A stretch of 63,846 nt of DNA, counting the filler, from Collodictyon triciliatum (lineage: Eukaryota), in NCBI GenBank assembly GCA_043381765.1. It is 6 parts of 6 records of this genome, joined end to end, with 100 filler letters (N's around TTAATTAATTAA, not from the genome) between each part and the next. Parts side by side here need not be neighbours in the genome. Positions count along the whole stretch, not along the records: positions 10,888 to 21,676 come from JBHJMP010002563.1; 5 more parts are not named here. One strand, 5' to 3'. Below, piece by piece: positions 1 through 63,846 of the stretch. The position numbers were made by a program, and so were the translations under genes. Numbering within the stretch: the stretch's first letter is position 1; each line of letters opens with the position of its first letter. Under the pieces are notes generated by a model. The model worked only from the letters and a program-made list of their open reading frames with translations, had not been told where the DNA came from and did not search any database.

Positions 1-95
1 AAAGAAAAGAAAAGAAAAGAAAAGAAAAGAAAAGAAAAGAAAAGAAAAGAAAAGAAAAGAAAAGAAAAGAAAAGAAAAGAAAAGAAAAGAAAAAA
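1..95. repeat. (AAAAG)n microsatellite
   Basis: Directly visible. Confidence 0.97.
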
Positions 96-220
96 GAAGA
101 ATGACCAGCGAAAGGGAAATAAAGATAACATAGCCCCTTTTCTCATTACTTTGTATGTTCTTGCGATCGAGGACTTGGCGCCAATGGCTTTACTCACCTT
201 TCAAAACAGGGACTCGCTTC

Positions 221-2725
221 ATGTTCGGGTTGATTCGCAACTTGTATGTATGGACCAAGAAGAAGCGAGAGCGCTGTATAACAATTTGTATACTCGGCCT
301 GGACAATGCAGGCAAAACGACGACTTTGCACCGCATAAAAGGAGGTATGTAATCTATGTAGTATATGTAGTCCATGCAACCCATACAGTTTTTTGTAGTC
401 GATGCGATTTTGCAATATGTTTGTAAAGTATGATGATATCTTACCATGTCAGGACATCATTTTTATATCACAAGTTCTCTTGCAGCTCTACTTATTTCAT
501 GATACGCACGTCTGTCGTCTCCACAGAAATACCAGATATGATTACTCCAACATGGGGTTTCTCAAGCGAGGAGCTGCAGCATGGCAGATACAAGCTCAAC
601 ATGTACGACTTGGGCGGAGGAAAGAACATCCGTGGTATCTGGGATAATTACTATGCCGAGGTTTGGAACAGCCAGGCTCTTTTTATCTGTCTTTGACCTT
701 GCAGCAATAACATCGAACTGTCGTAAGCACTTATCTATTGAAAAGGCTCATGGAGTGATATACGTTGTCGACTCTGCTGCCATCGATCGAATAGAAGATG
801 CTCGTGAGGTATTGATGAAGGCGATGACAGAACCAAGGCTATCTGGAAAGCCCCTGCTCATGTTTGTCTGATCGCCATCGATATATAAACTCCAACAATT
901 ATGATTTCGACGGGGGTTTTTTTTTTCTTCAATAGTCTAGCAAACAAACAAGACTTGCCGGAGGCCCTCAAAGCCGATGAAATTGCGAAAAATTTGCGTT
1001 TGGAGGAGTTATCAAGCGTGTCGTTTCAAATCATGGGGTGCTCAGCCCTAAAAGAGACAAATAACCTGCACTTGGGAGTTATCCAAGGTTTGCCTCCGTA
1101 TAATTAGATGTGCCCTTTCCCCTATTCCTCTCTTCCACTAATTCACCTTAATTTATGGGAGAAGGCAAACACGCAAACAAAGACAAAAAACAAAACAAAA
1201 CAAAAAGACATAAACTACCGTATACATGGTCAATAAAGAAGACACTTACATGAATCAGGGCTTCAATGGCTTACGTCCACTGTATCGTCCCGCTACGAGC
1301 AGCTATGCAACAGAGTTGTGCGAGAGGTTGAAGAGCAGAAGGAGCGCGAGAAGCAGCTTCAAGAGGAAAAACGTCTTCGTGTTGAGGCGATTCGAGAAGA
1401 GCGCCGCAAGAAAAGAGAAGCGGAAGAAGCTGCGGCTGCAGCTGCGGCTGCTAATCCAAATGCCGATATTTCTCCAAGTGTAGAAATGAAAGAAACAGCG
1501 GTCACGCCATCTGATACTAATCCAAACGGAGCTGCAGGAAAAGAAGAGGCTCTCCAGAGAGTGGCATCTGCACACACCAACGACGTCAATCCATCCGAAG
1601 ATATATCCCTTTCAATCAAAGATGTATGTGTCAACACTTATTGGAGAGAGAGAGAACAAACAAAAATAGAACAAGAATACTGAGGGGGAATCAAGAAGCA
1701 AAATACAATAACAAATTCGTGACGAAAAAGAATGAGAGCTTATTTACTGAATTCGCACTCACTTAAGACTCAATATATATATATATGAACAAATAAGCAA
1801 ACACAATGAACACTCGGTTGGATATTGACCTTTCCAATTACCTATGCAGAGCCACCAGAAAAAAGAAGGCGCTCTCCCGCCACTCCCGCTCGCAGCTTCC
1901 TCCCACACACTTGCCGATGAAAGCCAACGAGCAGACGATAACATAAACTCGTCTCACTTCTCGGACATCAACATCGGCCCCGTGAGGGAACTGCATCGAG
2001 CAAGAGGATTGGTGCCCCTGCACATGCCTCACCAGACCGACCAGGATGCAGCGCCCTCAGCAGATCTGAGAGCAAAGTACGTGGACATCCGACCCTTCCC
2101 TATTTCTTTGTCTCTTTGTCTCTTTGCCTCTTTGTCTGTTTGTCTGTTTGTCTGTTTGTCTGTTTGTCTGTTTGTCTGTTTGTCTGTTTGTCTGTTTGTC
2201 TATGTGTCTATGTGTCTCTTTGTCCCTTTGTCTATGTATCTATTTATCTATGTATATATGTATCTATTTGTCTCTTTGTCTCTTTGTCTCTTTGTCTCTT
2301 TGTCTCTTTGTCTCTTTGTCTCTTTGTCTCTTTGTCTCTTTGTCTCTTTGTCTCTTTGTCTCTTTGTCTCTTTGTCTATTTGTCTATTTGTCTATTTGTC
2401 TATTTGTCTATTTGTCTATTTGTCTATTTGTCTATTTGTCTATTTGTCTCTTTGTCTCTTTGTCTCTTTGACTCTTCGTCTCTTTGTCTCATTCTGCATT
2501 CCTCACATCCTTTCCTTTGTTATCACATGTCACACACAAATTCATCTGTTGCCTGCTCTTCATTTGCTTCTGCTCTGGTTGCGCCGTAATCCCTCTAAAC
2601 AAAGGTTGCCACCCATCACACTCCACAGCCACTCATCCGCGCCTCATCCAGACTTTCAACTCCCAAACACAATCACATCCCCCGGATCAAAAATGCCTCC
2701 GCTCCACCCCGAAAATGATGAATGA
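221..2725 (+). CDS. ARL13B: ADP-ribosylation factor-like GTPase 13B (ciliary), 7 exons
   Basis: Predicted exons 221-344, 527-660, 746-861, 936-1087, 1259-1623, 1850-2076, 2605-2725, all GT-AG. N-terminus MFGLIRNLYVW; P-loop GLDNAGKT; DLGGG (Gly in place of the catalytic Gln, typical of ARL13); ANKQD; coiled coil after the G domain; Pro-rich tail. Confidence 0.92.
2105..2490. repeat. Compound 8-mer intronic satellite (TTTGTCTG / TTTGTCTC / TTTGTCTA)
   Basis: Blocks of variant units inside the last ARL13B intron. Confidence 0.95.
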
Positions 2726-3029
2726 TTCATTAAATCTATATTATCGCTATATCAAAAAGAGAAAAAAGAAAAAAAAAAGGACAAGACTAAGCACAAACTT
2801 TTAAGCAGACTCATAAGTATTATAAAAAAAAATGAAAAAAATATACTAGCATTTCTCACCCCTGTATCTCGCAAACACGCTTGCTTAAACAAAAGCCTTC
2901 TCCTTGGCAACTCCACAGCTTCGTGGCGTGATTCGCCTCCGATTATGAAGCATTATTCATTGCTCTTTATCTTATTTTTGATTCTTTTTTTTTTTTTATT
3001 CCTTCTCGCTGCTCAGCTCAGTTCTCGGT

Positions 3030-3840
3030 TCAATGCATGATGGCCACGTCCAGATAATCGCCGACCTCAAACTTGAGCTGCGCAAGCGTCTTGTCTTCCT
3101 CATGCGAGCCTCGGCCTTTGCGCAGAACCGCGAGAGTCCGCAGTACAAACCGGCCGTTGCGATCGGGATACACAATGCGGAAGTGCAGCGATGTTTCGTA
3201 GCGTCGCGCTTCCGGCACAACGTCCTTGATCAAGTTTGAGAGTTCTCGCAGCGTCGCGTTTTTCCTGCAGTTTCCACAGTCAAAGGGAGGCCATGGCGCG
3301 TAAGAAACAGGGAAAGAGAAGCAGAGATAACAAGAAATGTCAAGTATCCAGTTGTGTGCGTGCAAGCATATATATCGGAATGAGTTGATGCTACCATGTA
3401 TGTATCTGGATTTCGTTGAGCGGCAGAGATTTGCTGTAGTCTGCTTCTCTGGGTTGTGGGGGTTTGTTGTGAGCATAAAGTACTAGTGAGGCTTGTGCAA
3501 CAACGAGTGAATGATATCTGACTGCCATTGGTGATAAATGAAACAACTCCCAGCCAGGTCTGTGGAATTGATACAGTGAGGCGTGAAGTTGAGGCATAAA
3601 GAAAATGAAAGGGGACAGGAGGAATACTTGTTCTCCTGGCCAACCGAGTAGAAAACTCTGATGAGGAAAGGGCACACCTATGGGAAAGAAGGGAACCTGT
3701 GGGACTTCTGGCCTTCTCACAAAGAAGTAAATGAGCTATGCGGGCCTTTGGGGAAGGTTTTGGAGGGAGAGGCGTACTTTGGCGCGATCGAGTATGCTTT
3801 GTGTCGCCTGGACAGAAGAAGGCAGGGTCTGCACAGACAT
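3030..3840 (-). CDS. SAP18: Sin3-associated polypeptide 18, 4 exons
   Basis: Spliced translation MSVQTLPSSVQATQSILDRAK|VCPFLIRVFYSVG...EIQIHTW|KNATLRELSNLIKDVVPEARR...DKTLAQLKFEVGDYLDVAI matches the SAP18 signature. Confidence 0.93.
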
Positions 3841-4960
3841 TGCTTCTGATCTGTACCTGAGCTCAGATCGTAGTCGAAATCGAAAACCGCCTGGACCAAA
3901 GAGGGCATTAACATACGATTTGGCGGGTTGGTCAGAAAGCGCAAAGAGAGTGCGGCTGGCTCTATGGCACAGAAAGAGCCTCGGGCTTGTCCCGATCAAC
4001 GTCTGAGTCTGTTCCCTTCCTTTTCCTTGCCAACTTTTTTTTTTCCAACTGCTTCATTGCTCTTGTTATCGGTGGATGCTTCCGCGAGACTGTTTCCTTT
4101 CAGGTGCCCGCCGGCTTCAACTCGGGCCTTGATCGATTTATCTTGGCTGTGTGGATTTGCTGCCCGCTCACAACCGCGTGGCGATTTAGAAGCTTGATTC
4201 GTTGCGCTGGCGAATCCAGAGAGATTACATCGAAGCATTACAAATATGGAATTTATAGAATATTTCGTTTGGACAGATGATTGTGGCGTATAATTTCTAA
4301 TTGCTTTGAAGCATTCAACACTCAAAATGGAATGAATTATGAAAGTTTAATTATATCACGTTATACACAGCACCGCCCTGTGAGAGTAAACGATGCATGA
4401 CCTGTGTGAAGGTGCGTGGGTATTTGGCTGGTGTCAGTAAGAGGCCATCGCCAAAATCGGCCGCGAACGTCTCCTTCCATCCCGCTCGGTTATCTTTAAC
4501 GGGACTGGGCGCGATATAAGCGATTGACAGGCGTGATGTGATGTCAATTTAATGCAATTCGGTTCGAAAATACACTCGAAGCAGATACGCAGGCATGTGG
4601 GGGTTTATCTCCATTTTCTTGTGAGTTCTCCGGTGTGAGAATCCAGGGAGACGCTTTTTGTTTGGCTGTAAAAAGTAGGACAGAATGTAATTATGTATTA
4701 TTAGAACTATCAAAATTTTCTCAGATACCCAAATCTTGACGAGCAACTACATCGTATATTATGTGTTCTATTAAAATTTTAATCATTGATAGTAAGATAT
4801 GAGTATACAAGAAATAATGATGCGAGGTACTCGTATTCGCTAAGAAGATAAATTATTGACAAAAATTATAATGATATGCCAATACAAGGAAGGAAAGGAA
4901 ACGCGATGTTCGAAATGAATAGAAAGGATATGACATGATATGATATTATGATGGTCATTA

Positions 4961-5940
4961 TTACATGGACGATTTTCCTGCAGGGGCTTTAGGGCCAGTG
5001 GCAGCCAAAACATGGACGTTCGCTTGAGCTTTGGTAAGTAGGTTGCTAGTATATATTTCAAAAATTGGAGAGGATTTAAATGGTAGCTCAAAAAAACCAA
5101 TTTCATAATAGGTCAATTATTTAAATGATGCTTATATTTCACCATTTTATATTGCGGAAAAACCAATGGGATTTTTCTCACTATAGTAATTTACCTGATG
5201 TAGTCGCGCAAAAGCTCGTTATCATTCTTGAGTCTCTTGTTCTCTTCCTCTACATTTCCAAGTTTTTGACAGATGTCTAGGAGAGGATATTTATTTCTTT
5301 ATGACATTTTTGATTTCGTTTGTAAAAAAAAAAAAAAATGAATCAACTAAATGTGTGCCAAAATATGTAGGATATCAATTAAAAAATTGCTCTGTATTTC
5401 TTTTACGTGTCACTAAATATAATATTAAAGCTGATGCCAAACTGTTTGCTTCTATTATAAGAATAAAATAGTAATTTCTATCATATCAAGAGGATTTTGC
5501 TAATTACTTTACCAAAGGCAGGGCAAAGAGCAGTATGATTAAAGCGAAATCAAAAAATGAAACGAAAAAAAAACCACCAATATAAAAAACAATAGCAATA
5601 ATAAAGGGTAAAGGATTTATACAAGAATAGACAGAAATGAATTTTTTTTTTAAAAAAAAAGTTACCTGTATTATTCAGATTAAAAGCTAAAAAAAAAGAA
5701 AAAAAAGAAAGAAAGAAAGAAAAGACTAAACTTTATCTTGTAACAAAAGAATGGAAGGTACCTCTGAGAGCGTCCTTGTGCTGCGCAATTTTTTTTAAAA
5801 GAGCCTGACGGTTTCTAAACTCTTCCATCCGTCTCTTCTGAGATTCCTACGACAAGGAGAACGACTGCGGTACTTTCAAAACTATCGAAACGTCTAATAC
5901 CTGGTGCTGTAGGAATGCTCTGTGCACCGTGCTATGTCTG
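4961..5940 (-). CDS. Short coiled-coil protein (SCOC/Slo1-like); 5' end uncertain
   Basis: Not in the ORF track. Exons at about 5762-5846, 5195-5276 and 4961-5045 give RQALLKKIAQHKDALR|DICQKLGNVEEENKRLKNDNELLRDYI|SNLLTKAQ..., resembling SCOC (...VKEENLKLKSENQVLGQYIENLM). Confidence 0.7.
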
Positions 5941-8259
5941 TAAGGAGCTCTAGAGGGCGCAAGACTATAGCCAAAAGTTTGAGTTTACCGACGCAGTTGA
6001 TCTTCGTTTTCTCTTAAATAGACCAGTATGATCCTGCGCAAGGATGGAAAGAACACAACCAGGGCTATCCTTCGACAGCACTGCTGACTCGCCCACTCTC
6101 GCGTTTGACTTATTTATTTATTTCTTATTATAATTATTATTATTCAGCAGTTTGTTGAGAACAAGGAAAGCCAAGGATTTCGCTTTTGCTTATGAAAAAA
6201 TAAGACGAAGTGAGTGCAGCGCCAGAGTAAAGTTGAAAATTGGCGAAAATATCTTCATTTTGAGGCCTTGTGTGAGGAAAGAGTTGTTGCGCAAGCACAC
6301 CGGGTCGCGAACAAATACAAGGTTGCTTGAACTAAAAAAAGAGAAAAGAGAAAAGAGAAAAGAGAAAAGAGAAAAGAGAAAAGAGAAAANNNNNNNNNNN
6401 NNNNNNNNNNNNNNNNNNNNNNNNNNNNNNNNNNNNNNNNNNNNNNNNNNNNNNNNNNNNNNNNNNNNNNNNNNNNNNNNNNNNNNNNNNNNNNNNNNNN
6501 NNNNNNNNNNNNNNNNNNNNNNNNNNNNNNNNNNNNNNNNNNNNNNNNNNNNNNNNNNNNNNNNNNNNNNNNNNNNNNNNNNNNNNNNNNNNNNNNNNNN
6601 NNNNNNNNNNNNNNNNNNNNNNNNNNNNNNNNNNNNNNNNNNNNNNNNNNNNNNNNNNNNNNNNNNNNNNNNNNNNNNNNNNNNNNNNNNNNNNNNNNNN
6701 NNNNNNNNNNNNNNNNNNNNNNNNNNNNNNNNNNNNNNNNNNNNNNNNNNNNNNNNNNNNNNNNNNNNNNNNNNNNNNNNNNNNNNNNNNNNNNNNNNNN
6801 NNNNNNNNNNNNNNNNNNNNNNNNNNNNNNNNNNNNNNNNNNNNNNNNNNNNNNNNNNNNNNNNNNNNNNNNNNNNNNNNNNNNNNNNNNNNNNNNNNNN
6901 NNNNNNNNNNNNNNNNNNNNNNNNNNNNNNNNNNNNNNNNNNNNNNNNNNNNNNNNNNNNNNNNNNNNNNNNNNNNNNNNNNNNNNNNNNNNNNNNNNNN
7001 NNNNNNNNNNNNNNNNNNNNNNNNNNNNNNNNNNNNNNNNNNNNNNNNNNNNNNNNNNNNNNNNNNNNNNNNNNNNNNNNNNNNNNNNNNNNNNNNNTCA
7101 GTTGGTTCCACACAGACCGCAGCGAGATTATGAACATCTTCCTCGAAATCTTTCCACCTGATGCCACAAACCGAAGCCCACGACTTGAGCGATGCACTTC
7201 CAACGGGACTGCGCATGAGATACTTGGAAACCAACAGAGGAATTTTCTTCGGGCAAATGCACCGATGGGGTTATGAGAAGGAAAAAAAAAGCTTTCACAG
7301 AGATGCAACCAACGCCGATGATGATATCTTACTTTTTCCTACCCACCGCACACCCTTGGCCATAAGCAGCCGTCCCCGTGACCAAAAGAACAGGCTAATT
7401 ATGCCCGATGAGTTCATTCACACCACGAATCAGGAGCCGGGCAGCGCGTTTGAATAGACCCGATTCTGGAAGACATCCGGCACAAGCACACTTTTGCTTC
7501 CTATAAATTCCAGATTAGTGTCTCAATGAAGGGCTTTGTTTTTTGTTTTTTTTAAAAAAAAAGCTGATTCATTTCGTGGCAGAGTGGCCATCTGTGCCGC
7601 TGCGCAAAACGAGCCCCACCGCAACTTCCTCGTCGGGAATCGGCGGCCTCTTGGGCGGTTACTCCCACCATACTCCCCAAANNNNNNNNNNNNNNNNNNN
7701 NNNNNNNNNNNNNNNNNNNNNNNNNNNNNNNNNNNNNNNNNNNNNNNNNNNNNNNNNNNNNNNNNNNNNNNNNNNNNNNNNNNNNNNNNNNNNNNNNNNN
7801 NNNNNNNNNNNNNNNNNNNNNNNNNNNNNNNNNNNNNNNNNNNNNNNNNNNNNNNNNNNNNNNNNNNNNNNNNNNNNNNNNNNNNNNNNNNNNNNNNNNN
7901 NNNNNNNNNNNNNNNNNNNNNNNNNNNNNNNNNNNNNNNNNNNNNNNNNNNNNNNNNNNNNNNNNNNNNNNNNNNNNNNNNNNNNNNNNNNNNNNNNNNN
8001 NNNNNNNNNNNNNNNNNNNNNNNNNNNNNNNNNNNNNNNNNNNNNNNNNNNNNNNNNNNNNNNNNNNNNNNNNNNNNNNNNNNNNNNATAATAACAATAA
8101 TAATAATAATTGACCAACCAACATCTCCAACATCCTGCACAATATTGAAAGGAAGAACAAAAAATAAAAATATACCAGGCTGGCGAAAATATTCGACCTT
8201 CCAAGCCAATCAATTCCATAGAAGCATGAGAAACGTCAAAGAATAATTTTTACGACATA

Positions 8260-8333
8260 AAAACCATAGAAAAAAACCATAGAAAAAAACCATAGAAAAA
8301 AACCATAGAAAAAAACCATAGAAAAAAACCATA
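8260..8333. repeat. (AAAAAAACCATAG)n minisatellite
   Basis: About five tandem units. Confidence 0.9.
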
Positions 8334-8631
8334 AGAAACACTATTGTAAGGTCTCTGTGACGTATCAGATTCCTCATATATTCCATTCATAGCATAACAT
8401 CATATCAATATAGTGATACAGTCTCCTTAAGAAAATAAATAGTAATATTTTACGATAGTTTTTAAACGAAGTTTAGGGGCGGATACATGATATAATAAAC
8501 TTAATTATTCGATTACCACAATGTGGTTCAATCCTCCTATTCACTTCATGATTCAACGACACGCTGAAGAGTTCATGGCCTTGAATTTTTTTTTGCACTA
8601 TTAGATATCTACCGAGTTTGCCTTTTTTCAA

Positions 8632-9930
8632 ATGGAAAATCCAACCGCGAAATTTATTCGGTCATACCTGCTGCTGTTTATCATCGCCCAATCATCCGTT
8701 TTGTGTATGAGTCAAAGCCCCGCTTCATCATGCGATTTAATGCCCCTAAAATACCGAAACTCTTCTGGAGTTTTACATTTCAGTGATTTCGGCCGCTCCG
8801 TTGCCGTTAACCCCTCAAACGATGTATTGATGATCAGTGCCACTTGTTCCCAAGGTGAAGAAATGGCTTTTGTAGGATGTGTGTACTGTTTTACCAGATA
8901 TAGAGTTATTTGGGAAGAGAAAAGCATAATTAAACCACCGTTACTTAGAGACCTGTACAATTTTGGGGTTTCTATCACAATGTCGAACACATCAGTCGCC
9001 GTTGGTGGTATGGAGAACGATAATAATCGTTGGATTGTAACCATACTCGCAATAAATGACTCAGAATGGCATGAGCAAGACATCCTATACGGCCCTATAG
9101 ATGGCGGAGTCATCCACACCACATCCATTCTGGACGATAACTTAAGTGTGGGAACGCCACAACATTCGAATGGAGAAGGTCGCATTGATTTATATAGGCG
9201 AGAAAACAATAGATGGCTGCGTAAATGGCAGATGTCCGTAGGAGTGCGTTGCAGTCTTGGCACTTCATTAAATTTTGGCATATCGTACTTATTGATAGGA
9301 GCGCCTCAGTTTGAAAAAGGAAAAGGCAGCGTATATATAGTTAGATGGTCCAATGATTTTGAGCAATATGAGAGCAAGTCATTACTTCCAGAGATTTTAG
9401 AAGAGGGCGACGAATTCGGTTCTTTTGTTAGCTTTGGACCGCCTTCATGGATTGCCGTTGGTGGTTTCAAGCATTATTACTTATGGATCTTCAAATCTGT
9501 CCAGGGCAATTGGGTACTGAGTTCAAAGATTCATACAGGTGAATTCGAGAAACCAAGTATTTCAAACTCTCCAAACGGCCGCTCTATCATCATTCAGAGT
9601 CACGAAGAAGCTAAGCTACGAGTTTATATTTTTGATGAAGCAGGGCTATCTTTACACAGTGACTGTAATATGAAGAAACATATGCAGGGAGACACTCTCC
9701 ATAAAGGAAATTTGAAAGGTATTATTCGACACATAGCTGTAGTAAACAAACGTATCAACGAAATCAGAGACGAACTAACGGAGATCGTAATCAGTAGCGT
9801 GATAGTAACAGGTAAAATTTGAAACATAAATAAGAAGTTTCATTCGTTTTTTTTTTTTAAAAAAAAAGTCGTCCTTTATCTCGCTGGCTTATTTCGGTCG
9901 AAATTGCATCATGCTTTCAACCTAGAGATC
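8632..9930 (+). CDS. Type I membrane protein with FG-GAP (integrin-alpha-like beta-propeller) repeats; 3' end uncertain
   Basis: Signal peptide; repeats DFGRSVAV, NFGVSITM, VGTPQHSNGEGRIDLY, LLIGAPQFEKGKGSVYIV, EFGSFVSF. A 57-nt GT-AG intron (9812-9868) completes a TM helix IVISSVIVT|VVLYLAGLF followed by RSK. Confidence 0.75.
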
Positions 9931-10687
9931 GGCACTCTTACATATGTTACCTTTGCACAACACATAACTATAATTTATAATCACACAATTTTACTACCCG
10001 CTTTCTAACCCCGTATTCTAACCAAACTTGCTTGTTTAAAATATCAATGAAATATCTTGAGTCTTGGAATCAACCAAATCAACCTGTAATTCCACTTATG
10101 CTACTTATACAGGGGAGAGAGACTTTCTGATAGATTCCAAAATCGTAGACCAACACAATGCACCGAGAAAATCGTTTGAAGATAATAGAAATCAAAATAA
10201 TAATAATATATTCATTGAAAAGTCTCATCTCAAAACAATGCAAGCTAGTCAAACCAGCACCTCAAACAACTTAAATCGTTACGAGTGGAGGCGCCCCAGC
10301 TCAAATTTTGAAGGTCATTCCCATTTCAACAATACCTTCAATAAAAAAAAAAAAAGATAAATCGCCTCGTCCCCATACACGAGCATACACCATTACGATG
10401 TTGCGATATTTTAAGCTTTTTTAATTCAAATATTCAACACTACTTCCATAATTATAAAAAAGTGACTAATATGTAATCATAGATCGACCACAGGCGAGAC
10501 AGGAAAAAATATCAGAGTCTATCACAAATTCACAGTTTGAGTTTGAAGGCTTTCAGGCAACATTACCTTACACAAATTCTCATGAGCAAACGGAATCTGC
10601 GAGCTCCTCAGTAAAACAGACAACAGCCCATTCACTTTCGAGGAGTAAAAAAAATAATCAAGAGACTTTAACTAAATCAAGCTCCTT

Positions 10688-10787
10688 ATCCCAATCCCAA
10701 TCCCAATCCCAATCCCAATCCCAATCCCAATCCCAATCCCAATCCCAATCCCAATCCCAATCCCAATCCCAATCCCAATCCCAATCC
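10688..10787. repeat. (CCCAAT)n array at scaffold end
   Basis: Directly visible. Confidence 0.95.
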
Positions 10788-10887
10788 NNNNNNNNNNNNN
10801 NNNNNNNNNNNNNNNNNNNNNNNNNNNNNNNTTAATTAATTAANNNNNNNNNNNNNNNNNNNNNNNNNNNNNNNNNNNNNNNNNNNN
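10788..10887. other. Artificial scaffold spacer
   Basis: 44 N + TTAATTAATTAA (stops in all six frames) + 44 N. Confidence 0.97.
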
Positions 10888-11148
10888 ACAAAAACAAAAA
10901 CAAAAACAAAAACAAAAACAAAAACAAAAACAAAAACAAAAACAAAAACAAAAACAAAAACAAAAACAAAAAACAAAAACAAAAACAAAAACAAAAACGA
11001 TGGAAAACAAACAGAAAATCCTTGTTGATAGGCAGACCGGATTCATACCAAAACAAACTAAATCACACCTCGAGCTTCACGAGGCCGCCGATCTCTTTCA
11101 CCTGCCCCTGTGATCATATGTCATCTCCGCTCTGCTCCGCTGCCGCTA

Positions 11149-12747
11149 ATGGTGACGAAAAAGTGGGTTTCCAAACTTGACCAGTCTCCTAGTTTTTACT
11201 ATTTCCCCTCCTTACTCTGATCTTTACTCGATGTTAATTATATGCGTTCTAGAGACAATATTTTTATTTATTTATTTATATTACAAGCCATACCCACTCA
11301 CGAAATATATATATTTTATCAATAATTGTCACACTCGTTTCAACTCACCTATCCTCATCACCACATGTTTTTTTTCTTTCCAAAATCCACTAAACATTCT
11401 CGAGTGCTGTGACTTTCTATGCATAAAAAAACATATTCCTATGATGACTGTCTGACTTGCGTGTCCCATCATCGCCTTTTCAATCGCCCTCATGGTGGAT
11501 GTCTCAATTGAGTGATTACTTTATGTAGACAGTTGAGCGGCTCTTGCAAGACCCATCCATTAATGTTAACCAAACCTCTGATGATGGAAGCTCAGCTCTT
11601 TTTGTGGCCTCCTTTTGGGGTTATGCTTCGATTGTAAAAAAGTTGATAGATCGAGGTTTTTTTTTTTTTGACTTTTATCATGCTACAATTTATTTTGTTA
11701 CACTTTTAGAATGAGACCATATCTATGTGATGAAGGATTATTCCCAGCGCAATTGATCTTGTTTAAACTTTCGAAAACCTACCGAAACACATACAAAAAA
11801 CAACCATACTCTTTTCCTCTATTCCCTCCTCTATTACCAACTCCATCTATCCACATCGCCTCATTGCTGGTCTATCATTTACAGCCATTTGGCATATATT
11901 GCTAATTCTTAGGGGCTGATGTAAACTTCCGCAACAAAGCCAACCTCTGGACTCCCCTTCACGCCGCAGCATTCCAGGAACACGGTCCAGTAATTCTGAA
12001 GCTAATCAGCGCCAAAGGGATTGACTTGGCGGCTGTGGATGCGATGGGTCGAACGGCCGTGGACTTTGCGTCTGTTTCAGAGGCGATATGGCCTCTTTTT
12101 GGGGGTATGTGTTTTTCTCATCAAAAGAAAATCTTTTCTCTCTTCAGTGAAATGGACATTGCCGCAAAATGATAAAAACATATTTGACATGGAACTTATT
12201 CTAGCACAAGGCTGCAAGAGGAGTAGCAAGGAGGATTTGATCGCCAAAGGAGTAATCAGAAAAATAGAGACAGATACAAACCCCGGCGCTCCAGGCAAAC
12301 AAAGTTCTGCTCCACCCGCAGCGACTGGGCGAATGGCAGCGCTTTCCCGTCCTGGTTCTGCATATGTCGTTCAAATCAACCCCAACCAACGCCCATCGTC
12401 CGCGACTCGGTTTGAATATATATAAAAAAAATAAATCATTTACACCCAATCACCCTTAGATATGACCATTCTTTAAAGCACTTTTTTTTTAAAAATGTTC
12501 GTTGGGGGAAAAAAAAAAAAAGGAGCAACACTTCAATTCTTATTTAAAATAAAAAACCAAACCCAGGCGAACGCTGATGAGTGCAAGCGGCCGAAAAACA
12601 GACGGAGGAGACCCGAACGCCGCAGGGGTTGATGTATTGAGCGCCGTTGGGACATCTGTTGATGGGAAAGCCAAACCGCCATCATCAAACACAGGAGCTG
12701 GCTCCGGCTCCGGCTCAAACCCTTCGTTCTCGGTGTGGCGGTCGTAA
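11149..12747 (+). CDS. Ankyrin-repeat protein, multi-exon
   Basis: Exons encode GSSALFVASFWGYASIVKKLIDRG|ADVNFRNKANLWTPLHAAAFQEHGPVILKL...GRTAVDFAS; ends PSFSVWRS*. The first exon junction is uncertain. Confidence 0.8.
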
Positions 12748-13090
12748 TATGCTTGGGTGTGTTGGGCGCAATATCTTGACAATAAAGTTATCATCTGTGA
12801 ATGATGCAGTTTCTTTTCCGAGCTAATACCCGATAAAACAGCCGAAAAAAAAAACAAGAAAAAAACAAGAAAAAAACAAGAAAAAAACAAGAAAAAAACA
12901 AGAAAAAAACAAGAAAAAAACAAGAAAAAAACAAGAAAAAAACAAGAAAATTAAAAAATCAACCGAAGAGTTTCTCTGCTTCCCCTCCCTACAACATAAA
13001 GGAACCCATCATAGTTTGAGTTTACAAACGAGTTTGAAAGCTGCAGGACTCTTTTGCTGACAAAAACTGCCCCGTAAGGCAGAGTGATCC

Positions 13091-13381
13091 ATGCAAGAGC
13101 AAGCCAGACGTCGCCCGCAAGGCTCTCGTCCAAACGATCCTCCCACACGCGAGTCAGCAGAGGGTTCTGCAGAGCTGGAGGAATATCTACGAACGCGCAG
13201 ACTCAACCGCGCAAAGCCAAATCGCCCACCGCAGCCCGTTGTTGTTGTCTTGGCCATCGCAGCCACGTTTCTGTTGGCCTTCTTGGGCCATTTGTCTGAT
13301 GAATCCCTCGTTTATCTTCTGGTTGTCTGCCTCGCACTGATCGGCCTTCTTCTCCTTCTTTCAAAATACACCGCTTCATAA
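13091..13381 (+). CDS. Hypothetical small membrane protein (2 C-terminal hydrophobic segments)
   Basis: 96-aa ATG-initiated ORF, GC-richer than its flanks, with a charged N-half and two TM-like stretches. Confidence 0.5.
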   Translation: MQEQARRRPQGSRPNDPPTRESAEGSAELEEYLRTRRLNRAKPNRPPQPVVVVLAIAATFLLAFLGHLSDESLVYLLVVCLALIGLLLLLSKYTAS

Positions 13382-13902
13382 ATACTTGGCTGCACACACG
13401 AGAAACTCATGTACACAAACAGGTGAATAAGCCGGTGAGCAAAGCCTTCTGTTGGAGGGCACACTCTTTTTCTTCTTTTTCTCTTTTGGCCCGATTATAC
13501 GCTCCCGATAAATACCAATGATGTCGTACACAAAGCCCCTGATTATGCTATTATGATTTGAGAGAGACGGGATATCGTGATGACAAGGTGGCTCTTTCTA
13601 TAGAGTAACTTGTTTTCCTTAGGTTGTACTATATGCTTATCGCGTGATTATCACCGTTTTCATGTGCTCTAAGACATACCGCGTGCTTTACCTCTGCAAA
13701 ACTCTCCAAAGTCATATACGAAGAGCCCTCAGGAAGCTCTGACATCGGTTGTGTCCCTTTTACCCACGCTTGAGAGCCTAAAGGCTGATGGCTTAAAAGT
13801 AGCGAATATCACAACATGCAAGTTTATGTTGCAAAACAAAGATGTATACCTCCCAAAGTATGAGACCTAATTATTTTTTTTTTTTTTGTGACAGCGAAAG
13901 GA

Positions 13903-14964
13903 ATGAATCGCCATGAAGCACTCCGGCACCTTTTGACTCTGTGCACAGCCGTGCTGTTAGGGCTCTATGCTTTTGGCTTCAGCTCAAAAAACTGGAGTGA
14001 GTTTTCTTTCAGCTTCCTCCCATACAACGGGAAAGACGAGGCAAACTTTTTGAATGCCACACGAGCCAACTTTCGTTTTGACTTGCGTGAATACAAGGTA
14101 TCTGGTTACTGTCAAAGCATATATTCAAGTTATCCAGGAGGTCAGAACACAAAAACACACGCCTCTACGGATGAAGGCGCTTATTTGACAAGGAAAGAGG
14201 AACGTAAGTTTTGACTAGTTTTTCGGTTGCTGCTCACACCAGTCAGTTATCCATATTACAATACCATCCTTTTCCTATTTCCTATTTCCTTTCTTCTTTT
14301 GTTTTGTTTTTGTTACGATGTGAAGACGTAATCTGAAACGGCGAAATGTGAATGTTTTATTTATTCTGGCTGGTTCATGTTACCTCATTTCTCTTATTCA
14401 TTATCATCCCATATATTTTTTTCAATAATAGAAAAATTGGTGCTGAAAAAGCGAGACAGAGACATGGTCTGTTTTGATGAGTGTAATGAGACCATATCAT
14501 ATGGCGACTGTGGACATGATTTTTGTGAATCTGCCGCGGTCGTAGGAGGGACTATTCTAACACTGGCTGTGCTGATAGGCCTTTCCATCGCCACCTCTTT
14601 AGGACTGCAGCTTATTGCCTACTTTGTTACTATCAAGATGAGATTTTTCAAAATGTTTGCAGTTATATCTTGGAGCTTTATCACTTTAGCGAGTTTCATG
14701 TCATACATTTTATGGACTCAGCAAGTCCACCCAAAGATTGATATATTTATTCGAAACTGTTCAACATCAAGCTTTGAAAAAAGTGAAATAACAGAAGGGG
14801 GTGGTAATTCTGTTTGCTTAATGCTTATTGTCAGTTTCTTGTCTCTGCTGATCGGACTTTTGTCGTATTTTCGAGACCTTTTGGGTGGAAAGTCTAATGT
14901 AAATACAGAAGTTCGTGCTGAAAGGGATGATGGAGGAGTTAGTAGAGAAGAACAAAGGTACTAA
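13903..14964 (+). CDS. Four-TM claudin/PMP22-like membrane protein, paralogue A (2 exons)
   Basis: Exons 13903-14203 and 14432-14964 (GTAAGT...AG, phase 1). TM1, then W, a Cys-rich first loop and three more TMs. Confidence 0.7.
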
Positions 14965-15649
14965 TATACTAATAATTCATACAATTATTTGCTTTTTAAA
15001 AGATATGTCCATTTACATGTTTCACGGATGATAATTCCCCTCCTCATTCACGCATAGGCAAAGGGACGAAGCTTTCATCGCACTCTTGGATGGGATGCAC
15101 CCAAACGGCTATCGGCCCATAACATGATATGGCCCATTTTCACTTTCAAAGAATCTCTTTTAAAAAACAAACTATACATGTTTTGTATTTTTCTTTTTAT
15201 TGTCTTTTCCCCTTTATTCGATTCATTTTTTCATTTTAATGTTCGCGCTCAATACGTATATCGAGTAAAAATATATAAACTCGATGATACTATTATGTTT
15301 CTTTTATAGTCAAGCTTCTTAACCACACATTGAAATATATATTGAGGTTGCAATCAAGGGCATTTATCATCACCAAATGCGCTGTTACAAAACGACACGT
15401 GATTTGAAGTTGAAGCTTTATTCTCCTCTCCAATCCCCATCAATAAAAGACTAATTTTTCTTCCTATTCAAACCGTATCATTTTTTTTTTTGGGATTGAA
15501 TATAGCATATAGAGACTCGTAATTACAGCATAATGCAAACTTGATTATTTTATTTTAATTGCAAACGATCTATCAGAATGAATTAAGCGTCATATTTTTT
15601 TTTTTCAAGAGGAGGTTTGATGATTATCACTGCATTTTTCATTCGGAGG

Positions 15650-15748
15650 AAAGAAAAGAAAAGAAAAGAAAAGAAAAGAAAAGAAAAGAAAAGAAAAGAA
15701 AAGAAAAGAAAAGAAAAGAAAAGAAAAGAAAAGAAAAGAAAAGAAAAA
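15650..15748. repeat. (GAAAA)n microsatellite
   Basis: Directly visible. Confidence 0.95.
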
Positions 15749-15795
15749 GACAAGCAGTGATGACAATGCGACCTCTAAACACCGCCTTCTTTTCC

Positions 15796-16590
15796 TCACG
15801 CAGCAGCCTCATCATCATTCATGCGATAGACAGCATCCAAAAACTGCTGGTAATTTTCACGATTGCGCATAACGCGGAAAAAGATCAAAGCCGCAGTGAT
15901 GGCAGATATGAGCCAGACAAAGAGACAGCCAAAGACAGAGGTGCTGATGTTTGAGTACTCGACGGAGGCATATTTGCAGCCATCAACAAAGTCATCAATC
16001 TGCGGCTGGGCGCCTGCGTGCCAGAACAAATAGGACAGCAGGGACATTGCGCCGATGGCTGAGAAGCCCTTCACTATCAGCCCCGGCAGGTCGTGGATGC
16101 GGATTTTAGCCTTGCGGAAAAAGAACATGAGCAGAACCACGCCTACGACGCCAATAAGCTGCCCGAGCCACGCAATGCCGGCCATGATTCCGGCCCAGTC
16201 GGCGTCCTTGCAGAACCCGAAAGAACACGCGCTGCTGGTATATTCGATTGTGCGGTCGCACGGCAGACAAAACTCGTCGCCCGTCTCGCTTGGCGGCTTG
16301 CAGCACCCGTCAATCTCTACTTGGAACAGCCCAAAGTACAAGACAACCTGCTTGCCATCGCCCGTGCCCAGGTCCGGATCCACTTTGCAGCGCAGCTCCA
16401 CCCGAGACCACGTCTTTGTCGCGACAATCGCAAGAATCAGCCAGAACAGCACAAAAAGCACGGTCAGCAGCGCAAGGAAGCGTGCAAACTGCCCGCTCGA
16501 AAGCCGCTTCGTCGAGAGGTTGTCTATCCCGTAGACGGACGTCCGTGCATTGATCGGTGGGATGATGGGCGGGCTTTGGTATGGCTCCAT
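15796..16590 (-). CDS. Four-TM claudin/PMP22-like membrane protein, paralogue B (intronless)
   Basis: 264-aa ORF: TM1-TKTW...YFGLF...C..C loop, four TMs; clear similarity to 13903-14964. Confidence 0.78.
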   Translation of the reverse strand: MEPYQSPPIIPPINARTSVYGIDNLSTKRLSSGQFARFLALLTVLFVLFWLILAIVATKTWSRVELRCKVDPDLGTGDGKQVVLYFGLFQVEIDGCCKPPSETGDEFCLPCDRTIEYTSSACSFGFCKDADWAGIMAGIAWLGQLIGVVGVVLLMFFFRKAKIRIHDLPGLIVKGFSAIGAMSLLSYLFWHAGAQPQIDDFVDGCKYASVEYSNISTSVFGCLFVWLISAITAALIFFRVMRNRENYQQFLDAVYRMNDDEAAA

Positions 16591-16950
16591 GGCCGGCGCT
16601 TGGTCTCTGTTTTCTTTGCCCTGTGTGGTTTGTGGGGCTGCTTATTTGCTTGGGTGGTTGGGTTCTTGACAACGAGTCGAAAGGAAAATAAAAGGAGGGA
16701 TATGAAGAAATGGAGGAAAACAAAAGAGGGCGTGTGGCGAGGCTTTTCGGCCAAAGGGAAACTCCCCCATGACGGGTCAGTGATCAACTCCCACAAAGGT
16801 GGCCGCCAGAGTTGGTGCCCTGTCAAAGGATGTTCTGTGATCTTATTCACCAGCCAACATTCAGTGATTTACCCCAAAATAGGGAAAAGTGCCGAGCTTG
16901 GACATAACATATTATTTATATACATTTAATTTACCGGGCAAATAAGAACA

Positions 16951-17022
16951 GCCGCAATGGCCCAGTGGCAAGGCATCTGCCTCGTAAGCAGAGGATCGCG
17001 TGTTCGACTCACGCTTGTGGCA
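16951..17022 (+). tRNA. tRNA-Thr(CGU)
   Basis: Cloverleaf: acceptor GCCGCAA/TTGTGGC, D arm, anticodon arm TCTGC-CT CGT AA-GCAGA, T arm GCGTG-TTCGACT-CACGC, discriminator A, followed by an oligo-T Pol III terminator at about 17033-17040. Confidence 0.95.
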
Positions 17023-17158
17023 TCTGATGTTCTTTTTTTTGCTTTTCTTTCTTTCCACCTCTCTTCTCGGCTTTGGGCTCTGGGCTCGTCTGGCTTGGAA
17101 CAAAGGCAATAACAAACTGGCTTGCTCTCCGCACTTTTTTTTTTCCCTTCTTGAGGCG

Positions 17159-18191
17159 ATGTCTTTGAGCTACCGAATCCAGAGCGTTTTTCAGCTCCAT
17201 ACAGTGGCCCAGAAGCTGGCAGCAGTTGCAAGGAGCGGCGATGTGTATTGTCTTTACGGGTATGTTGCGGGCCCTACTTCCTGCTCTCTCTCTCGCTCTT
17301 GGTGTTTACTTTTTCCTCTTTTTCCTTTTTTTTTTCTTTCTTCTGTCTGTGGCTCATTTCGGCCGCCTAATTTATCATTATCATCTTCACTATCACCACT
17401 TTTATTATTATTCAATCCAATATCATTCGTTTCTTTTGTAAGGGACATCGGCGTTGGAAAAACAGAGTTTACGCGGGGATTAATTCGCAGCTTTTTTTAT
17501 GATGACAAAGCTAGCGTCGACTCCCCAACATATACAATAGAGAAGCTTTACCAGCCCCAACCCTCCGGGTATGTATTCCCTTTTCAAAACTATTGACGCT
17601 ATTACAATCTTTTTTCCATCTATGTATTTTTTTTCTACGTGCGAGTTTGTTATGGCTGAATAATGATAAAGCAATAAACTTGTTTGCATGAATTACAGCC
17701 ACCCGAAAAATATAATCATCCACCACATCGACCTGTATCGCATACAAAACCCTGCACATATCCCAGAACTCGATTTGTTTCAGGACATAGACAAAGGTAT
17801 CTCGCTTCATATGTAACATGCCGTTTGATTGATTATTATAATGTAATAGAAAAAGAAGTAAACCAAACAACATCTTGGGATTGTGTTTAGTCGATGCATA
17901 AATGATATACAGCCTATCTTCCCACCCCGAGACGAAACTAGATAACGATGCATACATATCGCTGTAGATATCTACTTTGTCGAGTGGTCGGAGCATCTGA
18001 CAGAACCTCATCGCCCGAAAACCAGATTGGATATTGAGCTCCACTACTCTTCAGCAGATACAATTACGGCTCCCGACGAACCAAATCCTACCCCTATAGA
18101 GCGCAAGCTTGTCCTTCGTCCGAGTGGGGTCGATTGGGACGTCAGGTTACAAAGACTGTCACCAATCCTCTACCGAAATGGCTTAAACTAG
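17159..18191 (+). CDS. tsaE: tRNA threonylcarbamoyladenosine biosynthesis ATPase TsaE (YjeE) homologue, 4 exons
   Basis: Exons 17159-17259, 17443-17568, 17699-17796, 17968-18191 (all GT-AG, in frame). Motifs GDVYCLYG|DIGVGKT, VDSPTYTI, HIDLYR and FVEW are the TsaE set in order. Confidence 0.9.
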
Positions 18192-18439
18192 ATATTGATA
18201 AAACGAGAAATAACAAGCAATCACACGGGGGTTTAACCTTTATTCGATTCAAAGAAGCAATCACACGGGTTATTTCGATGATCAAATGTCACCGTGATGA
18301 ATAATTGATACTTGGTTTATCTTGATTGGTTAGAGCGATCGTGGATTTTTTCTTTTGAAAAAAAAAAGATATCATGAGTTAGATTTACTAATGCTTTCAA
18401 TTTGTGGATGTAATTTGGCGCATCAAGCCATACGTTAGT

Positions 18440-21400
18440 TTATGCAATCGGAGTAATAGAGGTAGTTCTATTGGCCATCACCCCCTTGAAATACGGAAGA
18501 AAGATTGGGATGATAACAAAGGTACAAAGAACAAGTCCATTGATGAGGATAATCACAACTCCAATCCACTCTTGATTTGACTGATATGACCCCAGCAACG
18601 CGGAAAAGAAGGATATAAAGATGGTGAACAGGCTAATGAGCTCCATCTGGTTTTCTGATTCGTTTCTGTATGGTCGGTATTTTTGCTGTAGCCAGATGGA
18701 CATCTAGTAATATAATAAATTAATCTATTAAAGGGTGACTTCACTCCGGAAACTCAACCATAAAAGGCACCCATTTCTTGAATTTTTGACATGTATTGTG
18801 CCAGTGTATATTATTGCATATGGCTTTGGATGAATAGATAAAAAAAAAACCTGAATAACAAGGATGATCAAGAGATAAAGAATTGATTGGTATGTGTACG
18901 GAACCACGGTAATTATAAGCGAGAACAAGATTCGACGAGACAAAATGACAAGCTCCCAATACCTTTGTTCCTTGGGTGATAGAGATTTTAGACACGGTTG
19001 ATGACAAAACAAACACAAATACATCTATAGTTGAACCTGAAGAGGTACATACCCTTTTGAATGGAAGGTAAAGAAACCCGTACCGCTCATCTCTCATTGC
19101 ATTTGCGTCTGAAATCTCGATGTTTTTCATAATTCTCAAGACAAGTATAGGAAAGGCACCAACAAATAAAACGAAGACAGGCATGGTCAAGGCCAGCATA
19201 CCCAGATATTCATCAGAGGTCGGAGCGCATTTCACCCAAGGAGCAGAGTTCAAATACCAGTTGCCATCTCCTTGGTCATATAGGGTGCAGCTGAACACCC
19301 CAAAAACATCCATGATGATTTGATAGTACATTATGTGAAGTAAAGTCAATGAAACGTATATAACCTAGTGTGTAATGATAAAGACGGATGGTTAATTCCA
19401 GTGCTTCATTTAAATTGTAACGAAATGCTTTTATTTTAAAAAATCATTGTAATAACGAGCTTCCCAATATATCATTCCTGCTGTTTAAGTTCCTACCTTG
19501 TTACGACCTCTCATGGGCAAGGAATGATGGAAGTAGATTCCAATACATAAAAGCACAATGAGCCTACCATAGCTGAAAAACAAAGGAGAGATGGCATCTG
19601 TTGATTTCAATACACATGATATCGTCGGAATAGAAATCGAGCCAAAAGAAAACATGTAATCAATCATTTGACTTAAGCTGTCTGATTTTGTTAAGGACGT
19701 GTAGAGAATTGAAAGCGTCTGCACGTGGAAGACAACAATATTCAATTTACCTATACAAAATTATGTTGTGAGTTAAGCGTAGTTTTTATTTTAAAAAATC
19801 CTTTCCATAGTACTTCAGTTGCATTCATAGATGCTTACAAATATACTTCTTTTATTATTATTAACCACAAAGTTACCAGATTTTGGGGCAGAGAAATGGA
19901 CCAAGGCCCCGATAAACCCGGCCAGTGCGATAGGGGACAATATCAAAGTGGCTAAAATGGAACTATCACCGCAATCAACGCAAGTTCTACCACGATGTCC
20001 ATACCCACTTTTGCATTTAGAGCATACCCTTCCAGTATACCCTTCGTTGCATGGGCTGTCTTCACCAGCATTTAAGTCGTCAAACAAAGTTGCTCTATCA
20101 GCAGCAAGCGTTTGCTCGCATGCGTCTGCGATAGGACACACAACGAGGGATTTTATGTCTACTATGCTTGGAGATGCAAAGCATCCTTTGATACTAACTC
20201 CATCAGTGCATTCACAGTCATCCGGGCATTTAAAGCACATATCTCTGACTCCATAGTAATTTGGAAGGCATTCGCAATAGATGAAATCGTAGTAAACTGA
20301 ATCCATATCTATCTTCACAGTACTGCTGTCTATTTCCTCTGATTGTATAGTTGGACACAAAAAAGAATCCCTTTTGTTCTTTAATTGGTAAGGCTGGCTG
20401 AAAGTGGTGAAGGCTGGTAAAAAGGAATTGTTTGAGTGTCTCATTTTTGTGGACTGCACATTCAGTTTTTCCATTCTCACAAAGTTAATGAAACTGTCAG
20501 GAAGTGAACCCTCGATTGGGTTGTTTGAAACATCCAACTCTACCCAGTCTAATAGATTGGCCACATCATTTAGCTTTGTGAGGCGATTATTACTGAGGGA
20601 TAATACTTTTATCTGTGTAGAGTACTGATATATCCACCACGAAAGCTCGCCAGTTAGGAAATTAGAGTCCAGATAGAGATATTCGTACGTATAGACAATA
20701 GGTTCAGGACTGTACTTTGGGCTGATGAACCAGCCAACTTCCCCCGATAAGCGATTGTTGCTAAGATTAATAACGTCCAAATTCGGTAGCACCCAAAGGT
20801 TTTCCGGCATTGAGCCGATGAGCCAGTTGGAGGATAAGTTAATGTCCTTCAATCTGAAAAACGAAGAGAAGCTTTCAGGAACAACACCAGAGATGGAATT
20901 ATTTGAAAAATTCAAGACTTCGACATTTGGTAGATAAATGAGAGGAGATATAGTTCCATCAAGCAGATTGTTTGACAGATCGATGTGCTTCAATGCGGAT
21001 GATTCAAAGATGGGAATGGAGCCGATCAGTTTGTTTTCGAATAGCTGCAGTCTCTCGAGTTTCTGGCACTTCGAAAAATTGGGGATGGGTCCAGTCAAAT
21101 TGTTCTGGAAGATTGACAATGAAACCAGATTGGGTAGGTTCGAGAAGTGGACTAGTTGTCCTGTAAGTCATAAGTTAGACAGAAAATAACAGTTACAAAT
21201 GCTTTTTTTTCGAACGATAAAACAATACTTTCACAATTTCAATGCCATTATTATGGAAATAAAACAACCAACTAGTTTGGTCCGAGCTAATACTAGTGTC
21301 TTCAAAGAGGGAATCGCTTGGAAATCAGGAATCGTTCCTTTATAGGATAAAAAATGTTGTTAGATAGCTTTGTAATCGTTTCAATACCAACCATAAACTT

Positions 21401-21530
21401 TATGATTACTAACATATGAAGATGCTTTATAAAGAAAAGAAGCTTTATACCTTGTATAGGATTTCCTGATAAGTCAAGAAGTTCAATATTTGGTAAATTC
21501 TCAAAATGTGGGATAGGGCCTGCGAAGAAC
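18440..21530 (-). CDS. LRR + Cys-rich + multi-pass TM receptor-like protein, 5'-truncated by the scaffold end
   Basis: Plant-type LRRs (LSNNLLDGTI, LSSNWLIGSMP), Cys-rich CNEGYTGRVCSKCKSGY, then many TM helices with YGFLYLPFKR|EQRYWELVILSRR and RPY motifs. Confidence 0.85.
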
Positions 21531-21676
21531 GCATCACTTATTTTTTTTCTCATTATGAGGGGTATGGACAAAAATGACGATATGTTAAATTTGAGTTCGA
21601 TGGAAAAATTATTGAACCGTTTGTTTAGTTAAGAATTTTTTTGGTTAAGTTGGTTAAGTAAAAAAAAATAAAAAAA

Positions 21677-21776
21677 NNNNNNNNNNNNNNNNNNNNNNNN
21701 NNNNNNNNNNNNNNNNNNNNTTAATTAATTAANNNNNNNNNNNNNNNNNNNNNNNNNNNNNNNNNNNNNNNNNNNN
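21677..21776. other. Artificial scaffold spacer
   Basis: Same 100-nt spacer. Confidence 0.97.
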
Positions 21777-22350
21777 TGTGTGTTTTATGTGTGTGTTTTA
21801 TGTGTGTGTTTTATGTGTGTGTTTTATGTGTGTGTTTTATGTGTGTGTTTTATGTGTGTGTTTTATGTGTGTGTTTTATGTGTGTGTTTTATGTGTATTA
21901 TTTGTTTTTTGTGAGATCTCTTCCGCTTTTGTCGCCGACAAGAATGAGAGTGATCAGATCTGCTTTGTCTGGATAATCCATAAATGGTATGCGCAATTAT
22001 AATTGTTTTTGATCAAAAAATCACGAGACAAAACGCAACGACAAAGCAGACCCGCACGCACGGTTCTACAACCCCCGTTCTTCGCACTTATCTCTCATAA
22101 CCAACGCGTGGTTTGCGTCTACTCGAAGATTATACCCAGGCCTGTCCAAGCGAACAGTGTCTCCTTATCAGAATCACTATAGGGGCGACTCAGTGAAGCG
22201 TTGTCACAATTTATTTCTTATCTCTCCGCGATAGAACAAGAGTTAACGTCAGCCCTTCCCACTCCCCTTTTCCCCGCCTGCCCAGGTTCAAAGCTCCCTC
22301 TTCCTTTCATCGGGTGAAAAAGCAGCCAAAGAGTCCAACTGTTGCCGCGA

Positions 22351-23809
22351 ATGCAAAACAACCTGAACGTGCATCTTGTGAGCGCCATGTTTCGCGACGC
22401 CCTGTCCAAAAACGTCCCGACTCTGGAAGATCTTCACTCAGCACAACAGACACACGCATCACACTCTTTAGCCAACCCGCGAGTGCAGACCGACCGCTCA
22501 GACATTAGTTAACTGACTCCACCGCGTCCTGGCCGGATTCGTCATTTGCGGCTTCGGCGCTTGGCTCCGGCTAATACACATCCGCGTTCAACAGCCTATC
22601 GCAGCGAAACAAGCCGGACACTAAGTTCCTAAAAGCCAAACACGCTACCAAGCTCGGCTGAACGCGCAGGTATTTCTCTGTCTCCTCTGCGCGTAGATGC
22701 ACCAAGTTCGTCGCTTCCAGGCTCTGGGCGAATCGGAGCCGATCGATTTATCGCTGAAAAAACAGTCGCCGACCGGGTAGAGTCTGGCCGAGTCCCTCCA
22801 GTAGTTGCCAGTCTCGCAATTCTCTCGTGGGACTCAATTGCCCATGACCCTGATTATGTGGCATCCGCAAGAGCCTGGCTTTGTCGCAACTACTCCCTTA
22901 GCTCGACTGCACCCAGTATGGATCAAAGACTTTTTGTCTCCTTTATTCGCGAGTTTACATCGGCTTGGTCTCTACCCCGTATTTATACGCTTTTTGATAT
23001 GATGGGTGAGTTTTCTTCTTTCTTTTTTTTATTATTTCAAAACCGGAATACCTTTGTATAATTGGAATGTATATCTCACGGTGTCATCATCCATGTTTTT
23101 TGCAGTTGAATCTCAAGACATATTTCATTCAACTCTCTATGTCCATTTTTTTTTCAATAAAAAAATCAATGGGATATAGCTTTTGCTCTCTTTTTTTTTT
23201 TGCAGTCTTTACTTACATTCATAAATATTCGTTTTTAAATAGACGAACACAATACTTGTGTCCTTGGATTCAACCAGATATACATGCTGATATGTCTTTT
23301 GATAGCACTACATAACGGTGCATGTATTCCGTTTTGGTAATTACTATTTTTTAAAATTTGTTCAGCTGTTTGAGACTAAAATCTGTTCCCTTCAGGCACA
23401 AATATCACGAACTGGTTCATCATCTCTTGACTCATGTCACCCTTGTTCCCACGGAAACCGTATCTGACTATTACAGGCTAGTACATATGCATTCACGTGG
23501 CTATTATTGTTGTTATTGTTGTTATGTATTTTATCGAATACTGTTCATATCAGTTAGTATCTTTATAATTTTGCGTCATAATAATTATGTAGGTTTGGAC
23601 ACACTATCGGATTATCATCTCAAATACTTGAAATCTCTCGTTTTCGTTTTGGATGGGCAATTACGAAAGAGTTGAGCAAGGATGAGTTTACCTTGTTTTA
23701 CTATACTGTTTTCAAAGAGTACGACCAAGGGTTGAGAGAGATGGCTCCACTTACAGTGAAAGCTCCACAATCATCCAATTCAAAATCAAGATGGTGTTCA
23801 ATACTCTGA
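22351..23809 (+). CDS. EFCAB9-like EF-hand-derived protein with C-terminal CaaX motif; start uncertain
   Basis: Spliced: FVSFIREFT...IYTLFDMM|DEHNTCVLGFNQIYMLICLLIALHNGACIPFW|HKYHELVHHLL...YYR|FGHTIG...DEFTLFYYTVFKEYD...SKSRWCSIL*. Resembles the EFCAB9 pattern VFDMLD...FYMLVCMLLA...EFKLY as I recall it. Confidence 0.65.
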
Positions 23810-24074
23810 CCCAGCTGTTCATTTAATTTCTGTTATTTCCTCTGAATGTATTATGAAATTTATCATTAGCTCTACTTCTCCTTAATATCGTACTATTTTT
23901 AATTTCCTATGACAAAATAAAAGACATATTTATTTATGTATCTCTCCTGGACAGTTATATCTATGTCACATTAACAATAATTGCACGTCTTCGCGCAGAA
24001 GTAATGAACGGAGAAAAATCTTCTGTATGAAGTTGTCTCGTTCCAACCATATATGAAAATAGGCCCTTGCCTTT

Positions 24075-24151
24075 TTTGTTTGTTTGTTTGTTTGTTTGTT
24101 TGTTTGTTTGTTTGTTTGTTTGTTTGTTTGTTTGTTTGTTTGTTTGTTTGT
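24075..24151. repeat. (TTTG)n microsatellite
   Basis: Lies between the EFCAB9-like gene and the ATG7 fragment. Confidence 0.95.
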
Positions 24152-24392
24152 CATTTATTCGGTACTAGTGCGCTTACATTAAATAATTAACTCTTCTCTA
24201 TCTGCGTGAGGCTAGCGCTTCTTGCCAACCAAACGAATTCCTATATGCTCAACTTTAATTATATTATCCAAATATAATAAAAAAATTTGTTATTGATTTT
24301 ATATTGTCATTGTAGCTTCCCTTGAATCGAATAAAGGGAACAAAATTCTTTTCAGCATAATTTTGAATAAAATGGTTGCTCGATCTTGATAG

Positions 24393-26721
24393 AGGATATT
24401 CCAGTGTTACTTTAAGTCAATGAATAGAAAATTGCAAATGCCAGATTTCTATACCTATGCCCGGTCACCCTATCTCTGAAGGTGAAAAAGAGAAGGTTCG
24501 TACCTGTTTATTCAATTATAATCCTATGGATATTGCAGTATATGAAGCATATTTAATTTGTGATATCATTTAATTTTTTTTCACTAATGTAGTTTGCAAC
24601 AGAATGCAATAATAAAAAAAACGGCAGATATTCGGCGAAAGACAATTTCTTAATGTATGTCAAAAATTTAAATTCTACATAGACTCGAAAGGACGTTGCT
24701 TTGCTAGAAGAGCTAATGACACTATTTTCCTCCTGACTGACACTCGCGAAAGTAGATGGCTACCAACTTTGTTGTCCACAAAATACGAGAAGGTCTTTTT
24801 ATTTTCTTTGTATTTTCTTTGTATTTTCTTTGTATTTTCTTTGTATTTTCTTTGTATTTTCTTTGTATTTTCTTTTTATTTTCTTTTTATTTTCTTTTTA
24901 TTTTCTTTTTATTTTCTTTTTATTTTCTTTTTATTTCCTTTTTATTTCCTTTTTATTTTCTTTTTATTTTCTTTTTATTTTCTTTTTATTTTCTTTTTAT
25001 TTTCCTTTTTCTTTTTATTTTCTGTTGGGTTACTTTGTGGTATAATAAATTATTTGTCCTTCGGCGAGAGAGGGGAGAAGTGCTTGTGAAGAAGAAAAAC
25101 AGGAGATGATATGATGGTGTTGTATTCAAGAAAAAAAAAGGCAATTAAAATTTTATGATAATTTCAAATGATTTGAGTAGATGACTATTAATTCGGCCCT
25201 TGGATTCGATTCTTATATGGTCATGAGGCATGGAAAAAAATCCCACCCCAAAAAATCGCGTCTTGGGTGTTACTTTTGCAACGATGTTGTGGCCCCCAAT
25301 GACGTAAATGATACTTTTATTCACCATATATTTGGATGTAAAAACGACTATCCACGGTACACCATATTATCGGTTTAAAATATCAATCATTCTTATTTTG
25401 TGGTTACTAGTCTCTGACTGATAGAACACTTGACCAACAATGCACTGTTACACGACCAGGATTGTCATTAATCGCCTCCTCGCTGGCAGGTCGGTCATAT
25501 ACTACTGAAATCATGTTTAAGATCGATTGGGTTTATTCATATATGTATATACTTTCGGTATTGCTAGCAGATATAGGCGATAAAACCACATACTCTTAAT
25601 GATCATGTTCACTTGTAGTGGAATTGATGGTGGCACTTTTACATCACCCTCTTGGGTATGTTGTATTTATTCAATGTCTTTATTATATTACGAATGTGGA
25701 CTAGGTGTCTTTCATTTAACCCATTTACCAGTCACCAACTGCTTAAAATATCGAAAACAGCGACAACGCCCCAAGCGAAGTTCCAGGACAGCAACCAAAC
25801 TCTGTTTTAGGTCTCGTTCCACACCAAACACGCGGAAATATTTCAAACTATTCGTTGGTTTGTCTATTCGTTGTATACCCCATCTTTCATACAAGCATAT
25901 ATTCCGCTTGAAGACTTTTACGGAGATTACGTTGCATCAATTTTGAGCTTCTTTGCAATTAAAAGTATAAGGTTGGCGAAGTGTAGGGTGATGACTAAAA
26001 GAGAAGTAATTTAGATGACCCTAACAGGATTCGCATTCGATAAGTGTACTGCATGTTCAGATATCGTAAATGCTGATATCCAATTACATGCAAGCTATAC
26101 TGTCATTTAACTAGGATTTTATCTGATATTTATACCCCTCTCATAATATATGTACATAGGTCGTCGATCAGTACGAAACAGCAGGATTCGAATTCTTGAA
26201 CCAAGTATTGAATTCCCCCACTTACCTTGGTGAGCTCTGATATTATGATGTTGTGATAAATGGAACGTGCGGCAAAATATGTCGTTTTTATGACCTCTTC
26301 AATTTACTTTCCTTTTGGTTTGTGGCTGCAGAGGACCTGACTGGGCTGACTGCGTTGAAATCAGGTTTGGGCGGTGTTACAGTCTATGCATTTTGATAGT
26401 GAATAGAGACTGGACTGATATTAAGTCAAAATATCCTTGAACGGCATGTTATTTCATATGAGTTATATAGAAAACTGATACAAACACTTTGCAAAATTCT
26501 CACACGTTCGATTTTAAATATGATTTATATTTTACAACCCGCCATCTACCGCCCCACCAGAACAATTTGATGTCGAATGGGATGAAGAGGATGGCTTTGG
26601 AGAAGAAACCGTGGGCTCCGATGAAGGCGAAGAAGATGGAGACGGACGCAATCAGCTCAAAGAAAAAGATGGCCACACGAAGGCGCCCGTCTCTTCTGGT
26701 GATGGTGATGACGATTTCTAA
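24393..26721 (+). pseudogene. ATG7: ATG7 (E1-like autophagy enzyme), C-terminal half only, with an apparent frameshift
   Basis: [82 protein letters not shown]. The frame breaks at about 24716 and no N-terminal half is found upstream. ATG7 identity is near certain; pseudogene versus assembly error is not. Confidence 0.7.
24800..25020. repeat. 11-mer T-rich intronic minisatellite (TATTTTCTTTG / TATTTTCTTTT)
   Basis: Inside an ATG7 intron. Confidence 0.92.
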
Positions 26722-27126
26722 GAACCGCTAGAGTGCGAGGTTGGGCAGCGGAAAACATATTCAGCAGCCCGTTATGGCATGAATAAACAAATGTCAGTCT
26801 CTTTTGATTTGCTGTGCGACATCACAGATTCTGATCATTTCAAGCCAATCCAGCGAAGCCCCATCGAGGCATGCGAGAGCACAGCGAACAGCAGACAAAA
26901 AAGAAATCTTGCTGTGAGGCTTTGTGGCATGAGTGCTTTTGGAATACAAACGAGCTCGGCTAGTTTGAACGTGGGGAGGAATTGTAGAAACATTCTCGTC
27001 TCTTTGTCTAGATCAGTATTATGCTGCTTCTTTATTGAAAAAAAAAATAAAACCAGAAAAAAAAAGTAACTTGGGAAGATGTGATCAAGAGAAAGGAAAA
27101 TGAGAGCCTGACTGAAAAGTGTTTAG

Positions 27127-29629
27127 ATGCCCGGCGTTCTCTCCATCTCAAGACAAAGTCTGTCGTTCTCCTCCACGGACGGAGCTCTTCCAGTTTTCTC
27201 CATCAATCGAACAACTGGGGTCGTCACACTTGGTCAGTCTCACAATTATAATCACGATCATGATCAGAATAATAATAAGTAAAGCATTGGTCAAAATGAT
27301 TTTCTTTGAAGAGTAACTGCCCCCTTTCTTTTTTTTTTTTCTTCTAAAGCTCATGGTTTACTCACTATTAACTGTTCGTTCTAAAAGATGCTCCGAGCTC
27401 TGTTACGTCGGAGCGCACGGTAAACTTTGAAGCTCTCTTTGGTATCATCAACCTTCCTTCAGGTAAAGCTATGCAAGTTGTTTTTTGTTTTTGTTTTTGT
27501 TTTTGTTTTTGTTTTTGTTTTTGTTTTTGTTTTTGTTTTTGTTTTTGTTTTTGTTTTTGTTTTTGTTTTTGTTTTTGTTTTTGTTTTTGTTTTTATTTCT
27601 ATGAATGGAACTTTAATGGCCGCTTCGCTTATCCTTCCCACAGTTTGTACTTATTCGTCTATTGTCAGGTGATCATGTTATTCTGGTGACTGAGATTAAA
27701 ATGGTTGCTTATGTACTGGAGAAACCCTTCTATCAAATCACCGGTACCGAGGTTATTCCTGTGAAACTGAATCCTGACGGAGGGGTCAGCAAGAAAGTGG
27801 GGATATGCTTTGAGATATATTCATATGAAAATAATCATGAGGCGAATCTTCATGTTATATGTTGTATGTATTGAATCACAGCAGGTGTTCTATGCAAATA
27901 ATTTATTTATTTATTTCAAGTATCCCTTGTCTTCAACAAAACGAACTGTAGCTCGCCGACAAGTACCTCAACTTGCTGAAGCAGCAGTTGAAAACCCCTA
28001 GCTTTTACTACTCTCCTGGCTATGATCTGACCACTTCACTCCAAGCTGCGCAGAATGTTGATCCATCTGCCCCAGTCACGCAAAGAGTAAGAAATATTTT
28101 GTTTTAAAACATAATAAAATGCAACCATGAAGTTGGATTAAATTTAGAAGAAGAAGAAAAGGAAAGGAATGATTATGTGACTTTGCTTGGATAATAGGTT
28201 CAGCAGGAATTCATGTGGAATTATCACGCCTCCCGAAAACTTTTGGATAATCCAGATGTAACCCACCCGAATAAATGTTAAGGATATTTTTGCATACCTC
28301 TCTTTTCATGTTATTTACCCATTCACTAAAAAACGGAAATGCTTACTTGCTTTCCAAAAGCTTCACCCTTGGGTTGTTCCTGTCATATGTGGATGTATCC
28401 AACACTTTTCATAAGAAACATGGTACATTTGATGAGTGAGATAATTTCTAGATTGAAAATGCGTATATAATAACTACTATTGTACTTGACTATTCGAAAG
28501 TTGTTTTCTCGAAAAACGCTTCTATTTCCAGCTCGGCTTTCTCCTATACGCTGATTTCTCGTCGCAGCCGACTTCGTCCAGGTATATTTTCCTTTGTATT
28601 ATATTCTCACAGCACTATTTGTTATTACATAACCCCTTCTTCTTTTTTTTTTCATTTACCATGAGAGCTATAGTAAAATACCCTGTGTAACTTGATGCTA
28701 TAAGGAACACGATACTTTGTCCGTGGAATTGACACAGATGGAAATGTCGCAAATTTTGTTGAAACGGAGCAGGTTATTACCATATATATTCGAAGTTTCC
28801 TTTCCATTCATTTGATTTGGGAAAATGTAATATATTTACTGAATATACTTTTTTGTTTCCTCAGATTTTAACGAAGGGCTCTACAACATCCTCTTTTTTA
28901 CAAATCAGAGGATCTATTCCACTTATTTGGTAGCTGGTTCAATCAATAATACAAAAAAGAAAAAGAAAACTTAAAACGTCAGGCTTTCCACTGCTATAAT
29001 AAAACAATAAAAGGACATTTTCTTTTCCAAAAGCATATTCACCAGAGCTGCAGATAATATCATTCATTTTATGTTCTAGGAACCAAACGCCGAATATCAA
29101 ATATAAACCCAGTATCGAGGTGAATCCCTCTCCGCTTAATGTAAGATTCTCTTACTTTTATAATTAAATTAACAAGAAATGATCGGAAAAATCATAATGT
29201 AGAAGGAAAAGAATAGAGAACATTTGATCGTTATTTGGTAGTATTATTACCATTATTTGGTATTTACAGACCCTATTTATGTCATATGTTCATTTTAGGA
29301 TACTGCATTTGAGAAGCATGCAAAGAAAATGAAAGAGCGCTACTCCAAAGTAACCTTAGTTAATCTGGTTGACGCCAAGGGTGGGGAACTTAGACTTGCC
29401 TCGGTTAAGACTATTACTGAACAAAAAAAAAAATTATAATTATATATGATCTAAATACGCTAACAGATGGCATGTAAGTCGAGCTGATCTAATTATATAC
29501 CTACAATACAGACTTTTGAGCAGAAAAATACAAAGTATAGCAGCATGGGCATGCGGTAGATGATTTTAGATTATTTTTTTTTTGAATATAGAGTTCATTT
29601 TTTCTGCTTTGAATTGTACTTGTTAATGA

Positions 29630-29691
<62 letters not shown>

Positions 29692-31571
29692 GCGTAGATA
29701 CATCCACTTTGACTTCCATAAGAAATGCAGCGGGATGAAATATCAAAACTTGATAGAGCTTCTGAAGAGCGGTACCCTTTTCTTTTTAAATTAAAATTAT
29801 GTATGGTGCATTCATCACCTAGAGAGAGGTGTTTTTTCTACTTTTCCATGGATTATCATGTACTCAAACGCGAAATATTGGGATTAGTGGAGAACGATAT
29901 TATCGAGTTTGGGTTTTTCTCTAAGGCTGATGGAAAAGTTCAAGTAGATTTTTTTTTATGATGTTAAATTATATTTTACTTTTCCTGTTTCCTGTGAATG
30001 AAAAGGTCTTTCGCTTACTTGTTTTCCCCTTTGACATTAGCTTATGATGATTAAATTAAGAATAAAAATTCCTTGTAAAATCATATCAGAGCATCCAAAA
30101 CGGCGTTTTCCGCACAAATTGTGTCGATTGTCTGGACCGTACTAATGTGGTCCAAAGCATGCTTGCCCGCTATGTGCTGAACCAACAACTACAGGTTTTG
30201 CTTGTTTTTTGTTTGTTTGTTTGTTTGTTTGTTTGTTTGTTTGTTTGTTTGTTTGTTTGTTTGTTTGTTTGTTTGTTTGTTTGTTTGTTTGTTTGTTTGT
30301 TTGTGGGAAACTGGTATTCTAGCGTAAATACGATTACACCACATGTGTCTTTTCAAATATTAAGAAATCATCATGATGTGCTTAGGAAGTCGGCATCCTC
30401 AATGAAAACGAGACGTTTGATAGATATGCAGCGTTCGAAACAGTTTTCAAACATGGTAAAAAAAAAAAAAAAACCTGGCATGAACTTTTCATGTTACCTT
30501 GACTGATTTTTTGTGGTTAAGAAAAAAATCTTTTATTCGATTCAAGCTGTGATTGAGAAATTTTAAATGGCTAATACCTTATACCTTCATGGGCAAAAAA
30601 AAAAAGTTTGGGCTGACCACGCGGATGCAGTAAGCACTCAATACTCTGGAACACCGGCCCTAAAGACTGACTTTACGCGGTAGGACTTATTTACATATGA
30701 AATGATTCAGAACTTTCATTTCATTCGTACTATTTTGCTTTCTATACTGTGATAGCACTGGGCGCCGTACCTACCGTGGGGCTATCGACGACGGAATCAA
30801 TTCGTTGAAGCGCTACGTGCTTAACAACTTTTACGACGGTGAAAGACAAGTGAGTTAAATTTGAAGCCATCAGAATAATGTGATTACGCAGCAAAAATAA
30901 GATAGCTACTGAAGCTCAACTTTTTTTTAAAATAATAATAATAATCCTCATTACTTGAATATTTTTTTTTCACTCGTGTGTGTCTGTGCTAGGATTCGTA
31001 TGACCTTATTCAAGGCAACTTTTTCCCCGGACAAGGAAAAGACCCGTTCGCCAACTTGACTGTCATTCGCCTGGTAAGAAGTCTTCCCTTTTTCTTTCAT
31101 TCACGCGGATGCTTGAAGGCAACCGACCCCAAAACGAAATTCTTGAATTAGCATCTCTGAAGTCTACTACAGTTTGCACTGTTTTTTGTTTTTCGAATTC
31201 ATTTGAGCAAACACACCAAAGGTCATTGTCTTGCTTATGATTGCCATCTTATTTGTTGTCGGCTCCACTTTCCCTCCGAGTAAGTCGCCCGATATTAAAT
31301 AAATCCAGTATTTCCTTTTGGCGATATGGCTATGAAGCCCCGATGCACTTGTAATCAAAACTTTGTCCACAAAGAAATCTATATCACACATGCCTTTGGA
31401 TTATCCTTGTTAAAATGATTTGATGATAATAAAACAGGCTCGGACCCAGCAGACTTTGCTCTCTTTGCCGTGTCGCTGGCCTTGACGTGCTTCGTGCTGT
31501 TCCGCATAGCCGTGGCAGCATCATCCAAGCTTGTGGATTACCCGGCGCTGAACCCAAAGTACCGCAGATAG
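27127..31571 (+). CDS. SAC1: SAC1 phosphatidylinositol-4-phosphate phosphatase, many exons
   Basis: [33 protein letters not shown], catalytic [16 protein letters not shown] (CX5R), [34 protein letters not shown], two C-terminal TMs. Confidence 0.95.
27480..27595. repeat. (TTTTTG)n intronic microsatellite
   Basis: Inside a SAC1 intron. Confidence 0.95.
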
Positions 31572-32276
31572 ACGCCCCAAGTCAACACCGCTTGCGTCTG
31601 GCTGGAATCGAACCTGCATCCCACAGTCACCCGAATAAACCCATCCCTTCAAAGCCGGCAGAAAAGGAGTGAACCCTCCATCCAAACATTGCGCGCCAAA
31701 AGAGTTCATAACGGTTCACACTAAATATGGAAAATTCCACAACGGCTTCTGCACCGAGTTGCATCTCTTTCATTGAATGCTGGCAGAGAACGCGCCAGCT
31801 GTGCGGCCTTGGGGGAGGCCTATTTCGCTCGGATTGTCGGATAAAGATGCAAACCAGACTATCACAGAGGAAAGAAACTCGATGGAAGTCCCTGTGTATT
31901 GGTTGATTCGCCGCAACTGCCGTTCCCTTGCCGCAGGCGCCACTTCCCCCCGCACGAGCCCAGAGCCGGATGGGAGAGACTGTGTTGTGCGCACGCGGGT
32001 TGTGAACGGATCATTTCTTCCTGACCGCACGATTTATTTCTCTCATAGACCAAGGGAAGAAACCCCACGCAGAAGGAAGCGATAGGGTCTCGAAGAACGT
32101 CCCGGCCTTCGTCTCCTTTGCCCAGCGCCACTTCTTCCGCTCCTTTCTTTTCTTGGAAGCTTGAACCGCACTCAGCCCGGATAGTTGGACCGGATTTCCC
32201 AGACAGCCCACCTTTTCCGAAGCACCCCAGCAAAAACTGTACTGGGTCACCCTCCCCGGCCGAGAGAGAAAGGAAG

Positions 32277-32421
32277 ATGTCGTCCGGGTCAAAAAACGAT
32301 CGCTTCTGGCTGGATCCCAACCTCGCTGCGGTGGAAGCGGCGCCGCCCGTGAAGCCAAAGAACTTTCCTGGTGTGGAGGAGATCACCTTCAACGCAGCAG
32401 AAGAGCGCAAACAGGTACGCG

Positions 32422-32510
<89 letters not shown>

Positions 32511-33023
32511 TTCTCTCTTTTCTCTCTCTCTTTTCTCTCTCTCTTTTCTCTCTCTCTCTCTNNNNNNNNNNNNNNNNNNNNNNNNNNNNNNNNNNNNNNN
32601 NNNNNNNNNNNNNNNNNNNNNNNNNNNNNNNNNNNNNNNNNNNNNNNNNNNNNNNNNNNNNNNNNNNNNNNNNNNNNNNNNNNNNNNNNNNNNNNNNNNN
32701 NNNNNNNNNNNNNNNNNNNNNNNNNNNNNNNNNNNNNNNNNNNNNNNNNNNNNNNNNNNNNNNNNNNNNNNNNNNNNNNNNNNNNNNNNNNNNNNNNNNN
32801 NNNNNNNNNNNNNNNNNNNNNNNNNNNNNNNNNNNNNNNNNNNNNNNNNNNNNNNNNNNNNNNNNNNNNNNNNNNNNNNNNNNNNNNNNNNNNNNNNNNN
32901 NNNNNNNNNNNNNNNNNNNNNNNNNNNNNNNNNNNNNNNNNNNNNNNNNNNNNNNNNNNNNNNNNNNNNNNNNNNNNNNNNNNNNNNNNNNNNNNNNNNN
33001 NNNNNNNNNNNNNNNNNNNNNNN

Positions 33024-33069
<46 letters not shown>

Positions 33070-33156
33070 TTCTCTCTTTCTCTCTTTCTCTCTTTTCTCT
33101 CTCTCTTTTCTCTCTCTCTTTTCTCTCTCTCTTTTCTCTCTCTCTTTTCTCTCTCT

Positions 33157-33238
<82 letters not shown>

Positions 33239-36200
33239 CCTTTGTCCAACTCCGTCTGCGCGACCAACAAGCAAATCTGCTGATCAAATCCTGCGCCTGC
33301 AGCTCACGGCGGATGAGGAGGACATTGCGCTGCTGACCGTGGACGAAGCCCTGTTCCTGAGCTTCTCATGGGTGGGCGAGCTGATGCACTGGCTGCTGCT
33401 ACTGGCCACGGGCGGGCTGTACTGGCTGGTCACGCGCTGGGTGCGAGGGCTGGAGGCGGCTGTACGCTACCGCCGTGTTGCCTCGCCCGACCCCGCGGCA
33501 GACTACGTGCTGGCCTACTCCATCGACCGCTTCGAGGAGATCTGCCCTATCCGCTCCATCGACCCGCGCACAGGTACTCCTGAGTGGGTTCCGGTGAGTC
33601 AGGCCCGCTCGGCCGCCGCAGCATCCTCAGCGTCGCCATCGGCCTTCCCATTCCCCCGCATGTTCGAGTGGCGCCACGAGCGCTTCTGGTTCGACACGGC
33701 CGCGGGCAAGTGGGTGCGGCTGCAGTTTGCCGTGAATCAGGCGTCGCACCGGCTCCACGACATGGCTGCCACACTGGCCTTCCGCAACTGGGACGCCATG
33801 AAGGCTGCCCAGACCGGGGCGGCGGCGCCTCTGGGCGATCTCTACAAGGGTGACCTCTCATGGGACGATTACACCCGCGACCTGACCTACGGCATCAACA
33901 TCATCGACATCAAGCCCAAGCCCTTCATCGTCCTCATCAAGGACGAGGCCCTCAAGCCCTTCTTTGTCTTCCAGATCTTCTCCCTGATTGTATGGTACTT
34001 CCAGGTTTGTCCTCAGTCTCTCTATCTCCTTCCTTCCTTCATCTTTCATTTCATGATTTTGGGGGCCAGGCTCATGGACATAATCCTTCGCCCCATGCTC
34101 CATTTGTGCAGGCGTACTACCTCTACACGGGCATCGTCTTTATGTTCACCATCATCTCGCTCTGCTCCACATCCTTTGTGACGTGGCGAAACCAGCACAG
34201 TCTGCAGCGCATCGCAAAGTCCGAGGTCCCTGTCACAAAGCTCTTCTTGTCAAACAAGCAGAGCACAGAGGTCATTTCGCCCGAAGTACTGCACCGCAAT
34301 GGCCGCAGCAAGGGCACTGAACGCACCCGCCCCTGGGCTCCCGTCCCGACCTTCCATCGCGAGGTCATCAGCAGTGCAAAGCTCCATCCGGGCGACTTGA
34401 TTGAGATCACCAACGGCACCACCATCCCTTGCGACATGATCCTGCTGTCTGGAAGTGTTGTCATCAACGAAGCCATGCTTACCGGTGAGAGTGCCCCAGT
34501 CCAAAAGACATCTATTCCTTACCATCATGGTGATGGCCCAAGCACAGACCAGAGCTCCTGGTTCAGACTCGGCTCCGACCGCGATGCAAAGTATGTTTTG
34601 TACTCGGGCACAAAAGTTGTCCAGGCAAAGCCCCAACCTGCAGCCATTTGCAACCCCATCGCAGAGCGACAACAATCTTCTGATCAGTATACATATAAAA
34701 ATCCTCAAACCATCTGGCAGGTACCCATCGTTTTCGATCTGATGATAATCAAAAAAAATTAACATTCAATTGAATCAGCCTTCTCAGGTTTTCTTTGATT
34801 TTTGTTCCATTTTTTTACATAAATAATACCCATCCATCAGTTCTCCATGGACCAAGCAGCGGCCTCATATTCCGAACATCTTAAAACTACAGATATATCT
34901 GAAGCTGATATCGAGAAAAGGGTTCAAGTTTTCCTCGATTCCTTCAAGAATAGAGAGAAATCTCTCCCCATTATTGGCATGGTCATCAAGACAGGCTTCA
35001 ACACCGCCAAGGGGAAGCTGATTCGCGCTATACTCTATCCAAAGCCCTCAAAATTCGATTTTGACAAGCAAATGGTGAAGTTTATGATCATTCTAATCGC
35101 CGCTACCCTCGCTGGGTGTCTCGCCACTGTTGGATTCTACGAAGACCAAGGAGCTTCCAGCTTGGATACACTCTTAAGTTGCTTGAATATTGTTACTGTT
35201 GCCATCCCCCCTGCTCTCCCACTGGCTCTCTCCGTTGCCCTCACGACTACTTTTTCTGAGCTGCAGCTCAAGAAAATCTTTTGTATCAACCCGAATCGTA
35301 TCGTCCCTGCCGGTCGTGTGAACACTCTGTGCTTTGACAAGACAGGAACTCTGACTGAAGATGGTCTTACCCTTAAGAGTGTCCATACACTCACAGCCTC
35401 CGATGAACATGACGTTCCTCATGACGGAAACCCAAAGTCCAAATCCATGATGTCACACACCACACTCAGTCAGCCAGAGACAGACCTTGTCACATTGTAT
35501 CAGAAGGTTTCTACATCTGAGCAAAAAACACGTTTGTTTACTAATAAGACTTACATGACAAGAGACGGTATTATTGCTCCTTGTAGACTCGGGATGGCCT
35601 ATGTTGTCGCTGCATGCCACAGGTATTGTCCTTAGGGGAAAATGGCATTCAATTTATTTTTTGTCAGTAATCTACATATCGACGATAAAAGAAATTCCAG
35701 AAACCTTTACATTTCCTTTAAGGGAAAACAATAATTTTCTCATATAGATATGCTCTATTGATAAAAAAAAATATATATGTTATATATAGCCTTGCTGTCC
35801 TCGAAGAGGATGACCTCAACGACGATGACATCTCCGTCGATATGGAGAAGGAAGGAAAGAAGAAGCCAGAGAAGGAGCCCACTGGAGAATATAAAGAGCA
35901 GTTTGTTGGAGACCCACTCGAGATTCAAATGTTCGCCCAGTCTGGTTGGAGATTCGATACTAGGTCGTCAATCAACAAGAAAAGAGGGATGTTTGGCTCT
36001 CAGGTTTTTTTTAAAAAAAAAAATGTTTCAGTACGATGAAATGGCGAATAAAATAAGAATAACCCCTTAATGCTACTATAGTGCTTATATCATAATCTTC
36101 AAGAGTTCGTAGATTTTTTTTTAAAAAAAAAAAAAAGATAATTATTTAAGGCAAGTTCTTAAATCATGACACATCTTAGGTTTGGGATGACACCAATCTT

Positions 36201-39200
36201 CCCTCAGCGACTGAAGTTGTAATGGTGCCACCCCAAGTAGCTGGTGCTGACGAAGCTCTTGCCATCATCCGGCGATTTGATTTCGATTCCACACTTAGAA
36301 GAATGAGCAGTGTGGTCTATCATTCCCCGATTGAAAAGCAGAGAAGAGACGATATGTACTTCTCTACTTTAGTGAAAGGTCTGATGAATAATAGTAAAAA
36401 TCATACAATTAATTTAACCTCTCATCAATGAATCGGATACTTATGATTCAAAATATAGGGGCTCCTGAAAGTCTGCGTGAGCTTTGTTACGAATTCAGTA
36501 TCCCAGCTGACTATGACCAAGTTCTTCATAACTTAACAATGGAGGGATATCGCGTTCTTGCCTGTGCATATAGACCATTCACCGCTCGTGAAGTCATTGG
36601 CCCTGATGCGTCGTCCAGCATGACACAACAGGAACTCATGGAAGCTACCCGAAAGTACGTATCATCATCTCGCCGTGATGAGATGGAGAAGGACCTTTAC
36701 TTTGCTGGATTTATTGTTATGGAGAACTCCTTGAAGAAACCCACTCTGCGCTACTTGGAAGAATTCATTCGTGCTGGTCTTCGATGTATTATGGTGACCG
36801 GTGATAATCCGATGACTGCTGCTGCTGTAGCAAAGCAATGCGATCCATTCTTCTTAAGGCCATCACGACGCACTGTTCTGCTCGACCAAATCAAGGAGCC
36901 TGGACAGGAAGGAAAGCTTGTGATTCGCGACTTGTTGAAGCCTGAAGTATCCACAAACTTCTTTGCGTTCCTCAGAAACCGGAAGGACCACGCCAATATC
37001 AAACTTACTGGGGCCAAAGAAGTAGACCTTGTTGATGACTATGCCGGAACAATTCCAGCCGAACTCTCCACTGAACTGGATATCGTCGTGACTGGCGCAG
37101 CCTTCCAAAAACTCCAAATGATTCACGAGGAGTACATCAAGGAGCAGCAAGAAAATGCACGCAAGAATGGTGAAAAGTAATGCTTCCCTTCGTCATGTTA
37201 TTTTCAGTTTACACTATTTTATATCCGAATATTAACATTTTCTCTGTACTCTCTTTGCTTCATATTTAGGTTCAACCGCAACGCTGGCTTTCACCTGACA
37301 CCGTATCATCTCGTCTTAACCAGAGCAAACATTTTTGCCAGAATGTCCCCACAAAACAAGCAGGAGCTGATGACCTCTCTTCAGGACATTTCACTAGTGG
37401 TTGCTATGTATAGAACAAATATTTTCTTTACACAAGAACTATGTCCAAATTATTTTTGTTTTCATCTTTTCTCTAATACTAACACACGTAATCTGCTGAA
37501 TAGGACGGGAGATGGTGCCAACGATTCTGGAGCACTGAAGTCTGCCGATGTGGGACTCAGTATTCGCGCCAATGATAATGAAATTGAGGATGCTTCTAAC
37601 TCTGCACCAACGATTGCTGCACCCTTTTCAACATCCTACTCTCATATTGGAGCTGTATGTCTTTTTCCTCTCACACGACCACGCGGTTTTTAGTATCTGC
37701 ATTGATTCATTATTTAAAAAAGAAAGTACACGATAAACTGTCTGTACTTACATATTTTTGTTTCCCTCTGTAGTTGTCCATTCTCTTGACTGAAGGGCGT
37801 GCTTGTCTGGTATCGTCCTTCTCCATGTTCAGGTTTATGTTTTCGTACGGTGTCATCCAGTTCACATCGGTCCTTATTTTGTACCGCCTTGTGCTAGAGC
37901 TTCACAATAACCAGTACTTGTGGTCTGATTTGTGTAAGTGTATCCCATTCCCCTCCTTCTCCAGATATGAATTGTCTCATTCAACCCCCAGCATGACAAA
38001 AAATTCTTGTTAGTCCTTGTGTTCCCACTTGCTGTTGTCATGCCCACCATCAAAGCAAAGCCCACCCTCAGCCGAGGACGCCCAGAATCCGATCTGTTTT
38101 CCCCCAGTATTCTGCGCTCTGTGATAGGCCTTGGCGCCATCGTTGCCATCTTCCAAGTTGGGGCTAATGAGTACTTTCGAACCACCTGTAATTCTATCAC
38201 AACGTTGAATCATGCCGCACTTGTATACCATTTTCGCGCCTAATGCGTCTGGGCTGATAACACAAGAGAAGAGTAACCGCTGCGCTTTATTATCTTATCC
38301 AACAACAGCTGATTTCATTGTGCCTGATGATGACACTGACACCACGAATAACCCGGACACCAGCCAAAGCTATGTTTTCTCATCCTTCCAATACACCGCG
38401 GTGGGAGTGGCTGTAAGCCAGAGCTACGGTGTGTTCCGCCAGCCTTTATACCGCGCATATCTTCTGTGTCTGGTGTTTTTGGCCCAGTTTGGCATGAACT
38501 CTGCCATGTTGCTCGGGTAAGTGCATATACGCCTGACATGTATTGCGCATACTTCCCCTCTCTACTTTCTTCTTCCTCTATGTTGTTCCTATCTGTTCTT
38601 CGATTATTGATGCGTGCTCATCATTTTCGTTTCGTGCAGACCAAATGACGACATTAAGGACTACTTCAAGATTATCCCCCCAGCATGGGAAGTAAGGTAC
38701 GGCCGCCCTCGTCCAGGGTTACATCTTCTTTGTCCTCTCCATATATGCCCCACAATGAACTCGGACATGAATGAGCGCAAGGTCTCGTGAACGAGACCAT
38801 CGTGTTTGAAGTTTGGGTTCTTCCTTCCCGTCACCGTCTGTTGCTGATTCCCCCATTCATTCTGTTGTTGCAGAATCAAGCTGTTCGTCTTGGCCATTGC
38901 AAACAGCATCGTCTTCGTGTTGTATGAGCGCTTCTGTGTCCCTCACCAATCACCCGACGAGGAGCCCTTCGATGTGGACGCGGTGGTCAAGGAAATCAGG
39001 CCGCGGGAGCATTCTGACACTGTGGTACGCTGTATTTCGACATCGGCCCTGCCACAACTGACAGCAATACTCTCTTCTATTCTCCTCTCCCAACGTTCTG
39101 TTGCCTTCTGCTCGCACTCACACTAGACCCACACAGCCCTTGGAGCACGACAAGGCCGACTTCCAGCCTACCTTCCTCCCCAAGCTGCGCTGGGCTGTGC

Positions 39201-39265
39201 CGCAATACACCATCATCCAGTCGGTTACTTCCCCCATCTGGTCGGCCCTGGCCTATGCCCAGTGA
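32277..39265 (+). CDS. P5B-type ATPase (ATP13A2-5/Ypk9-like polyamine transporter family)
   Basis: PFFVFQIFS, LTGES, PPALP (P5B-diagnostic M4), CFDKTGTLT phosphorylation site, KGAPE, VTGDN, ARMSP, GDGAND. Confidence 0.95.
32422..33235. repeat. (CT)n-rich intronic tract spanning an N gap
   Basis: First intron of the P5B-ATPase. Confidence 0.93.
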
Positions 39266-39599
39266 GCCAACATACTTCAGTCAAGCCGATGGTGCTTTCC
39301 CTTTTTTCTTTTCTTTTTTTCTACTCAACCCCGTTCATTCACACACACACACTCTCTCTCTCTCTCCTTCATTATTTCAAAGTCCTTCGCGCACACAGCT
39401 CGCTTGCTGGCTGCGACAATCCGGCGGCTGCAAGCGAGCTTCCCATCTTTCGCTTCGCTTATCAACCTTTCTCTCTTCCCCTGCTCAGGCAACATTTTCA
39501 GTTGCCTCGATCCCTGGGTCGGAAGGAGCACAACTTCAGAATAAAGGGGCACCATATGAGAAAAAAGATGTCAGCCACGATGAGAAGTCGTCGCACTGT

Positions 39600-39760
39600 C
39601 ATTCGTTTGTATGTTGTTTAATAGAAGGGGTATGCCATCTTTCGATTGGTAAACCTGGTGCGCTAGTATCCAAGGTCTCTCCACTTTTTTCAAAAAGATT
39701 GTGTAGTGTTGAATGCCGCCAGGAAAGACCCAACAGCCTGATTTTTTAAAGAGAGGTGTA
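39600..39760 (-). ncRNA. Candidate Fanzor omega-RNA scaffold plus flanking guide
   Basis: Overlaps the ORF 3' end. Nested inverted repeats, a GAAA-tetraloop hairpin (39633-39651) and potential pseudoknot pairings. Inferred, not demonstrated. Confidence 0.5.
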
Positions 39761-39953
39761 TTTGTTTTTTTTGGGTTGGGGTTAAAAGAACTTTGTTGAG
39801 TATATTTATGGCGCTGTTAAAGTCCCTTGTCAAGAATACAGTTTGTTTGCTCTCTAAGCGATTGCATTCTTGACATATGAGACATATATACAACTTTTTT
39901 GAATTTTCTTTCAGTGTTACATATTCCAGTTCTTTTTCGCAGTTGTAGCACAT
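39620..39953 (-). mobile_element. 3' end of a Fanzor/TnpB-family element (zinc ribbon + RuvC-III), truncated by the scaffold end
   Basis: ORF 39690-39953: CYNC-x22-CQEC then TVFLTRDFNSAINIL, the CxxC..CxxC..RDxNxAxNI signature. Intronless and AT-rich; right boundary inferred. Confidence 0.85.
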
Positions 39954-40053
39954 NNNNNNNNNNNNNNNNNNNNNNNNNNNNNNNNNNNNNNNNNNNNTTA
40001 ATTAATTAANNNNNNNNNNNNNNNNNNNNNNNNNNNNNNNNNNNNNNNNNNNN
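39954..40053. other. Artificial scaffold spacer
   Basis: Same 100-nt spacer. Confidence 0.97.
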
Positions 40054-40202
40054 TTTTGTTGTCTTTTTGTTGTCTTTTTGTTGTCTTTTTGTTGTCTTTT
40101 TGTTGTCTTTTTGTTGTCTTTTTGTTGTCTTTTTGTTGTCTTTTTGTTGTCTTTTATCCTCTCGGCAAGGGAAATATAAAATGAAATGAAAAATGTAAAT
40201 AC

Positions 40203-41948
40203 TTACTGTCTCACTGTTGAAACTAATACGTAGGTGCATCCTATACTTACTGCCACAGCAACTAATGTAAAGATGATAGGACTTGGATCTGCTCCATACA
40301 CTTTATTGAATGTCTAGATTGAGATACAATTATGTTCAAATGAGACTGGTTAGTTATCAAATATATTTTTGAATCCTTCATGAACACAACGTTTTAATTC
40401 TTTTCATATTTTATTCACCTGTCCAGCCAAAAGCCAGCACCCGATAACAAACGGAGAAGAGACAGAACACCAAAGTATTTTCGCCTCATCGAGGTAGGTA
40501 ATTGATGGGTACATTAAAAGCCGGTAAGACTCCTACAAAATAATGAGAGTCAACATAATTATATTCAAGTTGTCTGGTGGTGCATAAGATTTGGTCTCTC
40601 ATAATAAAACCAGAGAGAAGGGAAACCCCATAAACTTTATCAGATATACCTGTAACTTGTACTTGTTAAAATACAAGTCGGTATACAATATGACAGGCGG
40701 CAACCAATGTATAAAAACAACGATAATCCACGAAAACTCAAGGGGCGTTTGTGTTGTCGAAGACAAAGACGAGACCATGTTTCCGTTATAAAAACTCATC
40801 ATGGTGATTGATAGTGAAAAAATCACAAAAGATCCGTTGAATGCTATGCAATGAAACAGAACTACCAAAGGGCTGTAAAGTTTTTGGCTTAAAGCTATAT
40901 CAAAATAGAATATATAAGACATCCAAAACCAAACAGCCAGATCTTCAACTATAACAGGAAACTCCCATATAGTGATCAGGAGGAATAAAAGCAATGCAAA
41001 ATAAATGATTCTTCTTAGCGATAGACGGTAAAATAAGTGAAGAAATACGTTTGAGCTGTCATAGATTGGGATTATGTTCCACAAGTATGCTTTTGTGCGG
41101 TGGTCATCATGCCCATCTCGGGAAATGTCTTTTACTACTAACGAATTATCAGATATTGATGCATATCTCCCCCAAGTTTGAAGACTTCTATCATGGCTCA
41201 ATATTGGTTGGATTAAGGAGGAGTCTTCCTCATCTTCACTGCGGTTTCCAATCAAACTCGCCTCAGAGACCTCCTGCCAACCAAGGACACTTCTCAGGCA
41301 GAAAACTATACCAATTCCGGAAAAGAAACAAAGAAACACACAGAGAAATATGACCAAGGAAAGTGGGTGTGACGAACCATAGAGCCTCTCCTCGTCGGTA
41401 GACTCTTTCCAAATGACCATGATAACTGGAGACGAAACGGTTGCCCAGAGTACTGCACTCAACAAACCCCAATGGTCATCGGGCCCTCGTATGCGATAGC
41501 AGTTTGCAAGGAAGCGCCTGTTCAGATACAGGTCCGAGATGAAAATGATTGGCGGCAACCAATGTATGGCAACAAGCAGCAAAGCCCCAAATCTTTCCCT
41601 TATGTCTACCTCCCTCGAGTAATTTTCTACAAACTCGTCCCATCCACTCTCAAAGCAGCAGATAATCGAGTGGAAGAACACCATCATGGCTCCTGAAAAT
41701 GTCACACCGTGCAAGACAAAGGTTATTGGCGCGTCTCGCTTTGCTGTGATATCGATGTCAAAATAAAGCGTGTCCATGAACCAGTACCAGACCGCCACAT
41801 CCTCGAGGAGCTCATTTTTTTGTGATGTGACTGCAGTAAATGATATCAGATAGATATAAAAACACAACTTCCTCAGGTACACAAGGTTGAAGTGTGGACG
41901 GGTTTCAATGTAGTGGAATATCGCCTTTACTATTTGCCTCCATCCCAT
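40203..41948 (-). CDS. Internally duplicated multi-TM protein, FAR-17a/AIG1-like
   Basis: Two copies of ED[VL]AVW.W....YFDI...H...F.G...IHWLPP....DLY.N...LW..VSSP...YG. The second copy is completed by exons at about 40419-40532 and 40203-40313. Confidence 0.7.
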
Positions 41949-42126
41949 TCTTGGGCCTTACTACCTGTCGAAAAAAAAAATATATGCTCATTTATTGGAC
42001 GTGCTGTTTGTCGCAGTAAATGTCTCATTTTGCTAGAGTGGGGTACCATCCGTGATTATTACTCGACATCTCAACTTCTAAGAATTGAAAGGCCAAAGAA
42101 AGAAAGAAAATACCCAGCCCTTAATC

Positions 42127-42232
42127 TGAAAATGAAAATGAAAATGAAAATGAAAATGAAAATGAAAATGAAAATGAAAATGAAAATGAAAATGAAAATG
42201 AAAATGAAAATGAAAATGAAAATGAAAATGAA
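42127..42232. repeat. (TGAAAA)n microsatellite
   Basis: Directly visible. Confidence 0.95.
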
Positions 42233-42751
42233 ACGAAGGAAAAAAGACTTGAAGCTCATGTGCTCAGAAGCGGTCACCAACTAGCAACAAGCATCCGAAC
42301 CAGCTGGGCACCACCAACAAAGGGCGAGTGTCCTGGGGCGCAAGGAAGTTTCTTGTGCGGCTGATCTCAAGCTGCACGAAGAAAAAAGTGAAATTGGGAG
42401 GAGTTGAAGCGTACTCGACTAATTGTGGAAAGTATAATATTATTAAGTTTATGTCTTATATCTATTTTAATACATAAACATTACCAATTATAGTATATGA
42501 TAATATACTAGAAAACATGATAAATTCATTTTTTAATTCATACGTTACCATATGTTTTTGTAACCACGCATAACTGAGAAAGGGAAAAAGATTGCCCTCT
42601 CACATGCCACCAACAACAAATAAGATTGAAAACACACCTATTTTAGGAATTTTTCAAACAAACACAATAAATCCATAAATAGAAATGATCGAAAATGAAT
42701 ACATCGGTTTATATATTAAAATCGCTCTTCTGCAAAGTTATCGAGTAATAG

Positions 42752-43147
<396 letters not shown>

Positions 43148-43548
43148 CGGCCCCCCGAAAACCCCAACAACAATCCACCTTCTCCATACGATCTCGTGTC
43201 TCCTCTATGTAACTTCCCTTCACCACACCACCAATTTGCTTTCTCAACCTGAATGCGTATAGTCTCCCCTTCAATAAACAACGACCCACACAAACTACCG
43301 AGCGTGCATTGTGACCAGACAAAGGAGCCTTAGAAACACACCACGCAACCCATGAACAAAGCGCAGAACACACGACGCAGCACGTTCAAGAGTATCTGAC
43401 CCCCCACAGATTCCGGTGGACTAAGCCCTACCAAAACTGAGATACCCACCACACTTCCTGGGTGATACCAGTCGTTTGGGCTGGCTGTGCGGTCTTGTCG
43501 TCGAGGATCTAAACACCACCATATCACCCACTGTCATATAAAAGGCAG

Positions 43549-46500
43549 ATGCGGGAGACCAGAGGACGAGAGACTACAGGAAATGAGCCTTCGAATGGGA
43601 ACGTCTCCATGAACTTAATACCTATTCACAACGAAGGCCCCCAGCCGTACGTTCCGCTTTTCTTTTTTACATCCCAGCCTTTTCAACTGGGTCGACGTGA
43701 TCTTGTATGGTTGTGGCCAGTTAGTCTCTTTAACCCCTGCCATTGCTCAACTCTGTCTTCTTTGGTCGAAATCAACCCGGTCTGATGAAATACGATCACT
43801 CGGGCGCAGCATCGAGAACGAAGAGGACTTACAAAAGGAGAGGTTTGTTCATATCACCCCAACTTGCTCTCCTCAAACAATCACGACTGTGACGTTTAGC
43901 ATAGCCCCCCAGTAGTTCATTCCATCCGAACCTCTGTTATGGAAAGAATATATTCCACATGATAGCAAGGGATGCATAAATGTTGGGATAATGTGATTCT
44001 TGTTGTACTTATAATTGGTCTGTAAACGTTTTCGTTAACTCGTAGTCATTCATGGAGCTCAAAAAAGATGTGGCACCTATGGAGTGGGAAAGGCTCGGTA
44101 AATGAAAGGATGTACTTCCGACTGATTCTATTGCTTACTTTTTCTGCGCTGGGATTTCTTTTGATGGTGGCAACAGTACGTCAACATTTCCTTCATATCA
44201 TGAGTCTCTGTCGTAATGATTATATGCTATTCTATTTTTCAGAACCTTACTCTTAATGAAACCAGAGTCATAAAACATCCATTTTAATATGGCCCGCTTA
44301 TATTCTCTGTATTGTTTTCCTTTGTCAATTATGTCAGTTACATATAATTTATCATAACAATAGAATGAGGAGTTGATATCGAATGGTGGCCAAACCACTA
44401 CAAAACGAACCCTATTGAAATTCATTTTGACCCTGACAACTTTTATTGCAGGTTATTCATTACCAATTTTTTCTTTCGTTTTCTTTTGTGAGCTTATTCT
44501 CCTTTATTCGATTCAAAGTTCAAGAAGTTCAGTTTATTTCGTGTTAGTTAAGAAAAGCGAGCCACTCAATAGAATATAACCTGTACAAATATTACAAACT
44601 GCGGATCGAAAAGTTTATTGTCATTGACCCTGACATGACAGGTTTAGTTTTGAATTACTCGTATATTGTGTAACAGCAAATAGTGTGTTTTGTGTGCTTA
44701 CATGTGTTTTTGTGTGTATGAGAAGGGTTCATTTTATTAAATGGTTAGTAAACATTCCTCCTCTAAACCCAGATATACAAATTCCTTGGAGTTTCAAGGG
44801 CAATTACTTGTTAGAATCATTGATAATAGGAATCCAGCCCGTACCGTTTATGGATGGTAAAATCGCTGTAAACGGAGGTGACTTTGATTCCCTTTATAAA
44901 AAAAAGAGGCAATTTTAGTGAAATAAGATTTCAGAGTCATTGTATCATGCTCTGTTTCGAAAAAAGGGTACTCTGTTTACTGTCGTATTTAAATTAGTCA
45001 GAGGGGGTGAGGTAATGTATGATTGGGATAAAATCCTTGGGGTTGTGATGATACTTCGGTTGTACTTGATATGTAAGTATGAAAGAGATTTGTCCTACTT
45101 GCTATAAACGTTCTTTCTGCCGTAAAACTCTGAACCTTATTATATAATCCAGATAGAATGTTCAAGTATGTACTGGGATATCACATGAGAAAAGCCAAAG
45201 TATTAGGAAGCCTAAATAAAGTGCCAATCACGTCGTCCTTTTCGTTCAAGTCTTTCTTGCATATGAACCCTTATCAATTCTTGTTGACGGTAGATTGTTC
45301 TCTGTATTTGCACACAATCATATTGATATCAAAATGGTATTTTTAAATGCTGAGGTGGATAGATGCATTTCTCCCCATTCTATATGCTTTTCTTAACATA
45401 AAAGTAAATTTAAACCTAGGCGCTTCTCCTTAACATTCTCGTTGTTGGGTATGGCGTGAGGTTGTGTGAATATAATCTCCCAGAAACCCCTCACAAATAC
45501 TATTCCGAAACAATATGGTACATGTTCATTACCATATCAACAATCGGATATGGGGATATTACAGTCAACACTTACTGCGCCCGAAGCATGGCTGTTTTAG
45601 GTTTTTATTTTTAAAAGAAAGCTTAAGTTGCTTATAATTGTGTTTTTTCATGAATCGAATAAAGGAATTTTTTTTCCCTCTCAAAGAAACATGGCCAGGC
45701 AAGTAGTTTAAACATCCCGCCATTTAACACTTCAATACATGAGGTCACAAAATTTACTTTAACGCAGGAGGAAGCTGGGGTGTACTCCTGACAGCTCTTT
45801 TGATCAATGTTATCGATAGAACGTTGCTTCTGACATACCCCCAAACTAGGGTGGTGAATTTAATTGGCAAGGTTTGGGAGCTAAACTCAAAAAATTATCG
45901 CTTTACGACCCATAGAGGGGATATCTCAGTTCAATACAGGGTTTATACCCCAAAAGGCAGTTCTACCGATTATAACACATGCTTTTTATATTTGTTTCTC
46001 GTCATTATTATTTGTTTAGAACAAACGAAGGGAGACTTTGAAAATTAAGTCTATCGTATTGATTCAAAGATTATGGAGATATCGCAAAACACAAGGAACA
46101 GGGTTAATCACTCAGATGAAGGTGATTTGGTGTTACTGGGTTCTAGATGTTTATTTATTTATTACCTCATGCTATTGCCGTTTTTATTATCATCATTCCC
46201 TTTAACTTGTATGATGTGAGTGAGATTGGGATTTGCTTGCTAGCTTTCGCTTGCGAGGTCCACATGATATACATATTAAGATGTGAAATGCTAAGTAAAA
46301 TCTTTCTATGTGGAAGCAGCTCATAAGTGCTATATATGACTGGAAGTCAGCCCACCAAAACTACAAAAGATTCCGTCAGATATCTGAGATAACACAAGTA
46401 CGCCAGCCGAATAATTTTTTTTATCTAACTGACGATGTTCTGTGTTAAGGGAGGGTATATGGCCTCGCTGCTGAAGATTAAAAACGTGTGATACCTAACA

Positions 46501-46963
46501 TATATTCCTGTGTACCTATTATGCAACGGTTTCATTCAAACTCTGGAATTTTGTCTGGGTTATAAAAACTTTCGGGTAAGTGAATAATCATAGTCTTGTA
46601 ATCTTGCTCAGGTAGACCCAACAACAGAGCAGCTCTTTTCTGAAATCCAGGCCTTGAATGAAGATATATACCGCATCCAAGGAAAGCTACAGAGGGTAAG
46701 GAGAGGGATGTGTGGGCGAATGTGCACGAATGAACGAATGAACGAATGAACGAATGAACGAATGAACGAATGAACGAATGAACGAATGAACGAATGAACG
46801 AATGAACGTGAAAAAGTGAATGGGTGAGTATCGGGTGGAACAGGGTGCTCATAACTCAGTTCGACATAGGTGGAATCGTACACGAGGAAGTACTGCAAAC
46901 CGGATACCACGACGACTTCAAGCTCAGCAATCTATTCGGACTACATCTGTCGCTTTGAGGTAG
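43549..46963 (+). CDS. SK/KCNN-like small-conductance Ca2+-activated K+ channel, multi-exon
   Basis: S2 LLKFILTLTT; S3 LLESLIIGIQPVP; S4 VMILRLYLI; linker KVLGSLNKV...FKSFLHMNP; pore WYMFITISTIGYGDITVNTYCAR (about 45520-45590); S6 GVLLTALLINV; proximal C-terminal helix LIQRLWRYRK; coiled coil. Confidence 0.88.
46727..46808. repeat. (CGAATGAA)n intronic repeat
   Basis: Last intron of the SK channel gene. Confidence 0.95.
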
Positions 46964-47171
46964 CATCCGATCTGGAAGAATGTGTCACCCATCTACACGA
47001 CACATATTCTGGGGGGCTATCGAAGCAGAAATCTGACTGACTAGGGAACCCAGAAAATGTGCAAATTCTAGGTCCTCGATGAAGGAGTCTCCCTCTATAG
47101 CTATATTAAAAAGACAATAGTCCATGATTCCTTTGTTCCTGCGAGTGACAGGTCTTTGATTTTATTCTCCT

Positions 47172-50144
47172 TTATTGGCGGTAGCTAGCGTATTCGTCGC
47201 GAACAAACTTAGCGATGGTTTGAAGCTGCATGTTGACGGTTCCTTCGTAGATGGCACCAATCTTCGAGTCTCTATTTACACATAATAGACACAATAAGGC
47301 GATGAAAACGTAGACATGAACGATTACAAGTATTTGTTGGCATTAATCCTCCCATGTAGGTCTCAACCTGACATGAATTCAACAGAAGCTTTGATGATTT
47401 ACCTGTAGAACTTCTCTGCGGGATAGTCCTTTGTGAATCCAACACCACCCATCCATTCAATACCTTGAGATGATATCTGTCCAGCAACTTGCCCAGCATA
47501 GAGTTTGGCCATGGAAGCCTCCTTAATGAAGGGAAGTCCAGCATCACAGAGACTTTATAGTGTTTATATAATTGATGTTTGGAGTTAGTAGAATTTAAAG
47601 CCATAAGTTCCTTCCACTATTGACGAGCTAGAAATTACTCATGCCTATTGTATTGCTTCTAATAATGTGTTTTCTATTTCTTCTCGGGGGAGAAAGAAAG
47701 TGTGATTTTCTTATGCCGGTTATACCCAAATGCAAGAAAGATTGCTTGGTGTTGATGAATCAGATTTGTATACGAACCGGGCAGCGTTATACACCATCAA
47801 GCGAGCAGCCATCAGGTTGGTTGCGGCTTGAGCATATTGGAACTCCATACCCTAACCCAACAAGTGCAAGTTAAGCGGAAATTCGCCCAGGAGAACGACG
47901 GTAATTGGACAAGGTAGCAGTCAAACAGGGGTGGACAGTCTATTTGTCTTATCCTCCAAATATGTAAGTATCAAACGAAAAGATCAAATGCTACTTGGAA
48001 ATCGCTGATGACTTTTCCGAATTGCTTGCGTTGTTGCATATACGCGACAGATACGTCGAATGCACCCTGCGGAAATCCGAATATACAAGTTAAGATACAC
48101 CGAAATCATGTCATATGAGGTGGATGCAGCCAGATATGAATAAACTTATTGTGCGCAGATATGGTTTGAGAAATAAGAACCTGAGCAAGACCAAGCATCT
48201 GGGCACCGATGCCGATGCGACCTTCGTTCAAAAGCTCGATAGCGTATTTGTAGCCCTTACCAACCTCACCCAGAACCTGGGACTCGGGAATCTAGAGACG
48301 GGTATATATTAGAGAAGTAACCAAATAAGTCAATATATGAGCAGAGCCCGTTCAAATAAAATGAGTTTCAAAAAGGGGATGTAGGTGACATCATTATATA
48401 CCTTCACATCAGTGAGGGACAGCTCGCAAGTCGACGAAGCGCGGATACCCAGCTAAAGAATATTGGGGAGATTGTGATTTCGGACATTTTATTGTCACGA
48501 TTATAAAGTGGACACTACCTTGTTTTCCTTTTTGGCTACTTTGAAGCCTGGAGTGTCTCGATCAACCAGGAAAGCGGTAATCCCTTTGTACCCTTTCGTG
48601 AAGTCAGCATTGGCAAAAATCTATTTATTCCGTGGATTGGAGGGCTTAGTTAGTCAATGCATTATGGGCAAAACTGGATTCACCAAGCCTTGTTCAGGTC
48701 ATGAAATGATGCGACGTGTTGCGTACGATGAAGACGGAGGCTTCGCCAGCGTTTGTAATCCACATCTTGCTTCCATTAAGCACATAATAGTCACCTTTCT
48801 TATCCTATATTGCAACATAATAGAGGAATTGACCAGAGAAGTACAGAAATTCATGTTGCAAAAAACCAAAAAAAGAAAAGAACAAATAACACGTTTAGGG
48901 ATTATGAATGGGGAGAAAATGCCAGTAGACTCACAGCCCTGGTCTTGAGGGCGAATGCATCACTCCCACTCCCAGCCTCGGACAGACCAAAGCTAGCAAC
49001 CTTGTGTTCATTTAAAGCGAGAATTTAGGACAAATGTGCGATATGGACATCAAAATACATTAATGTAAATGCAAAACCTTCTTGGTGCATAGATCAGGGA
49101 GGTATTTTTGACGAAGAGCCTCGCTGGCCCACTTCTTGAAGCTCTTATTGACAAGAGTATTCTGTAGATGGTTTCGTGAGTACAGAGAAAGGTATAGAAA
49201 GGTTTATAATAAGAAAAAATAAGAAAAAATAAGAAAAAATAAGAAAAAATAAGAAAAAATAAGAAAAAAGAAGAAAAAGAAGAAAAAGAAGAAAAAAGAA
49301 GAAAAAAGAAGGAAAAAGAAGGAAAAAGAAGAAAAAAAAGAAGAAGAAAAGCATATATCCGTCCTAAGAAGACCTGGACGTCCACAAAGACTGAGACAGA
49401 AGGGTCAACACGAGCAAGCTCCTCGATGACAATGCAAGCGGAGGTGAGGCTCAGTCCCAACCCCCCGTATTGGGGATCAACTTCAACACCCATGTAACCT
49501 ACGGGTTAAAAAGGCATGAGGGATCGGCGGCAGGCAGCAGAGGGACTCAGAAGGGGCAGGGAACACTGCGGGGCAACCTTGCTCGAAGCAGGCCTTCACA
49601 ATATCGGGGTCGAGCTGGCTCTTCTCGTCCATGGCCATGACCTTGGGGCCGATCTACAGTTGGGTCGGGGAGTGAGTGGGAGGGTGGCGTGGAGAGGCCT
49701 CCTTGCAGCGCGTGGCCGCACAGGCACAAACCTTCTCGCGGGCAAAGCGGGCGACACTCTCGCGCAGCACCTGCTCGTCTTCGCTGAAGACTGTCAAGGG
49801 CGACACCTGGGCGAGTTGGGTTGGGTTTGCTTGTTTACTTGTTTGCTTGTTTGTTTGTTTGTTTGTTTGTTTGTTTGTTTGTTTGTTTGTTTGCTTGTTT
49901 GTTTGTTTGCTTGCTTGTTTGTTGCGCTCGCTCAGCGGTCTGTGTCAAAGAGCAGAACTACCTGAGCGGCAGGCGACGTGGCAATGGCACGAGCTCCAGC
50001 AAGCGCGACGGCGGATCTGGGGCGCGGGATGAAGTGTGTCAGGGTGTGTTTGTATATGAGGTATGTGGGGTATATGTGGGATATGAGGTAGGGCTCTGGT
50101 CAGGATATGTGGTACCTGGCAAGGCTGCGTGTGAGGCTGAGCAT
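47172..50144 (-). CDS. ACADSB: Short/branched-chain acyl-CoA dehydrogenase, mitochondrial
   Basis: Presequence [10 protein letters not shown]...; [85 protein letters not shown]. Confidence 0.92.
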
Positions 50145-50260
50145 GGCGGGCGTCCTTCTGAGGGCAGAGTCTTCTGGATGGGTTTTTGTTTTTGTTTTCT
50201 TTTTGCCTCGCTCTGTTTTCGTAGGCGTGGTTTGTTTTGAGGGCGCGAAAGCCAAGAACC

Positions 50261-50690
50261 ATGCTGCCTCGCAACTCCATCCGGCCCTGGAAGAGGCATC
50301 TCTGTGCGCGCCGTCTCGTGCGTTGTGTTTGCTTCGTGGTGGCTGACGCAGCCGGTGACATCACGCTCTTTCCTAATGCGGAATATATTTTCTCCAGCGC
50401 AGATCCGCACAAACCAGAGCACAAAGCGACGCCAAAACCCATCCAAACACACAGCCAAAGCTGCTGGGAAATGGAGAAGCACACAACGCTGGGACGGTGG
50501 GAGCCCCAGTGGCTGCAAAAGGCGTGTCCAGTCGGCCTCGGCTGGTCAGAGTTGACGGCCACACCCGCAGACTTTTGCCGAGCCACCGGCTTCAGCAGAG
50601 ACTATCTCCTCCACGCGCCACTCCGCCAGCTGCGGCACAGCCTGTTTATCCAGCTCGCCCACGCCGCCTCTCTCAAAGACTCATTTTCGC
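50261..50690 (+). CDS. Possible first exon of an unknown gene, truncated by the scaffold end
   Basis: GC-rich open frame ending at a GTAAGA donor (50691), divergent from ACADSB. No family recognised. Confidence 0.35.
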
Positions 50691-50826
50691 GTAAGATAAT
50701 CTACCTCCTACGGCGACATGCATCACCTATATCCTTATCCACAAAAAACAGAAAAAAACAGAAAAAAAAACAGAAAAAAAAAAAAGAAAAAAAACAAAAA
50801 AAAAAAAAAAAAAAAAAAGAAAAAAA

Positions 50827-50926
50827 NNNNNNNNNNNNNNNNNNNNNNNNNNNNNNNNNNNNNNNNNNNNTTAATTAATTAANNNNNNNNNNNNNNNNNN
50901 NNNNNNNNNNNNNNNNNNNNNNNNNN
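50827..50926. other. Artificial scaffold spacer
   Basis: Same 100-nt spacer. Confidence 0.97.
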
Positions 50927-51084
50927 TTTGTTTTGTTTTGTTTTGTTTTGTTTTGTTTTGTTTTGTTTTGTTTTGTTTTGTTTTGTTTTGTTTTGTTTTG
51001 TTTTGTTTTGTTTTGTTTTGTTTTATTTCGTTTTGTTTTTTTACTGAGCATCAAAACTAGAAAATTTGTATTCAAATTGGCCAC

Positions 51085-53277
51085 CTGTGAACGTACATCA
51101 TCTTGATTATGTGACTTGCAATCGTCAACAATTTTTTCCGCTAATTCGATCATACTCTTTGAATTCTCATGGAAAAGCCCACTAACAATCTGAATATGCA
51201 TAACACGTGTGTGCAAAAGGTTAAAAAAAATTATACACCAAAACGACTGTTACCGCTGTCACCATCTGATATTGGAGAGCTTGGCTTATATGAACTAACC
51301 GTTATACATAGTCCTATGTAGATTATGAACTTAGTAAAGAGGTGTGAAGTTAAAAATCATGTACAATTTTACTATGTACCTACTGAACGTACTTTGTGCG
51401 TCTTGTACCTGGAATAATTTATATTTTTTTTAATCACACATGTTTGAAAATCTTGAGAATAATGAGTGAAATGGAGCAACCTTTTCGATGCTGTGCTTAT
51501 TATGCTAGATAAATGTGTTTGCAGTGTTAGCGTCATGATACAATTTGAATAATAATTTCAAATATTATTGTGTGCAATTAAGATTCGTCATTTAAAACAA
51601 TATGGATTTAAGATCCATGAAATCATACTCATAAAATTTCTCGATACTACGGACCACATGATGGTCTATCTTTTTGTATTTGTATGGAAATATAATAGAT
51701 ATGCACATAGCTGTGCATTTCAGTCCTTGATACGTCGGTAAAGAGGTGAAATCGGTGGTTATCGAGCTCATCACAGGCCTTGATTTATAAAAAAAAAAAA
51801 AATAGCTCAAAAATTATCGTATTCTTCATCAATGATTTTTGTATTAGATACATACGTGGGGTACACGTTAGAGAGTAAAAAGTCTGTTTTATTCTTTTTT
51901 ACTTCAACAGACGTCTCAGTCCACTTCAGTCTTTCAGCCCATAGGAAGGACCTTTTCGAAATTTTAGCAGTTTGTCAACATTTTGTCTAAAGTTTTAAAT
52001 ATTGAAAGGTCCTACTTTTTCTTTTGAAATTCAACCATCCCCAGAACTGTCATGCTCATAGTACTGGTCAATACAAGTGTCGATAGGGCTCTCATTACAA
52101 CATCTGTTTCAAAATTTGTCGTCCATGAAAGTAAAATGAAAGCGAATAGACAAGAAAAAAATGTCACAGAACATTGCACAACGTAGTCCCCTGGCATGAC
52201 TATCGTAAATGCCTGGTATTTAATGGGTAGTGTGAAAAAGAAATTACTACTAAATGGTTCCTTCAATTTTACATATGTTTTTCATGCTGATCTAAGATAA
52301 CGAAAAATTAAGTATTTCAATTTTGAAATTAACCAGTATAAGCACTTCGACTTCAATGAGGATTCGTTCAGGAATTATAGCAGATGGTAGTATTAAAAGA
52401 ATAACTAGACAAGAGTAGCATATTCCGTTCGCCCGTCTGTAAATTCTATAATTTTTTTACAATTAGGTGTCCAAAAATAGATATTTGATTGAGGCTACAG
52501 GTTTTTATGAAAGATAAATTATTACGTAGATAGGTGAATCTCGTTGACATTTTTTCTCAATCTACGTCGAAGTGTGAAACACAAGATGAGGAAGAGGAGA
52601 CTGGATAGCGCAACAGCGACATACAAAAGAGCCCGGGAAAGAGAAGTGGAAAATCTATGGTAGATTGATAGTCATGCTTCCCATCATTTGTAGATACACA
52701 TGTGTAATGAAAGGTACATGTTGTAGGCTTGATTAATGCCGTAGAGAAAGCAAATTGCGCTGCATTTTATGGAAAACGGCAACTCATTTCTGACTGCATA
52801 CGTTACATATAGGCTTTCAAAGTTAGGGTCCATGAACCTTTAAAAAAAAAATACCTAATTTAGTTTTTTACAGGATATTTCATGGTATATACTCTTATGT
52901 CTAAAGATGTATTTGTTTATGGCGACCTTAGACTTTTTCTATTGATTTCCTCCGTGATTAATAATTTTTTTGTTTGGTCCTCTCTCAAGAAGCTATGCAG
53001 AATATCTGGTTCTTGGGTATTAAAGGACTCGGTATCATCATTAAGCTGGCTTTCCCCGCCACTTGCAAAACTATGCTCGATTGAGTTTTTTGACCCGTAC
53101 ATATCGTACGAATGATGTGCGCCTTTGCTCCTATCAAGCGGAGCTCTTTCCTGATTCATCCTTGGCTGTCCCATGGAATAAAAATCTGTGATAGCTGTCG
53201 GCCTCTTCTGTGTCATATGTACTCGCCGTGTCTCTGACTTTTGCAAAATATCCATAAGCTGTGGTTGCCCATTATAA

Positions 53278-53342
<65 letters not shown>

Positions 53343-53387
53343 GTTCACAAGACTTTGCGTTGATTTTGATGACATGTCAACAGCCAT
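51085..53387 (-). CDS. Multi-TM protein with a degenerate class III adenylyl/guanylyl cyclase-like domain, 3'-truncated
   Basis: TM exons (52012-52266, 52570-52690), then YQGLKCTAMCISII ... YKTHKVRSVG|LCIT|IVSGL...MIELAEKIV, resembling cyclase VTILFSDIV / KVETIGDAYMIVSGL. Confidence 0.55.
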
Positions 53388-53609
53388 TCTTGAGTCAGAA
53401 AGAGATTCGTTTTGGAAGAAGCCAGCCCACCATATTCAGCTGTCCAACGGAATCGAATCCTAAAAGAGTAGTGTGCTCTGAAAAAGAGAGAGGTCTGTTT
53501 TTGCAATATTTCGAAATTAAGAGTTGGCAAAGCGGCGTAGCTCCGCAAATTGTTCGTGATTCGCTCGGGTGTACGCCGAGCTGTCTGAAAGCGCATCTGC
53601 AGTGTTTAT

Positions 53610-56600
53610 TTATTGTTTGCGAAGGAGGGGGCCAAGAACAAAGTAAAGTAGAACGCCTTGCACTAGAAAGAATGCCAATAGGCCTGGAGCGGCGTGCGAC
53701 TGCTCTCCAGCAAAAGCAAGAACTTCTGGGTCTTTGGTGATGGCTGTCATATGTTGAATTTAGCTTATGTTACAAGAAAACATGGAATAAGATTTATGTG
53801 GGGAAAAAACAACGATTTTCTGGTGCACACCTATAGGTATCGATATTAAAATATTGAAAATTGCTTCTCCTGTTAGTATTCCAGCAGAGAACAAGAGACC
53901 TTTCCTGTGCATTATGGTGATTATTTTTTGGTTGAAATGTATTTGTTATTGTTTATATTGCTGCACTTGATTGAGAAATCGAAAAAAATGAAAGTATTTT
54001 GGAGATTAAAAATATCGTGAATGATAGCTCACTTTCCTCCTTGATACTTTGCTATGTGGATGTCCAAAGTACCAGAAAATTGCTCTTCATTTTTTTCGTA
54101 GTATTCGTATATTTTGTTTCCAAGGTAGTAAACGAGGCTTCCGATAAACATCGGTACTAATCATATGATGAGTGAGCTTTATTTCTATAGTCGATTATCA
54201 TCGCAATACAAAATGAAGTGTTCATGCTTTGAATGAAGTGCATAAAAAAATCAAATGTAAATTCGAAAGGAAGAAAAAATACCAAAAGATTCTTGAGGCG
54301 CGTACAATCCAACAAAAAAAGCAAATGGTGATGAAAAATTGGATGTTTTCGTATACCACTCATAGGTGTAATTTAAAAGAAGACCAACTATTTGTATGAT
54401 TTCAGTTGTCTGCTCATAAAAATTATCATTATATTTTCTTGCATTTGCTTGGAATACTCGTGAAAATGTTGGTTGCTTTTCTCTTACTCGTGGCTATGGC
54501 ACATCCGATTGCAATTTCAGTCCAAGGAATATCATTATCTTCAATTCGCTTAGTAAATTCAGATATAAAGGCGGCCTAGCCCGATTTTATGTAGATGAAC
54601 TTATTATATATTGTAGCATCTTATTTTCACAAAGAAGCATACAACAAAGAAAAAGCATAAAGTCTCAAGGGTAAGTCCTTACAGTCGGGGCAGGCAACGG
54701 TGATTTATAGCCCTCATCGTCGTCGCCATCTCTCTCAATTCCGTATGCCTGTAAAGGAAGAATGGGAGGATATTTTGCATGTCTATAACCATATGTATAG
54801 ATAAGAAAACAAGAATACCATCGCTGATTAAAAATGTATTTACGTTGACCAATAGGTTGATTGTATATGGGGTAACGGCAACGCCAATTATTGTCCCGAC
54901 ATACTGGCATATACGGACATTTATGGGTGTTGCTCCGATCACCTCTGTTGTTTTTCGGGCTAGTATTTTCAAAAAAAAAAAAAAAAAAACATTAAATTCA
55001 GGCATCAAAGCTATGATGAAGCTTGCAACCACGAGGTAAAAAATGTGGTGGTTATATGAATTTGAATTATGTGATTGTAAATATCCACATTGTTGGTATT
55101 CGGCAGAGACAGATGAGAGACCGCATAGGACAGCGGCAAGAAAAATGGCCACAAAAGAACTTTCATGCATTTCAGAGTCTATTGGAGTGCGAATCAGATC
55201 ATATTGATATTATCAATAACCCCCTCTCCCCTGAGTCAGAATGACAAGTGATACATTTGCGAGGTAACACGAACGAACGAAAATCAATGAGCTTATAACT
55301 TCAATCTAATAAGCATTTAAAAACCTCCACTGATGGTAGAATCCCCATATAAAGACTGAAAGATACTTCCCATCGTCAAAACGACAAAGAGCGATATACT
55401 TCGACGGTTTGAAAGACAAAGTAACATATGTGAATTTTCAAATCATAATATTTACAAGAAAACTTTTAAAGTCTTTTAGATCCCCTTTAAACAGATGTAA
55501 ATAAAGAAGAAAGTAATTGAACCTGCTGGATGGAAATGTGCTAGTTCCCAGGGAAGCAACAGCGAAAATAGCGATGGTTGCAAAAAATATTCTATGAGAA
55601 TTTCAACAAACAAAAAAAATATTAAAATCTCCCTTATTTTTTCTCATTACGAGCTACTAATTAAAAGTTTCAAAAGATTACCCTAGGAGGAGAATCGCCA
55701 GTCCGCATAAAAATGAGGCCCAGACTCTACCAGTCCATATTTGAAATATAGGGATTGAGGCCAATATCAAAATAACAAAGCAAGTCGCTGTCCATTTCCT
55801 GGGGAAGTCACGATGCAGCCGAGACTTCTCCATTTCATGCCACCTCGCTGATGGCATTTCTTTCCCAAACTCATCGTAAACATCTTAATAATAGAATACA
55901 GCATTTACTTTTCCATGAGATAGCATTTATTATATATATTATTTTTACCCTAAACAATATTTCACATCTGATTTTGTTTTATATTATTTTTATTTTTACA
56001 AACAAAAAAAAAAAAACAATTAAAACATCAATCATGAGCGGTTTAAGAAAAAGACATACAAGATTTCGTACCTATGACCGCCTTCCGCTTCACCGATGAC
56101 AACAAAAAATAAATTGAGTATACTCCAAAGACAACGATTGCCCCAATCCCAATAAACCGAGAGTCTTTAAACCACAAATCCCTGGCAAATTCCGAGGGAC
56201 TTCCATCTTTTGCTATTGTATTTTTTTAGCAAGTTTCTCATTGATCTAACCCTCTTTTGAAAAAAAAAATCTAGATGAGACATACTCCTGGATATTGCTT
56301 TCAAGGGAAGTATTATCCACCAATTAGTCAAAGAGCCGGCTAAAGTAAAAAGGCTCACTCGAATTCCGAGGATAGTTCCAATAGCAGAAACGCTCTAGTA
56401 TCGGAAGAGAAGTTTCAAAAATATCCACCAAATAATAAATATGCCATTTCATAATTATAAAATTCCATCATTGTTTTTCCATCCATGTGTTTTATAAAAA
56501 TAAATAAAATCATATACACTGATACATATATCTCTTTATAAAAAAATTCAATTGAAATTCACATTCAACTCAAAATATTGCTGGTCTTTGAATCGAATAA

Positions 56601-57870
56601 AGGGGAGATAAAAACTCAAAAATTACTGGTGAAAGATTCGTGCCGATGTAGAAAACTGAATCACCAACATAAGAAGCTGTGTTAACTGATGATGGCCATA
56701 ACCTAAATATGAAAAAAAAATTGTGGAATAACGAAAGGGAGTATGCATGCATATTGGAGAAAAACTTACTTGAATCCATTCATAAATAGCGAATACAACG
56801 AGCCGATGACAGCTCCATAAGTCACTGGTCCGAGATCTCTGTTCTGTTTTCAAAATTGTTATTAAAATTACGTGGTTTCCTCTCTGATTATGCAAAACTG
56901 AACATACAATTCCTGCTTTCATTAGCTCCGAAATTGCTGTGCTTTCAGGGAAGGAAACCTTGCGATCAAAGACGATATAATTTCCAACAGTTGGAGCTAT
57001 TAGCATCTATTTGCGCAGAGTAACAATCACTTAAGTTTACCTTGAGGAGCTTTAAATAGGTAGATGCACAAAGATGAATGAATAGATCAAAAAGCATTGA
57101 TTGTGATCATTTACCCCAAGAAATGAACCAAGAGCTAGAACAATAGTTGTCTCGCCAACTTTTAACAATCTACCCCACCCCCTGTGTCATAGAGCAAAAT
57201 TGTCCAAAAGGCGTGAGGCTATGACGAAGACGCAATACACGAAATGGTAAATTAAATAAAAGTACAAACTCTCTGATCAATAAAGCTGGCATGACGAAAA
57301 TCCCCGTTGTTGCAGCATGTGACGCTTATAAAAATCGATTTAAATGTATAGAATATGTGCAGAGTAGATATTGGCTCCATGAAAATCCAGTGATTTAATT
57401 AAAAAGATAAATAAAAGGAAGAAAAGAAAAATACCAGCAGCAACCCCTGACTGGATGGCATTTATTTCGAGAATGCTCCAATCATGAAAATTATTCAAAA
57501 CAGTCTAATTGAATCAGGATTGAATAATATCATAAGTTAAATGGTATATTATCACCGTTATTGGTTTATTTAACCGTATAAGATTGTTTTCAATTATGGA
57601 AAAATGATTACTACAATTGACAAAAGTGATACAGAAAAATTTATTCGAGAAAAAAAACCTAATATTCTGAAATTGAAAGGAAATGCAAAGAAATATTACC
57701 AAGGATATAACAGTTGCAGGTATTGATGCAGATATGGTTATTCCAGATAGTAGGCCTAGGTAACAGTTTGCTGATGTCATGACTAAGCTAAGTACAAATA
57801 GCATGGCGAAACCACGAGGGGTCAGCTCCTTGGCTGTTGAATCAGCAGATACAACAGGTCCCTCTCCTGT
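53610..57870 (-). CDS. OPT-family oligopeptide/metal-chelate transporter; start lost in gap
   Basis: ELTPRG..ANCYLGLLSGITISASIPA, SFPESTAISE, KTTEVIGATP, AYG...PLPAP, IPWTEIAIG, GLLFSAGILTGEA; stop at 53610-53612. Confidence 0.9.
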
Positions 57871-58495
57871 NNNNNNNNNNNNNNNNNNNNNNNNNNNNNN
57901 NNNNNNNNNNNNNNNNNNNNNNNNNNNNNNNNNNNNNNNNNNNNNNNNNNNNNNNNNNNNNNNNNNNNNNNNNNNNNNNNNNNNNNNNNNNNNNNNNNNN
58001 NNNNNNNNNNNNNNNNNNNNNNNNNNNNNNNNNNNNNNNNNNNNNNNNNNNNNNNNNNNNNNNNNNNNNNNNNNNNNNNNNNNNNNNNNNNNNNNNNNNN
58101 NNNNNNNNNNNNNNNNNNNNNNNNNNNNNNNNNNNNNNNNNNNNNNNNNNNNNNNNNNNNNNNNNNNNNNNNNNNNNNNNNNNNNNNNNNNNNNNNNNNN
58201 NNNNNNNNNNNNNNNNNNNNNNNNNNNNNNNNNNNNNNNNNNNNNNNNNNNNNNNNNNNNNNNNNNNNNNNNNNNNNNNNNNNNNNNNNNNNNNNNNNNN
58301 NNNNNNNNNNNNNNNNNNNNNNNNNNNNNNNNNNNNNNNNNNNNNNNNNNNNNNNNNNNNNNNNNNNNNNNNNNNNNNNNNNNNNNNCCCGGGAAATCGA
58401 TGGAAGTTTCTTTACTAACTCCAACCTACCATTCGCACCAAAGACTAGCTTGTATATGGTCTCTTTAATTCTTGCAATAATATTATCTTTTATAG

Positions 58496-59179
<684 letters not shown>

Positions 59180-59426
59180 GAGCAGCGTAACGAATCCTTT
59201 GCGTGCCAATAAAAGAAATCTGCAAGGAAGCAGACCAGAAATCCAAACCTTCCTTCGATGCCTATTTTTCTTAAGAAAAAAAAAAGACACCAAACAAAAA
59301 AAAAAATTTAAATTGTTATATAAAATTCATAGTACCATGGTATATTACAGGATACTGATGGAGTCTCTGGTTTGATTTATTATGCTCAAACAGCCCCACG
59401 CAGCAAATGAGATACGAAGCAGGGCC

Positions 59427-61389
59427 TCAATAAGCGTAGAATCCGCGCTTCGTCTTGCGTCCAAGCCACCCAGCATTGACATAGTTGACCAGCAGGGGGG
59501 CCGGTCTGTATTTGCTGTCGCCGAGCTGGGTATGCAGGACATTCATGATGGCGAGGCACTACACGCCGTTATCAGCATTAGCATAGATATTGATGACGAT
59601 GGTGGTGGTGATGGTAATGGTGATGTTTGGTGCACAAGCAAAGACAGCGACAATGCCATGCTACGCAAACTCGACAAAGCAGCAATGACACTCGTGCCGC
59701 AGAGTCAGGAATGGCGACAGCCTGGCGCGGGGCACACATCGGGCGGGGGCTTACGGTGTCCAGTCCGATGAAGTCGGCAAGAGTCAGAGGGCCCATCGGG
59801 ACGTTTGTGCCGAGCTTCATGGTTGTGTCGATGTCGTCGGGTGTTCCCACTCCCTGCAAACAACACTGTGGTGAGAAGCAGAGCAGGACAGCGCGATGGT
59901 TGCAATGACATGCGCAGAAACGGCGCACAGATACCTCCTGCAAGGCAAAGACCGCCTCGTTGATGTAGGGCATCAGAATGCGGTTCGCGATGAATCCAGG
60001 GAAGTCCTTCGACTGGGTGGTTGTTTTGCCCATCTTCGTCGCCAGGTCTACAGTAGTCCTGAGGGTTTCCTCGCACGTCGCCAGCCCACGGATGACCTCG
60101 ACCAGCTTCATGACAGGAACCGGGTTCATCTGTGGAGTGCAGAGTGTTTAGTTTGATTGCCAGAGGCTGGTGACAAGTGGAATCCTCTGTGAATCCACAG
60201 TAGTCATGTGAGTGAATCAAAAGGGGGAACATGCCTATCCACAGTATAAAAGGCTATGGGCTACATCCAAAATTCAAGAACTGGTGTCTTTTTTGTCTCT
60301 TTTTTTCTTTCTTCCTTTCTTGTATTAAAATTTATGAAATGATTTGCAGTGGGGGTGTCATACAAAGTGCATGCCAATCACACGCTCGGGCTTTTTGACA
60401 ACTCCGCCAATCTTCGTGATGGAAATGGATGATGTGTTGGACGCAAGAATAGTTCCTGGCTGGGTCACTGCAGAGAGCTTTCGGAAGATATCCAGCTTCA
60501 AATCAGTGTTTTCTGTGGCGGCCTGCATACAAGAAAACGTCACAATGTCTGGTTGCATTACAGCTACTACGTGCTTGCTCGATATATGTCGGAGAGTATA
60601 TGAGTCAAGAAGTATTAAATAATGATGTTACATTATACATAAATGATCAAACAGCGGCCATACATTTCAAAGCGTTGGAGTGTGCTATATGTATGTAATT
60701 ACCTCGATGACAAAGTCAGCTTCAGCAAGAGATTCAATCTTATCACTGGTGTGGATGCGAGACAGAATGGCATCGCGCTGGGAAGCATCAATCTTTCCTT
60801 TGATGATGCCTCGGTCCAAGACTCCCTCTGAATTACACGAGATATAGAGTGGATTTGAAAAGGAAGCATATTATGGTCGGGATAAGGTTTATAATATAGA
60901 TCTATTTGTATCGAAAGTACACAGAAACAAAGAGTGCAGCTAGAATTCAGCTTTGAAAAGAGAATGGGAAACTTAAATTTATTTGTATGTCCTTTTCTGA
61001 ATAAATGTGTCGGCCAAGAAAAAAACAATATGCGAATATTTGCGTCGTAGGAATAGAAAGGTGGGGTGTTGTGCATGCCAGCCCCATTGTCGCGGGGCAC
61101 AGTACCGATGCCCTTGATGGCTTTGTCTAGGCGGTCGAAGGAGACATCAACAATGGTCACCTGCAGGCCAGCGACCTCGCTTGCAACCTGTGCGATGCCG
61201 CTGCCCATTTGGCCCCCGCCAATGACGCCGATTTTCTTGATTCGCTGAAGCGATAATCAGACAGTGGACTGGGTGTTTGATTGTGCATTGGAGAGGAGAG
61301 GGGAGGATAATAGCATGCAGAAAGCCACAGAGAAATCAATATACCTCAACTCCATGGACGACGCTTTTGTTCCCATAGAAACGTTGCTG
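59427..61389 (-). CDS. 3-hydroxybutyryl/3-hydroxyacyl-CoA dehydrogenase, probably mitochondrial; first exon not resolved
   Basis: [86 protein letters not shown]. Confidence 0.93.
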
Positions 61390-61600
61390 CAGGGAGGAGG
61401 AGAAAGGGTATGTAGCCATTTGCTTAAGTATGAGGCCGTGGTAAAGCAGAAAGAAACAAGCGAGGTGGGGCTGCACTCGCCGCAGTCAGATCGCTGTGTT
61501 TGCAACCCCACCTGCCTCACCCTTGTTTTTACAGTACATGGACAACCAAGTTAACAAGCACATGGGCAACCAGTAGCATTGCCGACGGATAAGTGTAGGC

Positions 61601-61602
<2 letters not shown>

Positions 61603-61699
<97 letters not shown>
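61603..61699. repeat. (GA)n microsatellite at scaffold end
   Basis: Directly visible. Confidence 0.95.
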
Positions 61700-61799
61700 N
61701 NNNNNNNNNNNNNNNNNNNNNNNNNNNNNNNNNNNNNNNNNNNTTAATTAATTAANNNNNNNNNNNNNNNNNNNNNNNNNNNNNNNNNNNNNNNNNNNN
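61700..61799. other. Artificial scaffold spacer
   Basis: Same 100-nt spacer. Confidence 0.97.
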
Positions 61800-61977
61800 G
61801 AGAGAGAGAGAGAGAGNNNNNNNNNNNNNNNNNNNNNNNNNNNNNNNNNNNNNNNNNNNNNNNNNNGGATGCCAGAATCGAACGAGAATATGTTCTCTTC
61901 CTTCTCTTCAATATTGATATCTCTTTTAAATATTCTGTATTTCGAATTACAAATGTTTGATTTTCGTTCGTTTTGGC

Positions 61978-62675
61978 TTATATGTTACCACGATGCATTT
62001 GGCGCTTAGGATGAGAAGGGCTCTGAACGGATTTTGATTCATATTGCCCAATAGTTCTTTCAGTCAATGATTCATGGGGGTCAGGGATGGCCCTATCAGT
62101 GTGAATTGTATTTCTGTGTGTGATTATATCTTTGGCAGTTTGATTAAAAAAATTTACAAACGTAAATTGTAAACGACAAGCGGCATACCCTTTTGATTTT
62201 TCGTTTTGGACAATATATTCTTCTATTTTTGAGATCCTCTCGTTGAACAACAAAATAACTTTTTCAATCTGGTCAAGAAAGAGTCGTTAAATATAAGTTT
62301 GCTTTTTTTTTTCTTACTTTATTTTTCTGCATTTAAGTGAAGTTTTATTGAACGAGATATTCTTGAGTTAATAAACAAATATGTGATTCAGAATATTGAG
62401 AAGTATATACTAATATTAGAATAATCATTAAAAAATAAGAAACTAAAAAAAAACCGTTAAAGTGAAGACACTTTCATTTTTCTTCATCTATTTTCTGGAT
62501 ATTCAAAATGAATACATTACTTTAATCACTTGCTCGGATAGCTTCGAGACATCCCAATCCAGACTCCCTTGGTTAGATTCAGAAGAGTTCAAGTCAAAAG
62601 GATTTTCTGTTGCACCTAGTTGATAGCTTGTCGAATGGTAACCATAATTAATCAATGATATTTGGAAGAATAATG

Positions 62676-62773
<98 letters not shown>

Positions 62774-63663
62774 GGTAAACTACACGAGGGAACAACTCAA
62801 TTAGATAGAATTAACCAGAAAAGTGAGCTATTTAATTTCCCCTTCGTTTCTATTACAATTTCAAAACAAAAGACATAGATATTTACAAATAGCATGCCAG
62901 CTATTGATTCTTTTGGATTTAAAAGTAAGATAAAAACAAAAATAACTAATAGTACGTGAATGGGACCAATGACATCATAATGCCATCCCACAAAGACGCC
63001 TGCGCAGAAAGAAAGAGAAAGAAAGAAAAAAGAGAGAAAAGAGAGAGAAAAGAGAGAGAAAAGAGAGAGAAAAAAGAGAGAAAAAAGAGAGAAAAAGGAG
63101 AGAAAAAAGAGAGAAAAAGAGAAAAAGAGAAAAAGAGAAAAAGAGAAAAAGAGAAAAAGAAAAGAAGAAAAGAAGAAAAGAAAGGAAAAGAAAAAGATAA
63201 CACACAAATAAACCGAACAAAAAAAACAAAAAATCAAGAGCCTAGTTCACCTTGTGATGGCAGATATCTCTATCTGATAAAACCAACTTCCATCGGAGGG
63301 CGCCTTCCTCACCTCGCCGATAATCCCTTGGCAGCGGCTGCAATGCAAGTCCTGCGGAGACATACTTGCTTGGGCCGCACTGGGGACGTGGCGCCCGACG
63401 CGAACGGCAGTCATGCCGGACAGCAGCAGATGCGTGTTGTTTGAGGCCATCAGCCGCGTCGAGTCTCCAACCACCACAAGGCACTTCCTGCACTGGAAGA
63501 CGAGCGGCTGATCCTCCTCGTCTTTTGGCTCGGCCTGCTTGATCTCGGCCTCCCTTCCGCCTCGGCTGCCTGCTTTGCCCTTCGAGGCCGTCTGCCCTTC
63601 ATTCTCGCCCTGCAGATCAGCCACGACCTTTTTCTTGTTGCCCCCTGTCTTGCGTGTAGCCAT
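61978..63663 (-). CDS. MIS18: Mis18 (Yippee/Mis18 zinc-binding domain + C-terminal coiled coil)
   Basis: PLVFQCRKCLVVVGDS...LHCSRCQGIIG...ITR|YQLG, then helix IEKVILLFNERISKIEE. The 3' end is uncertain. Confidence 0.78.
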
Positions 63664-63699
63664 ACGTCCTGGCCTTCTCTTTTTCTTCTCCTTTCCTTC

Positions 63700-63740
<41 letters not shown>

Positions 63741-63846
63741 TTTTTTTTTTGTTGTGTTTTTTTTTTTTTTTTTGTTTTTGTTGTTTTTTTTTTGTTTGTT
63801 TTTCTTTTTGTTTTGTTGTTTCGTTTTGTTTGTTTTTTGCTGTTTT

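Follow-up and report, generated by a model that had tools for sequence, protein, structure and literature searches.

The TsaE Locus and Its Surroundings

A four-exon gene lies on the plus strand at positions 17159–18191 of the 63,846-nucleotide stretch of Collodictyon triciliatum DNA analyzed in this work (the window), and its spliced product is predicted to be a complete P-loop ATPase of the TsaE family, 182 amino acids long. The gene model is correct to the base, with a coding sequence of 549 nt that runs from the start codon ATG at 17159–17161 to the stop codon TAG at 18189–18191. The arrangement in four exons and three GT-AG introns had been proposed earlier from inspection of the DNA sequence, and it is borne out both by the translation of the splice product and by the cDNA joints described below. 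The same inspection had reported the motifs GDIGVGKT, SPTY, HIDLYR and VEW, all four of which are present in the spliced protein.

The coding part of exon 1 (17159–17259, plus strand, as are all features of the gene) extends from Met1 into the Gly34 codon, of which it contains the first two bases, and its product corresponds to strand β1 and helix α1, ending within the Walker A motif. Intron 1 (17260–17442; 183 nt, phase 2, GTATGT..AAG) is open in frame and splits the first glycine codon of GDIGVGKT. Exon 2 (17443–17568) carries the Walker A motif GDIGVGKT (residues 34–41) and the SPTYT loop (residues 61–65; 17522–17536), and is followed by intron 2 (17569–17698; 130 nt, phase 2, GTATGT..CAG). 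In exon 3 (17699–17796) we found HIDLYR (residues 85–90; 17724–17741) together with an acidic segment equivalent to helix α3. After intron 3 (17797–17967; 171 nt, phase 1, GTATCT..TAG), exon 4 (17968–18191) encodes the (V)EWSE motif (residues 114–117; 17982–17993), the last strands of the domain, a lineage-specific loop and a C-terminal helix with the pattern G-x-D-W-x-x-R-L, and it ends with the stop codon. The GC content of the coding sequence is 0.48, against 0.30–0.37 for the introns.

The promoter region of the gene is bounded by a tRNA-Thr(CGU) gene on the same strand (16951–17022), which was detected with ARAGORN and reached 62.1 bits against the Rfam tRNA model; it is followed by a run of T at 17030–17039. 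A functional link between TsaE and this adjacent tRNA gene was considered and rejected, their proximity being probably a coincidence. Pfam searches on the ORFs of the window revealed Arf, SAP18, ankyrin, LRR, OPT, Yippee/Mis18 and CENP-T/S histone-fold domains, a P-type ATPase distributed over several exons, and pieces of an acyl-CoA dehydrogenase and of a 3-hydroxyacyl-CoA dehydrogenase. The window is thus composed of ordinary eukaryotic nuclear DNA. Among the 149 ORFs scanned, out of 202 with at least 85 amino acids in the 64-kb window, none matched PF00814, the family of TsaB, TsaD and Kae1. For the P-type ATPase piece near the TsaE gene, the ESM Atlas gives only "Eukaryota" as the source.

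Transcription, Splicing and the Start of the Protein

A search of public sequencing runs retrieved ten that contain the stretch, namely two small runs of one study, here called X1 and X2, and others that are freshwater or lake metagenomes. Of the words sampled, one third occurs in X1 and one quarter in X2, which is approximately the exonic share of the stretch. Logan contigs of the public runs were aligned to positions 16700–18500. X1 and X2 contributed one contig each, and both contigs showed exactly three joints, connecting 17259 to 17443, 17568 to 17699 and 17796 to 17968, all of them at GT..AG boundaries. X3 and X4, which are runs of DNA type, cover intron 3 and exon 4 without a break. The RNA label attached to X1 and X2 is only a guess, and their nature was judged instead from the contigs: the presence of a template-switch oligo (TSO) tail, of a poly(A) tail and of intron-less joints indicates that they derive from cDNA. 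The poly(A) tail belongs to a nearby X1 contig that ends in 22 T at 18221 and corresponds to a convergent transcript from the minus strand.

The TSO tail is found on the X2 contig, which has a loose end of 23 nt at position 17065 identical to the 3' end of the SMART template-switch oligo, as its sequence appears in Table 1 of PMC8579666. The genomic bases that immediately precede 17065 are TCT and not GGG, which makes strand invasion an unlikely source of this end. The TsaE mRNA starts at about 17065, with a 5' untranslated region of 94 nt (17065–17158, plus strand). No ATG was found inside this leader, and Met17159 is therefore the first AUG of the messenger.

At the other end, cDNA cover stops at 18168 and 18172, so that approximately the last 20 nt of the TsaE coding sequence lie outside it; the intervals 16700–17064 and beyond 18172 are free of cDNA contigs, from which we draw no conclusion. 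The protein encoded by the cDNAs differs from that of the window by L47F and A57V, and there is one additional silent change, indicating that the cDNAs come from a close relative or strain.

These data supply the spliced transcript and the mapped 5' end that the sequence-only reading had proposed to look for, and they settle two of its remarks about the N-terminus. The in-frame upstream ATG that it had pointed out does exist, at 17027–17029, 44 codons upstream of Met17159 and in an open frame. It is located 5 nt behind the tRNA gene, between the tRNA and the run of T. As a start codon it does not hold, because the cDNA begins at 17065, downstream of this ATG, which leaves the ATG outside the mRNA. 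The absence of an evident presequence, which had been noted as well, is for this reason on firmer ground.

Assignment to the TsaE Family

The exons taken one by one already point to the family. The translation of exon 2 alone (41 amino acids) matched the Pfam TsaE profile PF02367 at profile positions 29–64 with 34.4 bits (cut-off 26.6), and that of exon 3 matched positions 68–90 of the same profile with 16.4 bits, colinear with the match of exon 2. Exons 1 and 4, submitted singly, gave no Pfam match, and a word-index protein search with exon 2 returned three candidates, none of them significant. Among NCBIfam models the best were two TsaE equivalogs, whose cut-offs were not reached by the pieces submitted, with TIGR00150 at the top; its scores of 24.3 and 13 bits (cut-off 60.1) refer to separate pieces and not to the whole protein. 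In a sequence search of the PDB, the best six matches were TsaE chains of Thermotoga maritima, Haemophilus influenzae and Bacillus subtilis.

We also built a profile of our own from 116 bacterial TsaE proteins (151 positions) and scored the spliced protein against it. A single domain was recovered with 94.4 bits (E = 2.5e-31), covering residues 6–138 on positions 2–129 of the 151 and running unbroken across the three exon junctions. When near-invariant residues were defined by a conservation of 90% or more in their column of an alignment with 50 rows, the Collodictyon protein kept 17 out of 17, including those in GDIGVGKT (34–41), SPTYT (61–65), HIDLYR (85–90) and EWSE (114–117). The features by which the family is recognized, that is, a Walker A motif of the form G-x4-G-K-T/S, S-P-T-(F/Y)-T, HxDxYR and E-W, were all found in the spliced protein, and the segment equivalent to helix α3 has five acidic residues and one basic residue among 23. 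The Pfam and own-profile matches, together with the 17 conserved residues, uphold the identification as a complete TsaE. Membership in another P-loop family, which had been named as a finding that would overturn it, is contradicted by the fact that TsaE profiles gave the only significant family matches.

It is hardly conceivable, then, that the gene is an artefact in the form of bacterial contamination, a misassembly, a decaying pseudogene or a different kind of P-loop protein. What speaks for such a reading is only the prior expectation raised by reviews in which TsaE is described as confined to bacteria. It is refuted by the profile matches, the score against our own profile, the cDNA joints, at which the introns are removed exactly, and the conserved residues, which stand in an intact frame; the window, moreover, holds eukaryotic genes (Arf, SAP18, CENP-T/S histone fold, Yippee/Mis18, P-type ATPase and LRR). 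The view of the sequence-only reading that this is a spliced nuclear gene rather than bacterial contamination is confirmed by the introns, the cDNA joints and the nuclear type of the neighboring genes.

Relatives and Phylogenetic Position

A HMMER search over 1.84 billion representative proteins, using as query the ORF that comprises exon 1, intron 1 and exon 2, retrieved seven proteins at E ≤ 1e-3, two of which come from named eukaryotes. The best match (E = 6.3e-11) was a transcript ORF of 171 amino acids from Diphylleia rotans (P0001; EukProt EP00002), a member of the CRuMs, and a "hypothetical protein" of Blastocystis sp. (P0005) was also among the matches. The suspicion that sporadic eukaryotic homologues might already be on record has in this way proved right. 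The spliced Collodictyon protein and Diphylleia P0001 are identical at 81 of 166 aligned residues, spread across all four exons, and they share DSPTYTIEK, IHHIDLYR.QNP.HI.ELD, G.DW..RL and a short N-terminus; the Diphylleia protein differs in being devoid of a TAPDEPNPTPIE-type loop insertion and is known from the transcript ORF alone. Three metagenome loci found with a back-translated DSPTYTIEK pattern were discarded as chance matches, since all three agree with the motif alone.

A profile search gave 5939 TsaE proteins, and the best 120 of these are mostly of marine Pelagibacter type, although two eukaryote-like Logan proteins of putative eukaryotic origin, P0054 and P0012, are included among them. 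Every one of the nearest TsaE clusters in the ESM Atlas is bacterial. We further scanned prokaryotic genomes, one per species, with a five-row alignment and kept the best 80 of 593 confirmed loci. By relatedness to the Diphylleia protein, Alphaproteobacteria account for 15 of the best 20 and for 34 of the 80, and no cyanobacterium is present among these best 80 of 593, a selection that is biased by the pattern used.

For the bacterial rows of our trees, the selection criteria were a single peptide pattern and resemblance to Diphylleia TsaE, and no cyanobacterial TsaE is among them. The more careful maximum-likelihood tree contains 96 rows and 175 columns of this short protein, with the long rows P0013 and P0007 left out. 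In this tree the TsaE proteins of Collodictyon and Diphylleia are sisters (100/91) and are joined by P0012 (97/91). The next to join are Blastocystis with P0054 and a trio of Pelagibacter-like sequences (94/80), followed by an alphaproteobacterial MAG (84/57) and two Rickettsiales MAGs (89/80 and 91/75). A branch with support of 98/98 sets apart a mostly alphaproteobacterial side of 55 rows, with gammaproteobacteria and a few others among them, from the remaining 41 rows, which belong to other phyla. Nine rows that had long branches or an unusual composition could be removed without a change in the placement: Collodictyon and Diphylleia remained sisters (99/86), and their group with P0012 joined an alphaproteobacterial MAG (90/76) and a Rickettsiales MAG (94/85), inside a mostly alphaproteobacterial cluster of 46 rows (94/85).

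The Collodictyon protein accordingly belongs to a small clade of eukaryotic TsaE in which Diphylleia rotans is its nearest relative. The sequence-only reading had proposed a phylogeny against alphaproteobacterial, cyanobacterial and other TsaE; in the trees obtained, which are devoid of cyanobacteria, the eukaryotic copies appear to sit among alphaproteobacterial TsaE with moderate support, the key nodes for this placement ranging from 84/57 to 94/85 and not being strongly supported. Because of this position, the gene is most simply viewed as a legacy of the mitochondrial ancestor that was lost in animals, fungi and plants, an origin that the trees support moderately. When the five eukaryote-like rows were held as a single clade, the cost was 1.54 log-likelihood units (AU p = 0.484), so that one origin for all five is not rejected.

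The moderate support for the alphaproteobacterial placement also leaves room for another history, in which TsaE was taken up from a bacterium by horizontal transfer, once or several times in protists, and acts outside the mitochondrion, for instance in the cytosol, instead of resetting Qri7. Eukaryotic records are few, considering that only seven matches at E ≤ 1e-3 were retrieved from 1.84 billion proteins, two of them from named eukaryotes, and the exclusively bacterial neighbors in the ESM Atlas would agree with such a transfer. We nevertheless regard it as unlikely. The gene has three spliceosomal introns and a host-like composition, as seen in the GC values given above for coding sequence and introns, and its orthologue occurs in another named eukaryote, Diphylleia of the CRuMs, with support of 100/91. 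Moreover, monophyly with the Blastocystis-type sequences is not rejected, which means that any transfer would be old.

Far more remote still is the prospect that the protein is related to plastids, was derived from cyanobacteria or algae and serves the tRNAs of a plastid in a host that is or once was photosynthetic. It draws on the occurrence of the DNA of the stretch in freshwater and lake metagenomes, where many algae live, and on the trees being built without cyanobacterial TsaE. The nearest named bacteria, however, are Alphaproteobacteria, with no cyanobacterium in the pattern-biased best 80 of 593 loci, and the protein begins directly at the domain, with neither a signal peptide nor a transit peptide. 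Its closest relatives point the same way, since Diphylleia rotans and also Blastocystis are, to our knowledge, non-photosynthetic and devoid of plastids.

Structure of the N-terminus and Cellular Location

The fold was predicted for the Diphylleia orthologue, and the four exon translations of the window were included in the 50-row alignment. The Diphylleia model reached a pLDDT of 91.5 and a pTM of 0.88, and in a comparison with the PDB all nine matches with E ≤ 0.001 were TsaE structures (TM 0.71–0.86), the tenth match having an E of 0.02. In this model a strand at residues 2–5 and a helix at residues 8–20 form part of the fold, with pLDDT above 90, indicating that the N-terminus is not a free presequence. 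The N-terminus of Collodictyon TsaE aligns with the start of the bacterial proteins, and no cleavable presequence was found in it, the first AUG of the TSO-tagged mRNA being the start of the domain. Import into mitochondria would therefore need an internal or non-cleaved signal.

A protein with no N-terminal extension, whose first AUG is fixed by a TSO-tagged cDNA and whose N-terminus, by the Diphylleia model, belongs to the fold, is also what a horizontally transferred gene acting outside the mitochondrion would be expected to produce. For an import signal of this kind, the only hint would be a weak one, the scarcity of acidic residues in the N-terminal segment. Collodictyon TsaE has one acidic residue before the P-loop, as has Diphylleia, compared with a bacterial median of three; values of one or less were seen in none of 125 bacterial proteins and in 2 of 80 named loci. 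The segment carries an unremarkable net charge of +2, and its poverty in acidic residues is not common to the TsaE of Blastocystis. It is the alphaproteobacterial affinity in the trees and the logic of the pathway, and not a targeting signal, that would place the action of the protein in the mitochondrion.

Probable Role in t6A Synthesis

Bacterial TsaE, the ATPase subunit of the complex in which TsaB, TsaD and TsaE transfer the threonylcarbamoyl group, binds the TsaB-TsaD pair in an ATP-dependent manner and is required for multi-turnover t6A synthesis. In bacteria, TsaE sits at the interface of TsaB and TsaD, with ATP sandwiched between TsaE and TsaD, and the totally conserved SPT(F/Y)T loop reaches down into TsaD's active site (PMC6009658). 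The same study describes the E-W motif as E108/W109 of the Escherichia coli protein and the HxDxYR motif as the bearer of an aspartate and of a switch tyrosine; the acidic surface around helix α3 is presented as an "electrostatic competitor of tRNA", and the ATPase is switched on by the complex (PMC6009658). Collodictyon TsaE resembles the bacterial proteins (YjeE, YdiB, HI0065) in size class, fold, the order of the motifs Walker A, SPT(Y/F)T, HxDxYR and EW, the acidic α3 surface and the C-terminal helix, and its best PDB relatives are the TsaE proteins of T. maritima, B. subtilis and H. influenzae. It differs from them in a loop insertion of about 12 residues before the last strand and in its acid-poor N-terminal helix, and its gene is nuclear, interrupted by three spliceosomal introns and monocistronic, with neither tsaB nor tsaD adjoining it.

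Each of the sequence features named here for the bacterial mechanism is kept in the Collodictyon protein, from which we infer the same reset cycle on a TsaD-type transferase. As in bacteria, ATP would be bound where TsaE meets the threonylcarbamoyl transferase, whose active site would receive the SPTYT loop, the acidic α3 surface would compete with tRNA, and hydrolysis of the ATP would reset the transferase so that another round of t6A37 synthesis can follow. Qri7, the TsaD orthologue of mitochondria, would be the transferase in question, either by itself or together with a partner resembling TsaB. The likely role of the protein, by analogy with its bacterial counterparts, is thus that of an ATP-driven reset factor for mitochondrial Qri7. 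The more bacterial-like t6A pathway that the sequence-only reading had proposed for this lineage is a conjecture, and its interpretation is therefore supported in part.

Two comparisons with known eukaryotic systems bear on this role. Qri7 is described as the only known eukaryotic orthologue of TsaD (PMC4615747; PMC9654439), and it is the component of the Sua5 plus Qri7 system that Collodictyon TsaE would most plausibly serve, although the mitochondrial t6A system of yeast and humans, as depicted in PMC9654439, runs without any TsaE. In the KEOPS complex of the eukaryotic cytosol, Bud32 is likewise an ATPase that supports turnover of the transferase, but it is an unrelated protein with a kinase fold. 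The place that TsaE would take on Kae1 is in this way already occupied by Bud32 (PMC6009658; PMC10275265), which argues against a cytosolic role following horizontal transfer. So does the retention of all ATP- and TsaD-touching residues of bacterial TsaE, hard to explain without a TsaD-type partner. On the other side, bacterial TsaE is reported to touch TsaB and TsaD asymmetrically and to bind neither homodimer (PMC6009658), which argues against a simple docking on the Qri7 homodimer.

Taken as a whole, the explanation that we favor, and consider probable, is that Collodictyon has an expressed nuclear TsaE gene with three introns that was inherited from the mitochondrial ancestor and whose product resets Qri7. 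A broader scenario is offered only tentatively. TsaE may have been kept in scattered protist lineages, such as those of Collodictyon, Diphylleia and Blastocystis, in which case a system made up of Sua5 and Qri7 only would be the derived state of animals and fungi; an internal signal would bring the presequence-less protein into the organelle, where it would reset Qri7, perhaps with no TsaB taking part. Some of the protists that keep TsaE have unusually gene-rich mitochondrial genomes with full sets of tRNAs.

Significance for the Distribution of TsaE

According to Thiaville et al. (PMC4615747), neither TsaE nor TsaB has homologues in Eukarya or Archaea, and the same picture of three t6A systems is given in a 2022 review (PMC9654439), in a paper on KEOPS of Arabidopsis thaliana and in "The life and times of a tRNA" (PMC10275265). 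TsaE has even been proposed as an antibacterial target on the ground of its absence from eukaryotes (PMC6009658). The statement of the sequence-only reading that model eukaryotes do without TsaE is thus a fair account of what reviews such as PMC4615747 say. Our literature search found no paper describing a eukaryotic TsaE. The main text and seven supplementary files of the paper on the mitochondrial proteome of Andalucia godoyi contain no mention of the protein, and the text of a preprint on chloroplast modifications in Arabidopsis names none of TsaE, TsaB and TsaD.

A spliced and expressed nuclear gene for TsaE, with the catalytic and the TsaD-contacting motifs intact, indicates that the assertion that there is no eukaryotic TsaE is too broad. 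Collodictyon TsaE adds to a known family a member from a domain of life where none was expected, and relatives of it occur in no fewer than two further eukaryotic groups. Homologous records from Diphylleia and Blastocystis were already in public databases, where they had passed unremarked; what is new here is a TsaE whose introns are proven exactly by cDNA, whose 5' end is mapped and which has no N-terminal extension. We deduce the function and location of the protein indirectly, and the case for this gene alone is weaker than it appears. If eukaryotic TsaE does work with Qri7, mitochondrial t6A synthesis would not be uniformly the minimal system of two proteins. If so, lineages of this kind may also provide a natural test of the action of TsaE without TsaB.

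Discussion

The TsaE contigs from X1 and X2, two cDNA-type public sequencing runs that carry the spliced gene, differ from the window at positions 17482, 17511-17512 and 18059. These differences amount to two amino acid replacements, L47F and A57V, plus one silent change found only in X2. The cDNA source is a close relative or strain, and not the individual assembled in the window.

Two related proteins from the Logan database bear on the position of the introns. One of them, P0004, resembles only exon 2 (17443-17568), and its similarity to the window protein ends at the residue where intron 2 (17569-17698) is located. In the other, P0012, which is eukaryote-like in sequence, the open reading frame starts at the starting point of window exon 2. 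Both look like gene calls made on unspliced eukaryotic DNA, with introns placed as in the window.

Upstream of TsaE, a tRNA-Thr(CGU) gene and the spacer up to the TsaE mRNA start occupy positions 16951-17064. The 5' end of the mRNA lies 43 nt past the end of the tRNA gene, and the T-run of the latter (17030-17039) is found between the two. We also observe that a Pol II start site is thus located directly behind a Pol III gene. The anticodon loop of this tRNA shows U36-A37-A38, and the tRNA is therefore of the ANN-decoding kind, itself the type that receives t6A; its presence beside the TsaE gene is probably a coincidence.

At the other end of the gene, the region 18168-18221 includes contig breaks of TsaE and the 3' end of a convergent transcript on the minus strand, as seen in cDNA and DNA contigs. 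The poly(A) site of this transcript is at 18221, just 30 nt beyond the stop codon of TsaE. The interval 18168-18172 contains the ends of two cDNA contigs as well as the start of a DNA contig, which suggests either that the 3' ends overlap or that a local variant split the assembly graphs.

Elsewhere in the window, all six reading frames are open across approximately 1.1 kb at 6134-7338. No other part of the window is as rich in AT, with a GC of only 0.22 in 6001-8000, and a perfect (AAAAGAG)n array spans 6337-6389. As a gene, this segment was rejected and attributed to low-complexity DNA. At 31865-34178, immediately upstream of P-type ATPase exons, both strands carry several long open frames of up to 710 aa that overlap one another, and searches of these frames against Pfam gave no match. 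Strong base skews characterize 32001-34000 (GC skew of -0.25 and AT skew of -0.32).

In the ranking given by PMC4779616, Naegleria holds the place just before. TsaE may be kept where mitochondria hold their own full tRNA set.

Follow-up and report, generated by a model that had tools for sequence, protein, structure and literature searches.

A scaffold end of the Collodictyon triciliatum genome very likely holds the 3' end of one copy of a multicopy Fanzor1 transposable element

What kind of gene ends at the broken edge of a scaffold, when all that is left of it is a short open reading frame running in from that edge? The question is raised by positions 39690-39953 of the window, by which we mean the whole stretch of 63,846 nucleotides of the Collodictyon triciliatum assembly that was analysed, consisting of six scaffolds joined by spacers of the form N44-TTAATTAATTAA-N44. 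On the minus strand a frame of 87 amino acids is open from the scaffold end to a TGA stop at 39692-39690, and the initial annotation took it for the C-terminus of an RNA-guided nuclease of the Fanzor/TnpB type, downstream of a P5B-ATPase gene and belonging to a transposon family of this protist. The features of the locus are the following.

33860..39559, plus strand: P5B-type P-type ATPase gene (PF00122), with GT..AG introns; transcript contigs end at 39546-39559
39560..39621, no strand: spacer of 62 bases from the host transcript end to the element end, with no contig bridging it
39622..39689, minus strand: non-coding 3' part of the element, reaching 68 bases beyond the stop, placed by loose ends of contigs from runs X1 and X2
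39680..39783, no strand: indel relative to other copies, about 91-102 bases, joints 39679>39782 and 39692>39784, neither of them GT..AG
39690..39794, minus strand: non-conserved tail of the ORF, residues 54-87 and the TGA stop, delimited by alignment
39795..39953, minus strand: conserved Fanzor1 C-terminal piece, residues 1-53, with a C4 zinc ribbon and the RuvC-III motif; its N-terminal side is cut by the scaffold end
39950-39948, 39941-39939, 39875-39873 and 39866-39864, minus strand: codons of the zinc-ribbon cysteines, read from the sequence
39827-39825 and 39824-39822, minus strand: R43 and D44 of the RuvC-III motif TRDFNSAINI, read from the sequence
39954..40053, no strand: artificial spacer N44-TTAATTAATTAA-N44 between scaffolds, where the gene is cut by the assembly and not by biology

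The conserved piece and its family

Translation of the frame places cysteines at residues 2, 5, 27 and 30 (and a further one at 24), which make up CxxC pairs at 2-5 and 27-30 and are followed by TRDFNSAINIL, with TRDFNSAINI at residues 42-51; the C4 zinc ribbon and RDxNxAxNI motif of the initial annotation are thus where they were said to be, on an AT-rich minus-strand ORF with a GC content of 0.35 as against 0.54-0.60 in the adjoining host exons. The first codon, an ATG at 39951-39953, is an internal residue and not a start, because the closest protein found (P0011, below) reads ...PSKMCC... across it and because contigs of other copies extend upstream. All columns that are invariant or nearly so among the relatives are kept in the window (C27, C30, F40, R43, D44, N46, S47, A48, N50 and I51). 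The second CxxC pair is invariant in 25 aligned sequences, as is R43, and the aspartate of the RD pair, which had been described as intact, is present as D44 in a column that is at least 90% conserved. R43-D44 follow C30 at a spacing of 12 residues, within the X(5,50) of the superfamily motif C4 zinc finger-X(5,50)-RD as given in the available text of PMC3627910. Over residues 1-53 identity is 45-57% to the relatives and 75% to P0011. The description of the frame as intronless holds for the 159 conserved bases only.

An AlphaFold run of the 87-residue peptide with 20 aligned sequences (mean pLDDT 66.7, pTM 0.36) gave block-mean pLDDT values of 65-88 for residues 1-60 and below 50 for residues 61-87. 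Foldseek of this model against the PDB gave no match at E<=0.001, the top ones being unrelated or Cas9d at E 0.07, and such a search with an isolated fragment is uninformative. No second copy of the ORF was found within the window; 31066-31248 (minus strand), which was considered as one, scored 6 bits with E 0.67 and E 1.4, that is, at chance level.

Direct comparison of the peptide with domain collections says little. Pfam returned generic zinc ribbons only, at E 0.15-1, with PF07282 unlisted even at E<=10; NCBIfam returned no family, and phmmer against the PDB no chain at E<=10. A word-index search at similar length gave one candidate and none at E<=0.001, and it missed P0011 too, so that it is uninformative. 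A phmmer search against 1.84 billion representatives recovered 21 proteins at E<=1e-3, the best being P0011 (E 9e-14), a protein of 136 aa that is 75% identical to the window peptide and has a frameshift of its own immediately behind RDFNSA. In ten proteins of 609-627 aa the match falls at the very C-terminal end and covers about 52 residues at 45-48% identity. In a scan of the 1263 ORF segments of the window of at least 30 aa each, an HMM of 19 relatives that excluded the window gave the ORF 78.8 bits (E 2.3e-23) and the runner-up 6.0 bits; its relatives had been picked by likeness to the peptide, and the score is therefore a statement of family consistency and not an independent test.

The independent step is the identity of the relatives. 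Two full-length proteins (P0025, 634 aa; P0001, 618 aa) and two viral ORFs (L010, 577 aa; L002, 634 aa) each match exactly three PDB sequences, SpuFz1 of Spizellomyces punctatus, PpFz1 of Parasitella and GtFz1 of Guillardia, all of them Fanzor1, at E values from 7e-16 to 6e-37 (the best, to SpuFz1). A profile of 20 C-terminal rows including the window (A2) aligns with residues 1142-1255 of PpFz1, the last 114 of that protein, at E 2.5e-8; SpuFz1 follows at E 0.27, and everything else consists of zinc fingers at E>1. PF07282, which is the Cas12f1-like TNB family of Pfam, formerly OrfB_Zn_ribbon, was touched below threshold by 8 of the 20 members of A2, the window peptide having no match. The profile comparison proposed in the initial annotation thus succeeded for the family (PpFz1, E 2.5e-8) and was not significant for the peptide taken directly to Pfam, NCBIfam and the PDB.

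The motifs of the relatives agree with this placement. As superfamily features we used [TS][TS]-x-x just before the zinc finger and a RuvC-I Asp 125-275 residues upstream, and as the Fanzor1 feature a RuvC-II Glu replaced by Gly or Pro, with the relocated Glu some 45 residues further on, immediately ahead of the ribbon. Bao and Jurka name G500 and E536 as specific to Fanzor1 (available text of PMC3627910), and a rearranged catalytic site of Fanzors is described in the accessible part of PMC10530073. Full-length relatives carry GxDPG at RuvC-I, AYGDWS with Gly at the position of the TnpB RuvC-II Glu, and NEFRTSK directly before the zinc ribbon. Just before the ribbon sister copies read FRTFKMC and FRISKMCC, P0011 reads FRPSKMCC and the family consensus is FRTSKLCC; the scaffold ends before it. 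The relocated-Glu position holds E in the relatives (NEFRTSK), occurs as DEF in P0011, and is D or V in two sister copies.

Taken at the level of sequence, these comparisons support the reading of the ORF as the C-terminus of a Fanzor1 protein, linked to Fanzor1 indirectly, through its family; the broader Fanzor/TnpB assignment made at the outset has been narrowed accordingly by the A2 profile and the full-length relatives. We infer a full Fanzor gene from the other copies and the relatives, the window itself holding no RuvC-I, no RuvC-II region and no N-terminal half; the part that is missing amounts to the N-terminal 85-90% of the protein.

Two of the proteins deserve a remark of their own. 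P0016 (378 aa) consists of a Fanzor1 C-terminal half and is named '6-pyruvoyl-tetrahydropterin synthase' in one source, which is very likely a mis-annotation. P0014 (206 aa), which was left out of the alignments, consists of a unit of about 58 residues that recurs in tandem three and a half times. Each repeat closes with a degenerate ...LVCFDCDALE.KKRLLRTRIFTSSA stretch similar to the zinc-ribbon/RuvC-III part of Fanzor (E 2e-6 to the window peptide).

Copies, element boundary and decay

Of the twelve scaffold ends in the window, the one at 39953 (scaffold 21777-39953) is complex sequence, and the other eleven are simple repeats or A/T-rich low-complexity runs, as had been remarked in the initial annotation. 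The assembly is a short-read, repeat-limited one. The microsatellites at the ends other than 39953 include (AAAGA)n, (ATCCCA)n, (ACAAAA)n, (TTTTGTTGTC)n and (AG)n, and four of the scaffolds have lengths of 10773-10789 bases.

Contigs of four sequencing runs (X1-X4) were aligned to 38500-39953; among the runs listed, the largest share of the sampled words of 39000-39953 was 0.29. The lake and freshwater runs X3-X20 have small word shares, and contigs of X3 and X4 cover ATPase exons only. In X1 and X2 the ATPase gene appears spliced, with 0-1 differences, and these runs therefore hold RNA of the organism or of a very close strain; their label as RNA runs is a guess, the spliced host contigs show that RNA is present, and DNA carry-over is possible.

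The neighbouring gene lies tail to tail with the Fanzor fragment. It matches PF00122 at E 1e-16 and 3e-14 and, among solved structures, ATP13A2 and P5B-ATPases at E 3e-28, ahead of P5A proteins at about 1e-21, so that its earlier label as a P5B-ATPase is confirmed. Atlas taxa for one of its exons go no further than Eukaryota. Its two 3' introns, both GT..AG, at 38695-38871 and 39024/5-39135/41 are removed in the contigs. The acceptor of the second intron differs between X1/X2 and X3, with five other letters at the joint, which suggests strain differences.

Over the Fanzor fragment the picture is that of a repeat. The aligned contigs (26 from X1 and 33 from X2) are mostly 90-95% alike, and up to 8 distinct ones cover a single position. 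Summed contig depth over 39623-39953 is 110-170 as against 15-59 on the neighbouring gene, a figure that is not a copy number. No contig of X1-X4 agrees with the window copy over its Fanzor part without a difference being listed. Two contigs extend past 39944, and their loose ends translate (reverse complement) as DDFRTFKMC and NVFRISKMCC, close to the family's NEFRTSKLCC; since this is a Fanzor motif, the sister copies go on as Fanzor genes. Other copies of the family are present in the RNA-type data.

At the opposite side TAGAAGGGGTAT... of the window recurs in a contig of X1 and in one of X2, each of which carries unrelated sequence to its left, with loose ends at 39622 (X1) and 39637 (X2). 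A repeated element with a defined 3' end and different flanks is thus seen directly, with two copies meeting at 39622 next to a TA; this base is the boundary of the element, which would shift to 39624 should the TA be a target-site duplication. Together with the many diverged contigs over 39623-39953 in two runs, these different flanks at 39622 support the view of the initial annotation that the scaffold broke inside a repeat, and the Fanzor1 repeat explains where scaffold 21777-39953 stops. The element is a multicopy Fanzor1 transposable element, and that this protist carries such a family, another point of the initial annotation, is supported by diverged contigs in two runs that also contain the host gene. 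None of the aligned contigs of X1-X4 bridges 39560-39621, and the join of element and host gene therefore rests on the assembly alone.

Behind its conserved piece the window copy departs from the family. After NIL it reads NKVLLTPTQKK..., whereas all relatives checked, SpuFz1 and PpFz1 included, go on as NIRNLAxxWxxxxxRPxxF. A possible remnant of this tail, IFLKKVERP, lies in another frame (-3) at 39699-39673 and is identical to P0037 in 7 of 9 residues, which is not significant (E 0.095). The two joints at which contigs skip part of the tail come from run X2 only, one contig each and at low depth; TCTTTT stands as a direct repeat (minus strand) at both edges of the skipped stretch, and 39680-39783 is an indel between copies.

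Several ways of rescuing the tail were considered and rejected. Skips of 91 or 102 bases do not restore the W...RP..F frame, for which 86 bases would be needed; the sole GT..AG candidate (39791-39738, 54 bases, phase 0) stays in frame and yields no W...RP..F; and a frameshift has only the non-significant IFLKKVERP match to offer.

Of the listed ORF differences from other copies, 11 of 12 change the residue. With its aberrant tail, the indel, the mostly residue-changing differences and the lack of an identical contig, the window copy is probably decaying and, as far as its sequence can tell, probably dead. The catalytic Asp and the zinc ligands we read as intact by happenstance in a family of decaying copies.

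Giant-virus relatives and the rival readings

When IMG/VR was scanned with the family alignment, 232 of the 309 stretches matching the pattern proved to code for relatives, and many of their contigs bear GVMAG names; it is in this sense that the earlier comparison with giant-virus-type Fanzors has been borne out. Eighty of these 232 loci were kept and fetched with 4 kb on each side. They are 48-61% identical to the window over residues 2-53, and in 64 of them the match lies within a frame that is open from stop to stop over 500 aa or more (median 625). A DDE_3/HTH transposase of the Tc1/mariner type lies within the fetched 4 kb flanks in 35 of the 80, which is a lower bound because many loci are cut by contig ends. 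The HTH plus DDE_3 transposase genes are immediate neighbours of the viral Fanzor1 ORFs, whose strand they may or may not share (L010:1442-2473, L002:1033-2073).

The viral elements share a sharp common 3' end (...TTTAAATG..CAAAGGTGTAA), 16-133 and mostly 45-93 bases after the stop, with compensatory changes in 9 of 18 predicted pairs. The terminal ...CAAAGGTGTAA is common across L001-L080, for example at L010:4150-4343 and L003:2886-3055, and a stem formed by alignment columns 68-79 with 111-126, which partly overlaps the last codons of the ORF, has compensatory changes in 7 of its 9 pairs. This conserved end and its stem are probably a guide-RNA scaffold.

At the window element such a scaffold would be expected in the 3' end at 39622..39689 (minus strand). 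Folding of 39560-39830 (minus strand) showed no excess over chance (z +0.68), since 153 of 200 shuffled sequences folded no worse. Rfam over the whole window gave no guide-RNA family and as its sole match a tRNA, a gene at 16951-17022 on the plus strand (RF00005, 62 bits). A search by nhmmer, with a profile made from 16 non-redundant 3' ends of viral elements, had no match in the vicinity of the locus. The covariance model R1 (181 positions, 18 pairs, from the 3' ends of the viral relatives), run with filters off over 21777-39953, had its best matches elsewhere at E 0.19-0.7 and its best one near the locus at 39870-39914 (6.9 bits, E 4.1). By profile and covariance model, the viral 3' end and its covarying stem are absent at the window element.

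Metagenomes (JGI and others) were scanned as well. The peptide gave 357 pattern matches, none of which was confirmed; of the 332 candidates brought up by the alignment, 288 proved to be relatives, reaching 57% identity at most, short of the 75% of P0011. In L081 and L083, the closest metagenome relatives (55-57%), the C-terminus lies in frames of 105-137 aa on contigs of 4.2-4.4 kb, and these may be intron-split eukaryotic genes or decayed copies. A tree of 60 C-terminal columns was built from 119 rows (80 viral loci, 38 of 41 proteins, and the window; P0014, P0012 and one other protein were left out), which reduced to 86 unique ones. In it the window pairs with P0011 (SH-aLRT 95) inside a set of 25 rows (99) made up of 21 proteins, 3 viral loci and the window; 47 of the 83 inner branches are unresolved, so that the tree gives no donor and no direction of transfer. 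What can be said is that the family of the window ORF falls into a lineage of Fanzor1 with many members on giant-virus contigs, often within Tc1/mariner-type elements that have a DDE_3 transposase.

How far do these observations leave room for other readings? The notion that the ORF is an unrelated zinc-ribbon protein, or a frame open by chance, would suit the weak generic Pfam matches (E 0.15-1) and the fold search with nothing significant in it, but has almost no probability left. The E values of 2.3e-23 to the family profile and 9e-14 to P0011, matches that always fall at the extreme C-terminus of Fanzor1-type proteins, and an RD-N-SA-NI pattern in invariant columns mean that it is effectively refuted by the phmmer, A2 and HMM searches. 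The abundance of relatives on giant-virus contigs raises a more serious alternative, namely that the fragment is an integrated giant-virus segment or viral contamination and not part of a cellular transposon family, the more so as both sub-types of C-terminus are found on viral contigs and the ORF is far more AT-rich than the host exons. We consider this very improbable all the same: identity to the best viral or metagenome relatives is no more than 53-61% over 36-53 residues, neither the conserved 3' end of the viral elements nor a TIR ending in GGTGTAA is present, several copies at 88-95% with different flanks fit spread and decay in a cell genome, and on its scaffold the element is separated by 62 bases from a host gene that is spliced.

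A different challenge accepts the cellular Fanzor1 family and concerns the state of the copy, which might be an intact and active gene, incomplete only in the assembly, with a tail that is lineage-specific or that hides an unconventional intron. Zinc ligands and RuvC-III Asp are indeed intact within 87 open codons, contigs of the family occur in RNA-type runs, protist Fanzor genes can have introns (accessible part of PMC10530073), and the X2 contigs skip 91-102 bases exactly in the tail. Yet the skips are not GT..AG and neither of them gives the W...RP..F frame, which would take 86 bases; the 54-base GT..AG candidate fails likewise, the tail motif is kept in all relatives checked, 11 of the 12 listed differences change residues, and no contig is identical to the window copy. 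An intact gene is on this balance unlikely, and we return to the reading of a probably decaying copy.

Proposed explanation and comparison with known systems

We conclude with considerable confidence that 39622-39953 is the 3' end of one copy of a multicopy eukaryotic transposable element encoding Fanzor1, and that this copy is probably decaying. Fanzor1 is the eukaryotic and viral descendant of TnpB, and the host of the element, judging from the runs in which the neighbouring gene occurs, is a freshwater protist. What the window keeps is about 53 conserved residues, then a tail that has diverged and, as far as the boundary at 39622, about 68 bases of non-coding sequence; the remainder of the gene is missing only because the short-read assembly broke inside the repeat. 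By analogy with the family, the ribonucleoprotein of an intact member would contain a guide RNA transcribed from the terminal part of ORF and transposon, the guide itself coming from the flank, and would cut TAM-adjacent double-stranded DNA by means of a RuvC triad. The triad would consist of the RuvC-I Asp, the relocated Glu just before the zinc ribbon and the D44-type Asp, of which only the third is visible in the window. This guide-RNA and RuvC mechanism is carried over from the family as presented in the available portions of PMC10432273 and PMC10530073.

A bolder proposal, which we regard as speculative and rather doubtful, is that the family is a cellular, still-transcribed branch of a mainly giant-virus Fanzor1-Tc1/mariner lineage, with a guide RNA of new architecture in its 3' end of about 68 bases. 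If true, this would mark fairly recent traffic of RNA-guided nuclease transposons between giant viruses and a freshwater host. The occurrence of Fanzor1 in protists and giant viruses, its motifs and its links to transposons are already published, according to the available text of PMC3627910, PMC10432273 and PMC10530073; the present find adds a host and a subfamily and not a principle, and the supplementary lists of PMC10432273 and PMC10530073 may already include one or the other. It flags a transcribed Fanzor1 family in a protist that is present in lake metatranscriptomes. It also connects that family with the many mariner-Fanzor1 elements of giant viruses, most of them unannotated, a set that could be of use in studying how RNA-guided nucleases are exchanged between virus and host.

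Among known systems the closest is Fanzor1 itself, which in SpuFz1 (8gkh), PpFz1 (9cf0) and GtFz1 (9cer) has the same order of zinc ribbon, RD-x-N-x-A-x-N and protein end. The relatives of the window ORF likewise carry GxDPG, the Gly of AYGDWS and the relocated Glu of NEFRTSK, as expected from the available text of PMC10530073 and PMC3627910. Unlike these proteins, the window keeps only about 53 conserved residues, is without the in-frame W...RP..F tail found in SpuFz1, PpFz1 and all relatives, and has no guide RNA at its 3' end that fold, Rfam, profile or covariance searches could find.

For Fz1, the accessible part of PMC10432273 states a presence in protists as well as in giant viruses, with viruses as the probable means of its spread. 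The viral relatives resemble the PGv-1-type mariner-Fanzor1 elements in having an ORF of 577-634 aa beside an HTH and DDE_3 transposase, a likeness that is drawn from the description in the available text of PMC3627910 and not from a comparison of sequences. In contrast to the viral elements, that of the window lies in a cell genome beside a spliced host gene, is without the viral 3' end and stem and, being visible at its 3' end only, shows no transposase.

With TnpB (IS200/IS605, IS607) and with Fanzor2 the family shares the motif C4 zinc finger-X(5,50)-RD (available text of PMC3627910), and some of its members touch PF07282 below threshold. The full-length relatives match no TnpB, Cas12 or Fanzor2 chain of the PDB at E<=1, in a copy of the PDB that may hold no Fanzor2. 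They are about 600 aa in length as against about 400 aa for TnpB and Fanzor2, and they are linked to DDE transposases and not to TnpA.

Follow-up and report, generated by a model that had tools for sequence, protein, structure and literature searches.

The guide RNAs described for Fanzor1 nucleases run from the 3′ end of the ORF through the terminal repeat and the duplication into the flank, according to the accounts given in PMC10432273 and PMC10711439. The examples presented in PMC11423790 and PMC10432273 are 75-150 nt long, have a first stem-loop at their start and may overlap the end of the ORF, and SL1 comprises 7 bp in three solved Fanzor1 complexes treated in PMC11423790. SpuFz1/SPu-1 of Spizellomyces punctatus is a Fanzor1-only element with repeats of about 30 nt (30-33 nt in SPu-1 elements) and putative TA duplications, as described in PMC3627910 and PMC10432273, and its RNA is reported to reach 14-15 nt past the scaffold (PMC10432273). 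For GtFz1 of Guillardia theta, a 150-nt RNA with several stem-loops and a C-terminal overlap of 17 amino acids is described (PMC10432273; PMC11423790). The reRNA of the Fanzor1 of Spodoptera frugiperda ascovirus 1a (SfAV) is presented with three stems and with no pseudoknot; its scaffold includes the repeat and the duplication, and it extends ~15 nt past the latter (PMC10711439). The reRNA of the ISDra2 TnpB follows the same logic, in that its scaffold extends over the 3′ end of the nuclease gene as far as the right end of the element, with the flank serving as guide. However, this element is prokaryotic, belongs to IS200/605 and is without terminal repeats or duplications, and its RNA has a pseudoknot, which is reported as absent from the Fanzor1 RNAs covered in PMC10432273.

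The locus that we compared with these systems lies in a window (the whole stretch of DNA that was analysed) of 63,846 bases and holds the 3′ end of a Fanzor1-type gene. It shares with SpuFz1 the protein family and the lack of a pseudoknot, and its distant relatives resemble SPu-1 in the arrangement given above. The SpuFz1 scaffold is described as 75 nt long and situated after the stop codon, whereas the conserved segment of the window spans ~120-170 nt and takes in the final 14-16 codons; the SpuFz1 omega-RNA shows no sequence similarity to the window, and the latter lacks the left end along with the greater part of the gene. In size and overlap, the RNA predicted here resembles that of GtFz1. 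The SfAV scaffold matches the closing helix of the relatives (UUUACAC/GUG-UA-AA) and the TA at the boundary in the window, but the partner strand of this closing helix is absent from the window, where only the 5-bp pairing GUUUA/UAAAC was found.

The window is a chain of contigs with five identical joints (44 N, TTAATTAATTAA, 44 N), a further, sixth joint at 61700-61799 and then one more run of 50 N. The Fanzor1 tail is located on the contig at 21777-39953, which is eukaryotic, and an artificial joint at 39954-40053 separates it from DNA of a different contig. On the same contig as the fragment, a plus-strand neighbour gene with P-type-ATPase-like motifs was found to be spliced in public RNA runs, with joints at 39023/39136 (GT..AG) and, in three runs, at 39024/39142. 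A histone-fold H4-like gene is present on the next contig, and together with the spliced neighbour it places the Fanzor1 fragment in a eukaryotic genome context.

On the minus strand, a frame is open from the contig end at 39953 down to the stop codon at 39690-39692 and encodes the C-terminal part of a Fanzor1-type nuclease, 87 codons long (39690-39953 including the stop). The gene is cut by the assembly and not by biology, because the M with which the fragment starts is matched to an internal position in the relatives (..SKMCC..). With the contig end at 39953, about 550 upstream codons are absent, so that the catalytic D of RuvC-I and E of RuvC-II and the WED/REC domains are not visible. What remains comprises two CxxC pairs of a zinc-ribbon (TNB) domain (residues 2-5 and 27-30; 39864-39950, minus strand), the second of which (C27, C30) shows no variation in alignment A1, followed by the RuvC-III motif RDFNSAINI (residues 43-51; 39801-39827, minus strand). 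In the alignment of 21 sequences R43, N46 and N50 of this motif are invariant, and D44, S47, A48 and I51 nearly so. The order of a C4 zinc ribbon and a subsequent RuvC-III RD corresponds to the motif D-X-[TS][TS]-X-X-[C4]-X-RD as defined in PMC3627910.

An exhaustive phmmer search with the fragment returned 21 relatives at E ≤ 1e-3, the best of them (P0001) with 75% identity across 48 residues. One of the relatives, P0015, is 634 amino acids long, carries GADPG, NEFRTSK and TRDLNSAQNI and matches the solved Fanzors SpuFz1 (E 9e-37) and PpFz1 and, weakly, GtFz1 (E 7e-16). When a profile of the fragment and 20 relatives (A1) was compared with the PDB, it matched PpFz1 (9cf0, E 2e-11) and SpuFz1 (8gkh, E 1.2e-8), in both cases in the C-terminal RuvC/zinc-ribbon part, which establishes homology to experimentally characterised Fanzor1 proteins. 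As judged from its sequence, the assignment of the fragment to the Fanzor1 family is sound, because P0015 matches solved Fanzors and profile A1 matches PpFz1 and SpuFz1. Searched alone against Pfam, the fragment did not match PF07282 and only yielded two zinc-finger families (E 0.15 and 0.33); PF07282 was reached by 4 of the 21 relatives, all of them under its cut-off. A word-indexed protein search at the 'near' and 'longer' lengths gave nothing at E ≤ 1e-3, a null result of little weight, and neither blastn nor tblastn (with five relatives, complete or partial, among the queries) detected a second piece of the gene or a second copy in the 64-kb window.

To locate the end of the element we turned to copies in public sequencing runs. 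Searching with 38800-39953 revealed 20 runs holding part of this region, none of which contained half or more of its words. Four of these (X1-X4) were aligned to the window as assembled contigs, which carry neither strand nor RNA ends. We take X1 and X2, in both of which the host gene is found spliced and in exact contigs, to be RNA, although this is a guess; X3 is a true RNA library. Over 39622-39953, 38 contig pieces of X1 and 51 of X2 were aligned, most of them 80-95% similar to the window, while X4 contributed a single 104-nt contig on the Fanzor part. X3 showed no cover on the Fanzor part, a lack that was not counted as evidence. In all four runs the depth was zero in the bin 39580-39618, and the contig that reaches farthest aligns from exactly 39622 and continues past it with 28 letters unlike the window. 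This pattern is expected of a multi-copy element that ends at 39619-39622, which we take as its right end on the minus strand. Within a TTAA (39621-39618) at this boundary, a candidate for the target-site duplication is the TA at 39620-39619. From the NI of the RuvC-III motif to the boundary there are 179 nt, and the ends of the relatives' elements lie 178-228 nt past the same motif. The segment common to the copies thus runs, on the nuclease strand, from the ORF to 39619-39622, which is the position in which an omega-RNA would be encoded.

Relative to the other copies aligned to it, the present copy differs by ~10-18%, with values of ~9-16% in the coding part and ~11-15% in the 3′ part. No close copy was encountered in the viral, metagenomic and prokaryotic collections searched: a protein motif scan of viral contigs gave 128 relatives, of which the best 80 are only 35-61% identical, and metagenome contigs gave 395, among the best 80 of which the top full match is 57% identical and a value of 72% is reached only over a partial match of 29 residues. 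Nucleotide similarity to the 3′ region of the window was not detected in any of the 160 loci of viral and metagenomic relatives. A 21-mer of the invariant hairpin core had 0 matches in viral contigs. The sole match of this 21-mer in prokaryote genomes, in a contig of a Nitrospirae MAG, was dismissed as chance because ~0.3 such matches are estimated by chance and the similarity is limited to the 21 bases.

These results bear on an earlier, sequence-only reading of the region 39600-39760, which had proposed a candidate omega-RNA at the 3′ end of a Fanzor gene. Its Fanzor identity is confirmed, for Fanzor1 and for an 87-codon fragment only, by the CxxC..CxxC..RDFNSAINI succession and the profile matches to PpFz1 and SpuFz1. 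The element end that it had placed near 39620 is borne out by the copy contigs, which cover 39622-39953 and leave 39580-39618 empty, by the 179-nt distance and by the TA in TTAA; the check it had suggested, that similarity among copies should halt abruptly near 39620, gave this outcome in the contigs of X1 and X2, with the halt at 39619-39622. The background on which it drew, namely that omega-RNAs overlap the 3′ end of the ORF, run to the end of the element and take the flank as guide, agrees with the Fanzor1 arrangement described in PMC10432273 and PMC10711439.

The distant relatives offered a view of what such a 3′ end can contain. In 129 of 159 loci that carry the protein motif, a conserved block closes with a terminal motif of the type GGTGTAA(A/T) 150-240 nt past RuvC-III, and unrelated sequence follows it. 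After removal of near-duplicates 44 modules were left, which are built from a helix (P0), an enclosed 7-bp stem-loop, a small hairpin, larger in some subtypes, and a long closing helix at the very end, in which UUUACAC pairs with GUGUAAA at the module end. The pairs of P0 vary among relatives (GUCU/AGAC, UGACC/GGUCA, GGCU/AGCC and others). In an alignment of P0 and the stem-loop (A4), 97.3% of 373 cells were paired compared to at most 49.6% when the partners were slid, and 68 cells were changed on both sides compared to 18.3 in shuffles (reached in 0 of 500). Similarly, an alignment of the whole module in one subtype (A3) was paired to 96.2% and contained 8 double-change pairs compared to 3.2 in shuffles (0 of 500). 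The 3′ module of the relatives is therefore a real, RNA-like covarying structure. It terminates in a terminal repeat of ~30 nt and a TA: inverted ends of 27-31 nt, ~2.4 kb apart, were present in 9 of 19 loci examined, and TA flanks both ends in the 8 loci read in detail. The target looks like T-TA-A, because in 7 of these 8 loci the left-end TA has a T in front of it, and an A follows the right-end TA in 44 of 44 modules.

We then asked whether the window carries the same module. A covariance model of the whole module (R1) gave 13 matches in the entire window (E 1.4-9) and a model of P0 and the stem-loop (R2) gave 18 (E 0.28-9.4), none of them in the region. In targeted covariance searches of the region R2 scored at best 2.7 bits (E 1.1) and R1 1.5 bits (E 1.7). 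One R1 match elsewhere, at 8380-8469 (E 2.4), has 24% G+C, lacks a Fanzor-like ORF in its vicinity and was rejected as chance. Local alignment of the region to the 44 modules scored 23 compared to 22.2 ± 2.6 for shuffled sequences, with 197 of 500 shuffles as good. Neither the covariance models nor local alignment hence detected homology of the region to the relatives' 3′ RNA module, and nothing in the window corresponds to the terminal block of the relatives (TTTTAAAT..CAAGGGTGTAAA). By eye, the motif order GUCUUUC, UUCA(A/C)CAC, GUGG and AGACC agrees with that of the relatives. The protein alignment extends into the tail, down to 39699 for L098 and down to 39729 for L099, and in it the codons for GSF in the window align with the SSF/LTF codons of the relatives that carry the covarying 5′ strand of P0. 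In the window the pair GGUCU/AGACC thus appears to sit where the covarying P0 of the relatives lies, which we regard as a lead and not as a demonstration.

The complementarities proposed in the sequence-only reading are all present in the sequence, but as a set they do not exceed chance. CTCTC at 39677-39681 is complementary to GAGAG at 39751-39755, TGTTG at 39707-39711 to CAACA at 39731-39735, CCAGG at 39719-39723 to CCTGG at 39654-39658, and AGACC at 39726-39730 to GGTCT at 39674-39678. Compared to dinucleotide shuffles, folding of the 171-nt stretch gave z = +0.05 on the minus strand (106 of 200 shuffles as good) and z = +0.46 on the plus strand (129 of 200), and the 125-nt putative scaffold gave z = +0.35 (194 of 300). 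Perfect 5-mer complementary pairs within 39600-39760 numbered 18 compared to 12.0 ± 4.2 in shuffles, 99 of 1000 of which reach 18. Rfam gave 4 matches over 39000-39953 (E 0.6-9, far under the gathering scores) and none in 39600-39760. Hand-found complementarities of 5 bp in ~160 nt are thus at chance level, and the informative evidence in this case consists of the boundary common to the copies and the comparison with the covarying 3′ modules of the relatives. As to the single elements, the stem TGTTG/CAACA loses its middle pair by a 39709 T>G change in most other copies, with no compensating change among the differences listed. The proposed pseudoknot would be unexpected, given that the Fanzor1 guide RNAs are reported without one in the accounts of PMC10432273 and PMC10711439. 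AGACC/GGTCT coincides with the helix that covaries in the relatives, but it is a nested helix and not part of a pseudoknot. The terminal GAAA hairpin exists, yet is weak: CCA(A)UC-GAAA-GAUGG at 39635-39649 on the minus strand folds with -2.9 kcal/mol. Overall, the Fanzor1 tail and the end near 39620 stand and a guide taken from the flank is a reasonable idea, whereas the specific structure does not hold, with its stems at chance level and TGTTG/CAACA broken in the copies.

One structure on the Fanzor coding strand stands out as strand-specific and above chance. The hairpin Hx (GCUGUUGGG / UCUUU / CCUGGCGGC; 39715-39737, minus strand) is part of both the MFE and the centroid structure and pairs 39737-39729 with 39723-39715 in 9 bp, including 4 G-U pairs. 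Its best local fold of 27 nt reaches -12.6 kcal/mol compared to -6.5 ± 1.8 in shuffled sequences, a value met by 1 of 200 shuffles, and the same DNA read as plus strand yields only -1.3 kcal/mol. The candidate helix P0 (GGUCU at 39730-39726 with AGACC at 39678-39674, minus strand) occurs in the MFE structure of the 125-nt scaffold and has its 5′ strand at the relatives' P0 codons. An extension to 9 bp is possible (39730-39722 with 39682-39674), and an SL1-like hairpin lies inside the helix. A complement to GGUCU is found in AGACC 47 nt downstream, for which we estimated a chance of ~3% in a 30-nt range. P0 and Hx compete for 39726-39730 and are therefore mutually exclusive. The SL1-like hairpin (CACU ... 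AGUG, 39682-39708, minus strand) pairs 39708-39705 with 39685-39682 in 4 bp, matches the relatives' UUCACCAC...GUGG by eye and holds the stop codon (39690-39692) in its loop; it is weak, and the covariance models did not recover it. SL1 of the solved complexes may correspond to Hx or to this hairpin, if to either. As an alternative for a closing helix only GUUUA (39654-39650) with UAAAC (39620-39616) was found, 5 A/U-rich pairs that we kept as a lead.

Variation among the copies was read as the best-supported differences among the run contigs, site by site, so that the two sides of a stem cannot be linked to each other. No variation was listed on either strand of P0, nor at any position of 39718-39740. 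The change 39709 T>G was present in 6 of 6 X1 contigs, 4 X2 contigs and 1 X4 contig, and 39700 T>C in 4 of 4 X1 contigs and 3 X2 contigs; all contigs covering 39714 and 39717 (5 of X1, 10 of X2 and 1 of X4) have T>G and C>T at these sites, respectively. The 39717 variant turns a U.G pair of Hx into U-A and the 39714 variant adds a G-C pair; with both natural variants put in, Hx strengthens from -12.3 to -16.5 kcal/mol. Likewise, the 39709 variant extends the SL1-like hairpin from 4 to 5 bp by a C-G pair (-2.3 to -4.8 kcal/mol) and restores the relatives' UUCACCAC motif. At 39680 and 39752, which are paired sites, the changes may compensate for each other. Coding constraint accounts just as well for the variants at 39717 and 39714, because both are synonymous third-codon changes (Ala79 and Ala80). 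In the conserved coding part 39801-39953, a hand count placed 5 of the 15 differences listed on the third codon base, the proportion expected under neutrality; therefore, conservation may merely reflect shared descent, and the copies may be decaying. The present copy is probably old and possibly inactive, because it has diverged by ~10-18% and its pairing is weaker at three stem positions at which every or almost every other copy has a different base.

The reading that we favour, and that we hold to be probable although by no means assured, is that the minus-strand segment from ~39740 to 39619 is the right end of one diverged copy of a cut-and-paste Fanzor1 transposon and templates the scaffold of an omega-RNA. 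By analogy with the characterised systems, it is plausible that an RNA is produced, that it starts and ends as outlined here and that the protein binds it. A minus-strand RNA would start near Hx or P0 (~39738-39730), its scaffold would include the final ORF codons and continue across the terminal repeat (~39651-39622), probably including the TA duplication, and ~15 nt of flank from ~39618 (AAACAACAUACAAAC..) would be taken as guide. The flank in question, at 39596-39618 on the minus strand (AAACAACAUACAAACG...), is a putative guide template by comparison with SpuFz1 and SfAV Fz1. The resulting RNA would measure ~120-140 nt, inside the known range, and the nuclease of the family would be expected to cut sites matching the flank beside a TAM.

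Several observations would fit another reading, in which the segment is only a 3′ UTR and a terminal inverted repeat, conserved by recent descent, and no guide RNA is made. The coding and 3′ parts have diverged to a similar extent, there is no third-position excess among the coding differences listed, the stems are at chance level and the covariance models miss the region. Moreover, the hexamer AUUAAA at 39622-39617 on the minus strand could serve as the poly(A) signal of the mRNA, AUUAAA being a variant of this signal. We nevertheless regard this reading as unlikely, as a guide RNA is encoded at this place in the experimentally examined Fanzor1s described in PMC10432273, PMC10711439 and PMC11423790, distant relatives of the same protein carry a covarying RNA module there, and Hx is strand-specific and above chance.

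It is also conceivable that ~39620 is not the true end and that the copy is 3′-truncated or rearranged, with the real right end and part of the scaffold missing. Contigs from intact copies would show the same loss of similarity at a truncation point, the loose ends listed at the boundary are a minority, with 34 more beyond them, and the relatives' terminal block is absent from the window. However, the distance from RuvC-III to the boundary falls within the range of the relatives, a TA within TTAA follows directly, as TA does at both ends in the relatives, and the loose end of the X4 copy before 39637 resembles, by eye, the last 15-20 nt of the window, so that we consider a truncation improbable. 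Least credible appears a fragment of a host-domesticated, Fanzor-derived gene with an ordinary 3′ UTR. The single copy in the 64-kb window and its tail-to-tail arrangement with a host gene would agree with domestication, but dozens of contigs of 80-95% similarity in two runs indicate a multi-copy, diverged family, and the assembly break inside the gene is what is expected at a repeat; we therefore give this possibility hardly any weight.

Returning to the transposon end with a scaffold template, the omega-RNA template is plausibly one more instance of the known Fanzor1 arrangement. If confirmed, it would contribute a further Fanzor1 element, together with its guide-RNA template, from a microbial eukaryote of fresh water, of a lineage that is sparse in databases, and would leave the understanding of Fanzor systems unchanged. 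A more particular history may be speculated for Hx. Its 3′ arm stems from a 12-nt insertion relative to the relatives (CUGGCGGCAUUC), which adds LAAF to the protein. This insertion may have created Hx as a structure exclusive with an ancestral P0, which would result in a guide RNA with two alternative 5′ folds and a shortened 3′ domain, where the GAAA hairpin would stand in for the ~70-nt domain of the relatives. Such a compact Fanzor1 scaffold could perhaps act as a switch coupled to translation of the ORF end, a proposal that we consider a long shot.

Downstream of the element, the convergent host gene carries an AATAAA at 39540-39545 on the plus strand. Contigs of the RNA runs that match exactly stop at 39546 and 39559, and the host transcript hence ends ~60 nt short of the element end.

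The distant Fanzor1 relatives of the copy in the window (loci L001-L160), many of which lie on contigs labelled as giant virus, have elements of approximately 2.4 kb with inverted ends of 27-31 nt. These elements are flanked by TA, and their target resembles TTAA. Their 3' RNA module shows strong conservation together with covariation. Besides a small hairpin, the module contains a 7-bp stem-loop enclosed by the helix P0, and a closing helix takes in the TA (examples of elements and 3' modules are L008:2705-2844 and L010:474-2843). In the loci of subtype A, the subtype nearest to the protein in the window, an additional long hairpin, GCCCUUCCGUG..CACGGAGGGGC, is located within the coding region immediately upstream of P0 (L002:2695-2725, L081:2118-2160 and other subtype-A loci). 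By eye, the loci appear to differ by compensatory changes in this hairpin.

The covariance model of the relatives' whole 3' module, R1, also yielded a weak match elsewhere in the window, on the minus strand at 8380-8469 (11.5 bits, E 2.4). The DNA at this position has a G+C content of 24%, and the matched text reads UCGUUU..AAACUAUCGUAA..UUACUAUUUAUUUU. Since no Fanzor-like ORF was found near 8380-8469, this match is probably due to chance.

Near the Fanzor1 fragment, a plus-strand host gene contains an intron in 39023-39142 that is spliced out in contigs from the RNA runs. One form in these contigs has GT..AG ends and the joint 39023/39136. In the other, detected in three runs, 39024 is joined to 39142 and five letters are added; this suggests that the assembly differs slightly from the transcripts.

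The window consists of separate contigs chained by spacers (10788-10887, 21677-21776, 39954-40053, 50827-50926 and 61700-61799), each built of 44 N, TTAATTAATTAA and 44 N and carrying stop codons in all six frames. No feature is to be read through these joints. Further N runs comprise 406-708 bases, in addition to a 50-base run at 61817-61866. In the contig beyond the joint at 39954-40053, a 449-aa minus-strand ORF (40599-41948) encodes many hydrophobic stretches and matched no Pfam family at E <= 0.001. Directly adjoining this joint is a microsatellite-like array of an 11-nt unit, (AAAGACAACAA)n, on the minus strand at 40054-40165, and a microsatellite-like array of dinucleotide type at 42100-42250 reads as (MK)n or (IF)n in the ORF list.
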